From an uncultured Verrucomicrobiae bacterium (GTDB lineage: Bacteria > Verrucomicrobiota > Verrucomicrobiia > Limisphaerales > Palsa-1400): a stretch of 64,000 nt of DNA. The stretch's first letter is position 1. The number at the start of each line of letters is the position of its first letter. Positions 1-64,000 of the stretch are shown in pieces. A program made the position numbers and the translations under genes. The stretch is from the NCBI GenBank assembly GCA_963759415.1, contig CAVWZG010000002.1, positions 823,410-887,409 on the forward strand, read 5' to 3'. The notes beneath the pieces are model-generated. The model saw only the letters and a list, made by a program, of their open reading frames with translations. It was not told the DNA's origin and did no database searches.

Positions 1-599
1 CCATGCGAATGCCCCGCCAGCATGAGATCGAACTTGTTCGTGACCCGTTCCGCCAACAGCGGATAATGCAGCAGCAGGATGTTCTTCGTCCCCTCCCGCG
101 GCGCGAGCATGGTCGGCGCTCCCCGCAAACAAGTTGCCCCGGCAATATGGATCTTCCGATCCGCCGTCATCACTTGGGAATTCATCAACCAGGCTCCGCC
201 GGTGCGGGCGAAGGACTTCTCAAAATCGCCAAAATTCGCGTGGCTCCAGTATTCGTGATTGCCCGGCACGCCGTAGAGCGGGGATTTGATTCCCTCCAAT
301 ATTTGCAGCGCCTCCGCCACGTACTCTTTCTGCTCGATCAGATCGCCCGTAAAACAAACCGCGTCGGGCGAGAGGGCGTTGATTTTGCGCACGACCGATT
401 CCAAATAAGGCCGGTCTCCTTTATGATGAATGTCCGTGATATGAATGATGCGATGGGACGGCTTCGCTTTGGCCAGGCGGATGGACTGCACCTTGACCCA
501 CTCCGGCTCGACGCATTTCATATCGGCCCACGCCAGCGCCGGCGTTGCAAACGCCGAGAGAAAGAAAAACCGCCGCCGGCTCAAATTGCGAAAAGACAT
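1..599 (-). CDS. calcineurin-like metallophosphoesterase, N-terminal part (gene runs off the left edge)
   Basis: My own minus-strand translation from the ATG at 599 gives MSFRNLSRRRFFFLSAFATPALAWA (twin-arginine-type signal), then the motifs ITDIHH, TGDL, GNHEYW and GHSHG. It is absent from the ORF track because it has no in-window stop. Listed + ORF 3..638 is its shadow. Confidence 0.85.
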   Translation of the reverse strand, partial: MSFRNLSRRRFFFLSAFATPALAWADMKCVEPEWVKVQSIRLAKAKPSHRIIHITDIHHKGDRPYLESVVRKINALSPDAVCFTGDLIEQKEYVAEALQILEGIKSPLYGVPGNHEYWSHANFGDFEKSFARTGGAWLMNSQVMTADRKIHIAGATCLRGAPTMLAPREGTKNILLLHYPLLAERVTNKFDLMLAGHSH

Positions 600-983
600 C
601 TTCACTTTAGTTGGACAGTGTGGCCGGATAAACGTTGAAAGCGAACAAGAACCGCGACTTTGGCAGGGCGAGGCTCTCTGCCCGCCATAGCCTCGGCGAC
701 GGCGGGCGTCGAACCCCAACTCGATCGGTTGGCGAAACAAGGCTGCGATCAAGAGTATCGGTCAGCAATTGGTAGGGTCGGCGCTGCCGCGCCGCCCACT
801 TATTCCCTTTTCCAGATTCCTCATTCATCGTCTCGTCGGGGTCAAACCGTACTATCGGCTTGTTCATGTGAAAAGCCATCGGGGTCGCATCTACAATTTG
901 TAAGCGCCATTCGGGTCACCCATGCTCTGCACGATTGGCGGAATAAGCGCCTCGGCGCAAAAACACATGTTTAATAATGCATG

Positions 984-1011
984 TTGCATTCCCATCTAAC
1001 AATGGTATAGT
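984..1011 (+). promoter_or_regulatory. sigma70-like promoter inside repeat copy A (TTGCAT, 16-nt spacer, TATAGT)
   Basis: TTGCAT at 984-989, 16-nt spacer, TATAGT at 1006-1011, AT-rich stretch gtttaataat upstream. The same arrangement is conserved in copy B. Confidence 0.45.
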
Positions 1012-1356
1012 GCTTCGGTGTGGGCGCTCACGCGCCTTGTTCTTTGACATTTTGCGGACCTCGAAACCGCCAAGGCGAAAAAACGGGAAGGCCGGTCGAG
1101 GATGGCTTACGCTTCCTCCTTCAGCCTTTGGCTTGGTTCCCCGGCGATATGACTTAAAAAAAGGAAATATGCTGCACGTCCAAAATCGGCAAATTTTGCC
1201 GGTCAAGCCCAGTCGCACCGGGTCGCATCCAGTCAAACTGCAGTCCCGGTCTGTCCAATCCCTGCCCGCCGTAGCCTCAGCGAAGGCGGGTGTGTCAATC
1301 CCTGCCCGCCGCAGGCTTGGCGAAGGAAGGTGTGTTAATCTGTGGCTTAAGCCCAG

Positions 1357-1413
1357 CCCAGTCGCACCGGTCAAGCCCAGTCGCACCGGTCAAGCCCAGT
1401 CGCACTGGTCAAC
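1357..1413 (+). repeat. 3 x 19-nt tandem repeat (cccagtcgcaccggtcaag)
   Basis: Units at 1357-1375, 1376-1394 and 1395-1413 (the last has 2 mismatches). Single related copies at about 1201-1221 and about 1709-1729. Confidence 0.9.
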
Positions 1414-1509
1414 AGGACAGACGCATCTAATTAAGATCGGTTCATAGCTGTTTTCAGTGGATTTGGCTCAACGAGGCAACTTCCGGGGAGCGCGTGCGTC
1501 TCGCGCGCG

Positions 1510-1532
1510 GTGTTTGGCGTCCCGCCAAACAC
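1510..1532. repeat. REP-like hairpin (gtgtttggcg tcc cgccaaacac)
   Basis: Perfect 10-bp stem with a 3-nt loop inside an otherwise non-coding 1.16-kb gap. Confidence 0.7.
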
Positions 1533-1763
1533 ATCTTCGCCGCCTATGTCCGCCCGCATGGGACGAGCGGACGTGCCTGCTGCGAGATGTTTCTTGAAGA
1601 AATGGGGGAAGGGCGGCGCGAGACGCAGCGCCCAGCGACCGAGACGGTCGCGCTCCCGGAAGACTTGCCGAAACAGCGAAGAAATATTTAGATGCGCCTG
1701 CCCTGCACCGGTCAAACCCAGTCGCACCGTCATTCGAGTGGTCCTCACTATTGACACTTTTTA

Positions 1764-2458
1764 TCAATCCTCGGAAGTTGGTGTTTTGAAAGTCAGTGGA
1801 GATTGAGATGCGACGGTTAGCTTGCGGAGCAGCGGTTCTACGGCGCGCCAGATTTCCCGGGTGACTTCCTCCAGCGGGATGGTGGCGTCCATGGGGCGCA
1901 CTCGGATAGGTTCCTCGGCGGCCAGTTTTTTGTAGCCGGATTCCACGCGCTCGAAAAAGTGCCTGCCGGCTTCCTCCATGCGGTCGCGCACAGGCTCCAG
2001 ACCGGGCAGCAGCCTGGCTTGGCGCCGGGATTCGCTGACCTGGACGGGTACCATCAATAATACCGTTAAATCGGGGCGGGTGGCTCCCACGGCGCAGTCA
2101 ATCATGTTTCGGATGACGCCTTGGTCCAGGCCGCGTCCATAACCTTGATAGACTACGGTGGAATCATAAAAACGGTCGCACAGGACAATGGCGCCGGCGG
2201 CCAGGGCCGGACGGATGGCTTCGCGCACCAATTGCGCCCGGCTGGCGTTCATCAGGAGCAGCTCCGTTTCGGGGGTCATGGCGTGGTTGGCCGGGCTGTG
2301 TTTGAGGGTGTGGCGGATTTCCTCGCCGATGGGTGTGCCGCCCGGCTCGCGGAACTTCCGCACGTCGTAGCCCTGCTCGCGCAGGCGCCGGTCCAGGATG
2401 TCGATCTGGGTTGATTTTCCGCTGCCCTCGGTGCCTTCGAAGGTGATGAAAAGTCCGC

Positions 2459-2462
<4 letters not shown>
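1764..2462 (-). CDS. tmk: thymidylate (dTMP) kinase
   Basis: 232 aa. Motifs FITFEGTEGSGKSTQ (P-loop), FREPGGTPIGE and CDRFYDSTVVYQG. ATGA overlap with the cysS stop. Confidence 0.95.
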
Positions 2463-3874
<1,412 letters not shown>

Positions 3875-3952
3875 GGGGTGGCTATGTATCCCCCCTGGCC
3901 TGGAAATTCAATCCCGCAATGGCACAAACCAATCAAAGTGTTGTGTGCCACA

Positions 3953-4170
3953 TCAGATTTGGGCCGCCGTAGGTGCGTCGGTGAAGGCGATGAGGGTGTC
4001 TTTGGTGTTGGAGAGGATGACGCTGCTTTTGCCTGTGGCGGTGTTGTGGACGGAATAGCCGCGCCATTGCCGGTGATGGTGTTGCTGAAGACGACGCCTG
4101 TGCCGGAGCGAAATCCGATGGCATCGGGATAATCGCGCCCGGTGAGAGTGATGGTGTTGAGGTAAATCTC
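3953..4170 (-). pseudogene. possible relic of the C-terminus of a beta-helix repeat protein (frameshifted fragment)
   Basis: One minus frame reads EIYLNTITLTGRDYPDAIGFRSGTGVVFSNTITGNGAA. A neighbouring frame continues GYSVHNTATGKSSVILSNTKDTLIAFTDAPTAAQI then stop. No start codon and no upstream coding sequence. Confidence 0.25.
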
Positions 4171-4246
4171 TTACGTTTCGCGGCGGGGGCCACTTATCCT
4201 TTTGACGGCTTCGCCTATTTCCCGTAGCTTCCAGCGTCGGATTTGT

Positions 4247-7200
4247 ATGATAAATTTTCTCATCAGGAAGATCGCCGGCTCGAACAACGAACGGCAGGTG
4301 AAAAAGATGCGGCCTCGAGTGGCGAAGATAAATGAAATCGAGGCCGGCCTGCAATCGTTGCCGGATGAAGCGTTGCAGCAAAAAACGGAGGCGTGGAAGG
4401 CCGAGTTGTCCAAAATCGAGGACGACAAGGAATTGGCCCTGCGCCTCAACGATATGCTGCCCGAGGCTTACGCGGTGGTCAAAAACGCCTGCCGCCGCCT
4501 GCTGGGCCGGGAAATCACCGTGCGCGACCACGTTTGGAAATGGGACATGGTGCCCTTTGACGTGCAATTGATCGGCGGCACGGCCCTGCATCTGGGCAAG
4601 ATCACGGAAATGGCCACCGGCGAAGGCAAAACGCTGGTGGCGACCATGCCCGTTTATCTCAACGCGTTAAGCGGACGGGGCGTGCATCTGGTCACGGTCA
4701 ACGATTACCTGGCGGCGCGCGACAGCGAATGGATGGGGGCGGTTTATAGATTTCTTGGTTTAACGGTAGGCTGCATTCTGCATGATCAATCGCCCGCGGA
4801 ACGCCGCGCGCAATACGATTGCGATATCACCTACGGCACCAACGCCGAGTTCGGGTTCGATTATTTGCGGGACAACGGCATGGCCACGCGCAGGGAGGAA
4901 CAGGTCCAGCGCGGGCATTATTTTGCCATTGTCGATGAAGTCGATTCCATCCTGATTGACGAGGCGCGCACGCCCTTGATCATCAGCGGGCCGTCGGTGA
5001 TCGCGGTGGATAACCAATACGACCGTTTCAAGCCGCAGGTGGAGGCGCTGGTGCGGACGCAGGACAAATTGAGCGCCCGGTTCATATCCGAGGCGGAGGA
5101 GCTGATCAAGAAGCTTCATCCCGCCGACGGCTCCAATCCGTCCGATCCCTCGGCGGTGGAGCATGAGATCGGCATCCTCCTGTTCCGCGTCAAAAGCGGC
5201 AGCCCGCGCTCGACCGGGTTGATGAAGCTTCTGGAAGACCCGGAGAACATCCGGCTGATGAACAAGGCGGAATTGGAAATGCACGCCGACCAAAGCAAGA
5301 AGGCGCTTTACGCGGAGAAGGAGGAATTGTTCTTCGCCATGGACGAAAAGACGCACGAGGCGGACCTGACGGAGAAGGGCCGCAATTTCATGCGCCCCGA
5401 GGAGCCGGACGCTTTCCTGCTGCCGGATTTGACGGTTAAGTTTCACGAGATCGATTCCGGGGCGGAACTGGACCCGCGCAAACGGCTGGACTTGAAAGCG
5501 GCGGTGCAAACGGAATTCGAGACCAAGGCGCTGCAAATCCACACCATTTCGCAGTTGCTCAAGGCCTACAGCCTTTACCAGTTGGACGTTCATTACGTCA
5601 TTGAAAACGGCAAGGTGGTCATTGTTGATGAACACACGGGCCGGCCCATGTACGGGCGGCGCTGGAGCGACGGGTTGCACCAGGCGGTGGAGGCCAAGGA
5701 AGGGGTGGAGATTGAGCGGGAAACGCAAACGCTGGCCACGATCACGATTCAGAATTATTTTCGTCTCTACAAGAAACTGGCCGGCATGACGGGCACCGCG
5801 GAAACGGAGGCAGGCGAGTTTTTGGACATTTACAAGCTGGGCGTGCTGGTCATCCCGACCAACCGGCCGGTCGCGCGCAAGGACGCCAACGACTCGGTCT
5901 ATAAGACCAAGCGCGAGAAATTCAACGCCGTCATCAAGGAGATCACCACCATCCACAACCAGGGCCGGCCCATCCTGGTCGGCACCGTCTCGGTGGAAAC
6001 CAGCGAGCAGGTGTCGCGCCTGCTCAAAAAGGTGGGCATCATCCATTCCGTCCTTAACGCCAAGTATCACCAGCAGGAGGCCGAGATCGTGTCGCGCGCG
6101 GGCCAGCGGGGGTCCGTCACCATCGCCACCAACATGGCTGGACGCGGCACGGACATCAAATTGGGCGAGGGCGTGGCCGGAGTCGGCGGCCTGCACGTCA
6201 TCGGCACCGAGCGGCACGAATCGCGGCGCATCGACCGCCAGTTGCGCGGACGTTGCGCGCGCCAGGGCGATCCGGGTTCGTCGCATTTTTTCATTTCCCT
6301 GGAAGACGATTTGATGCGGCTCTTCGGCTCGGACCGGATTGTCAAAGTGATGGAGAAAGTGGGATTGGAGGAGGGGCAGGAACTGGAGCATTTCATGCTC
6401 AACAAATCCATCGAGCAGGCCCAGAAGCGCGTCGAGCAGCACAACTTCCAGCGCCGCAAACGGACGCTGGAGTACGACGACGTGATGAACAAACAACGCG
6501 AGGTCATCTACGGCTTTCGCGACGAAGTCATCAACGCGCCCGACGTGCGGGACCGCTTGATGGATATCATGGAGGAGGTGGCCACGGAGAAGGTGCGGGA
6601 ATTGACGCCGGAAAGCGGCGACCCGGCCGATTGGAACGCCCGGCCGCTGGCCGACTGGGTGACGCTGAATTTCCCGTTGCGCATCCCGGAGGCGGAAATC
6701 ATCAAGGCTGCCCAGTCGGGCCAGGAACAGCCGGCGGCAGGCTCGGCCTTCGAGGGATTGAGCGCGGCGCAATTTGCCGTCTGCCAATTTGTTTGCAAAG
6801 CGGTGCGGGAGGCCTACGAGTTGAAGATCAGCTTCGAGCAGCCCGATGCGCTCAAGACGGTGGAGCGCTACATCATCCTCAAAGCGGTGGACACGCTTTG
6901 GCAGGAGCACCTCTACGGGATGGATTCCTTGCGGGACAGCATTGGGTTGCGGGCCTACGGCCAGCGCGATCCGCTGATCGAATACAAGGCGGAAGCGTTC
7001 AAGGTGTTCGATGAATTGATGACCAACATCAAGACGGAGATTTGCCACAACATCTTCCGCAGCGCCTCGAGCATGAGGGCCTTTGAAGGGTTCATGCGCA
7101 ATCTGCCTCCGACCACGACTCACCAGGCGGCTGAATCCTTTGGCGGCGCGGCTTCCACCGCCGCCGCCGACAGCAAGAAAGCCAGCGACATGGTCATGGA

Positions 7201-7321
7201 AGCCACCAACGCGATGGCCAAAGCCAAGCCGATTCGGACCGGCCCGAAAGTCGGCCGGAACGACCCGTGCCCCTGCGGCAGCAAGAAGAAATACAAGCAC
7301 TGCTGCGGGAAGAATGGCTGA
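4247..7321 (+). CDS. secA: preprotein translocase ATPase SecA
   Basis: ORF 4202..7321. The conserved SecA N-terminus begins at the second Met (MINFLIRKIAGSNNER). Motor motif DEVDSILIDEARTPLIISG. C-terminal zinc finger CPCGSKKKYKHCCG. Confidence 0.95.
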   Translation: MINFLIRKIAGSNNERQVKKMRPRVAKINEIEAGLQSLPDEALQQKTEAWKAELSKIEDDKELALRLNDMLPEAYAVVKNACRRLLGREITVRDHVWKWDMVPFDVQLIGGTALHLGKITEMATGEGKTLVATMPVYLNALSGRGVHLVTVNDYLAARDSEWMGAVYRFLGLTVGCILHDQSPAERRAQYDCDITYGTNAEFGFDYLRDNGMATRREEQVQRGHYFAIVDEVDSILIDEARTPLIISGPSVIAVDNQYDRFKPQVEALVRTQDKLSARFISEAEELIKKLHPADGSNPSDPSAVEHEIGILLFRVKSGSPRSTGLMKLLEDPENIRLMNKAELEMHADQSKKALYAEKEELFFAMDEKTHEADLTEKGRNFMRPEEPDAFLLPDLTVKFHEIDSGAELDPRKRLDLKAAVQTEFETKALQIHTISQLLKAYSLYQLDVHYVIENGKVVIVDEHTGRPMYGRRWSDGLHQAVEAKEGVEIERETQTLATITIQNYFRLYKKLAGMTGTAETEAGEFLDIYKLGVLVIPTNRPVARKDANDSVYKTKREKFNAVIKEITTIHNQGRPILVGTVSVETSEQVSRLLKKVGIIHSVLNAKYHQQEAEIVSRAGQRGSVTIATNMAGRGTDIKLGEGVAGVGGLHVIGTERHESRRIDRQLRGRCARQGDPGSSHFFISLEDDLMRLFGSDRIVKVMEKVGLEEGQELEHFMLNKSIEQAQKRVEQHNFQRRKRTLEYDDVMNKQREVIYGFRDEVINAPDVRDRLMDIMEEVATEKVRELTPESGDPADWNARPLADWVTLNFPLRIPEAEIIKAAQSGQEQPAAGSAFEGLSAAQFAVCQFVCKAVREAYELKISFEQPDALKTVERYIILKAVDTLWQEHLYGMDSLRDSIGLRAYGQRDPLIEYKAEAFKVFDELMTNIKTEICHNIFRSASSMRAFEGFMRNLPPTTTHQAAESFGGAASTAAADSKKASDMVMEATNAMAKAKPIRTGPKVGRNDPCPCGSKKKYKHCCGKNG

Positions 7322-7330
7322 CCAATTTTT

Positions 7331-7405
7331 CTTACTCCTAATCTTACTCCTAATCTTAATTCTCTTCCAAAGGAGATTAAGATTAGGAGTAAGATTAGGA
7401 GTAAG
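7331..7405. repeat. hexamer-periodic palindrome, copy 1 (arms of CTTACT/CCTAAT/CTTAAT units)
   Basis: Left arm cttactcctaatcttactcctaatcttaat (7331-7360) is the exact reverse complement of attaagattaggagtaagattaggagtaag (7376-7405). The spacer is itself mostly self-complementary. Begins 10 nt after the secA stop. Confidence 0.9.
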
Positions 7406-7515
7406 AGCAGAAAACGCCGTCTCAGTCCACCCGCACGGGCCGGTAGGGCGAGACTCTGTCGAGCCGTGACTGTTCCACATCCCCCCTGCGGAATCGCGGC
7501 GGCGAACAGATTACT

Positions 7516-7740
7516 TCACGCACTTGTCAATACAATGTGGTCCGTTAGCCGCGAAGCGTAAGCGATGGCCGCCAGGATGTCTTCAGGTTCAAGAAAAGAA
7601 TAATCCGCCAAAATCTCCTCGTGACTCGCGCCATGACTCAAGAGGTCGAGAACATCCGTGACACGCATCCGTTTGCCGCGGATGCAGGGCTGTCCGCCGC
7701 ATTTGCCAGGCTCCACCGTGATCCGCTCCAGGAGTTTCAT
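7516..7740 (-). CDS. DUF433 domain protein (antitoxin-like), no cognate toxin gene seen
   Basis: MKLLERITVEPGKCGGQPCIRGKRMRVTDVLDLL... fits the DUF433 core as I recall it. Start placed at the internal Met with GGAG upstream, 14 nt after the stop of the preceding gene. Confidence 0.7.
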   Translation of the reverse strand: MKLLERITVEPGKCGGQPCIRGKRMRVTDVLDLLSHGASHEEILADYSFLEPEDILAAIAYASRLTDHIVLTSA

Positions 7741-7754
7741 AACTCCACAATACC

Positions 7755-9362
7755 TCACTCTCCGTCCACCCGCAGCCAAACGGTCTTCAAATAGGCCGGC
7801 TCGGCGCGCTCGATGGGGAAATCTGGGGGTTGCGGCGCATAGTGTTGGCGTGACACGCTTCTGCCTGCGCGCCGAATAGTACCTGTGACGGCCTCCAGAA
7901 AATCTTCCGGCGCGAAGGCCGCCGCGTTGGTCGAGGCCAGGAGAGCGCCGCCCGGTTTGAGCAGCGGCAGCGCGTCGGCGGCCAGCGCCCCGTAATCCTT
8001 CTCCGCTTGAAACACGCCGCTTTCCCGCGAGCGCGAGAAGGTCGGCGGATCGAGAATGATGACATCAAAAAGCCGCTTCTTCCTGGCCAGGCGCCGAAAC
8101 CAGGCGAAGGCGTCGCCGAAAAGGAATTCGTGCCCGGCTGGCTCCAGCCCGTTCAGAACAAAGTTGCGCCGGCCCCAATCCAGGTAGTTTCTTGACAGGT
8201 CCAGGCTCGTGACACGCCCGCCGCCAGCCGCCGCGCAAACAGAGAAACCGCAGGTGTAGGCAAAGGCGTTGAGGACTTCCGGCGCCGCCGGCAGCTCAAA
8301 TCCGGGCGCGACGTAGCGTTCCTGCAGACGCCGGCGGTTGTCGCGTTGATCCAAAAAAAGCCCGGTCGAACCACCTTCGTCGAGGCGCAGTTCGAAGCGC
8401 AATCCGTTTTCGCGCGCCAGAATCTCTTTCGCAGCGGGCGCGCCCCACAGCCATTGCGGGGGAGGGCGCCCCTGGCGTTGCAGAAGTTGATGATAGACGG
8501 CGCGCGCTTCGATCCGCTCAAGGTGCTGGCGCTGCGGAGCGGTCAGCGCGCCGGCGGTTTGCGCCAATAAAACATCGCCCAAGCGGTCGAGATAAAACCC
8601 CGGCCAGCCATCGGCCGCCCCGTGAATCAGGCGAAAGGTGTCCGTGAGCGCGGGATCGATAATGGCCGCGCGCAGAGCGAGCCGGGAATCTTGCGCAAAA
8701 TCCGGTGGTATGGAAAATGCCAGGGCCTGGCCGGTGACAGGATGCTCGAAGCGCAACTCCGCCGCGTGCAGGCAAAGGCGAGGCGCGGGAGTGCCGCCGT
8801 AAAGAGTGTCTCCGAGAATGGGAAAACCGTGCTCGGCGGCGTGGACACGGATCTGATGCGTCCTGCCTGTCAGCGGAACAGCCTCAATGACGGCGTCCTG
8901 GACCGAAAACACCGTCTCCGCCAGCGGCGCGCCAGCATGAGGCGGACGGCTGACGTACCTGGCGCCGGCGCGAACCAACGCCGAGCGCGCGCGGCATTCC
9001 GCGAAGGAGGGCTGGCGATCTGTCAACAGGACATATTTCTTTTCCACCCGCCGCTGGTCGAATTGACTGGTCAGGGAACGGTTGGCGTCAGGAGTTTTCC
9101 CAAAGACCATCAACCCAGACGTTTCCTTATCCAGGCGGTGGATGATGGACAGGGCGCTCCAGCGCGGGTGGCGGTTTTTGAGCCACTCGTAGAGGCCCTC
9201 GCCGGCGAAAGGGGCCGGTGAATGGGTGTTCCAGCCGGCCGGCTTGTTGACCACCAGCAGGTGCTCATCTTCAAAAACAATCATTTGCAAGTTAGGCGGC
9301 TTTATTTTGGCTCGATCAGAATCTGCAGGCAGTGCGTTGGCGTCGTCGCAAAGAGTTGACAC
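7755..9362 (-). CDS. fusion protein: RluA-family pseudouridine synthase (N) + RlmI/YccW-like SAM-dependent methyltransferase (C)
   Basis: N-half: VFEDEHLLVVNKPAGWNTHS and HRLDKETSGLMVFGKT (catalytic Asp motif). C-half: VLNAFAYTCGFSVCAAAGGGRVTSLDLS ... FDVIILDPPTFSRS. An alternative start at Met27 (9284) is possible. Confidence 0.8.
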   Translation of the reverse strand: MSTLCDDANALPADSDRAKIKPPNLQMIVFEDEHLLVVNKPAGWNTHSPAPFAGEGLYEWLKNRHPRWSALSIIHRLDKETSGLMVFGKTPDANRSLTSQFDQRRVEKKYVLLTDRQPSFAECRARSALVRAGARYVSRPPHAGAPLAETVFSVQDAVIEAVPLTGRTHQIRVHAAEHGFPILGDTLYGGTPAPRLCLHAAELRFEHPVTGQALAFSIPPDFAQDSRLALRAAIIDPALTDTFRLIHGAADGWPGFYLDRLGDVLLAQTAGALTAPQRQHLERIEARAVYHQLLQRQGRPPPQWLWGAPAAKEILARENGLRFELRLDEGGSTGLFLDQRDNRRRLQERYVAPGFELPAAPEVLNAFAYTCGFSVCAAAGGGRVTSLDLSRNYLDWGRRNFVLNGLEPAGHEFLFGDAFAWFRRLARKKRLFDVIILDPPTFSRSRESGVFQAEKDYGALAADALPLLKPGGALLASTNAAAFAPEDFLEAVTGTIRRAGRSVSRQHYAPQPPDFPIERAEPAYLKTVWLRVDGE

Positions 9363-9405
9363 AACTTCAAGTTCTTCCGCAAGAAAAATCCCATGAAAGC
9401 TCCTT

Positions 9406-9993
9406 CTACTTGACGGCTTCCAGGGCCTGTTGGATCAACCGCTTTTCTTCCAGGCCCAGCGGCAGCGCCAAGGCCCGGTCCCGCGCGGTCGGCGTCATCT
9501 TCTGCCAGGTCTTTTGCACGGCGTTGACGATCTTGTCCGCCGCGGTCTTGCGCGCCAGGTCCGCGAATTGAAATTCCAGGAACACCAGGCACAGCGCGTC
9601 TTCCAGTATCCGGCTGTTCGCATCCGCTGGGAAATTTTTCTTTAAATTCAAGTCCCGCACTTTTTCGATCATTTCTTCCCCATAGCCCGCCTGGCGCAGA
9701 ATCCCGGCCGACTTCCGCGCGTGGAATCGTTTGAGATCGCCGCGCCAGCGCAAGTATCCCGCCCGCGTCATCGGATAGCTTTGGCGCGGCATCATCCAGC
9801 GGCAAATATGCTGGCAGCGCGCCGCCAGACGCAGGCACTCCGGCGCTTCCGGCGCGAGTTTCAACACCCACTCCGTCAACCGCCGCGCGTAGAGCCATTC
9901 GCGCGGATGCCGGGCGCCGCCTGCGCTCTCCAGGTTTGGATCGCGCGCGTTCTCAGCATCGAAAAGCTCGATGGCCTTTGCCAAAGCTTCCAT
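9406..9993 (-). CDS. DUF4202 family protein
   Basis: 195 aa. ...HPREWLYARRLTEWVLKLAPEAPECLRLAARCQHICRW... resembles DUF4202 as I remember it. Confidence 0.6.
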   Translation of the reverse strand: MEALAKAIELFDAENARDPNLESAGGARHPREWLYARRLTEWVLKLAPEAPECLRLAARCQHICRWMMPRQSYPMTRAGYLRWRGDLKRFHARKSAGILRQAGYGEEMIEKVRDLNLKKNFPADANSRILEDALCLVFLEFQFADLARKTAADKIVNAVQKTWQKMTPTARDRALALPLGLEEKRLIQQALEAVK

Positions 9994-10039
9994 CGCTCAA
10001 CTGTAGAACGGCCGCCGCCCCTTGTAAATGTCCGGCCGG

Positions 10040-11452
10040 TTACACTTCCCAGCCTTGGCGATAGGCGCCTCGGATCAATTCCCCGGCTTCCGGCACGTTG
10101 GTGACGCGCAAATGCGCGGAATCCCACTGGAGCTTCTTGCCCAGGCGAATGGCCAGGTTGCCCAGCAGGACCCATTCGGTGAGCGGGCCGGAAATCTCGA
10201 AGTTGGAGCAAGCCGGGGGTCCGCCTTTGCAGGCCCGGATCCAGTCCTTATGCGGGCTGTTTTCCGGCACGCGCGGAATGGTCCTGGCCGGCCGTTTGTA
10301 ATCGGCCATGCTTGACTCCGGCAACAGTTGGGGTTTCGAGCCGTAAGCGTTGGCGATGATCTTGCCCTTGTCGCCAATAAATAACATGCCGTTGTCATCC
10401 ATTTTCTCGGCTTCCATTTCGGCGGGCCGGGGTGGTTTCTGCCCGGAATCATACCAGGTCAGGGAGCAAGGCGGCATATCGCCGCGCGCGGGAAACTGGT
10501 AGCGCAGGATGCACTCCGCCGGCGGCATCTCCGGCACGCGCTCGGAGGAGGAAATCATTTCCACCGTGTCCGGCGGGCCGAGTTTCAAAGCCATTTGCGG
10601 GCAATCCACGATGTGGCAGGCCATGTCGCCCAAAGCGCCGCAGCCAAAATCCCACCAACCGCGCCAGTTGCTCGGATGATAAACGCTCTTGCCCAGGTGA
10701 CCCTTATAATTTCCGGGCCATTCGTGCAGGTAGGGCCGCACCGGCGCTGCTCCGAGCCACTTGTCCCAGTCCAGGTAAGACGGGATCGGGTCGGAGCCGG
10801 GAGGGCGCAGAAGCCCTTGCGGCCACCAACCTTTGGCGCGGTCGGTCCAGCAATGGACTTCGCGCACCTGCCCGATGGAACCGGCCCAAATCATTTCGCA
10901 GAGTTCGCGGATGCCTTCGCCGGAGTGGCCCTGGTTGCCCATTTGGGTGGCCACGCCGTGCTGGCGCGCGGCCAACGCGAGTTGGCGCGCTTCCCACACG
11001 GTGTGCGTGAGCGGCTTTTCGACATAGACGTGTTTGCCCGCCCGTATGGCGCGGATCGCCGCCGGAGCGTGGTGATGATCGGGCGTGGCCACTGTCACGG
11101 CATCAATGTTCTTCTCCTTTTCCAGCATGACACGATAGTCCGTGTAAGGACGCGCGCCCGGATATTGCTTGAGCGCATTGGCCAGGCTATGGCCGTCCAC
11201 GTCGCACAAGGCGACAATGTTTTCGCTGGAAACGCCTTTCAAATCCGCCGCCGCCCGTCCGTTCACGCCGACGCCGGCGATGTCGAGCTTTTCATTGGGA
11301 GACTTGTAGCGCGGGCGTGTCGTGCAGGCCGGCAGACCGGCGGCCAAAGCGCCGGCGGCCAAGGCCGAAGTGTAGAGGAAATGCCGCCGATTGATTTGCG
11401 GCGTTGGGAGTTCGAGGCGAACAACTTTGAAGAATGTTTTTGTGCGAGCCAT
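10040..11452 (-). CDS. Gfo/Idh/MocA family oxidoreductase with twin-arginine signal
   Basis: Start moved to MARTKTF. INRRHFLYTSALAAGALAAG is a Tat-like signal. Rossmann-type DIAGVGVNGRAA and a typical C-terminal Gfo/Idh/MocA region. Confidence 0.8.
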   Translation of the reverse strand: MARTKTFFKVVRLELPTPQINRRHFLYTSALAAGALAAGLPACTTRPRYKSPNEKLDIAGVGVNGRAAADLKGVSSENIVALCDVDGHSLANALKQYPGARPYTDYRVMLEKEKNIDAVTVATPDHHHAPAAIRAIRAGKHVYVEKPLTHTVWEARQLALAARQHGVATQMGNQGHSGEGIRELCEMIWAGSIGQVREVHCWTDRAKGWWPQGLLRPPGSDPIPSYLDWDKWLGAAPVRPYLHEWPGNYKGHLGKSVYHPSNWRGWWDFGCGALGDMACHIVDCPQMALKLGPPDTVEMISSSERVPEMPPAECILRYQFPARGDMPPCSLTWYDSGQKPPRPAEMEAEKMDDNGMLFIGDKGKIIANAYGSKPQLLPESSMADYKRPARTIPRVPENSPHKDWIRACKGGPPACSNFEISGPLTEWVLLGNLAIRLGKKLQWDSAHLRVTNVPEAGELIRGAYRQGWEV

Positions 11453-11481
11453 AATTCCTTTTTCTGATACACCAAAGGCCG

Positions 11482-12888
11482 GTGGAAACAAGAGATTTAA
11501 TGAGCCAGCCAACCGCACCCCGGCTGAAGCGGCGCTTTGGCCTGCTGCAAGCGACCTCATTGAACATCACCAATATGATCGGCACCGGGCCGTTGATCAC
11601 CCTGCCGACGATGCTGGCCACCATCAACGGCGGCGGGCCGCAATGCATGCTCGGTTGGATCGCCAGTCTGCTGGTGGTGGTGCCGGATGGGCTGATCTGG
11701 GCGGAATTGGGAGCGGCCATGCCCGCCTCGGGTGGTTCTTATGTCTGGCTGCGCGAAGCCTTCGGGCGCGAAACCTGGGGCCGCCTGATGGCGTTTTTAT
11801 TTGTCTGGCAGCTCATTATCAGCGGGCCGATGGAGATCAGCACCGGCTTTATCGGAGTCAAGCAATACTTGGGATTTCTGCTTGGCGATGTCTCCCCGGG
11901 CATGATGAGAGGCATCAACGCCGGGCTGACGCTGCTGCTCTTTTTTCTGCTCTATCGGCGCATTGATTCGGTGGCCAGCATCACCGTCTGCCTTTGCCTG
12001 GGAACCCTGCTCACCGCGCTGGCGGTCATCGGCACCGGCGTGACACATTTCGACCCCAAGATCGCCTTTGCCTTTCCGGCCCACGCCTTCCATTTTTCCC
12101 TCGGTTTTCTCTCCGGCCTGGGCGCGGCCACGAGCATCGGCATCTATGATTACCTCGGCTACTACGAGATCTGTTATATCGGCGATGAAGTGCGCCATCC
12201 GGGCAGGGTCGTCCCGCGTTCCATTGTCTATAGCCTGGCGGCCGTGGCCGTGATCTTTCTGGCCATGAATTTTTCCGTTATCGGCGTGATGCCATGGAAA
12301 AGTTTTGTCGCCGCTCCGGGCAGCGACCCGGTCCCCATCGGTTCGCTGTTCATGCAAAAAATCTGGGGCCACAACGTCGCCTGGGCCTTCACGCTCTTGA
12401 TTCTCTGGACGACTTTTGGATCCATTTTCACCCTGGTGTTGGGTTACTCGCGAGTGCCGTATGCCGCGGCCCGCGACGGCTGTTTTTTCCAGGCCTTCGG
12501 GCGGCTTCATCCCACCAAGAACTTTCCCCATCTGGCGCTGGCGCTGGTCGTGGCATTGTCCGTGGCCTTCAGTTTCATCAGTCTTGGCACGCTGATTTAC
12601 GCCCTGCTGGCCTTGCGCATCCTGGTGCAATTCATCGGCCAGATTGCCGCCGTCGTTTTGCTGCGCCGGGCCAAGCCGGAGATGCCGCGTCCTTTCCGCT
12701 TATGGCTCTACCCGTTGCCGGCTTTGCTGGCACTGGGGGGATGGTGTTTTGTATTCCTGACCACGGAAGGCAAAATTCAATTGGGCGCCTTGGCGGCGCT
12801 GGCGGTGGGGATCTCGGCCTTTCTACTTTGGTCCCGGGCCATCGGCGCGTGGCCGTTCAAGCCGGGCCGCCAGGTTAATTCGCGATGA
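11482..12888 (+). CDS. APC-superfamily amino acid permease
   Basis: 468 aa and very hydrophobic throughout. N-terminal LLQATSLNITNMIGTGPLITLP is typical of APC transporters. The start could be 11500. Confidence 0.8.
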   Translation: METRDLMSQPTAPRLKRRFGLLQATSLNITNMIGTGPLITLPTMLATINGGGPQCMLGWIASLLVVVPDGLIWAELGAAMPASGGSYVWLREAFGRETWGRLMAFLFVWQLIISGPMEISTGFIGVKQYLGFLLGDVSPGMMRGINAGLTLLLFFLLYRRIDSVASITVCLCLGTLLTALAVIGTGVTHFDPKIAFAFPAHAFHFSLGFLSGLGAATSIGIYDYLGYYEICYIGDEVRHPGRVVPRSIVYSLAAVAVIFLAMNFSVIGVMPWKSFVAAPGSDPVPIGSLFMQKIWGHNVAWAFTLLILWTTFGSIFTLVLGYSRVPYAAARDGCFFQAFGRLHPTKNFPHLALALVVALSVAFSFISLGTLIYALLALRILVQFIGQIAAVVLLRRAKPEMPRPFRLWLYPLPALLALGGWCFVFLTTEGKIQLGALAALAVGISAFLLWSRAIGAWPFKPGRQVNSR

Positions 12889-15800
12889 CCTGGTAATATC
12901 GTTGCGCCGGGGGCGGGTTGGTGTCTTGCAAGGTGATGACATCTCCGGTGCCGATGACAATGGAAGCGGGCAAAAGCGTCCAGGTTGGATCGTCCAGGTT
13001 ATTCTTATATTCCAGGCTATAGTTCAATCCCGGCACACTGTTGACAGAAATGGCAAGGGCGCTGCCGGCAGTGAGAGCGACGCTGCCGGGGACGATGGCC
13101 GGCGGCAGCAGCACGCGCAACACCGCGGGCGCACTGGTGATCGAACCGGCGCTGTTGCTCACCACCACGGCATAACTGCCGGCCTGGCCGGGCTGCACAT
13201 TGGTCAGCGTTAATTGCGTCGCGCTCGCGTCCGATATGGCGTTGGTCGAATCGAAATACCATTGGTAGCTGAACGGCGGGGTGCCGGTGGCGACCACCTG
13301 GAAAGTAACGCTGGCCCCGGCCACAGCCACGACGTTGGAGGGCGGCGCGCTAATCGCCGGCAGCGCGCCGACGGTCGTGACGTTGATGGCCGTGTTGTTG
13401 CCAGAACCTGAAGTGGGAGTGATGGTGGCGGCCACGACGGTATTGGTGATGACGCCGACTTGCTGCGCCTGCACCGTGACACTGACGCTGCCGAATCCGC
13501 CGCTGGCAATGACGCCGATCGGGCACACAATCACGCCGTTGCTATAGACGCAGCCCGGGGACGCGGAGACAAAAGTCACCTGCGACGGCAGCGTGTCGGT
13601 TATCACCACACCCGCAGCCAGGTCTGGGCCGATATTCGAGACAGTGATGATGTAAGTACCATTCTGCACCACCACGAATGGCGAAGGAGCGGCGGACTGC
13701 GTCACCGACAAGCTCGCACTGTCTCCGCAGCACGAGTAGTAGGCGTCTTTGAGCGAAATCGTATCGACATTCCAGCCCGTGACCGGCCCGTAGTTGCCCA
13801 TATCGGTGCCACATCCCCAGCGCAACTGCACATTCTGGCCGGCGGCGGAGGCTGGAAGAGTGACCGTGGTCGTTATCCAGCCGCCCGAATTCCCGGTCCA
13901 CGAGTTTCTTCCCCCCAGCGGATTCCCCGCGCGAGAATAGAGGGTCCCATTGTAGCCGCCGGTCACGAAACTTCCGCCGGCCGAGATAATGTCGGTAAAA
14001 TTCCCGGAGCCAATGGCGATCTCCAACACCCCTCCGTCGTAGTAGGTCGTCGAGTGGTTGAACGTCGAGTATTCCAAATAATAACTCTGCCGGAAGGTCA
14101 ATTGGGCGCTGCTGGAGACGATGGGGATGACTGGCGAGTAGAGGTAAGCCGCTCCGGCAGTGGCCGTATCCGTGGCGAAGGCCAGATTAGGCGCGGTGTC
14201 GTGGGACGTGTTTGTCGTGACCCAATTGACCTGCGACCCGATCACGCTGGTGCTCCATCCCGCCGGCAGCGCGGGCGCGGTCACGCCATCGAAATTCTGC
14301 GCCAGGGTGGTGGCGGAATTCAGCGTGCCGAGCGTGAAATTAAAGGTGACCAAGCCCAAATTCGAGGCTCCGTCCTGAAGCTGCCAGACGACGGAAATCG
14401 TCTGTCCGCAGACTCCGCTGGCCGTGAAGGTAAACGGTTGGGTGGCGGCGGCTCCTCCTCCCACCAAAGCGCCGTAGGTTTGCGGGCCAACCGGCAAGAG
14501 CACCGCGCTGCTGGCCTGCAAGGTTGCCACCAGATTGGTCGTGCTAACGGGCGAAAGGTTAGTGAAGGAGAGATTCAAGGTCACCGTTTCACCCGGATCG
14601 ATGACGCCGTTGGTGGGTGCGCAGCTTTCCCCCGCCAACGCGGCCGTGCTAACCAGGACCGGAGCGGTGACCGGCGGCGCGAGGGCGTTGATCATATTGG
14701 TTCCATTGGGTGTGCCCCATCCCGTGCAAAGATCATAGCCAGCAGCCGCAAAATATTTGCTGGTGACGGTCGCGTTCGTATTATTGCCGACGGTGATGTC
14801 GTGAAACGTGGCCGCGTAACTGCTTCCCAAGCCCAACGCGTACAGGGCTGGATTCAAAAAGCCCACGGGTGGGTGTTGATTCATCGCGCCCTGCTGGTTG
14901 ATCAGCGCGGTGAAGGCCGCCCACAACGGCGCCGCGCAGCTTGTCCCGCCGAACTCCCCGCTCAACCCACCGTTATACAGCACCCACACGTTGTCCCCCG
15001 TCAGAGCCACGTCGGGGATATTGCGCATCGTTTTGGAGCCTTGATTCAGCGACATGCTCACGTTGGACTGCCATGACGGTATAAGGTAGGTTGTGCTGAT
15101 GCCGCCGGTGCTGGCGGCGGCGCCCTGGCTGGTGGTGAACCAATTCCACACTTTTTCCGACTGCCACGAACCGTTGGCGCCGGTGGTCAAAGTCGTCCCT
15201 CCGACCACCCGTCACATACGGGTCATCCGCCGGGGGAGCCGCCGCCCCGGTAAAAGCTCCACTGTCCCCGGAGGCCAGAAAAAACGATTGTCCTTGCGCG
15301 CCGAATTGCTGGAAGGTCTGCACCGTGGTGGAATTGATGCTGAAGCCCCATGAACAACTCAGTTGTTTGGCCGCGTTGTTGGTGGCCATGCAATTCAAGA
15401 CCGAGTTCGGCGCCGTGATATTGTTCTGATTCGGCCCCTCGTAAACAATCACCCCCGACAATCCCGGCGCCATCGAGACCGCCACCTCAATGTCCAGCGC
15501 GACCTCCACATTGTCGGCGCCGGGATTCCCGGTGGTGGCGCCGTCCACCGTCAAGCGGCTCACCGGCACATTCGGCAGGCTCGCCTCGCTTTCGTAGGTC
15601 GTAATATCCGAGGTGTAAAAGTCGTCCAGCTCAAACAATCCAACCTTCTGTCCGCTGCCGGTCAAGGTCGTGCCGGGCACGTAAGCCGTGCGAAAATCAT
15701 TCCCCCAATAATTACCGCCTGGAGCCGTCCCGGCCATCGGCTGGGCTGCGTTCATTTTTGCCGCCTGCAAGCTCTGCGGATGCGGAATGATATAATTATC

Positions 15801-16349
15801 CAGCCCGGTGATGGCCAGCACCGGCACCGCCGCATCCACCGATGGCTCGCTGTCCGGCGCGTAAAAGTTCCGAGACTCTCCCGGGTGCTTATAAAGCCGC
15901 AATTGCACGTGAAACGCCTTCTCGATTTCCGCCACTGGCCCGCTCACCTCCAACATCGTGCGATTGGCGTGGGTATGCAGCACGGCCAGGCCGTTGGACT
16001 TGGCGAAAGCCACAATGCCCTGGTAATCCTCCGCCGTCGGTCCGAATTGTTCGGTGAACTGCTCGGGCGTCAGGAATTGGTGGTAGGACGGGCTGGCCGG
16101 ATCGTAGAGATCCTCCAACAGATTGGTCAGCGTTTCCTGGTTGCGCAATGGCAGGCCGATCAGCACCGTCAACTGCCTGGACTCCTCCAGTTTGCCCACA
16201 GGCGACAATTGCGCTGCCGCTGCCGGGACATGGCCGTGCAGAAACTGTCTTTGCCCCATCACGGCGGGCGTCATGAAAAGCAGGATCGTCCACGTGGCGA
16301 ACCACTCTCGAACACCGGCTTTCCCCGCCCACTGGGGCAATTTTCTCAT
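12875..16349 (-). pseudogene. S53 (sedolisin/kumamolisin-type) serine peptidase with DUF11-like, Ig-like and C-terminal beta-sandwich domains; reading frame broken by a 1-nt insertion near 15209
   Basis: Upstream ORF: signal peptide MRKLPQWAG..., pro-domain, then EVALDIEVAVSMAPG and ASGDSGAF...PADDPYVT. Downstream ORF continues (V)VGGTTL...GGTSCAAPLWAAF (catalytic Ser). Deleting one G of the GGG at 15208-15210 restores the canonical PYVTVVGGT. Confidence 0.8.
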
Positions 16350-16592
16350 TATTGCGACTTGGCGCATGATTATGTCCGTAAGCGGCGCGGCAACATGGTT
16401 TCGCCGAGCATGGCTCATGTAGGACGAATCAGTTACAATTCTGACTACTGAATCTAACCTTTTCCAGCTCGATTTCAACTTACAACTTAGCAGGTTTGAT
16501 GCCGTTATCATCAATTTGCCGTTGCCCGCCGGGGCCGTTCGCCGCTTGCGATTCCGTGGCCTGCCATTACAATGCCAATCGTTATTTTGGCC

Positions 16593-17819
16593 ATGACCGA
16601 ACGGAAAATTTACTATTTCGATAACAACGCCACCACGCGCGTCGCGCCGGAGGTGGTCGAGGCCATGATTCCGTTCCTGCGCGATTTCTGGGGCAATCCT
16701 TCCAGCGCCTACAGGTTCGGCCATCAAGTCGCCAGGCACGTCGAGGAGGCGCGCGAAAAGGTGGCCGCCCTCATTGGAGCCGAACCCAAGGAGGTCATTT
16801 TCACCAGTTGCGGCACGGAAAGTAATAATGCGGCCCTGCAAAGCGCCCTGGCCACACAGCCGGGCAAACGCCACGTTCTGACCACCGGCGTCGAACACTC
16901 CGCCATTATCAGACATTGCGAATGGTTGCAGCAGCAGGGCCTGGAGGTGACTTTCCTGCCCGTCGATGGGGATGGCACGTTGGATCTGCACCTGCTGGAC
17001 AAGTCAATCCGGCCCGACACCGCCATAGTTTCGGTCATGTGGGCCAATAATGAGACAGGCGTGCTTTTTCCTGTCGAAGAAATAGCCGCCATCTGCCGCA
17101 GCCGCAACGTCCTTTTTCACACCGACGCGACGCAGGCTCCGGGCAAATTGAAAATTGACGCCAACGAGATTGGGTCGGACTTTTTGACCCTTTCGGCCCA
17201 CAAGCTCCATGCGCCCAAGGGCATCGGCCTCCTTTATGTGAAGCGGCGCGTCAAATTCCAGCCTTATGTCCTCGGCGGCCACCAGGAGCGCGGCAAACGC
17301 GGCGGCACCGAAAATGTCGCCTCCATCGTTGGTTTTGGGCGCGCGGCGGAATTGGCCCTGGAACGGATGAAGGACGAAAACTCGCGCGTGCGCGCCATGC
17401 GCGACCGCTTGGAAACGACCATTTTGCGCATGGTCCCGAATACGCTTCGCAACGGCGCCAAGGAACCGCGCCTGGCCAACACCAGCAATATCGCCTTCGA
17501 TTTCGTGGAGGCCGAGGGGATTCTGATGCAGTTGGATCACCTGGGAATATGCGCCTCCAGCGGCTCCGCCTGCACCACCGGCTCGCTCAATCCCTCTCAT
17601 GTCCTGACCGCCATGGGCATCAAGCCCGCGCGAGCAAAAGGCTGCGTGCGGTTCAGTCTGGGATATTACAACACGGAAGAAGAAGTCGATTATCTGCTGG
17701 CGCACGTGCCGCAGGTGATCGCGCGCCTCCGCGAAGCCGCCCCGGAAAAACCCGTCCGGGCGCACGCCGCCAAACACGCCTCCGGCAGCGCGCCCGCGTT
17801 GAACTCCAGGAATCCTTGA
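16593..17819 (+). CDS. cysteine desulfurase (NifS/IscS class V aminotransferase)
   Basis: MTERKIYYFDNNATT..., PLP-lysine motif SAHKLHAPKGIG and active-site loop SSGSACTTGS. Confidence 0.9.
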   Translation: MTERKIYYFDNNATTRVAPEVVEAMIPFLRDFWGNPSSAYRFGHQVARHVEEAREKVAALIGAEPKEVIFTSCGTESNNAALQSALATQPGKRHVLTTGVEHSAIIRHCEWLQQQGLEVTFLPVDGDGTLDLHLLDKSIRPDTAIVSVMWANNETGVLFPVEEIAAICRSRNVLFHTDATQAPGKLKIDANEIGSDFLTLSAHKLHAPKGIGLLYVKRRVKFQPYVLGGHQERGKRGGTENVASIVGFGRAAELALERMKDENSRVRAMRDRLETTILRMVPNTLRNGAKEPRLANTSNIAFDFVEAEGILMQLDHLGICASSGSACTTGSLNPSHVLTAMGIKPARAKGCVRFSLGYYNTEEEVDYLLAHVPQVIARLREAAPEKPVRAHAAKHASGSAPALNSRNP

Positions 17820-17832
17820 TAAACAATTTTAT

Positions 17833-18843
17833 ATGAAAGCCAAACCCCATATCGCCATTGTCGGCGCCACCGGCGCCGTCGGCATCGAAATGATTAAGAC
17901 GCTGGAGAAGCGCAAATTCCCCGTCGGCCAATTGACGTTGCTCGCCTCGGCCAGGTCCGCCGGCAAGCAATTGACCTTCCGCGGCCAGCCGGTGGGCGTG
18001 CAGGAATTGACCGCCGCCTCGTTCAAGGGCATCGACATCGCCCTGTTTAGCGCGGGCGGCGGCATCTCCACCGAATTCGCGCCCAAGGCCGTTCTGGCCG
18101 GCTGCGTAGTCGTGGACAATTCCAGCGCCTTTCGCATGGACAAGACCGTGCCGCTGGTGGTGCCGGAAATCAACGCCGCGGACATCGCGCTGCACAAAGG
18201 CATCATCGCCAACCCGAACTGCACGACGGCCATTACGCTCATGGCGCTCTATCCATTGCACCAGGCCTTCGGCGTGAAGAGAATTTTCGCCTCCACTTAC
18301 CAGGCCGTTTCCGGCACCGGGGCCATGGCCATCGAGGAATTGAAGCGCCAGGTCCGGCAGGTGGTGGCCGGCGAGCCGGTGACACGGGAAGTGTATCCGC
18401 ACCAGATCGCCTTCAACGTTCTGCCGCAAGTGGATGTTTTCCTGCCCAACGGCTACACCAAAGAAGAGGCCAAGATGGAAAACGAAGGCCGCAAAATCAT
18501 GCATCATCCTGGATTCCGCGCCAGTGTGACCTGCGTGCGCGTGCCGGTTTACCGGGCGCACTCGGTGGCCGTGAGCGCGGAATTTGAGAAGCCGGTCACA
18601 GTGGAAGCCGCCCGCGCCGTGCTGGCCCGCGCCCCGGGCCTGGACGTGGTGGACAACCCCGCCAAGCAGGAATATCCGCTGCCCCTTTACGCCAGCGACA
18701 AATATAATTGTCAAGTCGGCCGCCTGCGTCTGGATTGCGCGCTCGAGAACGGATTGTGTTTCTGGGTGGCTGGCGACCAACTGCTCAAAGGCGCCGCCCT
18801 GAACGCCGTCCAAATCGCCGAGGAGCTTCTAAAGTTGGCTTAG
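17833..18843 (+). CDS. asd: aspartate-semialdehyde dehydrogenase
   Basis: 336 aa. IAIVGATGAVG dinucleotide fold and catalytic Cys in IANPNCTT. Confidence 0.93.
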   Translation: MKAKPHIAIVGATGAVGIEMIKTLEKRKFPVGQLTLLASARSAGKQLTFRGQPVGVQELTAASFKGIDIALFSAGGGISTEFAPKAVLAGCVVVDNSSAFRMDKTVPLVVPEINAADIALHKGIIANPNCTTAITLMALYPLHQAFGVKRIFASTYQAVSGTGAMAIEELKRQVRQVVAGEPVTREVYPHQIAFNVLPQVDVFLPNGYTKEEAKMENEGRKIMHHPGFRASVTCVRVPVYRAHSVAVSAEFEKPVTVEAARAVLARAPGLDVVDNPAKQEYPLPLYASDKYNCQVGRLRLDCALENGLCFWVAGDQLLKGAALNAVQIAEELLKLA

Positions 18844-18902
18844 GACTTCGCGAGTCCTTAGGCAGTAGGCTGGATAAAGAATAAGAGCGCGTCTTGGGTG
18901 GA

Positions 18903-18952
18903 GAAAAAAAGTGGCCGGATGAACCGATGTGAACCATCGAATTCATCCGGCC
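18903..18952 (-). terminator. Rho-independent terminator for the PATR gene
   Basis: Stem ggccggatgaa(c)cgatg / catcg(a)attcatccggcc at 18913-18952, followed on the minus strand by a U-run (complement of aaaaaaa at 18904-18910). Confidence 0.6.
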
Positions 18953-18984
18953 AATGAGACGTTTGTCCTATCGGCGGGACGCCG

Positions 18985-21900
18985 TTACGGCACCACTTTG
19001 GTGGTGAAATAAGTGGCCCCAGCGCCGATGGCGTTGGTGAAGGAGAACGATCCGTTAGCGTTGAAGGCATTGGTCGCCACGGGCGTCCAACTCGTCAGCG
19101 GCTTGTTCAGGACCGTGCTCGACAGCACCACGTAATGGAATCCGGTGCCGGCTCCAGCCACGTTGGTGCCATTGAATATCATGTTGGCTCCCGACTTGCT
19201 CACGCTGGTGATGGTCGCCGGCAAGATCGGATTGGGATTTCCCGCCACAATCTCGATGACCCCGAGACCGTTGTTATACATGCCGCTGGCATCCACCGCC
19301 AGATTGCCTGGCAGACCCTGCATGGTCACGCTGGAGAACGTGTTCGTCGGGGTATTGCCGTTCCAAAAGGCAACGGTCCACTTGTCACCGATCTTAAACC
19401 CGGTCAGGTTGTTCGGATTGCCGATGACCAGCTTGGAAGCGGCGCCCAAGGAGGTGGGCAGATTCACGTTCAGATAGCTGGCCGCGCCGAAGTTGAACGA
19501 GTTGTCACCCGCGCCGGCGCCGCTATAGACGCTCACGGCCATGGTGCCGTTAAGCGCCAGGTAGCCGTTGCCAGTCGCGTTCGCGACTTTGAGCGAGCTG
19601 CCCGTGGTATTGGTCGGAACGCCAGCCATCAAAGTGCCGTTGACGATGATGTTGTAGTTCTGGTCGGTCTGAATGTTGCCGTTGCCGTCCAGCGTGCCGC
19701 CGGCGTCCACCGTGATTGGCCCCATGGGCAGGCTGGAGTTGCCAGTGCTGTCCGCTTCGAGGATGCCCCCGGATATCTCGTTGGTGCCGTCCAGGGCGCT
19801 GTTGTCGCCGGTGAAGATCTCGGTGCCCGCGCCAGCCTTGACGATGTTGACAACGCTGCCGTCGGTGGAGAAGTTCACTATGTTGCCGTCGAATTCGCCG
19901 CTATGATCGCCGACGCCGATGGTCAGAGTTCCCCAAATGGGCAGGGCGTAGCCCGCGAGTTGCTCAATGAGGGACGGATTGCCAAGGGACGGTCCGGCGC
20001 CATTGAGGGCGTTAACGCTGAAGTTAACACTCCTTTGAATCTCCAAGATGCTGTTGGTGCCCAGATTAAGATCTTCGGCAGTAACAGTAGCGATGTCAAC
20101 TTTGAGCGCCATGCCGGCGGTGGAGGTGTCAACGGTTTGAACGGTAATGGTCCCGTTAAACGCCATCGCAAAGGGCCATTCGCATAAACCACCAGTGCCG
20201 ACCAGCAACACGTTCCCGTTTCCCGTGATGTTGCCGAGGGTCAAACTCGTGCCGCTGTTGGTCAGGGTGATGCCGCTGGTGTTGCTCAGGTTAATTCCGC
20301 CAAACATGGTGACACTGCCAGTGCCATTGTTTCCAATGACGACGCCATTGGTGCAATTGGTGGTGACAGTTATCGTGAGGGGCATGCTCCCATGGGTGGC
20401 GAGCACGCTGACACTGTTGGCCCCGGTGTTGGTATCGCCCAACGTCAAGGTTGAGGAGCCAAGAGCTGCGACGTTGTCAGCTATCACGGTGCCGGCACTG
20501 ATCACGAAGCCGCCGCCAAAGGTATTATTGGCCGTGGATACGGTCACGCTCCCCGTTCCTTCCTTGAGGACGCCCCCTAAGCCGGTGATCTGTCCCGCGC
20601 CTGACAACGTATAGTCATTCGGCTCGTTGTTCGACACCACAATCGCCGCGGGGCTGACGTCTCCCCCGATGTTGACGCCGTAAAGGCTCGCAACGTCAGG
20701 GAAAGTGACGGGATCGCCACCGAAGAAATACAGCGGGGTGGAACTGTTGGTCAAATCCCAGTTCTTGCTGGCACCCGTATCCCAGTTGGCGTTGACGCTT
20801 CCCGTCCAAACAAGATTGGGGGGCGGGCCGCTGGAGGCCAATTGCACTTTGAGCGCACTGCCGGTAGTGGTCACGTTGGCCACGGTATAACCGGCGGGCA
20901 CAACCACGTTTGCGGTCGTGACGTTGCCCGTGAGGCTGCCAGTCCACGTCATCAGAGTGTAAGGCTCACCAGTGGTAAAGGCGGCGCCCTTAATCTGGAT
21001 GCTGGGTGTTCCCTTGCTGAAGTCCACGTTGCCATTGACGACGATCAGGTCGTTGGAACCACCGCCAGCGGTGGACCAGTTGGTGCCGAGATCGAAGAGA
21101 AGATTCGCGCCGCCGGGCACGAAGCTGATGGTGGTGCTGGGGGCGGGACTGATGGTCAACGTGCCGATGACGCCGCTGCCGCCGGGATACAACGTGGCTT
21201 GATTCGTCTGGCCACTATTGGTGGTGCCATTAGCCGTGATGGGGGCCAGGGCAAGGCTGCCGATGATGTCAGCCGCAGGGGTGCCGGCGGCGCTGGCGCC
21301 GGTGTGGCCGGCCGTCAGGGTCATGTTGTTGGTCATGCCGATGGTGTAAGGACCATAATTGGCGGCCAGGGCATTGGTGTCATTCCAGCTTACATCAAGA
21401 GTGCTGCCGTTGCCCACAGCGATGGACGGCGAGGCCAGCAATAGATTGCTTTGGAGGACCACGTGGGCGGAGTTTGCGATCGCCAAGGCGCCGTTGAGAC
21501 CATTGGTCAAGCCGGAATGAACGAAGGTTCCAGGCCCATTCATGTTCCACCCGAACAAAATTCCAGCGGCGAGGCCCGCTGTCATCTGATATCCTGAAGT
21601 TGTGATACTTTGCACGATAGTGTTGGTGCCGGTCGAGGCGCCGCCCTGGGTAAAGGCATACACGGTTCCAGGCCCGGTTGAGCCACTATACAAGCCGACG
21701 CGGAAGGGGCCTGTCCAAGTCAAACTGTTGGTGACGCTGTTGTTGTTCAGCACAAAGGCTCTGGTCGAGGACCCGCCTTGAAATGGCTCAATTTCCCACG
21801 GCAGATCAGTGATGCAATCGGTGTTGCCAATAAAGTTCCACGTTCCAGGGGATCCCGAACCGCTCCAGCCGCCAAATTTCATCATGCCTTGGAAAGCCGC

Positions 21901-22656
21901 GCCGGTGCCGTTGGGCTGCCCGAGGGCGCTGGGCTGGTTGCTCATGGCCATGGAAGTGAACGACATGGCGCCGGAATCCAGGGAGATGGGACCGTAGCCT
22001 TGGTCGTTGGCGCCGCTGGTGGCAGTCCCTTGCGCCCCACTGAAGGTATTGTTGGGGTTGAGAAGGAATAAGGTAATCTGGCCGGCGCTGCTGCCCGGCA
22101 CCCAGAGGTCGCCGGTGCCGGAGAGCAGACCGCTAAACGCGATCACACTGTTAATATTGGCGGCAGGCACCGAGCAATTGATGGTTGAATTGAACGCGGT
22201 GTCCATGGCCCAATTGTTGCTTCCTGCTCCACTATAAAGGTTGGAGAAGGTGACGGAAACGCTGACATTCCCGCCGCGACTGGGGGGAGTCGGGTCCAAC
22301 GTAACAGGATTGCCGTAGTAAACGCCATTGGTGGTGTTGAAGGCGACCCCGTCGATCCCCGACACGCCAGTCAGATCATTGGTGGCGACAGTGGTGCCAA
22401 AAGTGGTCCGGCCGGGAAAATACAGCCAGATGCCGGTGGCGGCTCCGGTCGGCGGAACGGTTGAGGTCACGCTGGTTGGGCTGACGGTCCAGTTGGCCGG
22501 GTCGCTCCAGTTGCTGCTGACGGTGCTGGCGCCAACCCAAGTGTAGGTCTGTGCCGACACGGGAGCAGCGGAAGCGAACAATAAGGCGGCCGCTGCGCTT
22601 AGCAGCGCGGCTCGCAGGGTGGGTCGATGATTCGGATAATTGCGTTTTTTTATCAT
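18985..22656 (-). CDS. large secreted autotransporter-associated beta-strand repeat (PATR) protein
   Basis: Start at MIKKRNYPNHRPTLRAALLSAAAALLFASAAPVSAQ (signal). TYTWVGASTVSSNWSDPANWT opener. Long G/T/N/S-rich beta-helix-like repeats. C-terminal beta-sandwich-like tail. Confidence 0.8.
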   Translation of the reverse strand: MIKKRNYPNHRPTLRAALLSAAAALLFASAAPVSAQTYTWVGASTVSSNWSDPANWTVSPTSVTSTVPPTGAATGIWLYFPGRTTFGTTVATNDLTGVSGIDGVAFNTTNGVYYGNPVTLDPTPPSRGGNVSVSVTFSNLYSGAGSNNWAMDTAFNSTINCSVPAANINSVIAFSGLLSGTGDLWVPGSSAGQITLFLLNPNNTFSGAQGTATSGANDQGYGPISLDSGAMSFTSMAMSNQPSALGQPNGTGAAFQGMMKFGGWSGSGSPGTWNFIGNTDCITDLPWEIEPFQGGSSTRAFVLNNNSVTNSLTWTGPFRVGLYSGSTGPGTVYAFTQGGASTGTNTIVQSITTSGYQMTAGLAAGILFGWNMNGPGTFVHSGLTNGLNGALAIANSAHVVLQSNLLLASPSIAVGNGSTLDVSWNDTNALAANYGPYTIGMTNNMTLTAGHTGASAAGTPAADIIGSLALAPITANGTTNSGQTNQATLYPGGSGVIGTLTISPAPSTTISFVPGGANLLFDLGTNWSTAGGGSNDLIVVNGNVDFSKGTPSIQIKGAAFTTGEPYTLMTWTGSLTGNVTTANVVVPAGYTVANVTTTGSALKVQLASSGPPPNLVWTGSVNANWDTGASKNWDLTNSSTPLYFFGGDPVTFPDVASLYGVNIGGDVSPAAIVVSNNEPNDYTLSGAGQITGLGGVLKEGTGSVTVSTANNTFGGGFVISAGTVIADNVAALGSSTLTLGDTNTGANSVSVLATHGSMPLTITVTTNCTNGVVIGNNGTGSVTMFGGINLSNTSGITLTNSGTSLTLGNITGNGNVLLVGTGGLCEWPFAMAFNGTITVQTVDTSTAGMALKVDIATVTAEDLNLGTNSILEIQRSVNFSVNALNGAGPSLGNPSLIEQLAGYALPIWGTLTIGVGDHSGEFDGNIVNFSTDGSVVNIVKAGAGTEIFTGDNSALDGTNEISGGILEADSTGNSSLPMGPITVDAGGTLDGNGNIQTDQNYNIIVNGTLMAGVPTNTTGSSLKVANATGNGYLALNGTMAVSVYSGAGAGDNSFNFGAASYLNVNLPTSLGAASKLVIGNPNNLTGFKIGDKWTVAFWNGNTPTNTFSSVTMQGLPGNLAVDASGMYNNGLGVIEIVAGNPNPILPATITSVSKSGANMIFNGTNVAGAGTGFHYVVLSSTVLNKPLTSWTPVATNAFNANGSFSFTNAIGAGATYFTTKVVP

Positions 22657-22951
22657 AACTTTTTTTTGTGAGGTTCGGATAAGCGTTTGCACTCTCGTCA
22701 CGGGAGCTTGCTTGAAGTTGTTGGTCGCCGACATTGGGCAACAACATCACAAGACCACGCGGTGATTTTGTGGACGCCGATCATTCGCTTCATTTAACAC
22801 AAAATGTGCAAACTAGTATAGGGCATGAATATGCCCTACGTGAGGCCGTGAAGCGCTAAGTATTAAGGCTAGCATCAAGGTCGCAAGCCCGAAAACGCCA
22901 TCGGTGAAATTGGGTGAGAATTGCTTTGCCTGGCGTGTCCTTTTCCCCAAC

Positions 22952-27967
<5,016 letters not shown>

Positions 27968-28118
27968 GCCGGGCAGGCTGACTAGGCGAACGGACGATGT
28001 CAAGGGCCGCTTCCCGCATGTCGCTTCCCGCATCCGCGCGATTACACAATCGGGCTGAAATTATACTTCCCAAAGTCCGCCAGCGGCGTGATGCTCCTGT
28101 AAAAAAGAAAGGCACATT

Positions 28119-29186
28119 ATGGGTTTGATGAACTATTTGAAAACGCAGTTCCTGGAAATCATCGAGTGGCAGGATGATTCGCGCGACACGCTTACCTATC
28201 GCTACCCGGATGGGGACAAGGAAATCAAGAACGGCGCGCAACTTATCGTCAACGAATCCCAGGTGGCGCAGTTTCTTTATCTCGGCCAATTTGGCGACGC
28301 CTTCGGGCCAGGCAAACATACTCTGACCACCGACAACATCCCCATCCTTTCCACGCTCAAAGGCTGGAAATACGGCCTGCATTCGCCCTTCAAGGCCGAC
28401 ATCTACTTCGTCAACACGCGCCTGTTCACCGGCAATAAGTGGGGCACGGCCAACCCCATCATGATGCGCGACGCCGATTTTGGCATCGTCCGCGCCCGGG
28501 CCTACGGCATCTTCGATTTCCACATTACCGACGTGCAGTTGTTCCTCAAAGAAGTGGCCGGCACGGATGACCACTTTCGCCTGGAGGAGTTTTCCGACAC
28601 GATGCGCTCGCGGATTGTGAGCGTGTTCACCGACGCATTGGCCTCGGCCAAAGTGCCGGTGTTGGACGTGGCCTCGCGCTACCAGGAATTGGGCGCGGCG
28701 CTGCTGCCGCTGATCAACCCGCAAGTCACGGGCAAATACGGGATTGAGATTTCGAGTTTCATCGTGGAAAACGTTTCGCTGCCGCCGGAAGTCGAAGCAG
28801 CCATCGACAAACGGAGCAGCATGGCGGCGGTGGGCAATCTCAACGACTACGTGAAATTCCAAATGGCCGAATCCATGACCAAGGGCGGCGGCGCGGCCGG
28901 CAGCATGGCGGGCACGGCGGCGGGCTTGGGCGCCGGTTTGGCCATGGGCCAGCAAATGGTGGCGGCGATGAACACCCCGCAATCCACCCCACAGGCGGCC
29001 CCGCCGGTCGTTGGCGGCGGCGGCGCGGCAGGTCAATTGCTCGGCCCGAGCGAGGTGGCCCAGATGCTCGGCGTGAGCGAAGCCGACGTGCTGGCGACCT
29101 TGGAAAAGGGCGATCTCAAAGGCAAAAAGATCGGTTCCACCTGGCGCGTGACCAAGTCAGCGTTGGATGAGTTTTTGAAGAGTTGA
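28119..29186 (+). CDS. SPFH/Band-7 protein of the YdjI (virion-core-protein-like) type with a C-terminal excisionase/MerR-type HTH
   Basis: MGLMNYLKTQFLEIIEW...NGAQLIVNESQVAQF...FIVENVSLPPEVEAAIDKRSSM (SPFH core). Gly/Ala-rich linker. Last 49 aa LLGPSEVAQMLGVSEADVLATLEKGDLKGKKIGSTWRVTKSALDEFLKS (HTH_17-like). Confidence 0.75.
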   Translation: MGLMNYLKTQFLEIIEWQDDSRDTLTYRYPDGDKEIKNGAQLIVNESQVAQFLYLGQFGDAFGPGKHTLTTDNIPILSTLKGWKYGLHSPFKADIYFVNTRLFTGNKWGTANPIMMRDADFGIVRARAYGIFDFHITDVQLFLKEVAGTDDHFRLEEFSDTMRSRIVSVFTDALASAKVPVLDVASRYQELGAALLPLINPQVTGKYGIEISSFIVENVSLPPEVEAAIDKRSSMAAVGNLNDYVKFQMAESMTKGGGAAGSMAGTAAGLGAGLAMGQQMVAAMNTPQSTPQAAPPVVGGGGAAGQLLGPSEVAQMLGVSEADVLATLEKGDLKGKKIGSTWRVTKSALDEFLKS

Positions 29187-29308
29187 GGAGATTGCCGCGG
29201 AACAGCGGAAGGAAAATGGCAGAGGAATAATTTCAAGAAATTGATTTTTGCCGATTCCCCTGCCCATCATTCCTCTGCCCATGTTTTCTGTCCCCAATTC
29301 CCTAGATT

Positions 29309-30421
29309 ATGCCTGATGCCATAGCCCAAAAGAAATTCTCCTGCCCTTCCTGCGGCGGCGAGGCGCAGTGGAACCCCGTCAAGAAGGCCCTCGTCTGCCC
29401 GTTCTGCGGCACCGTTTCCCCTGCCCAAGCCGAGCTTTCTCCCAGCGGAGCCACGGTTATTGTCGAACATGATTTGGTCGCGGCCTTGCGCGGCATCCCG
29501 GATGAGCAGCGCGGCTGGCAGGCCAAGAAAATCTCCGTCAAATGCCAGAGTTGCCAGGCCATTTCCGTATTTGATCCCGAACGGGTCGGGCAACGGTGCG
29601 ATTTTTGCGGTTCGACCGAGTTGGCGCCGTACGAGGAAATCAAGGAGGCCTTTCGCCCCGAAAGCTTGCTGCCGATGAAATTGGGCGAGAGCCAGGTGCG
29701 CGATTTGATCCGCGCCTGGTACGGCAACCGCTGGTTCGCGCCCAATAAACTTAAACGGGCCGCCCTGACCGATACGGTCAAGGGCCTCTACATCCCGTAC
29801 TGGACGTTTGACGCCCAGGTCCACGCCGATTGGACGGCCGAAAGCGGCTATTACTATTACGAAACGGAGTCCTACCGCGATTCCAACGGCAACGTCCAAA
29901 CGCGCCAGGTGCAGAAGATCCGCTGGCAATTCAGCAGCGGTTCGCTGGATCACTTTTTCGACGACGAATTGGTGCCGGCCTCGCGCGGGGTGCAGGAGGC
30001 GATGCTGCGCAAGATCGAGCCGTTTCCGACGACCACCGATTTGGTGGCTTACAACGCCGGTTATTTGTCAGGCTGGGTGGTGGAGCGGTATCAAATCGAC
30101 CTGGTCGCGGCGGCGCAGGAAGCCCGCCAGGAAATGGAGGCGGAAATGGAAGGGCTGTGCGCCGCCAAGGTGCCCGGCGACACGCACCGAAACCTGCAAG
30201 TAGAGAGCGATTATTCCGGGCAGACTTTCAAGCACATCCTGACGCCGATCTGGCTCTTGAGCTACAACTACGGCGCGCGGCATTTCCAGGTAGTCATCAA
30301 CGGCTATACCGGGGCCATCGCGGGCAAGTATCCCAAGAGCTGGGTAAAAATCACCCTGGCGGTCCTGGCGGCTCTGGCGGCGGCGGCGGGAATCTTCCTC
30401 TTGCTGGCGCAACGCCAATGA
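29309..30421 (+). CDS. double zinc-ribbon protein with C-terminal membrane anchor (YdjG-like)
   Basis: CPSCGG..(14)..CPFCG and CQSCQ..(14)..CDFCGS ribbons, a central roughly 230-aa domain, and a terminal TM WVKITLAVLAALAAAAGIFLLLA. Confidence 0.65.
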   Translation: MPDAIAQKKFSCPSCGGEAQWNPVKKALVCPFCGTVSPAQAELSPSGATVIVEHDLVAALRGIPDEQRGWQAKKISVKCQSCQAISVFDPERVGQRCDFCGSTELAPYEEIKEAFRPESLLPMKLGESQVRDLIRAWYGNRWFAPNKLKRAALTDTVKGLYIPYWTFDAQVHADWTAESGYYYYETESYRDSNGNVQTRQVQKIRWQFSSGSLDHFFDDELVPASRGVQEAMLRKIEPFPTTTDLVAYNAGYLSGWVVERYQIDLVAAAQEARQEMEAEMEGLCAAKVPGDTHRNLQVESDYSGQTFKHILTPIWLLSYNYGARHFQVVINGYTGAIAGKYPKSWVKITLAVLAALAAAAGIFLLLAQRQ

Positions 30422-30425
30422 GGCT

Positions 30426-33206
30426 TCAAGGCGCGCGCTGCACGGCTTGGCGGAGCCGATGTTGGATCGCCTTTTGACGGTCCGGGCCGAGCACCTTGGC
30501 CCCGTTGCGCTCGGTAATGTAGAAGGTGTCGTTGGCGGCGCCCTTTTCCGTCAAGATTTTGGCCAGATGGACGTTGACGTTTAAATCCGCCAGCGCCCGC
30601 GACACGTCGTAGAGCAAACCCACGCGGTCCTCCGCCTGCAAATCCAGAATTGTGCGCGAGTCCGAGGTGGCGTTGTCCAGGACCACCAGCGTCGGAATCC
30701 GTTCCCCTTCCAGCGATTTGTAAGTGGCCGTGGCCGGGCGGACCTTGGCGATGAGGGCGGGCAAATCCAGCGGCGCGCCGGTCAGAACCTTTTGCACCAG
30801 ATGCTCGAATTTATCCCGTTCCTCGCGCTTGGCCAATTGGCCGGTGCGCGCGTCGGCGACGAAGAAGCTGTCAAGGACAATACCGTCGAAACGGGTCAGG
30901 ATTTCGGCGCCCAGAATGTTGAAGCCGGCCGCCGTCAAACAGCCGGTGACGTGGGTGAAAAACCGCTCGCGGTCCCAGGTGCAAAGCTTGATGGTGGTGT
31001 AACCGCGGTCCCGCTCGTTCTGCCAGGTAATGATCGGCACCAGGGCGTTTTCTTCCGTCTCGGACAACTGCAACTGGATGAAGCGGTGGACCTGCGTCAC
31101 GTCTTCAAGGATGTCTTTGACATCGCTGATCTGGCAGTAGCGCGGCGGCAGATTGTTGAAATGGGCCTGGATTTCGACCGGGTCGAAGGTGGGCGGCGCC
31201 ATGCGTTTGACTTCCTCGACCAGCAATTCCCGCTGGCGCGCCTCGGCGAGGAGGAATTCCGTGCCGCCGCCCAGGACCTGGCGGGCCTTGCGATAGAGCT
31301 GCCAGAGCACGGCGTCCTTGAAACCGTTCCACAATTGGTCGCTCGTGCCCATGGAATCGGCAAAGGTATGCAAGGTGAGCATGACCAGATTTTCCGTGCT
31401 TTGAATGAGGCGGGAGAAGTTCCGGATCACGGCCGGATCGTCCAAGTCGCGGCGTTGCGAAATTTGGGCCATGGCCAGGTGGTTCTCGATGAGGATGCGC
31501 AAGGCGTGCGCCTTGGCCCCGTCCAAGCCCAGGCGGTTGGAGACGCTCAAGGCCACGTTGCCACCGATTTCCTCATGGTGCCCGCTGCGAAAGGCCTTGC
31601 CGGAGTCGTGCAGCAGCAAGGCCAGGTAGAGAAGATAGGCATGCTCCACCTCGCGCGAGATCTCGGCGTAGGCGCTGAAAGGCGCGGTCTTGGCGGACCA
31701 GACCTGGTCCAGCTTTTCGATGCACTTGAGCGTGTGCTCGTCGGCGGTGTATTGATGATAGAACTCCAGTTGCACCAGGCAGGTCAGGCGTCCAAATTCC
31801 GGCAGGAACTTCCCCAGCAGCCCGACTTCGTGCATGGCGCGCAAGACGGGCGCGACGCTGCCCCGCTGGTCGAGGATTTCCAGAAAGGTGGCGCGGACGT
31901 GCGGATCGCAACGGAACGAGTTATTGACAAGGTAAAGCTGGTTGCGGATGAGCTGCGCGGTGGCCGGATGCAGCTTGAGGCCTTTTTGCTGGGCGTGCAA
32001 AAAGACGCGCATCAGCCGTTTGGGGCTTTCGCGGAAGATGCCCGGCGACACGGCTCGAATCTCGTCCCCGGAGAATTTCAAGCCGTCCACCACGGTCTCG
32101 GTGTCCTTTTTTGAGCGCGAGCGAAAAATGTCCCGGGCAAAGGAGAGCAGGTGCTTGGCCGGCGGCAACAAAGCCAGCCGCTGCTCGAGGGCGCGAGTGA
32201 TGAAATCGATGTTGCGAGTGTGGCCGTAGAACTCATGCATGAAGGCCTCCAGGCGCCTGCCCGGCGAGCGGTCGTGCCAGCCCAGGTTGGCGGCAATGGA
32301 CGGTTGCAAACTGCGGCCCATGACATCGGAGGGGCGGTCCAGATAGTAATGCATCTCGTTGCGGACGCGGAGCATGAAGCCGTAGGCCTGGTCCAGTTGC
32401 TTGCGTTCGGAGGCGCTGATCATCTCCCGCGCTTCCAAGTCGGCCAGGGTGCGGGTGCGGTATTTGAAGTAGGACATCCACAGCAGGTTCTGATAATCGC
32501 GCAGTCCGCCGCAGCCGTTTTTGATGTTGGGTTCCTGCATGAAGGCGGAATTGCCGTACTTGGCCCGCCGCGCCGCCTGGTCCTCCACCCGCATCTGGAT
32601 GTATTCGTTTTCGTGGTCCAGCACGCATTTGGCCAGAACGGTGCGCTTGAACTGGTCGAACAAACTCTCGTCGCCCGTGATGCGGCGCGCCTCAATCAAC
32701 GAGGTTTTGGACTGCATATCGGTGTTGGCCACTTTGACGCAGTCGTCAACCGAGCGCACGGAGTGGCCGACTTTCAAGCCCAGGTCCCACAACGTATAGA
32801 GCATGCCGTCCACCAGTTCGGCCAGCGCGGGACGCGCTTTGCCGTCCGAAACCATGTCGCTTTCGTGCAGGAACATGAAGTCGATGTCGCTGTGCGGGTT
32901 CAATTCGGCCCGCCCATAACCGCCGATGGCCACCAGTGTCAGCACCGGCGCGGACTCCCCGGCCAACCGCGGCGAGGCTGCTTTGACGCCCTGCAAAATA
33001 TGGCGCAGCACCAGGTCGATGATGGCCGAGCGGGCGCGGCAAATCTCCCGTCCGTCCGCCCCTGCGCGGTGGAGCATTTTGAGACGGTGCGTTTCGATCT
33101 TGAGGAATCGCTTGTAGCGCGGCAATTCCTGGCGTGGCAGGGCCTTGGCGGGCAGCACCAGCCGCGCGGCGGCGCTGGCCTCGATCTTCTCTAACAATGT
33201 CGGCAT
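30426..33206 (-). CDS. glnD: [protein-PII] uridylyltransferase/uridylyl-removing enzyme
   Basis: Start at MPTLLEKIEAS. Nucleotidyltransferase GGYGRAELNPHSDIDFMFLH, HD domain LLLHDSGKA and two C-terminal ACT-like domains. Confidence 0.9.
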   Translation of the reverse strand: MPTLLEKIEASAAARLVLPAKALPRQELPRYKRFLKIETHRLKMLHRAGADGREICRARSAIIDLVLRHILQGVKAASPRLAGESAPVLTLVAIGGYGRAELNPHSDIDFMFLHESDMVSDGKARPALAELVDGMLYTLWDLGLKVGHSVRSVDDCVKVANTDMQSKTSLIEARRITGDESLFDQFKRTVLAKCVLDHENEYIQMRVEDQAARRAKYGNSAFMQEPNIKNGCGGLRDYQNLLWMSYFKYRTRTLADLEAREMISASERKQLDQAYGFMLRVRNEMHYYLDRPSDVMGRSLQPSIAANLGWHDRSPGRRLEAFMHEFYGHTRNIDFITRALEQRLALLPPAKHLLSFARDIFRSRSKKDTETVVDGLKFSGDEIRAVSPGIFRESPKRLMRVFLHAQQKGLKLHPATAQLIRNQLYLVNNSFRCDPHVRATFLEILDQRGSVAPVLRAMHEVGLLGKFLPEFGRLTCLVQLEFYHQYTADEHTLKCIEKLDQVWSAKTAPFSAYAEISREVEHAYLLYLALLLHDSGKAFRSGHHEEIGGNVALSVSNRLGLDGAKAHALRILIENHLAMAQISQRRDLDDPAVIRNFSRLIQSTENLVMLTLHTFADSMGTSDQLWNGFKDAVLWQLYRKARQVLGGGTEFLLAEARQRELLVEEVKRMAPPTFDPVEIQAHFNNLPPRYCQISDVKDILEDVTQVHRFIQLQLSETEENALVPIITWQNERDRGYTTIKLCTWDRERFFTHVTGCLTAAGFNILGAEILTRFDGIVLDSFFVADARTGQLAKREERDKFEHLVQKVLTGAPLDLPALIAKVRPATATYKSLEGERIPTLVVLDNATSDSRTILDLQAEDRVGLLYDVSRALADLNVNVHLAKILTEKGAANDTFYITERNGAKVLGPDRQKAIQHRLRQAVQRAP

Positions 33207-33261
33207 CCGAAATGAAGATAAACCAGAAGGCCAAAGATTGAAGTTTAAACTTAGGACGAGT

Positions 33262-33600
33262 GGTTTGATCCAGTGCGACTGGCTTTGACCAGGCTCAAGC
33301 GACACCCGCCTTCGCTGAGGCTACGGTGGGCGGGTTGGACTGGCCGGGACTGCGGTTTGACTGGGTTTGACCCGCCTTCGCAAGGCCTACGGCGGGCAGG
33401 CTGGGTGCGAGTGGCACAAATTGCCGTTTTTGGACGCGCTGCCTGGAGGACGCGAGGAACGGCACCCGCCGGCCGGCCTGCCCGCTTTTTCGCCTTGGCG
33501 GTTTTGAGGTCTGCAAATGTCAAAGAGCAGGCGCGGTGGGCGCCGCACAATCGCACTATACCACTGTTAGATGGGACTGCAACAGGAATTATTTAACACA
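33262..33600 (-). repeat. dispersed intergenic element, copy B (inverted relative to copy A)
   Basis: Its reverse complement aligns block by block with 963-1413 (see copy A). Lies immediately upstream of glnD in the same orientation. Confidence 0.8.
33555..33582 (-). promoter_or_regulatory. sigma70-like promoter inside repeat copy B (TTGCAG, 16-nt spacer, TATAGT), pointing toward glnD
   Basis: Complement of actata (33555-33560) and ctgcaa (33577-33582) with a 16-nt spacer identical to copy A except for one base. Confidence 0.45.
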
Positions 33601-33616
33601 GGAATTATTCAACGTC

Positions 33617-33700
33617 GGTTCCTCGCTGTTTTCGGTGGAATACCGGTTGATGTTGGGACGATTTCCTCTGGCTTTGCCAATCCCAACGGGATTGAAGCAT
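33617..33700 (+). repeat. about 85-nt repeat, left copy of an inverted pair
   Basis: ggttcctcgctgttttcggtggaataccggttgatgttgggacgatttcctctggctttgccaatcccaacgggattgaag. Roughly 85-90 percent identical to the reverse complement of 36326-36410. A partial third copy (ctcgctgttttcggttgaa) sits at 33905-33922. Confidence 0.8.
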
Positions 33701-33752
33701 CCAGCCCAGGGTTGCGCGCCTCGCGCTACCCTGGGTGGGAACACAGAGAAAT

Positions 33753-33816
33753 CACAACCCTGAAAGGGTTGAACCTGGCCCCCAAGCAACTGATGTTCAA
33801 CCCTTTCAGGGTTGTG
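33753..33816. repeat. perfect 22-bp inverted repeat (cacaaccctgaaagggttgaac / gttcaaccctttcagggttgtg) with a 20-nt spacer
   Basis: The arms at 33753-33774 and 33795-33816 are exact reverse complements. Each arm also contains the small palindrome aaccc-tgaaa-gggtt. Confidence 0.9.
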
Positions 33817-33922
33817 GTTCAATGGCATTACCCAGGGTAGGCCCTCTCGGAATTGGGCCAACCCTGGGCTGAATGATCCAATCCCTCCGGGATCGAAGGA
33901 CGGCTCGCTGTTTTCGGTTGAA

Positions 33923-33997
33923 TGGCGATCCTGAGGGGAATCGAGCCCTTGCTACCGCCGTGATAGGGCGGTGTCCTAACCGCTAGACGACGGGGTC
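33923..33997 (-). tRNA. tRNA-like sequence (Glu/Asp-type body, anticodon loop CTATCAC = ATC), probably degenerate
   Basis: Minus strand: GACCCCG TC GTCT AGCGGTTA GGAC A CCGCC CTATCAC GGCGG TAGC AAGGG CTCGATT CCCCT CAGGATC G CCA. D and anticodon arms are perfect. The acceptor stem has 2 C-A mismatches, the T stem has 1 A-C mismatch and the T-loop starts with C instead of T. Confidence 0.45.
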
Positions 33998-34220
33998 ACG
34001 CAAAAAGTGCGGGCAATATACGCGTCTTTTTCCGCATATCACGGCCAACGGACTGGATGGAGCACGGTTCAAGAAGAAGCGGGCGGGAAGGCAGACGCTC
34101 ATCTCTAATCGCATCACCTCTGCGTTGGAGAAAAGATCAGGCCAGGCAACGGTATTCCTGCCGTTCAGCCAATGGGCTTGCCAAGGTTGCCGGGCGGCTG
34201 GCAAATTGGAGTGCAATCCG

Positions 34221-36266
34221 ATGCGCAGACCGGCAGCCGAGTCCAAACCTGCCATGACGAAGGCCGCCGCCTCTGTCATGGCTGGGCCGCGTTTGCCAGT
34301 GTCGCTCCTGGCCGTGTTGCTGGTGGCCGCGACCATTCTGGCTTACCAACCGGCCTGGCACGCCGGGTTTATATGGGACGACGACCACCATGTAACCAGG
34401 CCGGAATTATCTTCCCCCCATGGTCTGGGCCGGATTTGGACGGAATTTGGCGCCACCCTGCAATACTATCCATTGGTTCACAGCGTATTCTGGGTCGAAC
34501 ACAGGATTTGGGGCGAGGCGGCGGCGCCTTATCATTGGGTCAACATTTTGCTCCATGCGTTTTCGGCGTTGCTGGTGGCAAAAATTTTGCAGCGACTTGA
34601 AATTCCGGGCGCCTGGCTGGCGGCAGGCCTTTTCGCCCTGCATCCGGTCGAGGTGGAATCGGTGGCGTGGGTGTCGGAATTGAAGAATACCTTGTCCGGC
34701 GTGTTTTATCTCAGCGCGGCTCTGGTGTATCTGGGATTTGATCGAAACCGAAGAGGAAGGAATTATGTCGCGGCCTTGGGATTGTTTCTGCTGGGGTTGA
34801 TGTCGAAAACCGTTGTCGCCACCCTTCCAGCGGCGTTGCTGGTGGTGTTTTGGTGGCAACGCGGGAAATTATCGTGGAAACGGGACGTGGCGCCGCTGAG
34901 TCCGTTTTTCGCGGCAGGAATTGGAGCCGGATGGTTGACCGCATGGATGGAACGGAAATTCATCGGCGCGCAAGGCGCGGATTTTCAATTCTCCATAATC
35001 GAACGGTGTCTGATTGCCGGGCGGGACATCTGGTTTTACCTGGGCAAACTTGGCTGGCCGGCGGATTTGATTTTTATTTATCCCCGCTGGCATGTCAACC
35101 ACACTGTGTGGTGGCAATACCTTTTTCCAGCGGCGGCGCTGGCCTTGGTGGGAGTGTTGTTGTGGCGCGGGTGGCGCGGGCCGCTGGCGGCGCTGCTTTT
35201 CTTTGTTGGCACGCTCTTCCCGGCCTTGGGTTTTTTCAACGTCTATCCCTTCCGCTTTTCGTTCGTGGCGGATCATTTCCAGTATCTAGCCAGTCTCGGC
35301 CCGCTGACGTTGGCCGCGGTTGGATTGAGCGCCGCGGCCGGGTTTATTCGGGAAAGAAGGCCCATCGTCAAACCGCTGATGTGCGCAGCGCTGTTGTTGG
35401 CGTTGGGAACGTTGACATGGAAGCAATGCGCGTTGTACGCCGACGCCCAAACCCTCTGGCAAACAACCATCCGCCATAATCCAGACTGCTGGCTGGCTTG
35501 GAACAACCTCGGCGCCGTTCTGGATGGCAAAGGCCAACTCGGCGAGGCCATCAACCACCTCCAGGAAGCCATCCGGCTGAAACCGGATTATGCCGAACCC
35601 CAAAACAACCTCGGCTCCGCCCTGGGCAGGCACGGCCAAATCGACGAGGCCATCGATCACCTGCGCAAAGCCATCCGCCTGGCGCCGGGTTACGCCGAGG
35701 CCCACAACAACCTTGGCGCCATTCTGGGCAAGAAAGGCCAGCTCGACGAGGCCATAAGCCATTACCAGGAAGCCATCCATTTCAAACCGGATTTCGCCGA
35801 CGCTCACAACAACCTCGGCTCCTCCCTTGAGAAGCAAGGCCGAACCGACGAGGCGATCAGCCAGTTCCGCGAAGCCATCCGCCTAAACCCTAATTTCGCC
35901 GATGCCTTCAACAACCTCGGCGCAGTCCTTGCCAGAAATGGCCAAATCGACGAGGCGGTCAGCCGGTACCAGGAAGCCGTCCGCCTGCAACCGAATTTCG
36001 CCCAAGCCCGCTACAACCTGGGGTTGGTTTTGGGCGGAAGAGGCCAGATCGACGAGGCTCTCATTCAATTCCAGGAGGCCATCCGCTTCAAACCGGATTT
36101 CGCCGAGGCGCACAACAAGCTGGGCGCCGCCCTGGCCATGAAAGGCCAAATCGACCAGGCGATTGCGCACTACCAGGAAGCCATCCGCCTCAAACCGGAT
36201 TTCACCGAAGCCCGAAACAACCTGGACCGGGCCATGAGGACGAAAGTCGCTCCGGGCGGCCGTTGA
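34221..36266 (+). CDS. TMTC-like multi-pass membrane protein with eight very regular C-terminal TPR repeats (paralog 2)
   Basis: ILAYQPAWHAGFIWDDDHHV...YYPLVHSVFWVEHRIWG...WVNILLHAFSALLVA N-domain. From about 35480, eight 34-aa units of the form NNLGxxLxxxGQxDEAIxxxQEAIRLKPDFAEA (102-nt DNA periodicity). Start uncertain (34221, 34254 or 34278). Confidence 0.7.
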   Translation: MRRPAAESKPAMTKAAASVMAGPRLPVSLLAVLLVAATILAYQPAWHAGFIWDDDHHVTRPELSSPHGLGRIWTEFGATLQYYPLVHSVFWVEHRIWGEAAAPYHWVNILLHAFSALLVAKILQRLEIPGAWLAAGLFALHPVEVESVAWVSELKNTLSGVFYLSAALVYLGFDRNRRGRNYVAALGLFLLGLMSKTVVATLPAALLVVFWWQRGKLSWKRDVAPLSPFFAAGIGAGWLTAWMERKFIGAQGADFQFSIIERCLIAGRDIWFYLGKLGWPADLIFIYPRWHVNHTVWWQYLFPAAALALVGVLLWRGWRGPLAALLFFVGTLFPALGFFNVYPFRFSFVADHFQYLASLGPLTLAAVGLSAAAGFIRERRPIVKPLMCAALLLALGTLTWKQCALYADAQTLWQTTIRHNPDCWLAWNNLGAVLDGKGQLGEAINHLQEAIRLKPDYAEPQNNLGSALGRHGQIDEAIDHLRKAIRLAPGYAEAHNNLGAILGKKGQLDEAISHYQEAIHFKPDFADAHNNLGSSLEKQGRTDEAISQFREAIRLNPNFADAFNNLGAVLARNGQIDEAVSRYQEAVRLQPNFAQARYNLGLVLGGRGQIDEALIQFQEAIRFKPDFAEAHNKLGAALAMKGQIDQAIAHYQEAIRLKPDFTEARNNLDRAMRTKVAPGGR

Positions 36267-36325
36267 TTGGGTTAGGGCGCAGGACAGGAATCTTCGGCTT
36301 CCTTGTGACATTCGTGCTGGACTCG

Positions 36326-36410
36326 GACTTCAATCCCAGCGGGATTGGCAAAGCCAGAGTTAATCGTCCCAACATCAACCGGTATTCCACTGAAAAAAGC
36401 GAAGAACCCA
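36326..36410 (-). repeat. about 85-nt repeat, right copy of the inverted pair
   Basis: The reverse complement reads gggttcttcgcttttttcagtggaataccggttgatgttgggacgattaactctggctttgccaatcccgctgggattgaagtcc, matching 33617-33700. Confidence 0.8.
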
Positions 36411-36451
36411 TCGATCTCTGTTAATCCGGAACTGTCATAATTATAGGACTG

Positions 36452-36485
36452 ACCCCATGTCCCTTTTGACCCCATGTCCCTTTTG
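36452..36485 (+). repeat. 2 x 17-nt tandem duplication (accccatgtcccttttg)
   Basis: Exact units at 36452-36468 and 36469-36485. Confidence 0.9.
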
Positions 36486-36499
36486 TCTCCATTGGTTTT

Positions 36500-36573
36500 C
36501 CTAATCTTAATCTTAATCTTAATCCTAATCTCTCCATTTCGGGCCGAGGCGACAGAGATTAGGATTAAGAGGG
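36500..36573. repeat. hexamer-periodic palindrome, copy 2 (asymmetric arms)
   Basis: Left arm cctaatcttaatcttaatcttaatcctaatctct. Right arm agagattaggattaagagg. A 21-nt spacer. Confidence 0.8.
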
Positions 36574-36648
36574 GAAACCGAAAGGGCCGAAAGGGGCGCC
36601 GCCGAAAAAGTCCCTCGACTTTCCGCCTCTCAAGGGCCACACTGCCGC

Positions 36649-38571
36649 GTGCCACAGGAGCCTCGAGTTCTATTGCCGCCGCTCAAACCGCTGTTGGTCT
36701 TTGACGGTGATTGCCAGTTCTGCCGCCGCTGGATCGCCCGCTGGAAACATGCCGTCGGCGACGCGGTCGATTTTCTGCCATTCCAGGACGAGACCGTGAC
36801 CGGCCGGTTTCCCGAGATTCCGCGTCAAGACTTCGAAGAGGCCGTTCACTTGATCCTGCCGGATGGCTCCGTCTGCCGCGGGGCGGAAGCGGTTTTCGGT
36901 TCCCTGGCCGAAGGCGGGCGCCAGCGTTGGTTGCTTCGATTTTACCGCAAGATGCCGACGTTCGCGGACATGAGCGAATTGCTGTATGAAGAGGTGGCGC
37001 TGCACCGGACGGCGCTCTCGAAGTTGGACCGCATCTATGCCGGACCGGGCGTTGAACCGCCCGCTTATACGCGCGTGCGCTTTGTCTTTCTGCGCGGGCT
37101 GGCGCTGGTTTACCTGATCGCTTTTGGTTCGTATTGGATGCAAATGGACGGGCTGATCGGCAGGGACGGGATTATGCCGGCGCAAAGCGTGATGGCGGCG
37201 CTCAAAGTGGAGGCGGCGCAAGCCCATCTTGGCCTGGAGCGATTTCATCTGGTGCCGACGCTGGCGTGGTTGGGCGCAAGCGACCACGCGTTGCATTGGC
37301 AATGCGGCATGGGGGTGGCGTGCGCGCTGGCGTTGCTGGCGGGGTTCGCTCCGGCGGTGATGTTGTTCCTCTTGTGGGCGCTTTACCTTTCGCTGTGCGC
37401 GATTCCGGGGCCGTTCCTGAATTTCCAATGGGACGCGCTGCTGCTGGAAACGGGGTTTCTGGCAATCTTCTTCGCGCCTCTGCAATTGTGGGAACGGGCG
37501 TCGCGCCAGGCCCGGCCGCCGGCGTTGGTGTTGTGGCTTCTGCGCTGGCTGCTGTTCCGGCTTATGTTCGAATCCGGCTGTGTCAAGCTCATGAGCGCGG
37601 ATGTCTCGTGGTGGAACTGCGCCGCCTTGCAGGTGCATTATGAAACGCAGCCGCTGCCGACGTGGATCGGGTGGTACGCGCATCAATTGCCCGCCGCCGT
37701 GCAGACGTTCTGCACGGTGGTCATGTTCCTTATCGAACTGGTGGCGCCGGCCTTTATTTTTTCCGGGCGGCGGCTGCGGCTGGCGGCGGCGGGGATTTTC
37801 GCGGCGTTTCAAGTGCTGATTCTCTTGACTGGAAATTACACCTTCTTCAATTTGCTGGCCATTCTGTTGTGCGTGCCGCTGCTGGATGACAAGGCGCTGT
37901 CGTTTTTCAGGAAAGGAACCGCGGAGGAGAAGCCCCAACCGGCCGCGCGCCGGGCGGCGCGCTGGCCCTGGCCGGTGACCTTGTGTCTGACCCTGGTCAT
38001 CGTGCCGCTGACCACGATTCCGTTTCTGATGACGGCGGGTGTCAGCCAAACGTGGCCCGCGCCGGTTTTATGGCTCTATGGCTGGGAACAACCCTTTCGC
38101 ACCTTTAACGGTTACGGATTGTTCGCCGTGATGACGCCAAAGCGGCCGGAGATCATCGTCCAAGGCAGCGACGACGGACGGAACTGGAAGAGCTACGAAT
38201 TCAAGTACAAGCCGGGGGACTTGCGGCGCGCGCCGGGGTTTGTCGCCCCCTATCAGCCGCGCCTGGACTGGCAGATGTGGTTTGCCGCTTTGGAAAGGCC
38301 GCGCGACAACCCGTGGTTCTTGCGTTTCGAGTATTGTCTCTTGGAGAATTCGCCGCCGGTGCTGGCCTTGCTGGGGCCAAACCCCTTCCCCAAGGAACCG
38401 CCCAAATATGTGCGCGCGCTCTTGTACGAGTATCATTTCACCGACCGCGCCACCCGCCGCGCCACTGGCGATTGGTGGCGGCGCGAGTATAAGGGCGTCT
38501 ATGTCCCGCCGCTTTCCCTGGAGGATTTCCATCGCGCCCAAAGCCAGCCGCGAGGGGCGGGACAGATTTAA
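36649..38571 (+). CDS. fusion of a DCC1-like thiol-disulfide oxidoreductase (DUF393) and a lipase maturation factor (LMF1-like) membrane domain
   Basis: N-terminus LVFDGDCQFCRRWIARW (DxxCxxC motif of DUF393). The remaining roughly 500 aa are polytopic, with the WMQMDGLIGRDGI... and C-terminal YQPRLDWQMWFAAL... segments typical of LMF proteins. Confidence 0.7.
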   Translation: MPQEPRVLLPPLKPLLVFDGDCQFCRRWIARWKHAVGDAVDFLPFQDETVTGRFPEIPRQDFEEAVHLILPDGSVCRGAEAVFGSLAEGGRQRWLLRFYRKMPTFADMSELLYEEVALHRTALSKLDRIYAGPGVEPPAYTRVRFVFLRGLALVYLIAFGSYWMQMDGLIGRDGIMPAQSVMAALKVEAAQAHLGLERFHLVPTLAWLGASDHALHWQCGMGVACALALLAGFAPAVMLFLLWALYLSLCAIPGPFLNFQWDALLLETGFLAIFFAPLQLWERASRQARPPALVLWLLRWLLFRLMFESGCVKLMSADVSWWNCAALQVHYETQPLPTWIGWYAHQLPAAVQTFCTVVMFLIELVAPAFIFSGRRLRLAAAGIFAAFQVLILLTGNYTFFNLLAILLCVPLLDDKALSFFRKGTAEEKPQPAARRAARWPWPVTLCLTLVIVPLTTIPFLMTAGVSQTWPAPVLWLYGWEQPFRTFNGYGLFAVMTPKRPEIIVQGSDDGRNWKSYEFKYKPGDLRRAPGFVAPYQPRLDWQMWFAALERPRDNPWFLRFEYCLLENSPPVLALLGPNPFPKEPPKYVRALLYEYHFTDRATRRATGDWWRREYKGVYVPPLSLEDFHRAQSQPRGAGQI

Positions 38572-38712
38572 AGGGCTTTACTGGGGTGGAGGCGGCTTGC
38601 AGATTGTTGCCGTGTCCGGGCAACTTATCGAGAATGGGCGGGTGAACGTGCTTTCAAGCGCACCGGCTATCGATGCGTACACCTTGCCGGAACTGGAGGT
38701 TGGCTTTGCTCC

Positions 38713-39618
38713 ATGACCGTTCCCCAGCCATTCCAATACCAGGGCAGCAAGCGTGCGCTGGCAGCGCTTATTTTGACATATCTGCCCGTGAGCACCACGC
38801 GGCTGGTGGAGCCGTTCTGCGGTTCCGCCGCATTGTCCATCGCCACGGCAGCGCGCGGCCGGGCCAAGGAATTCTGGCTGAATGATTATAATGCGCCGTT
38901 GGCCAAGCTATTGTCTTTGATCGTCAACGAACCGAAAGAACTGGGAAAATTTTACCACGAACTCTGGCGGGCCGACCATGCGGATGCGCTGGAGCATTAC
39001 TATCAGGTGCGTGAGTCGTTCAACCGGACGCAGGATGCGCGGTTGCTGTTGTATCTCCTGGCCCGCTGCGTGAAGGGTGCGGTGCGCTACAACGGGGAAG
39101 GCTTGTTCAATCAAAGCCCCGACAAGCGCCGCCTAGGCACGCAGCCAGAAACCATGCAGGCCAACCTCAACGCCGTTTCGGCCTTGCTGCGCGGCAAAAC
39201 GATCGTTACCTCGTTGAGCTACGAAAATGTGCTGGCGAATGTGCGCGAGGATGACGTGGTCTATATGGACCCGCCATATCAAGGCGTCTGCGGGGAGCGC
39301 GATTCGCGATATTTCGCCGGGATTGCGTACGATGATTTCGTGGCACAACTCGCGGTACTGAACTTGAAAAACGTGCGCTATCTGGTCAGCTACGATGGGC
39401 GGCTGGGCAATCGCAGCTACGGCAAGCCGCTGCCGGCCAAGCTGCATTTGACGCTGGTGGAGATCGAAGCCGGGCGTTCCTCGCAGGCCACCCTGCTGGG
39501 CCGCGACGAAATGACGGTGGAATCTTTATATCTCTCGCACGCACTGGCGCAGGAGTTGAAAATATTTGGGCGGCGCGCAGCGCCGCCCTACCGGGAAATT
39601 TCTAGTATCTTTGGCTAG
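38713..39618 (+). CDS. DNA adenine methyltransferase, D12 (Dam) class, no adjacent restriction gene
   Basis: FQYQGSKRAL (N-terminal motif), EPFCGSAAL (SAM-binding motif) and VVYMDPPYQG (DPPY catalytic motif). Confidence 0.85.
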   Translation: MTVPQPFQYQGSKRALAALILTYLPVSTTRLVEPFCGSAALSIATAARGRAKEFWLNDYNAPLAKLLSLIVNEPKELGKFYHELWRADHADALEHYYQVRESFNRTQDARLLLYLLARCVKGAVRYNGEGLFNQSPDKRRLGTQPETMQANLNAVSALLRGKTIVTSLSYENVLANVREDDVVYMDPPYQGVCGERDSRYFAGIAYDDFVAQLAVLNLKNVRYLVSYDGRLGNRSYGKPLPAKLHLTLVEIEAGRSSQATLLGRDEMTVESLYLSHALAQELKIFGRRAAPPYREISSIFG

Positions 39619-39662
39619 GTTTTACGATGGGGCTGGCGTTCTCCCAATTCAAAGGCGTAAGA

Positions 39663-40058
39663 TCACTTGTGGTATTGTTCGTCGGTGACTTTTTCCATCC
39701 AGTTGACGAACTTGCCGTCGAGCTGTTCCTGTATGGCAATATGCGTCATGGCCGTGGCCGGGGAGGCGCCATGCCAATGCTTCTCGCCCGGCGGGAACCA
39801 GATCACATCGCCGGGATGGATATCCTCGACCGGGCCGCCCTCGCGCTGCGCCCAGCCGCAACCGGCGGTGACAATCAAGGTCTGACCGAGGGGATGGGTA
39901 TGCCACGCGGTGCGAGCGCCGGGTTCAAACGTGACACTCGCGCATGCCACCCGCGCGGGAGCGTTTGCCTGGAACAGGGGATCAATGCGCACTGTGCCGG
40001 TAAACCAATCGGCCGGTCCTTTGTTGGAAGGCTGTGAGCCGCTTTTTTTGATTTCCAT
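39663..40058 (-). CDS. cupin domain protein
   Basis: 131 aa. ...[23 protein letters not shown]...[16 protein letters not shown] matches the two cupin motifs. Confidence 0.8.
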
Positions 40059-40130
40059 ATTCTAATTCCTTTCACGTTGTCTGTTATATCAGGGTTCGAC
40101 AGAGTCTCACCCTACCAAGATACCACGCGC

Positions 40131-42182
40131 CTAGCTGGCTCCGGCCCGCTGCTTTCTTCCGCGGGACGGTTTTTTGTAATGGACTTCCCGTGTCGGCGTG
40201 GGGGTCTTGTCTCCGTCCGCGCCAAAATTGCTTTTCAATTCCCGGATCTGGTCGCGCAACAAGGCCGCCTTCTCGAATTCCAGGTTGTCGGAGGCTTCCA
40301 GCATCTCCTCTTGCAGGCTGCGCAAGGTCTCGGTCACGTCGAAATTGCCGCCGGTCTCGCGCAAGACCATCTCCGCCCGCTGGCGCGTGTTCTGGTAAAC
40401 GGCCAGGCTGTCCTCCACCGCCCGGCTGACGCTGCGCGGGGTGATGTGGTGCTCCTGGTTGTAGGCCAGTTGCCGCCCGCGCCGATATTCCGTCACGGCC
40501 AAAAATTTCTCGATGCTGCGCGTCCTAACCTCGGCGTAAAGGATCACTTCCCCGTGCAGATGCCGCGCCGCCCGGCCCGCCGTCTGGATCAGGCTGGTCG
40601 CGCTGCGCAGATAGCCTTCCTTGTCCGCGTCCAGGATCGCCACCAGCGAAACTTCCGGTAGGTCCAACCCTTCCCGCAGCAGGTTGATGCCCACCAGCAC
40701 GTCGAAATCCCCCTTGCGCAAGGCCCGCAGCACTTCCACCCGTTCGATGGCGTCGATTTCGCTGTGCAGGTAGCGCACGTTGACCCCCAAGTCCCGCAGG
40801 TAATCGGTCAATTCCTCCGCCGATTTCTTGGTCAGGGTGGTGACCAGCGTTCGTTCCTTGCTGGCCGTGCGCTTGCGAACTTCCTCCAGCAAGTCGTCAA
40901 TCTGGCCCTTCAACGGCTTGAGCGTGACCTTGGGATCCACCAAACCGGTCGGGCGCACGATCTGCTCCACCACCCGGCCTTGCGACCAGTTCAACTCCTG
41001 CTCCTGCGGCGTGGCGCTGAGGTAAATCGTTTGATTTTGCAGCGATTGAAATTCCTGGAAATCCAGCGGCCGGTTGTCCAGCGCGCTGGGAAGCCGGAAG
41101 CCGTGCTCGACCAGCACCGTTTTGCGCGAACGGTCCCCCGCGTGCATCCCGCCGATCTGCGGCACCGAGGCGTGCGATTCGTCAATCACCAGCAGATAAT
41201 CCTTGGGGAAAAAATCCAGCAACGTGCCTGGCCGCGAACCCGCCGGACGCCCCGCCAGGTGCCGCGAATAATTCTCGATGCCCGAGCAAAAGCCCATTTC
41301 CTCCATCATTTCCAGGTCGTATTCCGTGCGCATTTTGATGCGTTGCGCCTCCAGCAATTTGCCCCGCTGCTCGAACCACGCGATGCGGTCGCCCAACTCC
41401 TCGCGAATGGCCAGGATGGCCCGCTTGATCATCGGCTCCGGGGTGACGAATTGTTTGGCCGGGAAGATCACAATCGACGCCGGACTCTCGGTTTTTTCCC
41501 CCGTCAGCGGCTCGAAGCGCGAGAGCCGTTCAATCTCGTCGCCGAAAAACTCGATGCGCAGGCCGTCCTCGCTCCAGGAGGGCCGCAACTCGACCACGTC
41601 CCCGCGCACGCGGAATTGCCCGCGCTCGAAGGCCACGTCGTTGCGCGAGTATTGCAAATCCACCAGCCGCCCCAGCAGTTGGTCGCGCGTGACCGCCTGG
41701 CCCGTGAAGACCTGTTGCACCAGCGCCTCGTAATTTTCCTTGCTACCGATGCCGTAAATGCACGACACGCTGGCCACGACGATCACGTCCCGCCGAGTCA
41801 AAAGCGAACTCATGGTCGAGAGGCGCATCCGCTCGATCTCCTCATTGATGCTGGAATCCTTTTCGATGAAGGTATCGGTGCGCGGGATGTAGGCTTCCGG
41901 CTGGTAATAATCGAAGTAGCTGACGAAATACTCGACCGCGTTGCCGGGAAAGAAGCTCTTGAACTCCGCGTAGAGCTGGGCGGCCAGCGTCTTGTTATGG
42001 GAGATGACCAGCGTCGGTTTATTCGCGTTCTGGATGACATTGGCGACCGTAAAAGTCTTCCCCGATCCGGTCACGCCGACGAGCGTTTGGTGTTTGGCCC
42101 CGGCCAACACCCCCTCCGTGAGCCGTGTGATCGCCTGAGGCTGATCGCCGGCCGGCTGATAAGGCGCGGACAACTCGAACAT
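40131..42182 (-). CDS. uvrB: excinuclease ABC subunit B
   Basis: 683 aa. GVTGSGKTF Walker [10 protein letters not shown] helicase motif and a C-terminal UVR domain ...[15 protein letters not shown]. Confidence 0.95.
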
Positions 42183-42248
42183 AAACGATTAACGTACGAA
42201 GCCCGCGCCCACCTGTCAAACCCGCCGGGCTGGTGTTTTGCCGTTCCT

Positions 42249-42319
42249 ATAATCTTAATCTTAATCTTAATCCTGATCCTAATCGGAAGAGATTAAGATT
42301 AGGATTAGGATTAAGAGGG
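42249..42319. repeat. hexamer-periodic palindrome, copy 3, in the divergent uvrB / CII-like promoter region
   Basis: ataatcttaatcttaatcttaatcctgatcctaatc ggaaga gattaagattaggattaggattaagaggg. Confidence 0.8.
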
Positions 42320-42375
42320 AAAACCAAAGGGAATCCATCTTGCCGATGGTGTTGCCTTCCCTTATTCTCCTGGAC

Positions 42376-42885
42376 ATGGAATCCCATGAGCTTTTGCGCG
42401 AAGTGTTTCAAAAAGTCAGTCCCAAAGAGGCTGCGGCTGAAATGGGGCTTTCGCTTTCCATGATCTACAAATGGGCCGAACCGCCCACCAGCAGCAGCGG
42501 CGCGGCTAATCCGCTGGATCGCGTCGCCGTCCTGGTGCGATGCACCGGGGACCACAGCGTGGTGCAATGGATTTGTCACAAGGCCGGAGGCTTCTACGTC
42601 AGAAATCCCCGCGGCGGACACCCGCATCCGCTGCATTTGGTGCCCGCCATGAACAGCGTGGTGCAGGAGTTCGCGGATCTGTTGTCGGTCATGGCGGCGG
42701 CGGCCTCCGACAGCAAGATCACGCCGGCGGAATCCAAATCGATTCGCGCGCGCTGGGAGGAACTCAAGTCCGTGACGGAGGAATTCGTCCAATGCTGCGA
42801 GGAAGGCAATTTCCGCGACATCAAGCGGACCCTGCCGCCCAAGAGTTCAGGGCAGAGCAGCAGCTCTGCCCTACCGGGAAGGTGA
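42376..42885 (+). CDS. HTH regulator resembling phage 186 CII / CP76 family
   Basis: KEAAAEMGLSLSMIYKWAEP (HTH), then NPLDRVAVLVRCTGDHSVVQWI and ...DSKITPAESKSIRARWEELK. The layout recalls CP76-type CII proteins. Start is 42340 or 42376. Confidence 0.45.
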   Translation: MESHELLREVFQKVSPKEAAAEMGLSLSMIYKWAEPPTSSSGAANPLDRVAVLVRCTGDHSVVQWICHKAGGFYVRNPRGGHPHPLHLVPAMNSVVQEFADLLSVMAAAASDSKITPAESKSIRARWEELKSVTEEFVQCCEEGNFRDIKRTLPPKSSGQSSSSALPGR

Positions 42886-42967
42886 AGAATTTTGTCTCAC
42901 ACCCGCGCGCCTTGTCCGTGGGCAATCCAGTTGCGCCGGGGCGCGCTCCGAGGTAGATTGGCGTTGA

Positions 42968-44392
42968 TTGTCAAAAATACCGGTCATATCGGTCGAGCAG
43001 ATGCGGCAATGGGAGAAGGCTACCTGGGCCGCGGGCAAGACCGAACGCGAGGTCATCCAGCAGGTTGGCCGGGTGCTGGGCGAGCGCATTCTCCAATTGA
43101 CCCGGCGCGGTGACATTGTCTGGATCATGGCCGGCAAAGGCCATAACGGCGATGACGCGCGCGCCGCGCAACCCTATCTGGTGGACCGCCAAGTAACCCT
43201 CCTGAACGTCGAGGACCCGCGGCAGGGGCTGGCTGAGTTTTCGCTTTGGCTCGAAAGGCCCGGCTGGCGCCGCGCACGGTGGATTGTCGATGCGCTCTTT
43301 GGCATCGGATTGGATCGCGCGCTCAATGAGGATTGGCGCAAGCTCATTGATGCAATCAACGGCAGCGGCATCCCCATCCTGGCGGTCGATGTGCCCTCCG
43401 GCTTGAACGCGAACACCGGCGAAACGGAAGGAACGGCGATCAAGGCGGCGCTGACGTTGACTTTGGGCGCGCCGAAAACGGGCTTGCTGGAAGCGCCCGC
43501 CTTCACCGGGCGGCTGGAAGTGGCGCCGGAGATCGGGTTGGCGGCCTGCCCGCACGCGATGGAATTGAACTGGACAGTGGCGGGAGAGTTCGCCGGGCTG
43601 CCGCCGCGCCGGGCGTCCGACGGCCACAAGGGCGATTACGGGCACGCGGCGATTGTGGCCGGAAGCCTGGGCTATCACGGAGCGGCGGTGCTGGCGGCGC
43701 GCGGCGCGCTGCGCGCCCAACCGGGCCTGGTCACTGTGTTTCCGCAGGCGGCGGTCTGCACGGCGGTCGCCGCCCAACTGCAAGCGGCGATGGTTCATCC
43801 GTGGAGCGCGGGAAAGCCGCTGCCCGGGACGTGCAGTTCCATTTTGATTGGCCCCGGCCTGGCGGCGGAAGAAGTGCCGGAGACGTTGAGGAAAGAGGTG
43901 CGTTCCCTCTGGCACAAGTCGCCGCTGGCCATGGTGGTCGATGCCAGCGCGCTGGATTGGCTGGAGCCAGGGCCGACGCCGGCCGGAGCGGTGCGGGTGA
44001 TTACGCCGCATCCCGGCGAAGCGGGCCGCCTGCTGGGCAGCAACGCCAAGGAAGTGCAGGCCGGGCGGGTCGCGGCCCTGCGCGCGCTGTCAAAACGATT
44101 CTGCAACTGCTGGGTCGTGCTCAAGGGACATCAAACGCTGGTGGGCCGGGCGGACGGGGAGATTTTTGTCAACAGTTCGGGCAACCCGTTTCTGGCGCAA
44201 GGCGGGAGCGGGGATTTGCTGGGGGGATACCTGGCGGGACTGCTGGCGCAACCGGACTGGCGCCAAGACCCGTTGCGGGCCGTGCGTTACGCGGTCTGGC
44301 AGCACGGCGCCGCGGCGGACCACCTGGCAGAGGCGCAGGCCAACTGGACCATCGAGGAGCTGGCGCAGTGGCTGGGTGGAATCAGGCCGTGA
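42968..44392 (+). CDS. nnr: bifunctional NAD(P)H-hydrate repair enzyme (epimerase + ADP-dependent dehydratase)
   Basis: 474 aa with a TTG start. YjeF-N part ...IVWIMAGKGHNGDDAR...DALFGIGL. YjeF-C part HKGDYGHAAIVAGS...GSGDLLGGYLAGL. Confidence 0.9.
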   Translation: MSKIPVISVEQMRQWEKATWAAGKTEREVIQQVGRVLGERILQLTRRGDIVWIMAGKGHNGDDARAAQPYLVDRQVTLLNVEDPRQGLAEFSLWLERPGWRRARWIVDALFGIGLDRALNEDWRKLIDAINGSGIPILAVDVPSGLNANTGETEGTAIKAALTLTLGAPKTGLLEAPAFTGRLEVAPEIGLAACPHAMELNWTVAGEFAGLPPRRASDGHKGDYGHAAIVAGSLGYHGAAVLAARGALRAQPGLVTVFPQAAVCTAVAAQLQAAMVHPWSAGKPLPGTCSSILIGPGLAAEEVPETLRKEVRSLWHKSPLAMVVDASALDWLEPGPTPAGAVRVITPHPGEAGRLLGSNAKEVQAGRVAALRALSKRFCNCWVVLKGHQTLVGRADGEIFVNSSGNPFLAQGGSGDLLGGYLAGLLAQPDWRQDPLRAVRYAVWQHGAAADHLAEAQANWTIEELAQWLGGIRP

Positions 44393-44422
44393 AAATGCTT
44401 TCATTGCGCCGGAGGCTTTGAT

Positions 44423-45394
44423 ATGCAACAGGCAAAGATGCGAAGGATTATCTTGACCCTGTTTGGTGGGCTGGCTGTGGCCGCTTCGGTGGCGATGGCC
44501 GGAACGTTTCCGCTGACCGATGGCGCCAAGATTGTCGGCTCACCGGAATCCATCGTGGATAAGGGCGTGGTTTTCCAACTGGACAATGGGGATTATTCGC
44601 CGCGGATCGGGTGGGACAAGTTTACGCCGGAGGCGTTGAAGGAATTGATGGCGGAGGCGAAGAAGGACAGCGAACGGGCGCTGTTGGAACCGATGGTGGA
44701 GAACCTGCCGCAGGAGGTGGCCAAGCGAAAGGAAATCGTCATCAAGCCGATCCAACCACCGGCGCGCCCCGCGCACGGCTCGGGGATTTCCGGCCTCTTC
44801 GGCAGCCCGGTTGGCTGGATGATGCTGCTGGTGCTGTATGGCGCCAATTTATTCGCCGCTTATGAAGTGTGCATTTTTCGGCGCCACCCGCCGGCCATGG
44901 TCTGCGGGTTGGCGGCGATTCCGTTCTTTGGGGTGTTGAGCACGATTGTCCATGGGCTGATGCCGACCCGGCCGCCGCCACCGGAAATCACCGGCGTGGA
45001 GGAGCAGGCCGCGGAAGCGGCGGCCACGAGCGCAAACGCGCCCGCGCCGGCAGCCCTGGCGGCGGCTTACACGCCCTCGGCTCCCCCGACCGCAAACGCG
45101 CCCGCGCCGGACTTTCCGGAACCGATTGTGTTTCAACGGGGCGAGTTTTCGTTCAACCGGCGTTTTTTTGAAACGAAGCTGGCGGGGTTTTTCCGCGTCA
45201 TCCCGAGCGAGGCGGAAAAGGACCTGGTGCTGGTGATCAAGGCCAGCCGGGGGGAATTTATCGGCCGCAGAATCAGCCGCATCACCCCGGCCGAACTTTA
45301 CCTGCAAGTAGTCAATAATAACGCCAGCGCGGATGAGATGATTCCTTTCATGGAAATATCGGAGGTGCAGGTGCGGCACAAGGACAGCCTCTAA
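44423..45394 (+). CDS. hypothetical membrane protein (signal peptide, central TM helices, Pro/Ala-rich linker, C-terminal globular domain)
   Basis: 323-aa ORF with good coding appearance. I recognise no family. Confidence 0.5.
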   Translation: MQQAKMRRIILTLFGGLAVAASVAMAGTFPLTDGAKIVGSPESIVDKGVVFQLDNGDYSPRIGWDKFTPEALKELMAEAKKDSERALLEPMVENLPQEVAKRKEIVIKPIQPPARPAHGSGISGLFGSPVGWMMLLVLYGANLFAAYEVCIFRRHPPAMVCGLAAIPFFGVLSTIVHGLMPTRPPPPEITGVEEQAAEAAATSANAPAPAALAAAYTPSAPPTANAPAPDFPEPIVFQRGEFSFNRRFFETKLAGFFRVIPSEAEKDLVLVIKASRGEFIGRRISRITPAELYLQVVNNNASADEMIPFMEISEVQVRHKDSL

Positions 45395-45416
45395 TCCGCC
45401 GGGGGCGCATTCTGCC

Positions 45417-46013
45417 ATGAAACCGATGAAATTGCGCACCATCCTGTTGTTCGGCGCGCCTGGCTCGGGCAAGGGCACCCAGGGGAAAATTCTGGGCAGC
45501 ATCCCCAATTTTTACCATTTTTCCAGCGGCGAGGTGTTCCGCAACCTGACGCCGGACACGAAGCTGGGGAAAATTTTTCTGGATTACTCCAGCCGCGGGC
45601 AATTGGTGCCCGATGAACCGGTCATCCGCCTGTGGCAGCGTTCCATGCGGGAGGCCGGGCGCGATGGGCGCTTCCAACCCCGGACCGACACGCTGCTGCT
45701 GGACGGCTTGCCGCGCAATCTCGAGCAGGCCCGGATGCTCAAGGGCCTGTTGCACGTGCGGCATGTTCTTTATCTTGACTGCGCGGACAGGAAAAAGCTG
45801 GTGGCGCGCCTGCAACGGCGGGCCAGGAGTGAAAACCGGCTCGATGACGCCAATATCCAGGTCATCCGCGAGCGCATGGAAACTTACGAGCACGAAACCC
45901 GGCCCGTGCTGGATTTCTATGGGCCGAAGCTGGTGCGGAGGATCGACGCGGCCCAAACGCCGATCCAGGTTCTGCGCGAGATTCTGGATGCGCTTTCCCG
46001 ACCCGCCACCTGA
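45417..46013 (+). CDS. adk: adenylate kinase (short-lid type)
   Basis: LLFGAPGSGKGTQGKIL P-loop and LLLDGLPRNLEQA. The stop overlaps the fmt start (TGATG). Confidence 0.85.
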   Translation: MKPMKLRTILLFGAPGSGKGTQGKILGSIPNFYHFSSGEVFRNLTPDTKLGKIFLDYSSRGQLVPDEPVIRLWQRSMREAGRDGRFQPRTDTLLLDGLPRNLEQARMLKGLLHVRHVLYLDCADRKKLVARLQRRARSENRLDDANIQVIRERMETYEHETRPVLDFYGPKLVRRIDAAQTPIQVLREILDALSRPAT

Positions 46014-46969
46014 TGCCATTGCGAACCGTATTCATGGGGACCGCGGAATTCGCCTGCGCCAGCTTGAAGGCGTTGCTAGGCTCCAACGCCTGCACGGTGC
46101 TGGCGGTGGTGACGCAGCCGGACCGCCCCAAGGGGCGCAACTTGAAGGCGCAGCCGCCGTCTGTCAAGATAGTGGCGCAGGAGGCCGGACTGCGGGTCTG
46201 GCAGCCCGAGAGCGCCCGCGACGCGGCCTTTGCGACCGAATTGGGGGCGTTGGGAGCGGAGGTAATCGTGGTGGCGGCCTATGGCCAGATTCTGCCACAG
46301 AGCATTTTGGATGGGCCAAAGTTCGGGTGCGTCAACGTGCACAGTTCCCTGTTGCCGAAGTATCGCGGCGCGGCCCCGATCCAATGGGCCATGCTCAATC
46401 ACGAGCGGGAAACCGGCGTTTCCATCATGAAGATTGCGCCCGGCCTGGATACGGGCGATGTGTTGAGCCAGCGCGCCACGCCCATTGATCCTGACGAAAC
46501 GGCCGCCATGCTGCATGACCGGCTGGCGGTGATGGGAGCCGAGTTGCTGGCGGCCACGCTGCCTGCCTACGTCGCGGGCGCCATCACGCCACAACCGCAG
46601 GACAACGCGGCGGCAACCTACGCCAGAAAAATCACCAAGGCGGACGGGCGTCTGGATTGGTCGCTATCGGCGCAGGAGATGCGGAATCGAATGCTGGCTT
46701 TGACACCGTGGCCTGGCGCGTGGATGAATTGGACGGCATCGGACCGGCCGCGTTTATTGAAAATCTGGCGGGCACAGATTGAGCGTCGCCAGGGCGCGCC
46801 CGGCGAGGTATTGCAGGCGGACAAAACGGGGCTGGTGGTGGCGTGCGGGGCGGATGCCTTGCGCATCGAGCAATTACAGTTGGAAGGCGGCCGCAGCATG
46901 ACGGCGGCGGAATTCCTCGCGGGGCATGAGGTTAAAGCGGGATTGTTTGGCGCTGCTTCTTCCTCGTAA
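46013..46969 (+). CDS. fmt: methionyl-tRNA formyltransferase
   Basis: VFMGTAEFACASL..., VVTQPDRPKGR and NVHSSLLPKYRGAAPIQWA. Confidence 0.93.
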   Translation: MPLRTVFMGTAEFACASLKALLGSNACTVLAVVTQPDRPKGRNLKAQPPSVKIVAQEAGLRVWQPESARDAAFATELGALGAEVIVVAAYGQILPQSILDGPKFGCVNVHSSLLPKYRGAAPIQWAMLNHERETGVSIMKIAPGLDTGDVLSQRATPIDPDETAAMLHDRLAVMGAELLAATLPAYVAGAITPQPQDNAAATYARKITKADGRLDWSLSAQEMRNRMLALTPWPGAWMNWTASDRPRLLKIWRAQIERRQGAPGEVLQADKTGLVVACGADALRIEQLQLEGGRSMTAAEFLAGHEVKAGLFGAASSS

Positions 46970-47048
46970 TCATAATCTTAATCTTAATCCCCTCTTGCTC
47001 CTTCTGAGGGCGGGGCAGGATTAAGATTATGATTAAGATTAAGAAAAG
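46967..47048. repeat. hexamer-periodic palindrome, copy 4, between convergent fmt and the S41 protease gene
   Basis: taatcataatcttaatcttaatcc ... aggattaagattatgattaagattaag. The fmt TAA stop lies inside the left arm. Confidence 0.85.
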
Positions 47049-47054
47049 AGAGTA

Positions 47055-49682
47055 TTAGCGCGCTTGGGAGATGACCGGCTCTTTGTTCACCAACGCGATG
47101 TAGTCAGCCAGGATGTGCTTGGCTTCCTCCAACGTCGGATCCACGGCGGCCTCCGGCGCGGCAACGTCCTCGTCCGAGTCAGGGTCGTTATTCAAGACGG
47201 GTTCGGCCGCGACGGCAGAGTTCGTCTTGACGAGGGGCGGCTGCAGTTGGGCCAGATCGACATTTTGCAAGGTAAGCTCGAAGACTTTTTCATCCGATTT
47301 CGGGCGGGACTGGCGCTCTTTCTTAATAGCCTCGAAACGGGCGAGGTTGGTCTTCTGCTCGGCCTGGCGCTCGGCCAGGTTCAAGGAGAAGCTCTTGTCA
47401 GCCTGCTGCTTGAGATACTCGGCGATGTCTTGCCCAATGTAGGCGAAGTCTTTGCTGGCGGTCAGGCGCTGGCTGGAGCGTTCCTGGAGTTGGGCCAGGT
47501 AGGGTTTGACGCGATTGAGGTTCTCGGGATTGGCGCTGGTAACCTCATCGCAAGGGAGGGCGTTGGGAAGAGCGCTTTCGCCGACGTCGTTGGTGGCGCA
47601 ATTCAAAATGGAAGGCAGTTCGATGTCGGAAAGCACGCCCTTGAACTGGGTCGAGACGCCGCCGGCGCGGTAGAACTTTTTAATGGTGATCTTGATCGAA
47701 CCCGGATCGTAATTTGGATCGTAACTCAAATGCTGTTGGCGGAGGTAGCGATCGAGGAAGGGCTGCAATCGTTGCATGGTTTGCACCGTGCCTTTGCCGA
47801 AGGTGGAGTGATCGCCCACGATGAGGGCGCGATTGTAGTCTTGCAGGGCGCCAGCCAGGATTTCGGAGGCGGAGGCGCTCAAGCGGCTTGTCAATAGAAC
47901 CAGCGGGCCGTCATAAAGAACCGAGCTGCCGCGGCAGGATTCGGTCACCACTTCGCCGGTCGGGTCCTTGGTCTGGACCACCGGGCCGCCGCGGACAAAA
48001 AGACCGGTCAGCTTGATGGCTTCCTCGAGGTATCCCCCGCCGTTGTGGCGCAAGTCAACGATGATGCCGCCGACCTTCTCCTGCTTCAACCGCCTGATCA
48101 AGCGCGCCACGTCGGCAGTCATGCTCTTGGCATGGCCGGCGGCGCCGCTGCTGTCGGCGATGTTCAGGCTATCGTTATCGGCGTAAAAAGATTGGACGTT
48201 GATCACGCCCAGGCGGGAAGAGGGGCCGGTGGCGTTGGGGTTTTCGTAAAGACGGGCCTTGGCGTCCTGGTCTTCCAATTTGATTTCATCGCGAATGAGC
48301 GAAACTTCTTTGCGCACCGAGGAATCGGGAGCATCGAAGGGATTGATGGTCAACTTCACTTGCGTGCCTTTGGGGCCGCGGATCATTTCGACGATCTTGT
48401 CCAGCGGCATGCCTTCGACCTCGACCGGTTCGGCATTAGTTTGAGCGACGGCCACAATGCGGTCGTTGTCATGCATTTTGCCGCTTTTCTTGGCCGGACC
48501 TTCCTTCAGCTCGAGGATTTTGCAATATTCGTCGCTCTGCCCCAGGAGAGCGCCGATGCCGGTCAGGGAGAGTTTCATCTGAATGGCAAAATTCTCGGCC
48601 GTCATGTGGCCCATGAAATCGGAATGGGGATCAAAGGCATGGGCGAGTGAATTGACGTAAAGCTCGAAGGCCCGGTCCGTGACCAGCATTTTGTAATTCC
48701 TCATCATCTGGCCGTAATGCTTGGTCAGCGTCTTGTGAATCTCCGCCAGGTTTTTCTGGTTCAGGCGAATGACGGCCTCGAGGTTGGTGGTGGCGGCTGG
48801 CGGCGGGGATGAAGCCGCGTCGTTGGTTTCCGTCTTTTCCCGTCGAAAGGTGACATCGCCCAACTCTTCGCCTTTGGCGGAGAAGAAATGGTTGGTCATT
48901 TTCCTGAGATTCTCACGCGAAGGGAGATCCAGGCGCAAGGTGGCATTGGATTGGCTGGCGGCAATTTCCAGCCCGCCGATGGAGTGGCCGTCCTTGGACA
49001 GATATTTGGCGGGCAAATAATCGAAGCTCAACGGATGCATCTTGTCCCGCGTCAGCGTCACCACGGCCTGGCCTTTGGCATCCACGCTGACCGGCCCGGT
49101 GAATTGGACATCCGGGGAAGTGAGGAGTTGATCCAGGTATTGGCCGCGCAATTCCTGCCGCCAAAACTCCCTGGCTTGGTCGAGATTCGTGGGATACGGC
49201 AGCGCGTGGCGGTTGAGGGTGAAGCGTTCATGAGCGCCGAAATCGAACTTGGCGGTCTCGAGCAAATTGCTGGCCAGATCCACGCGCTGATGGACGCGTT
49301 CCATAAAGCGGGAAAAGATGACCCAGCAAGGCGTGAGGTCCTTGTCCTGCAAAGTGAGCAGATTGAGGTTGGTCCGGAATTTTTGAAATTCGTTGATGTC
49401 GGACTGGAGGAAAAACATGTGGGTGTAATCCAAGGTGTCGAGGTAGCGATCCAGGAACCTGGAGGACATCTCCTGGTCAAAGGGATGTTGGGAATAATTC
49501 CATTCCTGCAGCTTGGCGGCGGCAATGCGGGCGACGATGGCGTTGGTGGGGTCTTCCGCGGCCGCCATTTCGGCGGCTGTTCTCGGTTCCGGCGCCGGGG
49601 CGCCGAGAGCACTGGGAAGAGAAGGAAAAAGAACCAAAGTCCCTGCCCCGAGGCAGGCCGCAAACAAAAATCGAAGTCTCAT
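47055..49682 (-). CDS. S41 family tail-specific (C-terminal processing) protease
   Basis: 875 aa. Signal peptide. PDZ region GIGALLGQSDEYCKILELKEGPAKKSG. Catalytic region DLRHNGGGYL ... TSRLSASASEILAGAL ... TFGKGTVQ. Confidence 0.9.
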   Translation of the reverse strand: MRLRFLFAACLGAGTLVLFPSLPSALGAPAPEPRTAAEMAAAEDPTNAIVARIAAAKLQEWNYSQHPFDQEMSSRFLDRYLDTLDYTHMFFLQSDINEFQKFRTNLNLLTLQDKDLTPCWVIFSRFMERVHQRVDLASNLLETAKFDFGAHERFTLNRHALPYPTNLDQAREFWRQELRGQYLDQLLTSPDVQFTGPVSVDAKGQAVVTLTRDKMHPLSFDYLPAKYLSKDGHSIGGLEIAASQSNATLRLDLPSRENLRKMTNHFFSAKGEELGDVTFRREKTETNDAASSPPPAATTNLEAVIRLNQKNLAEIHKTLTKHYGQMMRNYKMLVTDRAFELYVNSLAHAFDPHSDFMGHMTAENFAIQMKLSLTGIGALLGQSDEYCKILELKEGPAKKSGKMHDNDRIVAVAQTNAEPVEVEGMPLDKIVEMIRGPKGTQVKLTINPFDAPDSSVRKEVSLIRDEIKLEDQDAKARLYENPNATGPSSRLGVINVQSFYADNDSLNIADSSGAAGHAKSMTADVARLIRRLKQEKVGGIIVDLRHNGGGYLEEAIKLTGLFVRGGPVVQTKDPTGEVVTESCRGSSVLYDGPLVLLTSRLSASASEILAGALQDYNRALIVGDHSTFGKGTVQTMQRLQPFLDRYLRQQHLSYDPNYDPGSIKITIKKFYRAGGVSTQFKGVLSDIELPSILNCATNDVGESALPNALPCDEVTSANPENLNRVKPYLAQLQERSSQRLTASKDFAYIGQDIAEYLKQQADKSFSLNLAERQAEQKTNLARFEAIKKERQSRPKSDEKVFELTLQNVDLAQLQPPLVKTNSAVAAEPVLNNDPDSDEDVAAPEAAVDPTLEEAKHILADYIALVNKEPVISQAR

Positions 49683-49854
49683 TAAATTATGCCAATGTCG
49701 TTAAAGTACAAAATGAGCGCGCCCCGCCTCTTCACCAAGGGTCTGCTCCCCCAAGCAGATAAAGTAACCAATATTGGCCGGTTTGCCAGCGGAGTTTACA
49801 AAAAATTTTACTGTATTCCGGCGCCGCTTGGGCCACTTTCTCCGGCAACGCATT

Positions 49855-50727
49855 ATGCGGCTGATTGGTCATTTAAAAACCGAAGCTTCCGCCAAGACCT
49901 TTGCCGGGTACTTGGTTTCCGTGAACATCCGCAATCTCGTTCAACCGGACGCCGAAGGCTGGGCGGTTTGGATCCATTCCGAAGATCAAATTGAGGAGGG
50001 GCAACAGGCGCTGGCAGCCTACGAGCAGAATCCCGCGGACAGGAAATACGAACTCGCTTCGCAAAAGGCGGAGACGATGGAGCGCCAGCGGCGGCGTGAC
50101 GAAGCGAAGGCCGCCAAACGCATCCATGACCGGGACAGAATCTGGGCGCGGTCGGGCTTGGCGCCATTGACGCTTTCGCTCATTTGCACCTGCGTGGCGG
50201 TGACGCTGGTGGTGGGTTTGAACCCCAATTTTCACGACCTGCGCTGGCTGGCCATCAGCAATGGCGGCATGGAACTTCTGGCGGAAGTGCGGGCGGGGCA
50301 GGTGTGGCGGTTGATCACGCCGATCTTCATTCATTTCGGGCCGTTGCACCTAATCTTCAATATGATTTGGCTGCGCGATCTGGGGGCGATGATTGAAGTG
50401 CGCCAAGGGATGCTCAAATTGGGGTTGATGGTGTTGGTGTTGGGCGTCGCCTCCAATCTTGGGCAGTATTTGATCTCAGGGCCGTATTTTGGCGGGATGT
50501 CGGGGGTTCTTTACGGCTTGTTCGGATATATATGGCTGCGCGGGCGGTACGATCCCGCGTCGGGCCTGGCACTCGCGCCGACGACCGTTTGGATGATGTT
50601 GGCCTGGTACTTTCTGTGCCTGTTCGGGATCATCGGGAATGTGGCCAACACCACCCACACGGTGGGGCTGGTGCTGGGAGCCTTGTGGGGGGCCGCGCCG
50701 ATGGGCTGGAATCGTTTGCGGAGGTGA
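49855..50727 (+). CDS. rhomboid family intramembrane serine protease (GlpG-like)
   Basis: Start at MRLIGHLKTEAS (cytoplasmic N-domain). WRLITPIFIHFGPLHLIFNM, catalytic GMSGVLYGLFG and His in NTTHTVGLVLGALWG. Confidence 0.85.
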   Translation: MRLIGHLKTEASAKTFAGYLVSVNIRNLVQPDAEGWAVWIHSEDQIEEGQQALAAYEQNPADRKYELASQKAETMERQRRRDEAKAAKRIHDRDRIWARSGLAPLTLSLICTCVAVTLVVGLNPNFHDLRWLAISNGGMELLAEVRAGQVWRLITPIFIHFGPLHLIFNMIWLRDLGAMIEVRQGMLKLGLMVLVLGVASNLGQYLISGPYFGGMSGVLYGLFGYIWLRGRYDPASGLALAPTTVWMMLAWYFLCLFGIIGNVANTTHTVGLVLGALWGAAPMGWNRLRR

Positions 50728-50824
50728 GGGTGGAAACAGAGAAATTCAACCACGGATTTCACTGATTTCACGGATAAGAAATGATGTATGTTGGCTAACG
50801 GTGCTCAGCAGGGGAGCGATTAGC

Positions 50825-50908
50825 CCCCGGTAGGGCGAAACTCCGTTGAGCCTTGACTCGATTTAAAGGGATAAAGTCAAGGCTCAACGGAGTTTCGCCC
50901 TACCGGGG
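50825..50908. repeat. perfect 34-bp inverted repeat with a 16-nt spacer
   Basis: ccccggtagggcgaaactccgttgagccttgact (50825-50858) is the exact reverse complement of 50875-50908. Related half-sites at about 7437-7470 and about 40090-40120. Confidence 0.95.
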
Positions 50909-50977
50909 AGACTTGCAGGTCTTGGCTTTCTCGCTTCCATGTGCGATCCAGTTGTTGTATATTAGACGAAGGTTCCG

Positions 50978-51319
50978 TTGATGATGCGCATGTCCAAGAA
51001 GTCAATAATTGCAATTGGAGTCGTGATGCTGATGGTGGTCGTTGCGGCCGCCATGCTTCCCGCGTTCATCCGCGCGCGGACCACGCCAGCCGAAATCGGT
51101 TGCATCAACAACCTCCGGTTGATTGATTCCGCCAAGCAGCAATGGGCCTTGGAGCAACGCAAGAAGGCCAGCGATACCCCAACGTGGGAAGATATTCGCC
51201 CCTATATTGGACGCGGAAGCAATGGGGAATTACCGGTTTGCCACCATGGCGGGACATACACGATCGGTCCGGTTGGCAAGCCACCTACGTGCAGTTACCC
51301 CGGAGACATCTTGCCATGA
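50978..51319 (+). CDS. small membrane-anchored or secreted protein with a CINNLRxIDxAKxQWALE motif
   Basis: 113 aa. N-terminal hydrophobic helix, then EIGCINNLRLIDSAKQQWALEQRKK ... CHHGGTYTIGPVGKPPTCS. This motif type is common next to pseudopilin-like proteins in PVC bacteria (from memory). Confidence 0.55.
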   Translation: MMMRMSKKSIIAIGVVMLMVVVAAAMLPAFIRARTTPAEIGCINNLRLIDSAKQQWALEQRKKASDTPTWEDIRPYIGRGSNGELPVCHHGGTYTIGPVGKPPTCSYPGDILP

Positions 51320-51364
51320 TCCCGGAAATTCACCGCACACGCTTGGTTCGTTGGAAATGGAATG

Positions 51365-51442
51365 AAACCACGGATTGCCTGGATTGCACGGATAAGAAAT
51401 GACGCGTTTCCCATCCGTGCAATCCGTGAAATCCGTGGTAGG
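51365..51442. repeat. imperfect hairpin built of cacggat units
   Basis: gaaaccacggattgcctggattgcacggataagaaatgacg ... cccatccgtgcaatccgtgaaatccgtggtagg. A half-copy is at 50748-50787. Confidence 0.75.
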
Positions 51443-51455
51443 AAATGTTCTCGCA

Positions 51456-51674
51456 ATGGAGAAAAATATGAGCGCCTGGCAAAATTTTAGGAATGCGAGG
51501 AAGTCGATTGACGATAAATGGATTGGGGGCGTTTGCGGGGGGTTGGGGGCGGCAACTCCCATACCTTCGTGGATGTGGAGGGCGTTTTTTGTCTTCACTT
51601 TCCTGGCTTTTGGCTTTGGATTGTTGTTGTATCTGGTGCTCTGGATTTGTATGCCCATTGGCAAGACACAATAA
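51456..51674 (+). CDS. PspC domain-containing small membrane protein
   Basis: DDKWIGGVCGGLGAATPIPSWMWRAFFVFTFLAFGFGLLLYLVLWICMP is a typical PspC-domain pattern. The stop TAA directly abuts the ATG of the next gene. Confidence 0.75.
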   Translation: MEKNMSAWQNFRNARKSIDDKWIGGVCGGLGAATPIPSWMWRAFFVFTFLAFGFGLLLYLVLWICMPIGKTQ

Positions 51675-53978
51675 ATGAACACATCCATTGCACGGCTTCG
51701 GCATTCTGTTTTCACCTTGATTGGCCTTCTCATGGCGTTTGACGGGGCGGGGCGGGGATGGGCGGCTGACGCGGAAGTGATTTATGGCTTTTCCCGCGAT
51801 GGTTCGGAGGCGGAGCGCAAACTTGAGGCGGCTTTTCGCGTTCTGCCACAGCCGGAAAATATGCGCCAGTATATGCAGCGCCTGAGCGCGCGGCCCCACC
51901 ATGTCGGCTCCGCCCGCGACAAGGAGAACGCGGAGTGGATTCGCGCGCAGATGAAGAGTTGGGGATGGGATTCGTCCATCGAATCGTTTGAGGTGCTTTT
52001 TCCCACCCCGAAGACGCGCGTGCTGGAAATGACCGAGCCTGTCCGTTTTACGGCGCTGCTGCAGGAGAAGGCCCTGGCGGTGGATCCGACTTCGGGACAG
52101 GTCGCGGAACAATTGCCGACTTACAACGCCTACTCCACCGATGGCGATGCGACGGGACTTCTGGTTTATGTCAATTACGGGTTGCCGGAGGATTACAAGG
52201 AGTTGGACCGTTTGGGCGTCTCGGTCAAGGGGGCGCTGGTCATGGCGAAATACGGGAAATCGTGGCGGGGCATTAAACCCAAGGTGGCGGCTGAACATGG
52301 GGCCATTGGCTGTATCCTTTACTCCGATCCCAAGGACGACGGCTATGCGGTGGATGACGTTTTTCCCGACGGGCCGATGCGGAACAGCAGCGGGGTGCAA
52401 CGCGGCAGCGTGATGGATTTTCCGTCCACCAGCCCCGGGGACCCGCTGACGCCCGGTTACGGGGCGGTCAAAGGCGCCAAACGGCTCTCGCTCAAAGAGG
52501 CCACGAGCATTACCAAAATACCGGTGCTGCCCATATCCTACGGCGAAGCCCAGCCGCTGCTGGCCCAACTCAAGGGACCGGTGGCGCCCGAGGCGTGGGG
52601 CGGCGCGTTACCGATCACTTACCACCTGGGGCCTGGTCCGGCGAAGGTCCACCTAAAGCTTGAATTCAACTGGGATATCAAACCCATTTACGATGTGATT
52701 TCCCGAATCCCGGGTGGCGCCGCGAGCAATGAATGGGTGATTCGCGGCAATCACCAGGACGGCTGGGTCAACGGCGCCAGCGACCCGCTTTCGGGGCAGG
52801 TGTGCCTGCTGGAGGAGGCGCGCGCCCTGGGGCATTTGTCGCAGCAAGGTTGGAAGCCGCGCCGGACCATCATCTACTGCTCCTGGGACGGAGAGGAGCC
52901 GATGCTGCTGGGATCCACCGAATGGGTGGAAACACACGCCGAGGAACTGCGCCAGCACACCGTGGCCTACGTTAATTCAGATGACAACCAGCGCGGTTGT
53001 TTGAGGATGAATGGGTCGCATATTCTGGAACATTTGGTCAACGGCGTGGCCCGTGAAATTGATGACCCGGAAGTGAAAATGAGCGTTTGGAAGCGCGCCC
53101 GGGCCTGCAAAATTGCCGAGGCCGCCAACGCGGCGGAGCGGCGCGAACTGCGGGCGCGTTCCGATCTACCCGTGACGGCGCTGGGGTCGGGCAGCGATTA
53201 CACGGGTTTTATTGATTTTCTGGGCATCCCGTGCCTGGATTTGACCTTCGAAGGAGAGACCAAAGATGCCGGCGTTTACCACTCCATCTACGACGACTAT
53301 TACTGGGTCACCCATTTTGGCGACACGAATTTTGCTTATGGCCGGGCCTTGGCGCAGACGGCAGGCACCACCATCTTGCGCCTGGCGGAGGCAGGAGTCA
53401 TTCCGTACGAGTTTAGCGGCCTTGCCGACGCGGTGGAAAAGTACACCACCGACTTGCAGGGCTTGCTGAAGACCAAACAGGTGGAGATCGAAGAGCAGAA
53501 TCGGGAGTTGGAGGAAGGCGTTTTTGTGGCCATGTCCGATCCGCGACATCCAAAGCGACCACCGGAAGCGGAAGCGGTTCCGCCGGAATTGAATTTTGCG
53601 CCGCTGGAAAACGCGGTCAAAGCATTGGCGGCAGCCGCGAAGCGTTATCAGAAGGCGGTGGCCAAAGCGCAGCCGGGATTGAACGATGCCTCGCAGAGCG
53701 TGGTGGCGGAGGAATTGAACCGGGTTCTATTGCGAGCGGAACGCTGTCTGACGGACCCTGCCGGTCTGCCACGCCGGCCGTGGTTCCAGCATTTGCTGTA
53801 TGCGCCGGGTGTTTATTCAGGGTATGGCGCGAAGACGATGCCGGGAGTGCGGGAAGGCATCGAGATGGGGCGCTACGGCGAAGCGGAGAAGGAAATCGTC
53901 CGCGTGGCCAAAGCGCTTGAGGCCGAGACGGCGTTGCTCAATTCGGCCTCGGCGATATTGGACCGGTTTCATCCTTAG
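51675..53978 (+). CDS. M28 family peptidase of the glutamate carboxypeptidase II / transferrin-receptor-like type
   Basis: 767 aa. Signal peptide, PA domain, M28 core (...YCSWDGEEPMLLGSTEWVE...) and a C-terminal TfR-like dimerisation region (...PRRPWFQHLLYAPG...). Confidence 0.85.
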   Translation: MNTSIARLRHSVFTLIGLLMAFDGAGRGWAADAEVIYGFSRDGSEAERKLEAAFRVLPQPENMRQYMQRLSARPHHVGSARDKENAEWIRAQMKSWGWDSSIESFEVLFPTPKTRVLEMTEPVRFTALLQEKALAVDPTSGQVAEQLPTYNAYSTDGDATGLLVYVNYGLPEDYKELDRLGVSVKGALVMAKYGKSWRGIKPKVAAEHGAIGCILYSDPKDDGYAVDDVFPDGPMRNSSGVQRGSVMDFPSTSPGDPLTPGYGAVKGAKRLSLKEATSITKIPVLPISYGEAQPLLAQLKGPVAPEAWGGALPITYHLGPGPAKVHLKLEFNWDIKPIYDVISRIPGGAASNEWVIRGNHQDGWVNGASDPLSGQVCLLEEARALGHLSQQGWKPRRTIIYCSWDGEEPMLLGSTEWVETHAEELRQHTVAYVNSDDNQRGCLRMNGSHILEHLVNGVAREIDDPEVKMSVWKRARACKIAEAANAAERRELRARSDLPVTALGSGSDYTGFIDFLGIPCLDLTFEGETKDAGVYHSIYDDYYWVTHFGDTNFAYGRALAQTAGTTILRLAEAGVIPYEFSGLADAVEKYTTDLQGLLKTKQVEIEEQNRELEEGVFVAMSDPRHPKRPPEAEAVPPELNFAPLENAVKALAAAAKRYQKAVAKAQPGLNDASQSVVAEELNRVLLRAERCLTDPAGLPRRPWFQHLLYAPGVYSGYGAKTMPGVREGIEMGRYGEAEKEIVRVAKALEAETALLNSASAILDRFHP

Positions 53979-54000
53979 ATTAGGAGTAGGATTAAGAGGC
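53976..54000 (+). repeat. hexamer-periodic element, half copy (single arm)
   Basis: tagattaggagtaggattaagaggc. The TAG stop of the M28 gene is part of it. Confidence 0.6.
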
Positions 54001-54078
54001 GGGGCTGGATTGCGCTTGCAACTTTTCTGGGGGAGCGGGTTAATACTGGAGACAATTGGTGGTGAAGCAATCCGGATT

Positions 54079-55365
54079 ATGGCCCAGTTCCAATACAAAG
54101 CGCGACGCCGCGATGGCCAAACGGTCACCGGCGTGCTGGAGGTCGCTGATCGCAGCGCGGCCTTGATGCAGATCGAACGGCTGGGGTTGTTTCCCCTGGC
54201 GGTGGAATCGCCCAAAGGCGCAGCCGCGGCGGCCGCCGGCCTGGACAATAAGCCCTCGGCCACCGCGGGTTCGTGGACGGAATTCCTGCCGCCGAGCATC
54301 CGCCCCTACTTCGTGCGGCAGCGCAAACCCAAATTGCAGGAGTTGGCCACCTTTACCAATCAATTGGCCAATTTGCTCAAATCGGGCATGCCCTTGACGG
54401 TGGCGCTCAACAGCATGACGCACCTGGAGACGAAGGGGATTCCCGCGTCGATCAGCCGCCAGCTCAAGCAGGACGTGACCGAGGGCAAGGGGCTGTCGGA
54501 GGCGATGGCCAAACAGCCGGTGATTTTTTCCAGCCTCTACATCAACATGGTCAAAGCCGGGGAACAGAGCGGGGCGCTGGTGGAGGTGCTGCGGCGCATG
54601 GGGGACCATTTCGAGCGGTTCTCGGAGGTGCAGGCGAAGTTTAAATCGGCCATGATTTATCCGGCGTTCGTGTGCTGCGTGGGCATCGCCATCAGCATTT
54701 TCTTCATGACAGTGATGCTGCCCAGCTTCATGAAACTGTTCCAGGGGATGAACATCCAGTTGCCGCTGATGACACGGATGCTCATCGGGCTGAACGATTT
54801 TATCAAGCATTGGGGATGGGTGATCCTGGCGGTGATTATCGCCATCGTCATCCTCTTCAACCGGTTCCGCGCCACCCCCAATGGCAGACGGACCATCGAC
54901 CGATGGAGGATCAGCGCGCCGATCTTCGGCAAGGTGATGCGGCTGCACATCTTCGGGCAGTTTTCGCGCACGCTGTCCACGCTGCTGCACAACGGGGTGC
55001 CGGTGTTGACGGCGCTGGAAATCACCGAACAGATCATTTCCAACAGCATCATTTGCGAGGCCATCGCGCACGCGCGGCAGGCGGTGACGGATGGAAAAAC
55101 GCTGGCGCAACCGCTGGCGAGCAGCAAGGTTTTCCCGCAGTTGATGGTCGATTTAATCAAGATTGGCGAGGATACCGGGGACGTGCCCGGGGCGCTGGCC
55201 AATCTGGCGGACACGTACGAGAGCGAATTGCAAATCGCCTTGCGCGTGATGACCAACATGATCGAGCCAGTGATTATATGCGTCATGGCCATGGGCGTCG
55301 GTTTTTTGCTGGTCAGTATTTTGTCGGCCCTGTTTGCCATGACGTCCAACATTTCCGCGCGATGA
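54079..55365 (+). CDS. gspF: type II secretion / type IV pilus platform protein F
   Basis: Start at MAQFQYKARRRDGQTVTG (typical GspF/PilC N-terminus). Two repeated cytoplasmic domains and three TM segments. Confidence 0.85.
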   Translation: MAQFQYKARRRDGQTVTGVLEVADRSAALMQIERLGLFPLAVESPKGAAAAAAGLDNKPSATAGSWTEFLPPSIRPYFVRQRKPKLQELATFTNQLANLLKSGMPLTVALNSMTHLETKGIPASISRQLKQDVTEGKGLSEAMAKQPVIFSSLYINMVKAGEQSGALVEVLRRMGDHFERFSEVQAKFKSAMIYPAFVCCVGIAISIFFMTVMLPSFMKLFQGMNIQLPLMTRMLIGLNDFIKHWGWVILAVIIAIVILFNRFRATPNGRRTIDRWRISAPIFGKVMRLHIFGQFSRTLSTLLHNGVPVLTALEITEQIISNSIICEAIAHARQAVTDGKTLAQPLASSKVFPQLMVDLIKIGEDTGDVPGALANLADTYESELQIALRVMTNMIEPVIICVMAMGVGFLLVSILSALFAMTSNISAR

Positions 55366-55826
55366 AGAGGAACCGGCATGGGGCGGCGGGGTTCACGCTG
55401 ATCGAGATCATGATGGTGGTGGCGATTCTCGGATTGACGATGACGATGGGGCTGCCGTCGTTCGTGCGGTCGTTGAAAAGGGAGGGCCTGGGCAAGGCGG
55501 AACGCGACCTGGTGCAAGCCTGCCAGGAAGCGCGCCGGGCGGCCATCATGAACAATCAGACGACCTACCTGGTCCTCCGCCCGCAGGATCGCACCTTCAG
55601 CGTGCCGGGGGCCTTTGCCTCGGTGGAAATTCCCCAGGACGTGGGCATCGAAACGATAGGGATCAATTTCGTCGAGGTCAAAGGGGATGAGGAGGCGCGA
55701 GTGCGGTTCAATCCCAACAGCACGAGCGACGAATTCACGGTGCTGCTGCACGGATCCGGCGGACAATTGCGGGAAATCGACCTGGACATCGTGACGGCGT
55801 TGCCCAACGTGAAGAATTTGCGATGA
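55362..55826 (+). CDS. pseudopilin (GspH-like), prepilin-type N-terminal methylation motif
   Basis: MKRNRHGAAGFTLIEIMMVVAILGL. ATGA overlap with the gspF stop. Confidence 0.8.
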   Translation: MKRNRHGAAGFTLIEIMMVVAILGLTMTMGLPSFVRSLKREGLGKAERDLVQACQEARRAAIMNNQTTYLVLRPQDRTFSVPGAFASVEIPQDVGIETIGINFVEVKGDEEARVRFNPNSTSDEFTVLLHGSGGQLREIDLDIVTALPNVKNLR

Positions 55827-56236
55827 AAACAACCCCTAGCCACCAACCGCCGGAATCAGCGCGCGCCTTCACTCTGATAGAAGTCATGGTGGCGGTGACG
55901 ATTTTCTTCATGGCCATGTTTGCCATCCTGGGGGTGATGAGTTCCGGCATCCACGCGGCCACCATATTGCGCGGCAGCGGCCCAACCGCCGGCATGGTGG
56001 CAGGTCAATACTACGTGACCAATCTCATCGAGGAAGGCAGCGACTCCGGGGATTTCAGCGATATTGCAGGCTACGAGGGTTATCGCTGGGTTTCCGACGC
56101 GGAGGAGATTACCAACGGCTTGTTCCAGGTAAGAATTGTGGTAGCCGATCCGCACGGGCATGAAAGTTCGATGTTGGAGGGCCTGTTCTACAAACCGGAG
56201 ACGGCCAAGCACATGGGCTTGCAACGGCCGCGTTGA
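55823..56236 (+). CDS. pseudopilin (GspI-like)
   Basis: ...ARAFTLIEVMVAVTIFFMAMFAILG. ATGA overlap with the previous gene. Confidence 0.75.
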   Translation: MKTTPSHQPPESARAFTLIEVMVAVTIFFMAMFAILGVMSSGIHAATILRGSGPTAGMVAGQYYVTNLIEEGSDSGDFSDIAGYEGYRWVSDAEEITNGLFQVRIVVADPHGHESSMLEGLFYKPETAKHMGLQRPR

Positions 56237-56239
56237 AGC

Positions 56240-56941
56240 ATGAGAACCCACCCATCCAACTTGGAGGAGATCAGGGCAGAGCGGCCGCTCTGCGCTACCG
56301 GGAAGGGGCGCGAGGACAGGGCCTTTACGCTGATGGAAATTGTCATTTCGATCACGGTGTTCAGCTTCATCATGATCAGCATCCTCGGTTGTTGGAGGTG
56401 CATCATCAACGGCACCCGGGTCGCCCAGGACGCCGCGGTGGCGGCGCTGCGTTCGCGGGTGGGGATGAAAGCGGTGGTGGAGGCGTTGACGTGCGCCGAA
56501 ATCTCCACCAAGAACATTCAGTATTATGGGTTTGTGGCCGACACCAGCGAGAAGTTCGCCTTCTTGAGTCTGGCGGCGCGCCTGCCGGGAGACTTCCCCG
56601 GTTCGGGGCTGTTCGGCGACAATGTGATGCGGCGCATCACCTTTGACGTGGAATCGGACGAGAACGGGAAGCAAAACCTGATCATGACGCAATGGCCCTT
56701 GCTGGCGGCCCTGGATGACCGGAACACACCCTATACGAACGTGCTGACCCGGGACGTAAACGTGTTCATGCTGGAGTTCTGGTCGAAGGAAAACGGCGAA
56801 TGGGAGGTGGGCTGGGACCCGACCAACAATTTTCCGCCCATGATCCGTGTGACCTTGGGCAGCGGACACTCGTCCGACAACCCGGACGTGCCCTACACCC
56901 TGATCTGTCGAACGGTCGCCATGCCGTCCGTGCCGCATTGA
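56240..56941 (+). CDS. pseudopilin (GspJ-like)
   Basis: ...DRAFTLMEIVISITVFSFIMISILG, 233 aa. Confidence 0.7.
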   Translation: MRTHPSNLEEIRAERPLCATGKGREDRAFTLMEIVISITVFSFIMISILGCWRCIINGTRVAQDAAVAALRSRVGMKAVVEALTCAEISTKNIQYYGFVADTSEKFAFLSLAARLPGDFPGSGLFGDNVMRRITFDVESDENGKQNLIMTQWPLLAALDDRNTPYTNVLTRDVNVFMLEFWSKENGEWEVGWDPTNNFPPMIRVTLGSGHSSDNPDVPYTLICRTVAMPSVPH

Positions 56942-58074
56942 AAACTCACCTCAAACAATCCACTCCGCGCGCCGGGTTCGCCTTGATCCTGGTCATGATC
57001 ACCATCATCGCCTTGACCGCATTGGTGGCCTCGTTCGTCATCTCCATGAACACGGAGGTGCGCCTGGCCCGTAACGCGGACTACGATGAGGAACTGGAAT
57101 GGATGGGGCGCAGCGGCATCGAACTGGCCCGCTTCGCCCTGGCCAACAAATGCCCGGAGCAGCAAGCCATCGATTCCTTGAATCAATTCTGGGCCGGCGG
57201 CAGCTCGCCATGCAGCAACAACGTCTCGCCCGTCTCCCTCAAAGACTTCCCATTGGGACACGGCCATATTTCCGTCACCATCGTGGACATGGAGCGGAAA
57301 TGGGACATCAACTATCCGCGCGGGCCGCAAAGGGACGTGCTGCAAAGGGCGCTTTTCATAGTGGGAGTGACCGACGCGGGGCTGGCCTCGACGATTGAGG
57401 ATTCAATTCTGGATTGGTGCAACCAGAACGGCGCGGCCAGCTTCAGCGGGGCCAAGGACGACTATTACCTGCACCTGGACCCGCCCTATTACTGCAAGGG
57501 CGGCCCGATCGATGACTTGTCGGAACTGCTGCTCGTCAAGGGTATTTCGCCCGAAATTTATTGGGGTTCATTTTCGACCAACCACCCTGTTTCCGCTTAT
57601 CAACAGCATGGAGGAGGAGCGTTTGACCAGCCTGCCAGCGCCCACGGCGGCGGTTTTCGCAACAAGGACGAGCCGGTTTACGAGCACGGCTTGCAGGAAT
57701 TATTTTCACCCATGGGCGCCAAGCTCAACGTCAACACCGCCTCGGTGCTGGCGCTGCAATTGGTCCCCGGCATCGACGAAAACGCCGCGCAACACATCGT
57801 CCAGCAACGCGCCGGGCCGGACGGGGTGGACGGCACCGACGACGACATGCCGTTTATGAACGTCGGCGAGATTAACGGCGCCAACGTCGGCGGCGGGCCT
57901 CAACAAGGCATCGCCGCGCAGGGCGTGGGTAATTACCTCGACGTGCATAGCTTTGTTTTTGACGTCCACGTGGAGGCGGAAATCAACGGCTACAAACGGA
58001 CTTTTCATGGCATCATCAGCCGGGCCGGCCCCGTCGGGCAGCAGCTCAAGTGCGTGAAGTTTTATTGGGAATAG
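56938..58074 (+). CDS. minor pseudopilin GspK-like
   Basis: TTG start in a TTGA overlap with the previous stop gives (M)KTHLKQSTPRAGFALILVMITIIALTALVASF. Later LNVNTASVLALQLVPGIDENAAQHIV (helix-hairpin-helix typical of GspK). Confidence 0.7.
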   Translation: MKTHLKQSTPRAGFALILVMITIIALTALVASFVISMNTEVRLARNADYDEELEWMGRSGIELARFALANKCPEQQAIDSLNQFWAGGSSPCSNNVSPVSLKDFPLGHGHISVTIVDMERKWDINYPRGPQRDVLQRALFIVGVTDAGLASTIEDSILDWCNQNGAASFSGAKDDYYLHLDPPYYCKGGPIDDLSELLLVKGISPEIYWGSFSTNHPVSAYQQHGGGAFDQPASAHGGGFRNKDEPVYEHGLQELFSPMGAKLNVNTASVLALQLVPGIDENAAQHIVQQRAGPDGVDGTDDDMPFMNVGEINGANVGGGPQQGIAAQGVGNYLDVHSFVFDVHVEAEINGYKRTFHGIISRAGPVGQQLKCVKFYWE

Positions 58075-59236
58075 GACGCTGCGGAGCAAACGCGCCCTTG
58101 ATGTCGGCGAGAGAAACGGCAAAAACACTTCTTGCCACTTTATCCAAAGCCTCGGCCGAACCTGTCAGATGAATCGTTCGATGGACGTGCGACATGCCCG
58201 CGCCGGGTGCCAGCGCCGCCGCCGGGGAGGAGGACTCAAGTTCGTAGAACGGGCCGAGCGGTTTGGCGCCGGGCACGGGAGGGCCGTCGTTGTAACTGTT
58301 GGCCACGTCGCCGCCGTAGGGTTCGTCCTGGATCGGCAAAAGCGAATTGACGTAATCGGTCACGCCGGCAGGCTGGCTAAACTGCACAATCGTCAGCACC
58401 TTGTTGGCTGAGTCGTAACTGCCGAGCACCTTTTTGGCGCGCCGGGGGTTGATGCCTATTTTGGCGCGGAACATGCCGTCAGCTTTGAAATAGATCACAT
58501 CGTCCTTCACCGCGAGCCGGTCCGAGGAAATGTCGCCAAAGTAAACCGAAACCGCCTTTGCGCCGGGTTCGGATGCCGGCCCGGAATGGATCGGAACAAC
58601 GACAGTCGTGGCGGGGGAGGGATGGAACTGGCCCAGAATCCAAATGGAAAGCAGGCCGGAGGCCTTTTTCCAGGCGTGGCGGCCGGCGTTGATGATCTTG
58701 TTTTCGCTTTGGAAGGCGACAAGTTTGGCGCCTTTGGCCGGTTTGAGTCCCAGTTCTTTCCACGCCACCGCGGGTTCCAGAACCCGCACCACGCGATCTA
58801 CCTCTACATCGAAACACGCGCCGGAATAATTCGCGAGCGTGAACCGGGCGGCAAATCTCGCGCGGTGGGCCGACCGGCTGACAACCCGATAAGGCATCGT
58901 GTCCACGGGTGGAGGAGTGAACCAGTTGGCGAGTTCAAACTTGGCGCCCCTGGCAAAGAAGAGCGAGAACTGCCCCCCTTCCGGCCCGAGCCAGAAACGG
59001 TCTTCGCCGCCCACGACGTTGATGTGCGGCTGCGCTTTGCCGGAGGAGATGAGGTTGCGATTGATCCAGCCGAAGCTCAAGCCGCCTTCTCCGCCCGCGG
59101 TGCTGGTCATCACCCGGCCCTGCCAGGCTGGCGCGACGGCGATCTTCCCGTGCCCGCTCTTGTTGCTTAACACGATGATGCCGGTGTGCCTTTGGAGAAA
59201 AGCGGCATCATCGCCAAAAACTGAATCATAGCTCAT
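58046..59236 (-). CDS. conserved hypothetical protein (no signal peptide; beta-rich)
   Basis: 396-aa ORF with good coding appearance (…GGEDRFWLGPEGGQFSLFF…). I cannot place the family with confidence. Confidence 0.5.
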   Translation of the reverse strand: MSYDSVFGDDAAFLQRHTGIIVLSNKSGHGKIAVAPAWQGRVMTSTAGGEGGLSFGWINRNLISSGKAQPHINVVGGEDRFWLGPEGGQFSLFFARGAKFELANWFTPPPVDTMPYRVVSRSAHRARFAARFTLANYSGACFDVEVDRVVRVLEPAVAWKELGLKPAKGAKLVAFQSENKIINAGRHAWKKASGLLSIWILGQFHPSPATTVVVPIHSGPASEPGAKAVSVYFGDISSDRLAVKDDVIYFKADGMFRAKIGINPRRAKKVLGSYDSANKVLTIVQFSQPAGVTDYVNSLLPIQDEPYGGDVANSYNDGPPVPGAKPLGPFYELESSSPAAALAPGAGMSHVHRTIHLTGSAEALDKVARSVFAVSLADIKGAFAPQRPIPNKTSRT

Positions 59237-59319
59237 GTCCCGGGCAAATTGCCTAAATCACCCAAGCCAGTCAATTCCACTGTGGCGCAAATGCTTGAAT
59301 TGGGACCGGCCCCTTCTCC

Positions 59320-60741
59320 TCACTGCAATTTGAAAGGCAGGTCGGCGACGACGGTGTAGAGGTTGGAAAGGGTCTGGGCGGTCGCCTGGTGGCGGCTGTC
59401 GGGGCCAAAACGGAAGGTGGCCGCCGCTTGGAAATGATGGATGATGGCGCAGTAATTGTTGTTGGCCATTACGCCCAGTAACTCACCCGATTTGCTCAAG
59501 ACGAGGTCACCGCTGGACGGATTGAATTTGCCGAACAACCCCTTGAGGGAATTGTGGTCCATTTTCAAATACTGCGGCGCAGTCAGGTCGATCTGGAACT
59601 TGCATTCTCCGTAGTAATTTTCGCGGGTGCCGACGACGACGGCGTCCTGAAAAACGTAGGGGTCCCTGGAAAAGTGATAAACCTTGCAGCCCAGGGAGTG
59701 CGCCTCGGCCGCCGGGACGGGCATCAAGACGATGCGCGGATCCATAAGGTCAAAGGAAAGCGAGCGGATGGGACAGGTCGAGGAGCCGTGCCGCAAGGTG
59801 CCGCGCAATTCCTGCCATTGGGTGCCGGGATTCCACAGCGTCAGAGGCGTGTCCTGGACGTGGCAAAGGGCGAAGATGTTGGTGCCGTCGGTGACCAGGA
59901 TGAGGTCGGCTTGCTTGTCTTTGGAGGAATCGATGCCGAAGATGCCGGACCGCACGCCGGTAAAACTGGCCAGGACGCGGTTGGTGGAAATGTCCTCGAA
60001 AATCATGTTGGGAGTCAGGGGGCGGGTATCGTGGATTTCGCGCGCCAGATCGGAGGACTTGGCGGCCAGGACCTTGACGCCATCGGCCAGGCGGACATTC
60101 TCGCGGCGCTGGGCCTCGACTTCCTCTTGAAGTTGGGACATCTGGGCCAGGGCGGAACGGTTGGAGGCTTCGCTCATCTGCAATTGATTGGCCAGGGCCT
60201 GGCGGTCGGATTGCATGGACTCGTTGTTCTTCTGTAATTTGGCCAGTTGCTGTTGCAAGGCGGCGGCCTTTTCCGCCTGCTTGCGGGCCTCGGCTTCCAT
60301 GGCCGCGCGTTGTTCCTTGGTGATGATCGTTTCGACGGTGGTGGCGTGGAGTTGCTCGTTCAAATTGGCGATGTTGGATTGGGCGGCGGTGAATTGGCGC
60401 TGCAAATTGGTTTGGGCCTGAGACAATTGCGCGGCCAGTTGCTCCTTGTTTTGGAGTTGACTGCGGGTGCTTTGAATTTGCTGGCTCTGCTCAGTGACGA
60501 TCGAGCGGGTGCGGCTCAATTCGCCCAGCAACTGGTCACGGTTCCGGCGTTCTTCGACAAGGGCCAGGCGCATGACGTTGCCCAAGTCCTCCTGGTGGCC
60601 GGTGACCTGATCGGGCTTGGCGGGGGTTTGCACCAGTTGCGGCGCGCCGGCCTGGCTGACCTTGTTAATATCGATGGTGGAGAAAGCCAGCAGGCTGACC
60701 AGGAGGAAATCGCAAATAACGATGAGAATGCTGCGGTTCAT
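59320..60741 (-). CDS. ExbD/TolR-like TM anchor + long coiled coil + trypsin-like (S1C/Trypsin_2-like) C-terminal domain
   Basis: MNRSILIVICDFLLVSLLAF (Asp11 inside the TM helix). Q/A/E/L-rich region at aa about 55-235. LILVTDGTNIFALCHV, MDPRIVLM and NPSSGDLVLSKSGELLGVMA follow in His-Asp-Ser order. Confidence 0.6.
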   Translation of the reverse strand: MNRSILIVICDFLLVSLLAFSTIDINKVSQAGAPQLVQTPAKPDQVTGHQEDLGNVMRLALVEERRNRDQLLGELSRTRSIVTEQSQQIQSTRSQLQNKEQLAAQLSQAQTNLQRQFTAAQSNIANLNEQLHATTVETIITKEQRAAMEAEARKQAEKAAALQQQLAKLQKNNESMQSDRQALANQLQMSEASNRSALAQMSQLQEEVEAQRRENVRLADGVKVLAAKSSDLAREIHDTRPLTPNMIFEDISTNRVLASFTGVRSGIFGIDSSKDKQADLILVTDGTNIFALCHVQDTPLTLWNPGTQWQELRGTLRHGSSTCPIRSLSFDLMDPRIVLMPVPAAEAHSLGCKVYHFSRDPYVFQDAVVVGTRENYYGECKFQIDLTAPQYLKMDHNSLKGLFGKFNPSSGDLVLSKSGELLGVMANNNYCAIIHHFQAAATFRFGPDSRHQATAQTLSNLYTVVADLPFKLQ

Positions 60742-62417
60742 GCGGAGGCAGCCAATGGGCGCGTGGCGGACGCAGTCGGTGCGGGCGCGGTGGATTGCAT
60801 CTCCGCTTCCATGAGCAACTGGCGGCGCACCGGGCGCAGATTGAAGATTTTAAAAATGGAGACGAAGACGACGCCGAAAGCGGTCGAGGAATAGGCGGCC
60901 ATCAGGCTCCCTTGGATGATATTGAGGGAAACCAGGATGAAACAGACTATGGTTCCGGCGAAGCCGAGGTAAAGGCCGGCATCAAAGAGATGGTCCTCAT
61001 TTTCGAGCAATTTTAGCTGGACGCGGGCCGGCACCCTTTGACGCCGGATTTCGGCCAGCTTGACCAGGCAGGCGCAGTAAATGAGGGCCTGCAAGACAAA
61101 GAACAACAGCAGCGTAATTAAGCTTTTTGGATTCATAAGATTTGATTTGACGATGGGGACGAGGCTCGTGGCCGCGGCGCCGACCGAGGGCAGGCGCAGC
61201 CCGAAGGTAAACTGTGCCTTCTGGCTTTCCTGGGCGAGAAACGGCTCGCTCAGAAGCAGGACCACGAGCAAAAAACCCAGGCCAAATAAAATTTCGCGGG
61301 CCAGGTGAAATCCGCCCACCCGCAACGGGGCCTCGATTTCCGCCGGCGGCGGACGCGCAAAATGACCCGCCGCAGCCAGCAGAAAACCGCCCGAAATGTA
61401 AAAGAACCACTTCACAATCAACGCAAACCACGGCGCGCGCAAGGCATAATCTGAGGCGGGCCGGAAAAACAGCGCCAGCGGCCCCGAAGCCGTCCACCGC
61501 TGGCGCCGAGGCGAAACATACAGGCGCTGATGTCGTCGCAGCAGTTCATCGACGCCGTCCCGGCCATAACGCAGACTGCCGGCCAGATCGTGCAGGCCGG
61601 TTTGGTTGAAATCGTGGATGTAGGCGGCGACCGGGCCGGGCTTTTGGGAAAGGAGCACAACCGCGAAAAGGGCGGGCAATTGCGGGCCGGCGTTGCGCGC
61701 CTGGCTGGCCAGCAGGGCCAATGTTCGGGGATTATCGATGCCGTTGACGAAAAGCGCAAGCTGCCCCCAACTCAGCCGTTGCCCCAGCGACATGATGTCC
61801 AGCAGAATCTCCTCCAGCGGCTGGGAGTTCGCGCCAGAAACGGCGGAGGCGGCGCCCTCCACCACCGCATCGCGCAAGCCGGGGGCCAGAAGGTTGTCAG
61901 CCAGCAAAAGGCCGCAGACGGAGACAGCGGTGTCAAATGCCTGCCCGGAAGCAGAAGACGACGGCGAAAAGAGGACCGTGTTGGTCACATCGCGGACGCG
62001 AAGTAATTCGCGCACCGCGGGAGAACCCGTGGCCTCCAAATGCGTCAGCGCCCGCTCCCGATTCTCCAGGCGGATAAGCAACACCGTCACCGGCGTGGAA
62101 TTTGTGGCCGTCGGCCCGCCGGGAAAGAGAGGCTCGCTTTCGGTTCGAGTGGCCAGGGATGAGGCCAGCTCGCCTGTCCAGCGAACCTTTTCATCCTGCG
62201 CGGCTTGCAAGATCAAACGCGCGGCGTCCGTCTTATGAGCGCGTTCCAGGGCCACGCCGCGATCGACGAGAGAAGGGCCGCCTTCGCCCGCGCGTTGCAG
62301 GACGGAGGCATCGACGGCGCGCAGATGCACGGGCACCAGCCAGCCGCACAGCAGCATCAAACCCGCGAAGGCGATGCACAAGCCCACCCACATCCAGCTA
62401 TTTGTGTCTCTATTCAC
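60738..62417 (-). CDS. membrane protein with a C-terminal MotA/TolQ/ExbB-like proton-channel domain
   Basis: GTG start (an ATG at 62393 is possible). Last roughly 120 aa: LITLLLFFVLQALIYCACLV ... LFDAGLYLGFAGTIVCFILVSL ... SLMAAYSSTAFGVVFVSIFKIF. ATGA overlap with the downstream gene. Confidence 0.6.
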   Translation of the reverse strand: MNRDTNSWMWVGLCIAFAGLMLLCGWLVPVHLRAVDASVLQRAGEGGPSLVDRGVALERAHKTDAARLILQAAQDEKVRWTGELASSLATRTESEPLFPGGPTATNSTPVTVLLIRLENRERALTHLEATGSPAVRELLRVRDVTNTVLFSPSSSASGQAFDTAVSVCGLLLADNLLAPGLRDAVVEGAASAVSGANSQPLEEILLDIMSLGQRLSWGQLALFVNGIDNPRTLALLASQARNAGPQLPALFAVVLLSQKPGPVAAYIHDFNQTGLHDLAGSLRYGRDGVDELLRRHQRLYVSPRRQRWTASGPLALFFRPASDYALRAPWFALIVKWFFYISGGFLLAAAGHFARPPPAEIEAPLRVGGFHLAREILFGLGFLLVVLLLSEPFLAQESQKAQFTFGLRLPSVGAAATSLVPIVKSNLMNPKSLITLLLFFVLQALIYCACLVKLAEIRRQRVPARVQLKLLENEDHLFDAGLYLGFAGTIVCFILVSLNIIQGSLMAAYSSTAFGVVFVSIFKIFNLRPVRRQLLMEAEMQSTAPAPTASATRPLAASA

Positions 62418-62518
62418 GCACCAGTATAGACTACAGACTATAAACTATAACGTACGAAAAGCCACTCTGATTTAGACGGCAGGCCGTTTCCGGTTGTTCA
62501 ATCAGCGGGACTGTGGCC

Positions 62519-63847
62519 TCAGGGCGAGCTGATGCGGTAGAAACGGCGGATGTTGCCGGCTGGCATGGGTTCGCTGAAAAAGAACAAACCATTGCTGAGG
62601 CTGAGGCTCTGGAGCGGAGTCCATACGGGGCTGGCCAAATTCGTGCAGGCTTCGACCACAATGGGTATATTGGAAGTGCCGGTGATGTTGAATCCAAAAT
62701 GGCCGTTGGAAACGCCGAAACTGCCGTCGCCGGTTTGAATGAGCGGATTCCACAGCACGGCCGGAACGCCGGTATTGGTGGAAAAATCGTACCAGCCTAT
62801 TGTGTCCGGCAAGTAATAGACGGTCACGGGGTCGTTGGCGGTGAAGGAACTGAACACGGATGAAACCGCGACCGGAGCATTGCCTTGGAAGAAAACGCTG
62901 GCCAGGCTCGTGCAGTCAAAAAACGCCGCGCCGCCGAGGTTGGTCACGCTGGCGGGAATCGTCACGTTGGCCAGGTTGAAGCAATTCCAGAAGGCATAAG
63001 GCTCAATGCCCGTGACGCCGTTTAGAATGGTGACGCGCGCCAGGCTGTAGCAGCCAAGGAACGCACTCTGCGCGATGTTGATGACGCTGCCCGGAATGGC
63101 CACGCTGACCAGGCTGGAGCAGCCATCGAACGCCCCCTGCCCCACGTTGGTGACGCTGCCGGGAATGGCGACGCTGGCCAGGCTGCTGCATTCGTCGAAG
63201 GCGTAGGCGCCGATGCTGACGAGGCCGTTGGTCAGCGCGGCATTGGTCAGGCTGCCGCAATAAGAGAAGGCATCCTGGCCGAGATTGGTGACGCTGCCGG
63301 GTATCGCGATGCCCGCCAGGTTGTAGCAGAAATTGAACGCGTAATCGCCGATGCTGGCGACGCCGTTGGAAATGGTCAGGGCGGCCAGACCGTAGCAGTC
63401 CAGAAACGCGCTGGTTCCGATATTGGTGACGCTGCCGGGAATGATGACGTTGGTCAGGCTGGAGCAGCCACCGAAGGCGTAGTCCCCGATGTCGGCAACC
63501 CCGTTGGAAATGGTGAGGCCGGCAAGATTGGAGCAGCCATCAAAGGCATCCGACCCGATGCTGATGACGCAGTCAGGAATCGTGACGTTGGTCAGAGCCG
63601 CGCCAACGAAGGCGTTGGTCCCGATGCCGGCAACCGTCAGGCCGTTGATCTTGGCGGGAATCGCCACCACCCCGCCAAGCCCGGCGTAGGCGGTGATGGT
63701 AACGGAATCGCCGGCATTGGTGTCGTAATAGTAGGGGGCGGAAAAGAATTCGCCCTGAGCGGGAACTGCCGTCGGCACGCCCAACAGCATCCAGCCCAAA
63801 AGGAAGTGCCATCCATTTATCGAACCATTCACGGTTCCCGTTTTCAC
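62519..63847 (-). CDS. BspA-type leucine-rich repeat surface protein with a C-terminal beta-sandwich tail
   Basis: Signal peptide, then about 10 repeats of the form IP.SVT.IG..AF..C.SL..V.I. and a C-terminus ...SPVWTPLQSLSLSNGLFFFSEPMPAGNIRRFYRISSP. Confidence 0.8.
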   Translation of the reverse strand: MKTGTVNGSINGWHFLLGWMLLGVPTAVPAQGEFFSAPYYYDTNAGDSVTITAYAGLGGVVAIPAKINGLTVAGIGTNAFVGAALTNVTIPDCVISIGSDAFDGCSNLAGLTISNGVADIGDYAFGGCSSLTNVIIPGSVTNIGTSAFLDCYGLAALTISNGVASIGDYAFNFCYNLAGIAIPGSVTNLGQDAFSYCGSLTNAALTNGLVSIGAYAFDECSSLASVAIPGSVTNVGQGAFDGCSSLVSVAIPGSVINIAQSAFLGCYSLARVTILNGVTGIEPYAFWNCFNLANVTIPASVTNLGGAAFFDCTSLASVFFQGNAPVAVSSVFSSFTANDPVTVYYLPDTIGWYDFSTNTGVPAVLWNPLIQTGDGSFGVSNGHFGFNITGTSNIPIVVEACTNLASPVWTPLQSLSLSNGLFFFSEPMPAGNIRRFYRISSP

Positions 63848-64000
63848 CTTCTAATTTCGTTGATTCCGCTAATTGTGCAACCGTGAGATTGGCGTCAAGC
63901 GGCTAAAACGGCCGGAAACTGCCTTCCCAACCAGCCCGGAAAAATGAAAGAATTTCAAATTAAGGCAGTACCAAGTGAACCTCTGGATTGACACCGAGGG

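Follow-up and report, generated by a model that had tools for sequence, protein, structure and literature searches.

Inverted hexamer arrays in a verrucomicrobial genome as likely gene-less copies of a mobile palindromic PF05635 cassette family

Intervening sequences (IVSs) of rRNA genes have been known since 1990, and their origin and mobility have been called unclear (PMC4990558). The IVS of Coxiella burnetii has been described as a selfish element in helix 45 of the 23S rRNA, where an S23p (PF05635) open reading frame (ORF) lies inside an inverted-repeat stem; three tandem GACAGAT heptamers, whose number varies between strains, sit just upstream of this ORF, and RNase III cleaves at the first of them (PMC4990558). 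Avd, a protein of diversity-generating retroelements, is a homologue of PF05635 (PMC10053308); a 2024 preprint describes PF05635 as functionally uncharacterised (doi 10.1101/2024.02.27.582315). Elements that have terminal inverted repeats but no transposase, with an optional passenger gene, are known as MITEs and mobile insertion cassettes (reviewed in PMC3184786). Intergenic arrays of 7-nt units have been described with the unit GGGAATC in Xanthomonas, where about 70 pairs per genome are convergent and inverted, with the unit GGGGAYT in Nostoc (PMC4692102) and with the unit TAACTGA in Beggiatoaceae (PMC4679880). The defining feature of a REP element is a conserved GTAG or CGTC tetranucleotide tag at one end of a palindrome of 20–40 bp (PMC3733652).

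The window, by which we mean the whole 64-kb stretch of DNA analysed here, contains five loci with arrays of a 6-nt unit. They are likely to be copies, gene-less and partly decayed, of a family of mobile palindromic PF05635 cassettes. This family resembles the IVSs of Leptospira and Coxiella in having a PF05635 gene within a stem formed by long inverted repeats, short tandem repeats of variable copy number beside the ORF, ORF decay with internal deletions, and a sporadic distribution that suggests horizontal transfer. Unlike IVSs, which occupy helix 25 or 45 of 23S rRNA, it lies between protein-coding genes; its unit is the hexamer TAATCY, most copies have no ORF, and one of its subfamilies (B) has 24-nt terminal repeats and 7–9 bp duplications, features not reported for IVSs in PMC4990558. 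With MITEs and mobile insertion cassettes the family shares its size (120–260 bp, or ~500 bp with cargo), intergenic location, terminal inverted repeats, target-site duplications, many copies in both orientations, and presence or absence that differs between relatives. It departs from them in its stems, which are hypervariable hexamer microsatellites, and in its passenger, which is a four-helix-bundle gene; neither a transposase nor a parent insertion sequence was found for it, and some copies lack terminal repeats.

Like the 7-nt arrays, the arrays of this family have units of 6–7 nt, are nearly all intergenic, vary in length between relatives and show a patchy phylogeny; a period of 6, intergenic position, enrichment in the PVC superphylum and variable unit number make them STRR-like. 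In contrast to the 7-nt arrays, the window unit is an A/T-rich hexamer that cannot form G-quadruplexes, and the family combines its arrays with terminal repeats, target-site duplications and a cargo gene; S23p or four-helix-bundle genes are mentioned in neither PMC4692102 nor PMC4679880. REP and REPIN elements, which are mobilised by RAYTs (PMC3733652, PMC3337134), are likewise abundant extragenic palindromes, often in inverted pairs, for which roles in mRNA stability have been proposed. Their stems are G+C-rich, whereas those of the window family are A/T-rich and periodic, and the GTAG or CGTC tag is absent from all five window copies, the arms of which are TAATCY arrays. The REP membership suggested by an earlier reading of the sequence alone is not supported, its defining tag (PMC3733652) being absent. 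We found no description of the PVC hexamer family, or of a link between arrays and PF05635, in the full-text literature searched, which is no proof of novelty.

The inverted hexamer arrays at the five loci, first noticed in that sequence-only reading, are borne out by a regular-expression search, by Tandem Repeats Finder and by reading of the sequence. The hexamer at all five is TAATCT, with the variants TAATCC, TACTCC and TGATCC, plus its complement. Searching both strands of the window for two or more TA[AC]TC[TC] units returned nine arms (TAATCY/RGATTA), four on the + strand and five on the − strand, and none in the 64 kb outside the five loci; the chance expectation from Markov-1 shuffles of the window (G+C content 59.9%) averages 0.03. 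Tandem Repeats Finder reports period-6/12 arrays with the consensus TAATCT/AGATTA at the same five places and this unit nowhere else. On either strand, the pyrimidine-rich arm (without G) comes first and the purine-rich arm (without C) second, and in the flank alignment TCY directly precedes the first TAATCY unit of the arms. Unit number and unit order differ in each window copy, as do the loops. Loci 1–4 are inverted pairs with predicted hairpins of 20–35 bp; a folding check found all four highly stable (z-scores −13 to −4.3, with no shuffle as stable), and locus 5, a single arm, gave no significant RNA fold. Rfam searches of the window in gathering and E-value modes matched nothing at the elements, returning only tRNA and a chance mir-266 match; no rRNA was detected, and all five copies lie between protein-coding genes.

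A genome scan for four consecutive TAMTCY units, covering one genome per species in 185,579 species, returned at least 120 loci. Among the 120 matches listed, 69 belong to the PVC superphylum (Verrucomicrobiota, Planctomycetota, Lentisphaerota or Kiritimatiellia), including Akkermansia muciniphila, the cultured Chthoniobacter flavus Ellin428, Pirellulaceae and Kiritimatiellia; clear hairpin copies in this list also come from Ignavibacteria/Melioribacter and a few Desulfobacterota. Many non-PVC matches are (TACTCC)n coding repeats, which are irrelevant to the family. The dispersed family proposed earlier thus extends beyond this genome, with copies found widely in the species scan and in metagenomes. 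Where an arm of a pair reaches 18 nt or more, the loci listed have the pyrimidine-rich arm first in 47 cases and second in 9. Viral contigs with the same hexamer, whose arrays are mostly A/T-rich giant-virus microsatellites, served as a control and split 16 vs 15, which makes the arm polarity specific to the bacterial family.

Gene context was assigned with a crude GC3-based gene finder that reproduces the Pfam-supported genes of the window. By these crude calls, 91 of 102 arms fall between genes, whether the neighbours are in tandem, convergent or divergent. Outward-facing arms lie at gene starts 25 times and at gene stops 18 times (single arrays, 22 vs 20). With no orientation bias relative to genes, nothing points to a function linked to transcript polarity, and the confinement to gene 3′ ends implied by the sequence-only reading is not supported. 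The arms are slightly more complementary within elements than between them (0.88 vs 0.84, p = 0.002), so most pairing comes merely from the common unit and selection for pairing is weak or absent. ORFs between distant arm pairs at the 120 genome loci listed showed nothing consistent; ORFs adjoining single arrays, considered as transposases, turned out to be ordinary housekeeping genes.

Flank alignment places the arrays inside longer palindromes with conserved ends and cores, and both orientations occur. Subfamily A, common to Akkermansia and a Kiritimatiellia genome, has the ends GAATGGCGCTAAGTTAAG and the core ACTGGTGGAGAACG; its terminal repeat has no match in viral contigs. Subfamily B, with the ends GGGGCGCATTTCACTTTTTTGGGT, is found in both orientations in peat and soil Verrucomicrobiota, and a metagenome scan with its end returned 62 loci, the typical element measuring 120–190 bp. 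The terminal inverted repeats of subfamily B are 24 nt long, GGGGCGCATTTCACTTTTTTGGGT and its complement bounding 35 non-redundant relatives. These 35 elements are flanked by direct repeats of 7–9 bp, for example TGAAGACGG, TGTTCCAAC and GATTCGGC. Their direct-repeat score averages 5.26, compared with 0.90 for mismatched flanks, and reaches at least 7 in 29% of the elements vs 0.6% of mismatched flanks. Terminal repeats combined with 7–9 bp target-site duplications are the signature of transposase-type insertion, and duplications of this length point to a DDE-type rather than an HUH-type enzyme. No transposase ORF lies beside the isolated terminal repeats in L260, L264, L266, L267 or L287, and searches of cassette DNA against plasmid and phage collections gave neither a match nor a transposase with matching ends. 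Because the same arrays occur with unrelated outer repeats in the two subfamilies, any definition of the mobile unit is provisional.

Unit number differs among copies with identical ends and core, as slippage would give, in agreement with the expansion and contraction predicted earlier. The MITE-like reading is supported as well, by the terminal repeats, by the target-site duplications in relatives and by presence/absence variation; the readings as terminators and as REPs are unsupported.

The five window elements differ in make-up. Elements 2 and 3 are bounded by decayed GGGGCGCATTTCACTTTTTTGGGT-type terminal repeats, which are absent from elements 1 and 4. An extension common to elements 2 and 3 had been described earlier; it is real and corresponds to the inner part of the decayed terminal inverted repeat. 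Element 2 (36452–36603, − strand; fold −44.9 kcal/mol) is a complete but decayed subfamily-B element. In + coordinates, it comprises a terminal remnant (36452–36501), a Y array (36502–36531), a core (36532–36555) that is identical to that of L238 at 24 of 24 positions, an R array (36556–36573) and a terminal repeat remnant (36574–36603) reading GGGGCGCCG...CCGAAAGGG. The last 17 nt of the 36452–36501 remnant are tandemly duplicated (36450–36485, Tandem Repeats Finder). Read on the − strand, element 2 aligns end to end with the ORF-less relatives L238, L246 and L257. Its neighbours, a TPR gene and an LMF1-like gene (Pfam), are both on the + strand. Element 3 (42227–42339, no strand assigned; fold −38.1 kcal/mol), also a decayed subfamily-B element, has a left remnant (42227–42247, GGGCTGGTGTTTTGCCGTTCC), a Y array (42250–42285) followed by a 4-nt core, an R array (42290–42319) and a right remnant (42316–42339, AGGGAAAACCAAAGGGAATCCATC). 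Its flanks are similar to L122, to L278 and to typical subfamily-B ends. It sits between the 5′ ends of the divergent uvrB (− strand, 40131–42182) and a CII/CP76-like gene (+ strand, 42340–42885), both assigned by Pfam.

Element 1 (7329–7407, no strand assigned) consists of arrays and a short core only, as seen in the sequence, the regular-expression search and the fold (−54.1 kcal/mol, z −13). It begins 8 nt past the stop codon of secA (7319–7321; SecA by Pfam), with a left array of TACTCC/TAATCT units (~7330–7362) and a right array at 7374–7409; it has no recognisable terminal inverted repeat and no terminator or promoter consensus. Element 4 (46964–47052, no strand assigned; fold −35.1 kcal/mol) lies between the convergent fmt and S41 protease genes. 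Its arrays (46967–46990 and 47018–47041) enclose a 27-nt core ending in GGGCGGGGCAGG, an end that resembles those of L243, L292 and L077, which form one B lineage; it has no terminal inverted repeat. The stop codon TAA of fmt (46967–46969) coincides with the first TAA in the left array, and the last fmt codons are replaced. Element 5 (53977–53999, + strand) is a single purine-rich array, AGATTAGGAGTAGGATTAAGAGG, that is, a half element without a partner arm. The stop codon TAG of the M28 peptidase gene (53976–53978) overlaps this array (Pfam and sequence), so that the earlier placement of the fmt and M28 peptidase stops inside elements is confirmed. L260 contains a comparable half element, in which an array with a terminal repeat follows a stop codon. 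Elements 1 and 4 are assigned to the family by their arrays and by short core resemblance only, and no target-site duplication is readable at the window copies.

Comparison of orthologous loci shows presence/absence differences in both directions. In the relatives L122–L125, whose Fmt is ~79% identical, 3 nt separate the stop codon of fmt from that of the S41 protease gene, which means that the site is empty there. At the same site, the window carries an 85-nt element and the last fmt codons are rewritten. The reverse case is provided by the sole element of L122, downstream of YjeF, where the same site is empty in the window. The load is 0 or 1 element per 21 kb in the relatives vs 5 per 64 kb in the window.

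Some subfamily-B elements contain an ORF between their arrays. The ORF of L278 matches PF05635 (23S rRNA intervening sequence protein) with an E value of 5e-18 and TIGR02436 (four helix bundle protein) with an E value of 3e-14; the cargo is 125 aa long and Avd-like. More than 5,400 proteins match it, and among the best 120 of these nearly all have a length of 125 aa and an identity of 81% or more, several being named Limisphaerales or Verrucomicrobiota. The window genome probably holds a full-length homologue (P0149) elsewhere. Three independent full-length lineages (the L299 group, L309/L310 and L313/L316) follow one plan: a terminal repeat, four or five TAATCY units, 2–5 nt, an ATG with 125 codons, an RGATTA array and a terminal repeat. 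The stop codon of the full cassette, in GAT TAG or GAT TAA, forms the first unit of the RGATTA array. An inverted-repeat stem surrounds the PF05635 ORF in L299, L309, L313 and L278, and in the predicted RNA fold of the full cassette the 5′ and 3′ arrays and ends pair, so that the stem closes the ORF in a loop.

Graded internal deletions lead from this cassette to ORF-less hairpins (L259, L122, L289, L275, L297, L298, L269, L284 and L253). The shorter derivatives L297, L298, L269, L284 and L253 keep the last codons ...CAC GAA GGA GAT TAG, and the window copies have no ORF. The 23-aa ORF fragment of L122 is too short for Pfam/NCBIfam, and tblastn gave no other matches. At L012, a locus of Akkermansia, a C-terminus that matches PF05635 (E 4e-13) has its TAA stop inside a (TAATCC)5 array. 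L012 is the only one of the 120 array-selected genome loci listed with a PF05635 gene beside the array, so the cassette descent of most copies is extrapolated from subfamily B.

Could the hairpins instead be transcription terminators, or stabilisers of mRNA 3′ ends, that selection maintains at gene ends? A stop codon lies within 10 nt of three of the five window copies and within 60 nt of many copies elsewhere, and the hairpins are very stable. We nevertheless find this improbable. The stems are A/U-rich with few G–C pairs, and neither strand of the four hairpins has a T-run behind the stem; in 45 paired elements drawn from many genomes, purines predominate after the 3′ arm. The role of canonical terminator, one of those put forward in the sequence-only reading, is thus not supported, and a consensus scan of both strands of the four hairpins found no terminator-like and no sigma-70-like site. 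Selection at gene ends also fits poorly with copy 3, which lies between divergent gene starts, with the excess of outward-facing arms at starts over stops (25 vs 18) and with the fmt copy, which is wholly missing from close relatives. Still less credible, in our judgement, is an origin of the palindromes in place, as microsatellites arising by slippage in A/T-rich intergenic hairpins with neither mobility nor a cassette. Such an origin would suit the differing unit number and order of every copy, the differing loops of the window copies, and arms that are hardly more complementary within than between elements. It does not suit the recurrence of one hexamer unit across phyla, the cores and terminal repeats common to unrelated loci and genomes, the target-site duplications, the deletion intermediates that keep gene ends, or the presence and absence of whole elements at orthologous sites; for subfamily B, it is already contradicted.

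More weight belongs to the idea that the arrays are functional cis elements, either protein-binding arrays or translation leaders/promoters that phages also use, although we regard it as rather unlikely overall. On this view each palindrome would be a pair of copies that face outward, and the candidate binders are ribosomal protein S1, CsrA, the four-helix-bundle protein and a transposase. Phage contig L212, which has an SU10-type capsid gene, carries seven near-identical single purine-rich arrays, all on the coding strand and 0–30 nt upstream of most start codons (109 nt in one case), the major capsid gene included. At L036, L153, L176 and L167 the array abuts an ATG or a GGAGG motif, and in related contigs an array stands directly against the ATG of secreted proteins. 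Together, the L212 arrays and the cases of an array at an ATG keep a leader or binding-site function alive. The arrays of full cassettes abut start and stop codons, identical arrays occur in two subfamilies with unrelated ends, and TAACTGA heptamer arrays just upstream of start codons provide a published analogue (PMC4679880). Against such a function, arrays at chromosomal PVC loci favour no orientation with respect to genes. Either strand may lie upstream of start codons, and in Akkermansia it is the pyrimidine-rich one. Moreover, there is no sigma-70-type promoter match, and copies are dispensable in relatives. A sigma-70 −10/−35 register was rejected, the hexamer period forcing a 19-nt spacer that does not fit; telomerase-like repeat addition, DnaA-trio, Hfq ARN motifs, the RNase E consensus and CsrA GGA sites were likewise set aside.

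Descent from a mobile PF05635 cassette suggests how the window elements may have formed. Internal deletion of a cassette would leave two complementary arrays around a short core, the arrangement seen in the window. A DDE-type transposase could be supplied in trans, and replication slippage would let the arrays grow and shrink. Transcribed within neighbouring mRNAs, the arrays would pair into A/U-rich duplexes of 20–35 bp without terminating transcription; by analogy with rRNA IVSs, these duplexes would probably serve as substrates of RNase III, or else impede exonucleases. Any consequences for host genes would be incidental, such as donated stop codons and altered C-termini, as in fmt and the M28 peptidase gene. 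The fixed polarity of the PVC arms may reflect descent from one cassette plan rather than selection.

PF05635 proteins are very numerous, yet they are functionally uncharacterised outside diversity-generating retroelements, and the present family has a gene-in-a-stem architecture outside rRNA genes. Its terminal repeats, target-site duplications, empty sites and deletion series make IVS-like mobility directly testable, and because the culturable Akkermansia muciniphila and Chthoniobacter flavus carry elements, experiments are possible. The family offers a concrete origin for puzzling lineage-specific intergenic short tandem repeats. The elements change protein C-termini (fmt, M28 peptidase), and they will confuse gene callers and assemblers.

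More tentatively, inverted arrays of 6–8-nt units may be a general signature of one unrecognised class of mobile cassettes that carry Avd-like PF05635 genes; we hold this to be possible but short of probable. Such a class would unite the rRNA intervening sequences, the PVC palindromes, at least some cyanobacterial heptamer arrays and possibly the STRR and Xanthomonas arrays, and its four-helix-bundle protein would act on its own array stem, at the level of transcript or DNA, to serve mobility, processing or regulation. Inverted arrays of other, 7–8-nt units flank PF05635 genes on plasmids of cyanobacteria and Azospirillum in the manner of the PVC cassettes, a parallel to the Coxiella IVS. In Nostoc, (AGGAGTC)n lies upstream and (GACTCCT)n downstream of one PF05635 gene, and (GGGGAAA)n and (CCCCTTT)n accompany another; in Nostoc flagelliforme, (GCAGGGA)n and its complement are joined by a 28-nt outer inverted repeat. 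On a Picosynechococcus plasmid, the PF05635 gene, with GGAGATAA and TAATCTCC arrays, is inserted inside an operon, between cas10 and cmr3. Leptolyngbya has purine-rich and pyrimidine-rich quasi-repeats, and Azospirillum an inverted match of 38 nt with GGACAGA/GGACGGA units. Arrays occur on both sides of the PF05635 gene in Oscillatoria and Treponema, but in direct orientation, and the Pseudanabaena gene is essentially without arrays. Inverted CTGACCG heptamers also flank the second PF05635/bAvd gene of L309.

As a measure of this, we compared the two 90-nt flanks of each gene, upstream and downstream, and took their longest near-complementary stretch; 34 window genes served as controls. The median was 22 nt for 13 PF05635 genes vs 10 nt for the controls (maximum 14), and 9 of the 13 exceeded every control (p = 8e-5). 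The arm polarity of the cyanobacterial cassettes is opposite to that of the PVC elements. In one Nostoc operon, the PF05635 gene occupies two different intergenic positions (L318 vs L321).

The ends and core of subfamily A, the hexamer-array elements whose ends are unrelated to those of the subfamily to which window element 2 belongs, are nearly identical between an Akkermansia genome (L016:4500-4850) and a lake Kiritimatiellia genome (L073:860-1020). At both loci the elements are flanked by G+C-rich direct repeats of 11-13 nt. The near-identity between Akkermansia and Kiritimatiellia suggests either recent horizontal spread or strong constraint.

Four-helix-bundle genes, the kind carried as cargo by full-length cassettes (PF05635/TIGR02436), are also found beside CRISPR genes. 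On a plasmid of Picosynechococcus sp. PCC 7003 (L319; NZ_CP016476.1, record positions 126543-126899), one such gene is flanked by the inverted arrays GGAGATAA and TAATCTCC and lies within a type III-B CRISPR operon, with cas10 on one side and cmr3 on the other. At a Pseudanabaena locus (L328), cas2 is followed by another four-helix-bundle gene.

Single arrays occur ahead of genes. The IMG/VR phage contig L212, which has a G+C content of 62% and carries an SU10-type capsid gene, contains seven of them (GGATTAAGATTAAGATTAAGAGTAAGATTAAGA), at positions 144, 5884, 6303, 7783, 9518, 11047 and 11485. All seven lie on the coding strand, and for most of them a start codon follows 0-30 nt downstream. 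Comparable arrays in the related contigs L036, L153, L176 and L167 directly abut the ATG of a signal-peptide protein or a GGAGG motif. In a Nitrospirales metagenome-assembled genome (L085:6001-6060), (TAATCC)4 runs immediately into (TAACCC)n, a telomere repeat of the eukaryotic type that is probably bin contamination.

Besides the hexamer elements, the window holds at 51368-51437 a periodic palindrome of a second type, in which the unit is 9 nt long: the units ACCACGGATTG, CCTGGATTG and CACGGATAA are followed by a loop and then by CATCCGTG, CAATCCGTG and AAATCCGTGGT. A lone array of the same 9-nt unit lies 600 nt upstream, at 50751-50777. Positions 50822-50911 form a nearly perfect, G+C-rich palindrome of ~40 bp that begins CCCCGGTAGGGCGAAACTCCGTTGAGCCTTGACT; its Rfam match to mir-266 was dismissed as a chance match. 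A half copy related to this palindrome is located at 7440-7471, to the right of hexamer element 1 at a distance of 35 nt. In L036, a similar motif adjoins arrays.

At element 2, positions 36450-36485 carry two copies of TGACCCCATGTCCCTTT, a perfect 17-nt tandem duplication that represents a second copy of the outer end of the element's terminal repeat remnant. The tRNA gene at 33923-33997 on the minus strand (Rfam score 43.9 bits) was assigned by ARAGORN as tRNA-Asp with anticodon 'atc'; because A at position 34 is unusual for tRNA-Asp, this assignment may be a miscall. Two adjacent tandem repeats lie at 1248-1412, one with 2.3 copies of a 40-nt unit and the other with 3.1 copies of a 19-nt unit, the latter 97% identical.
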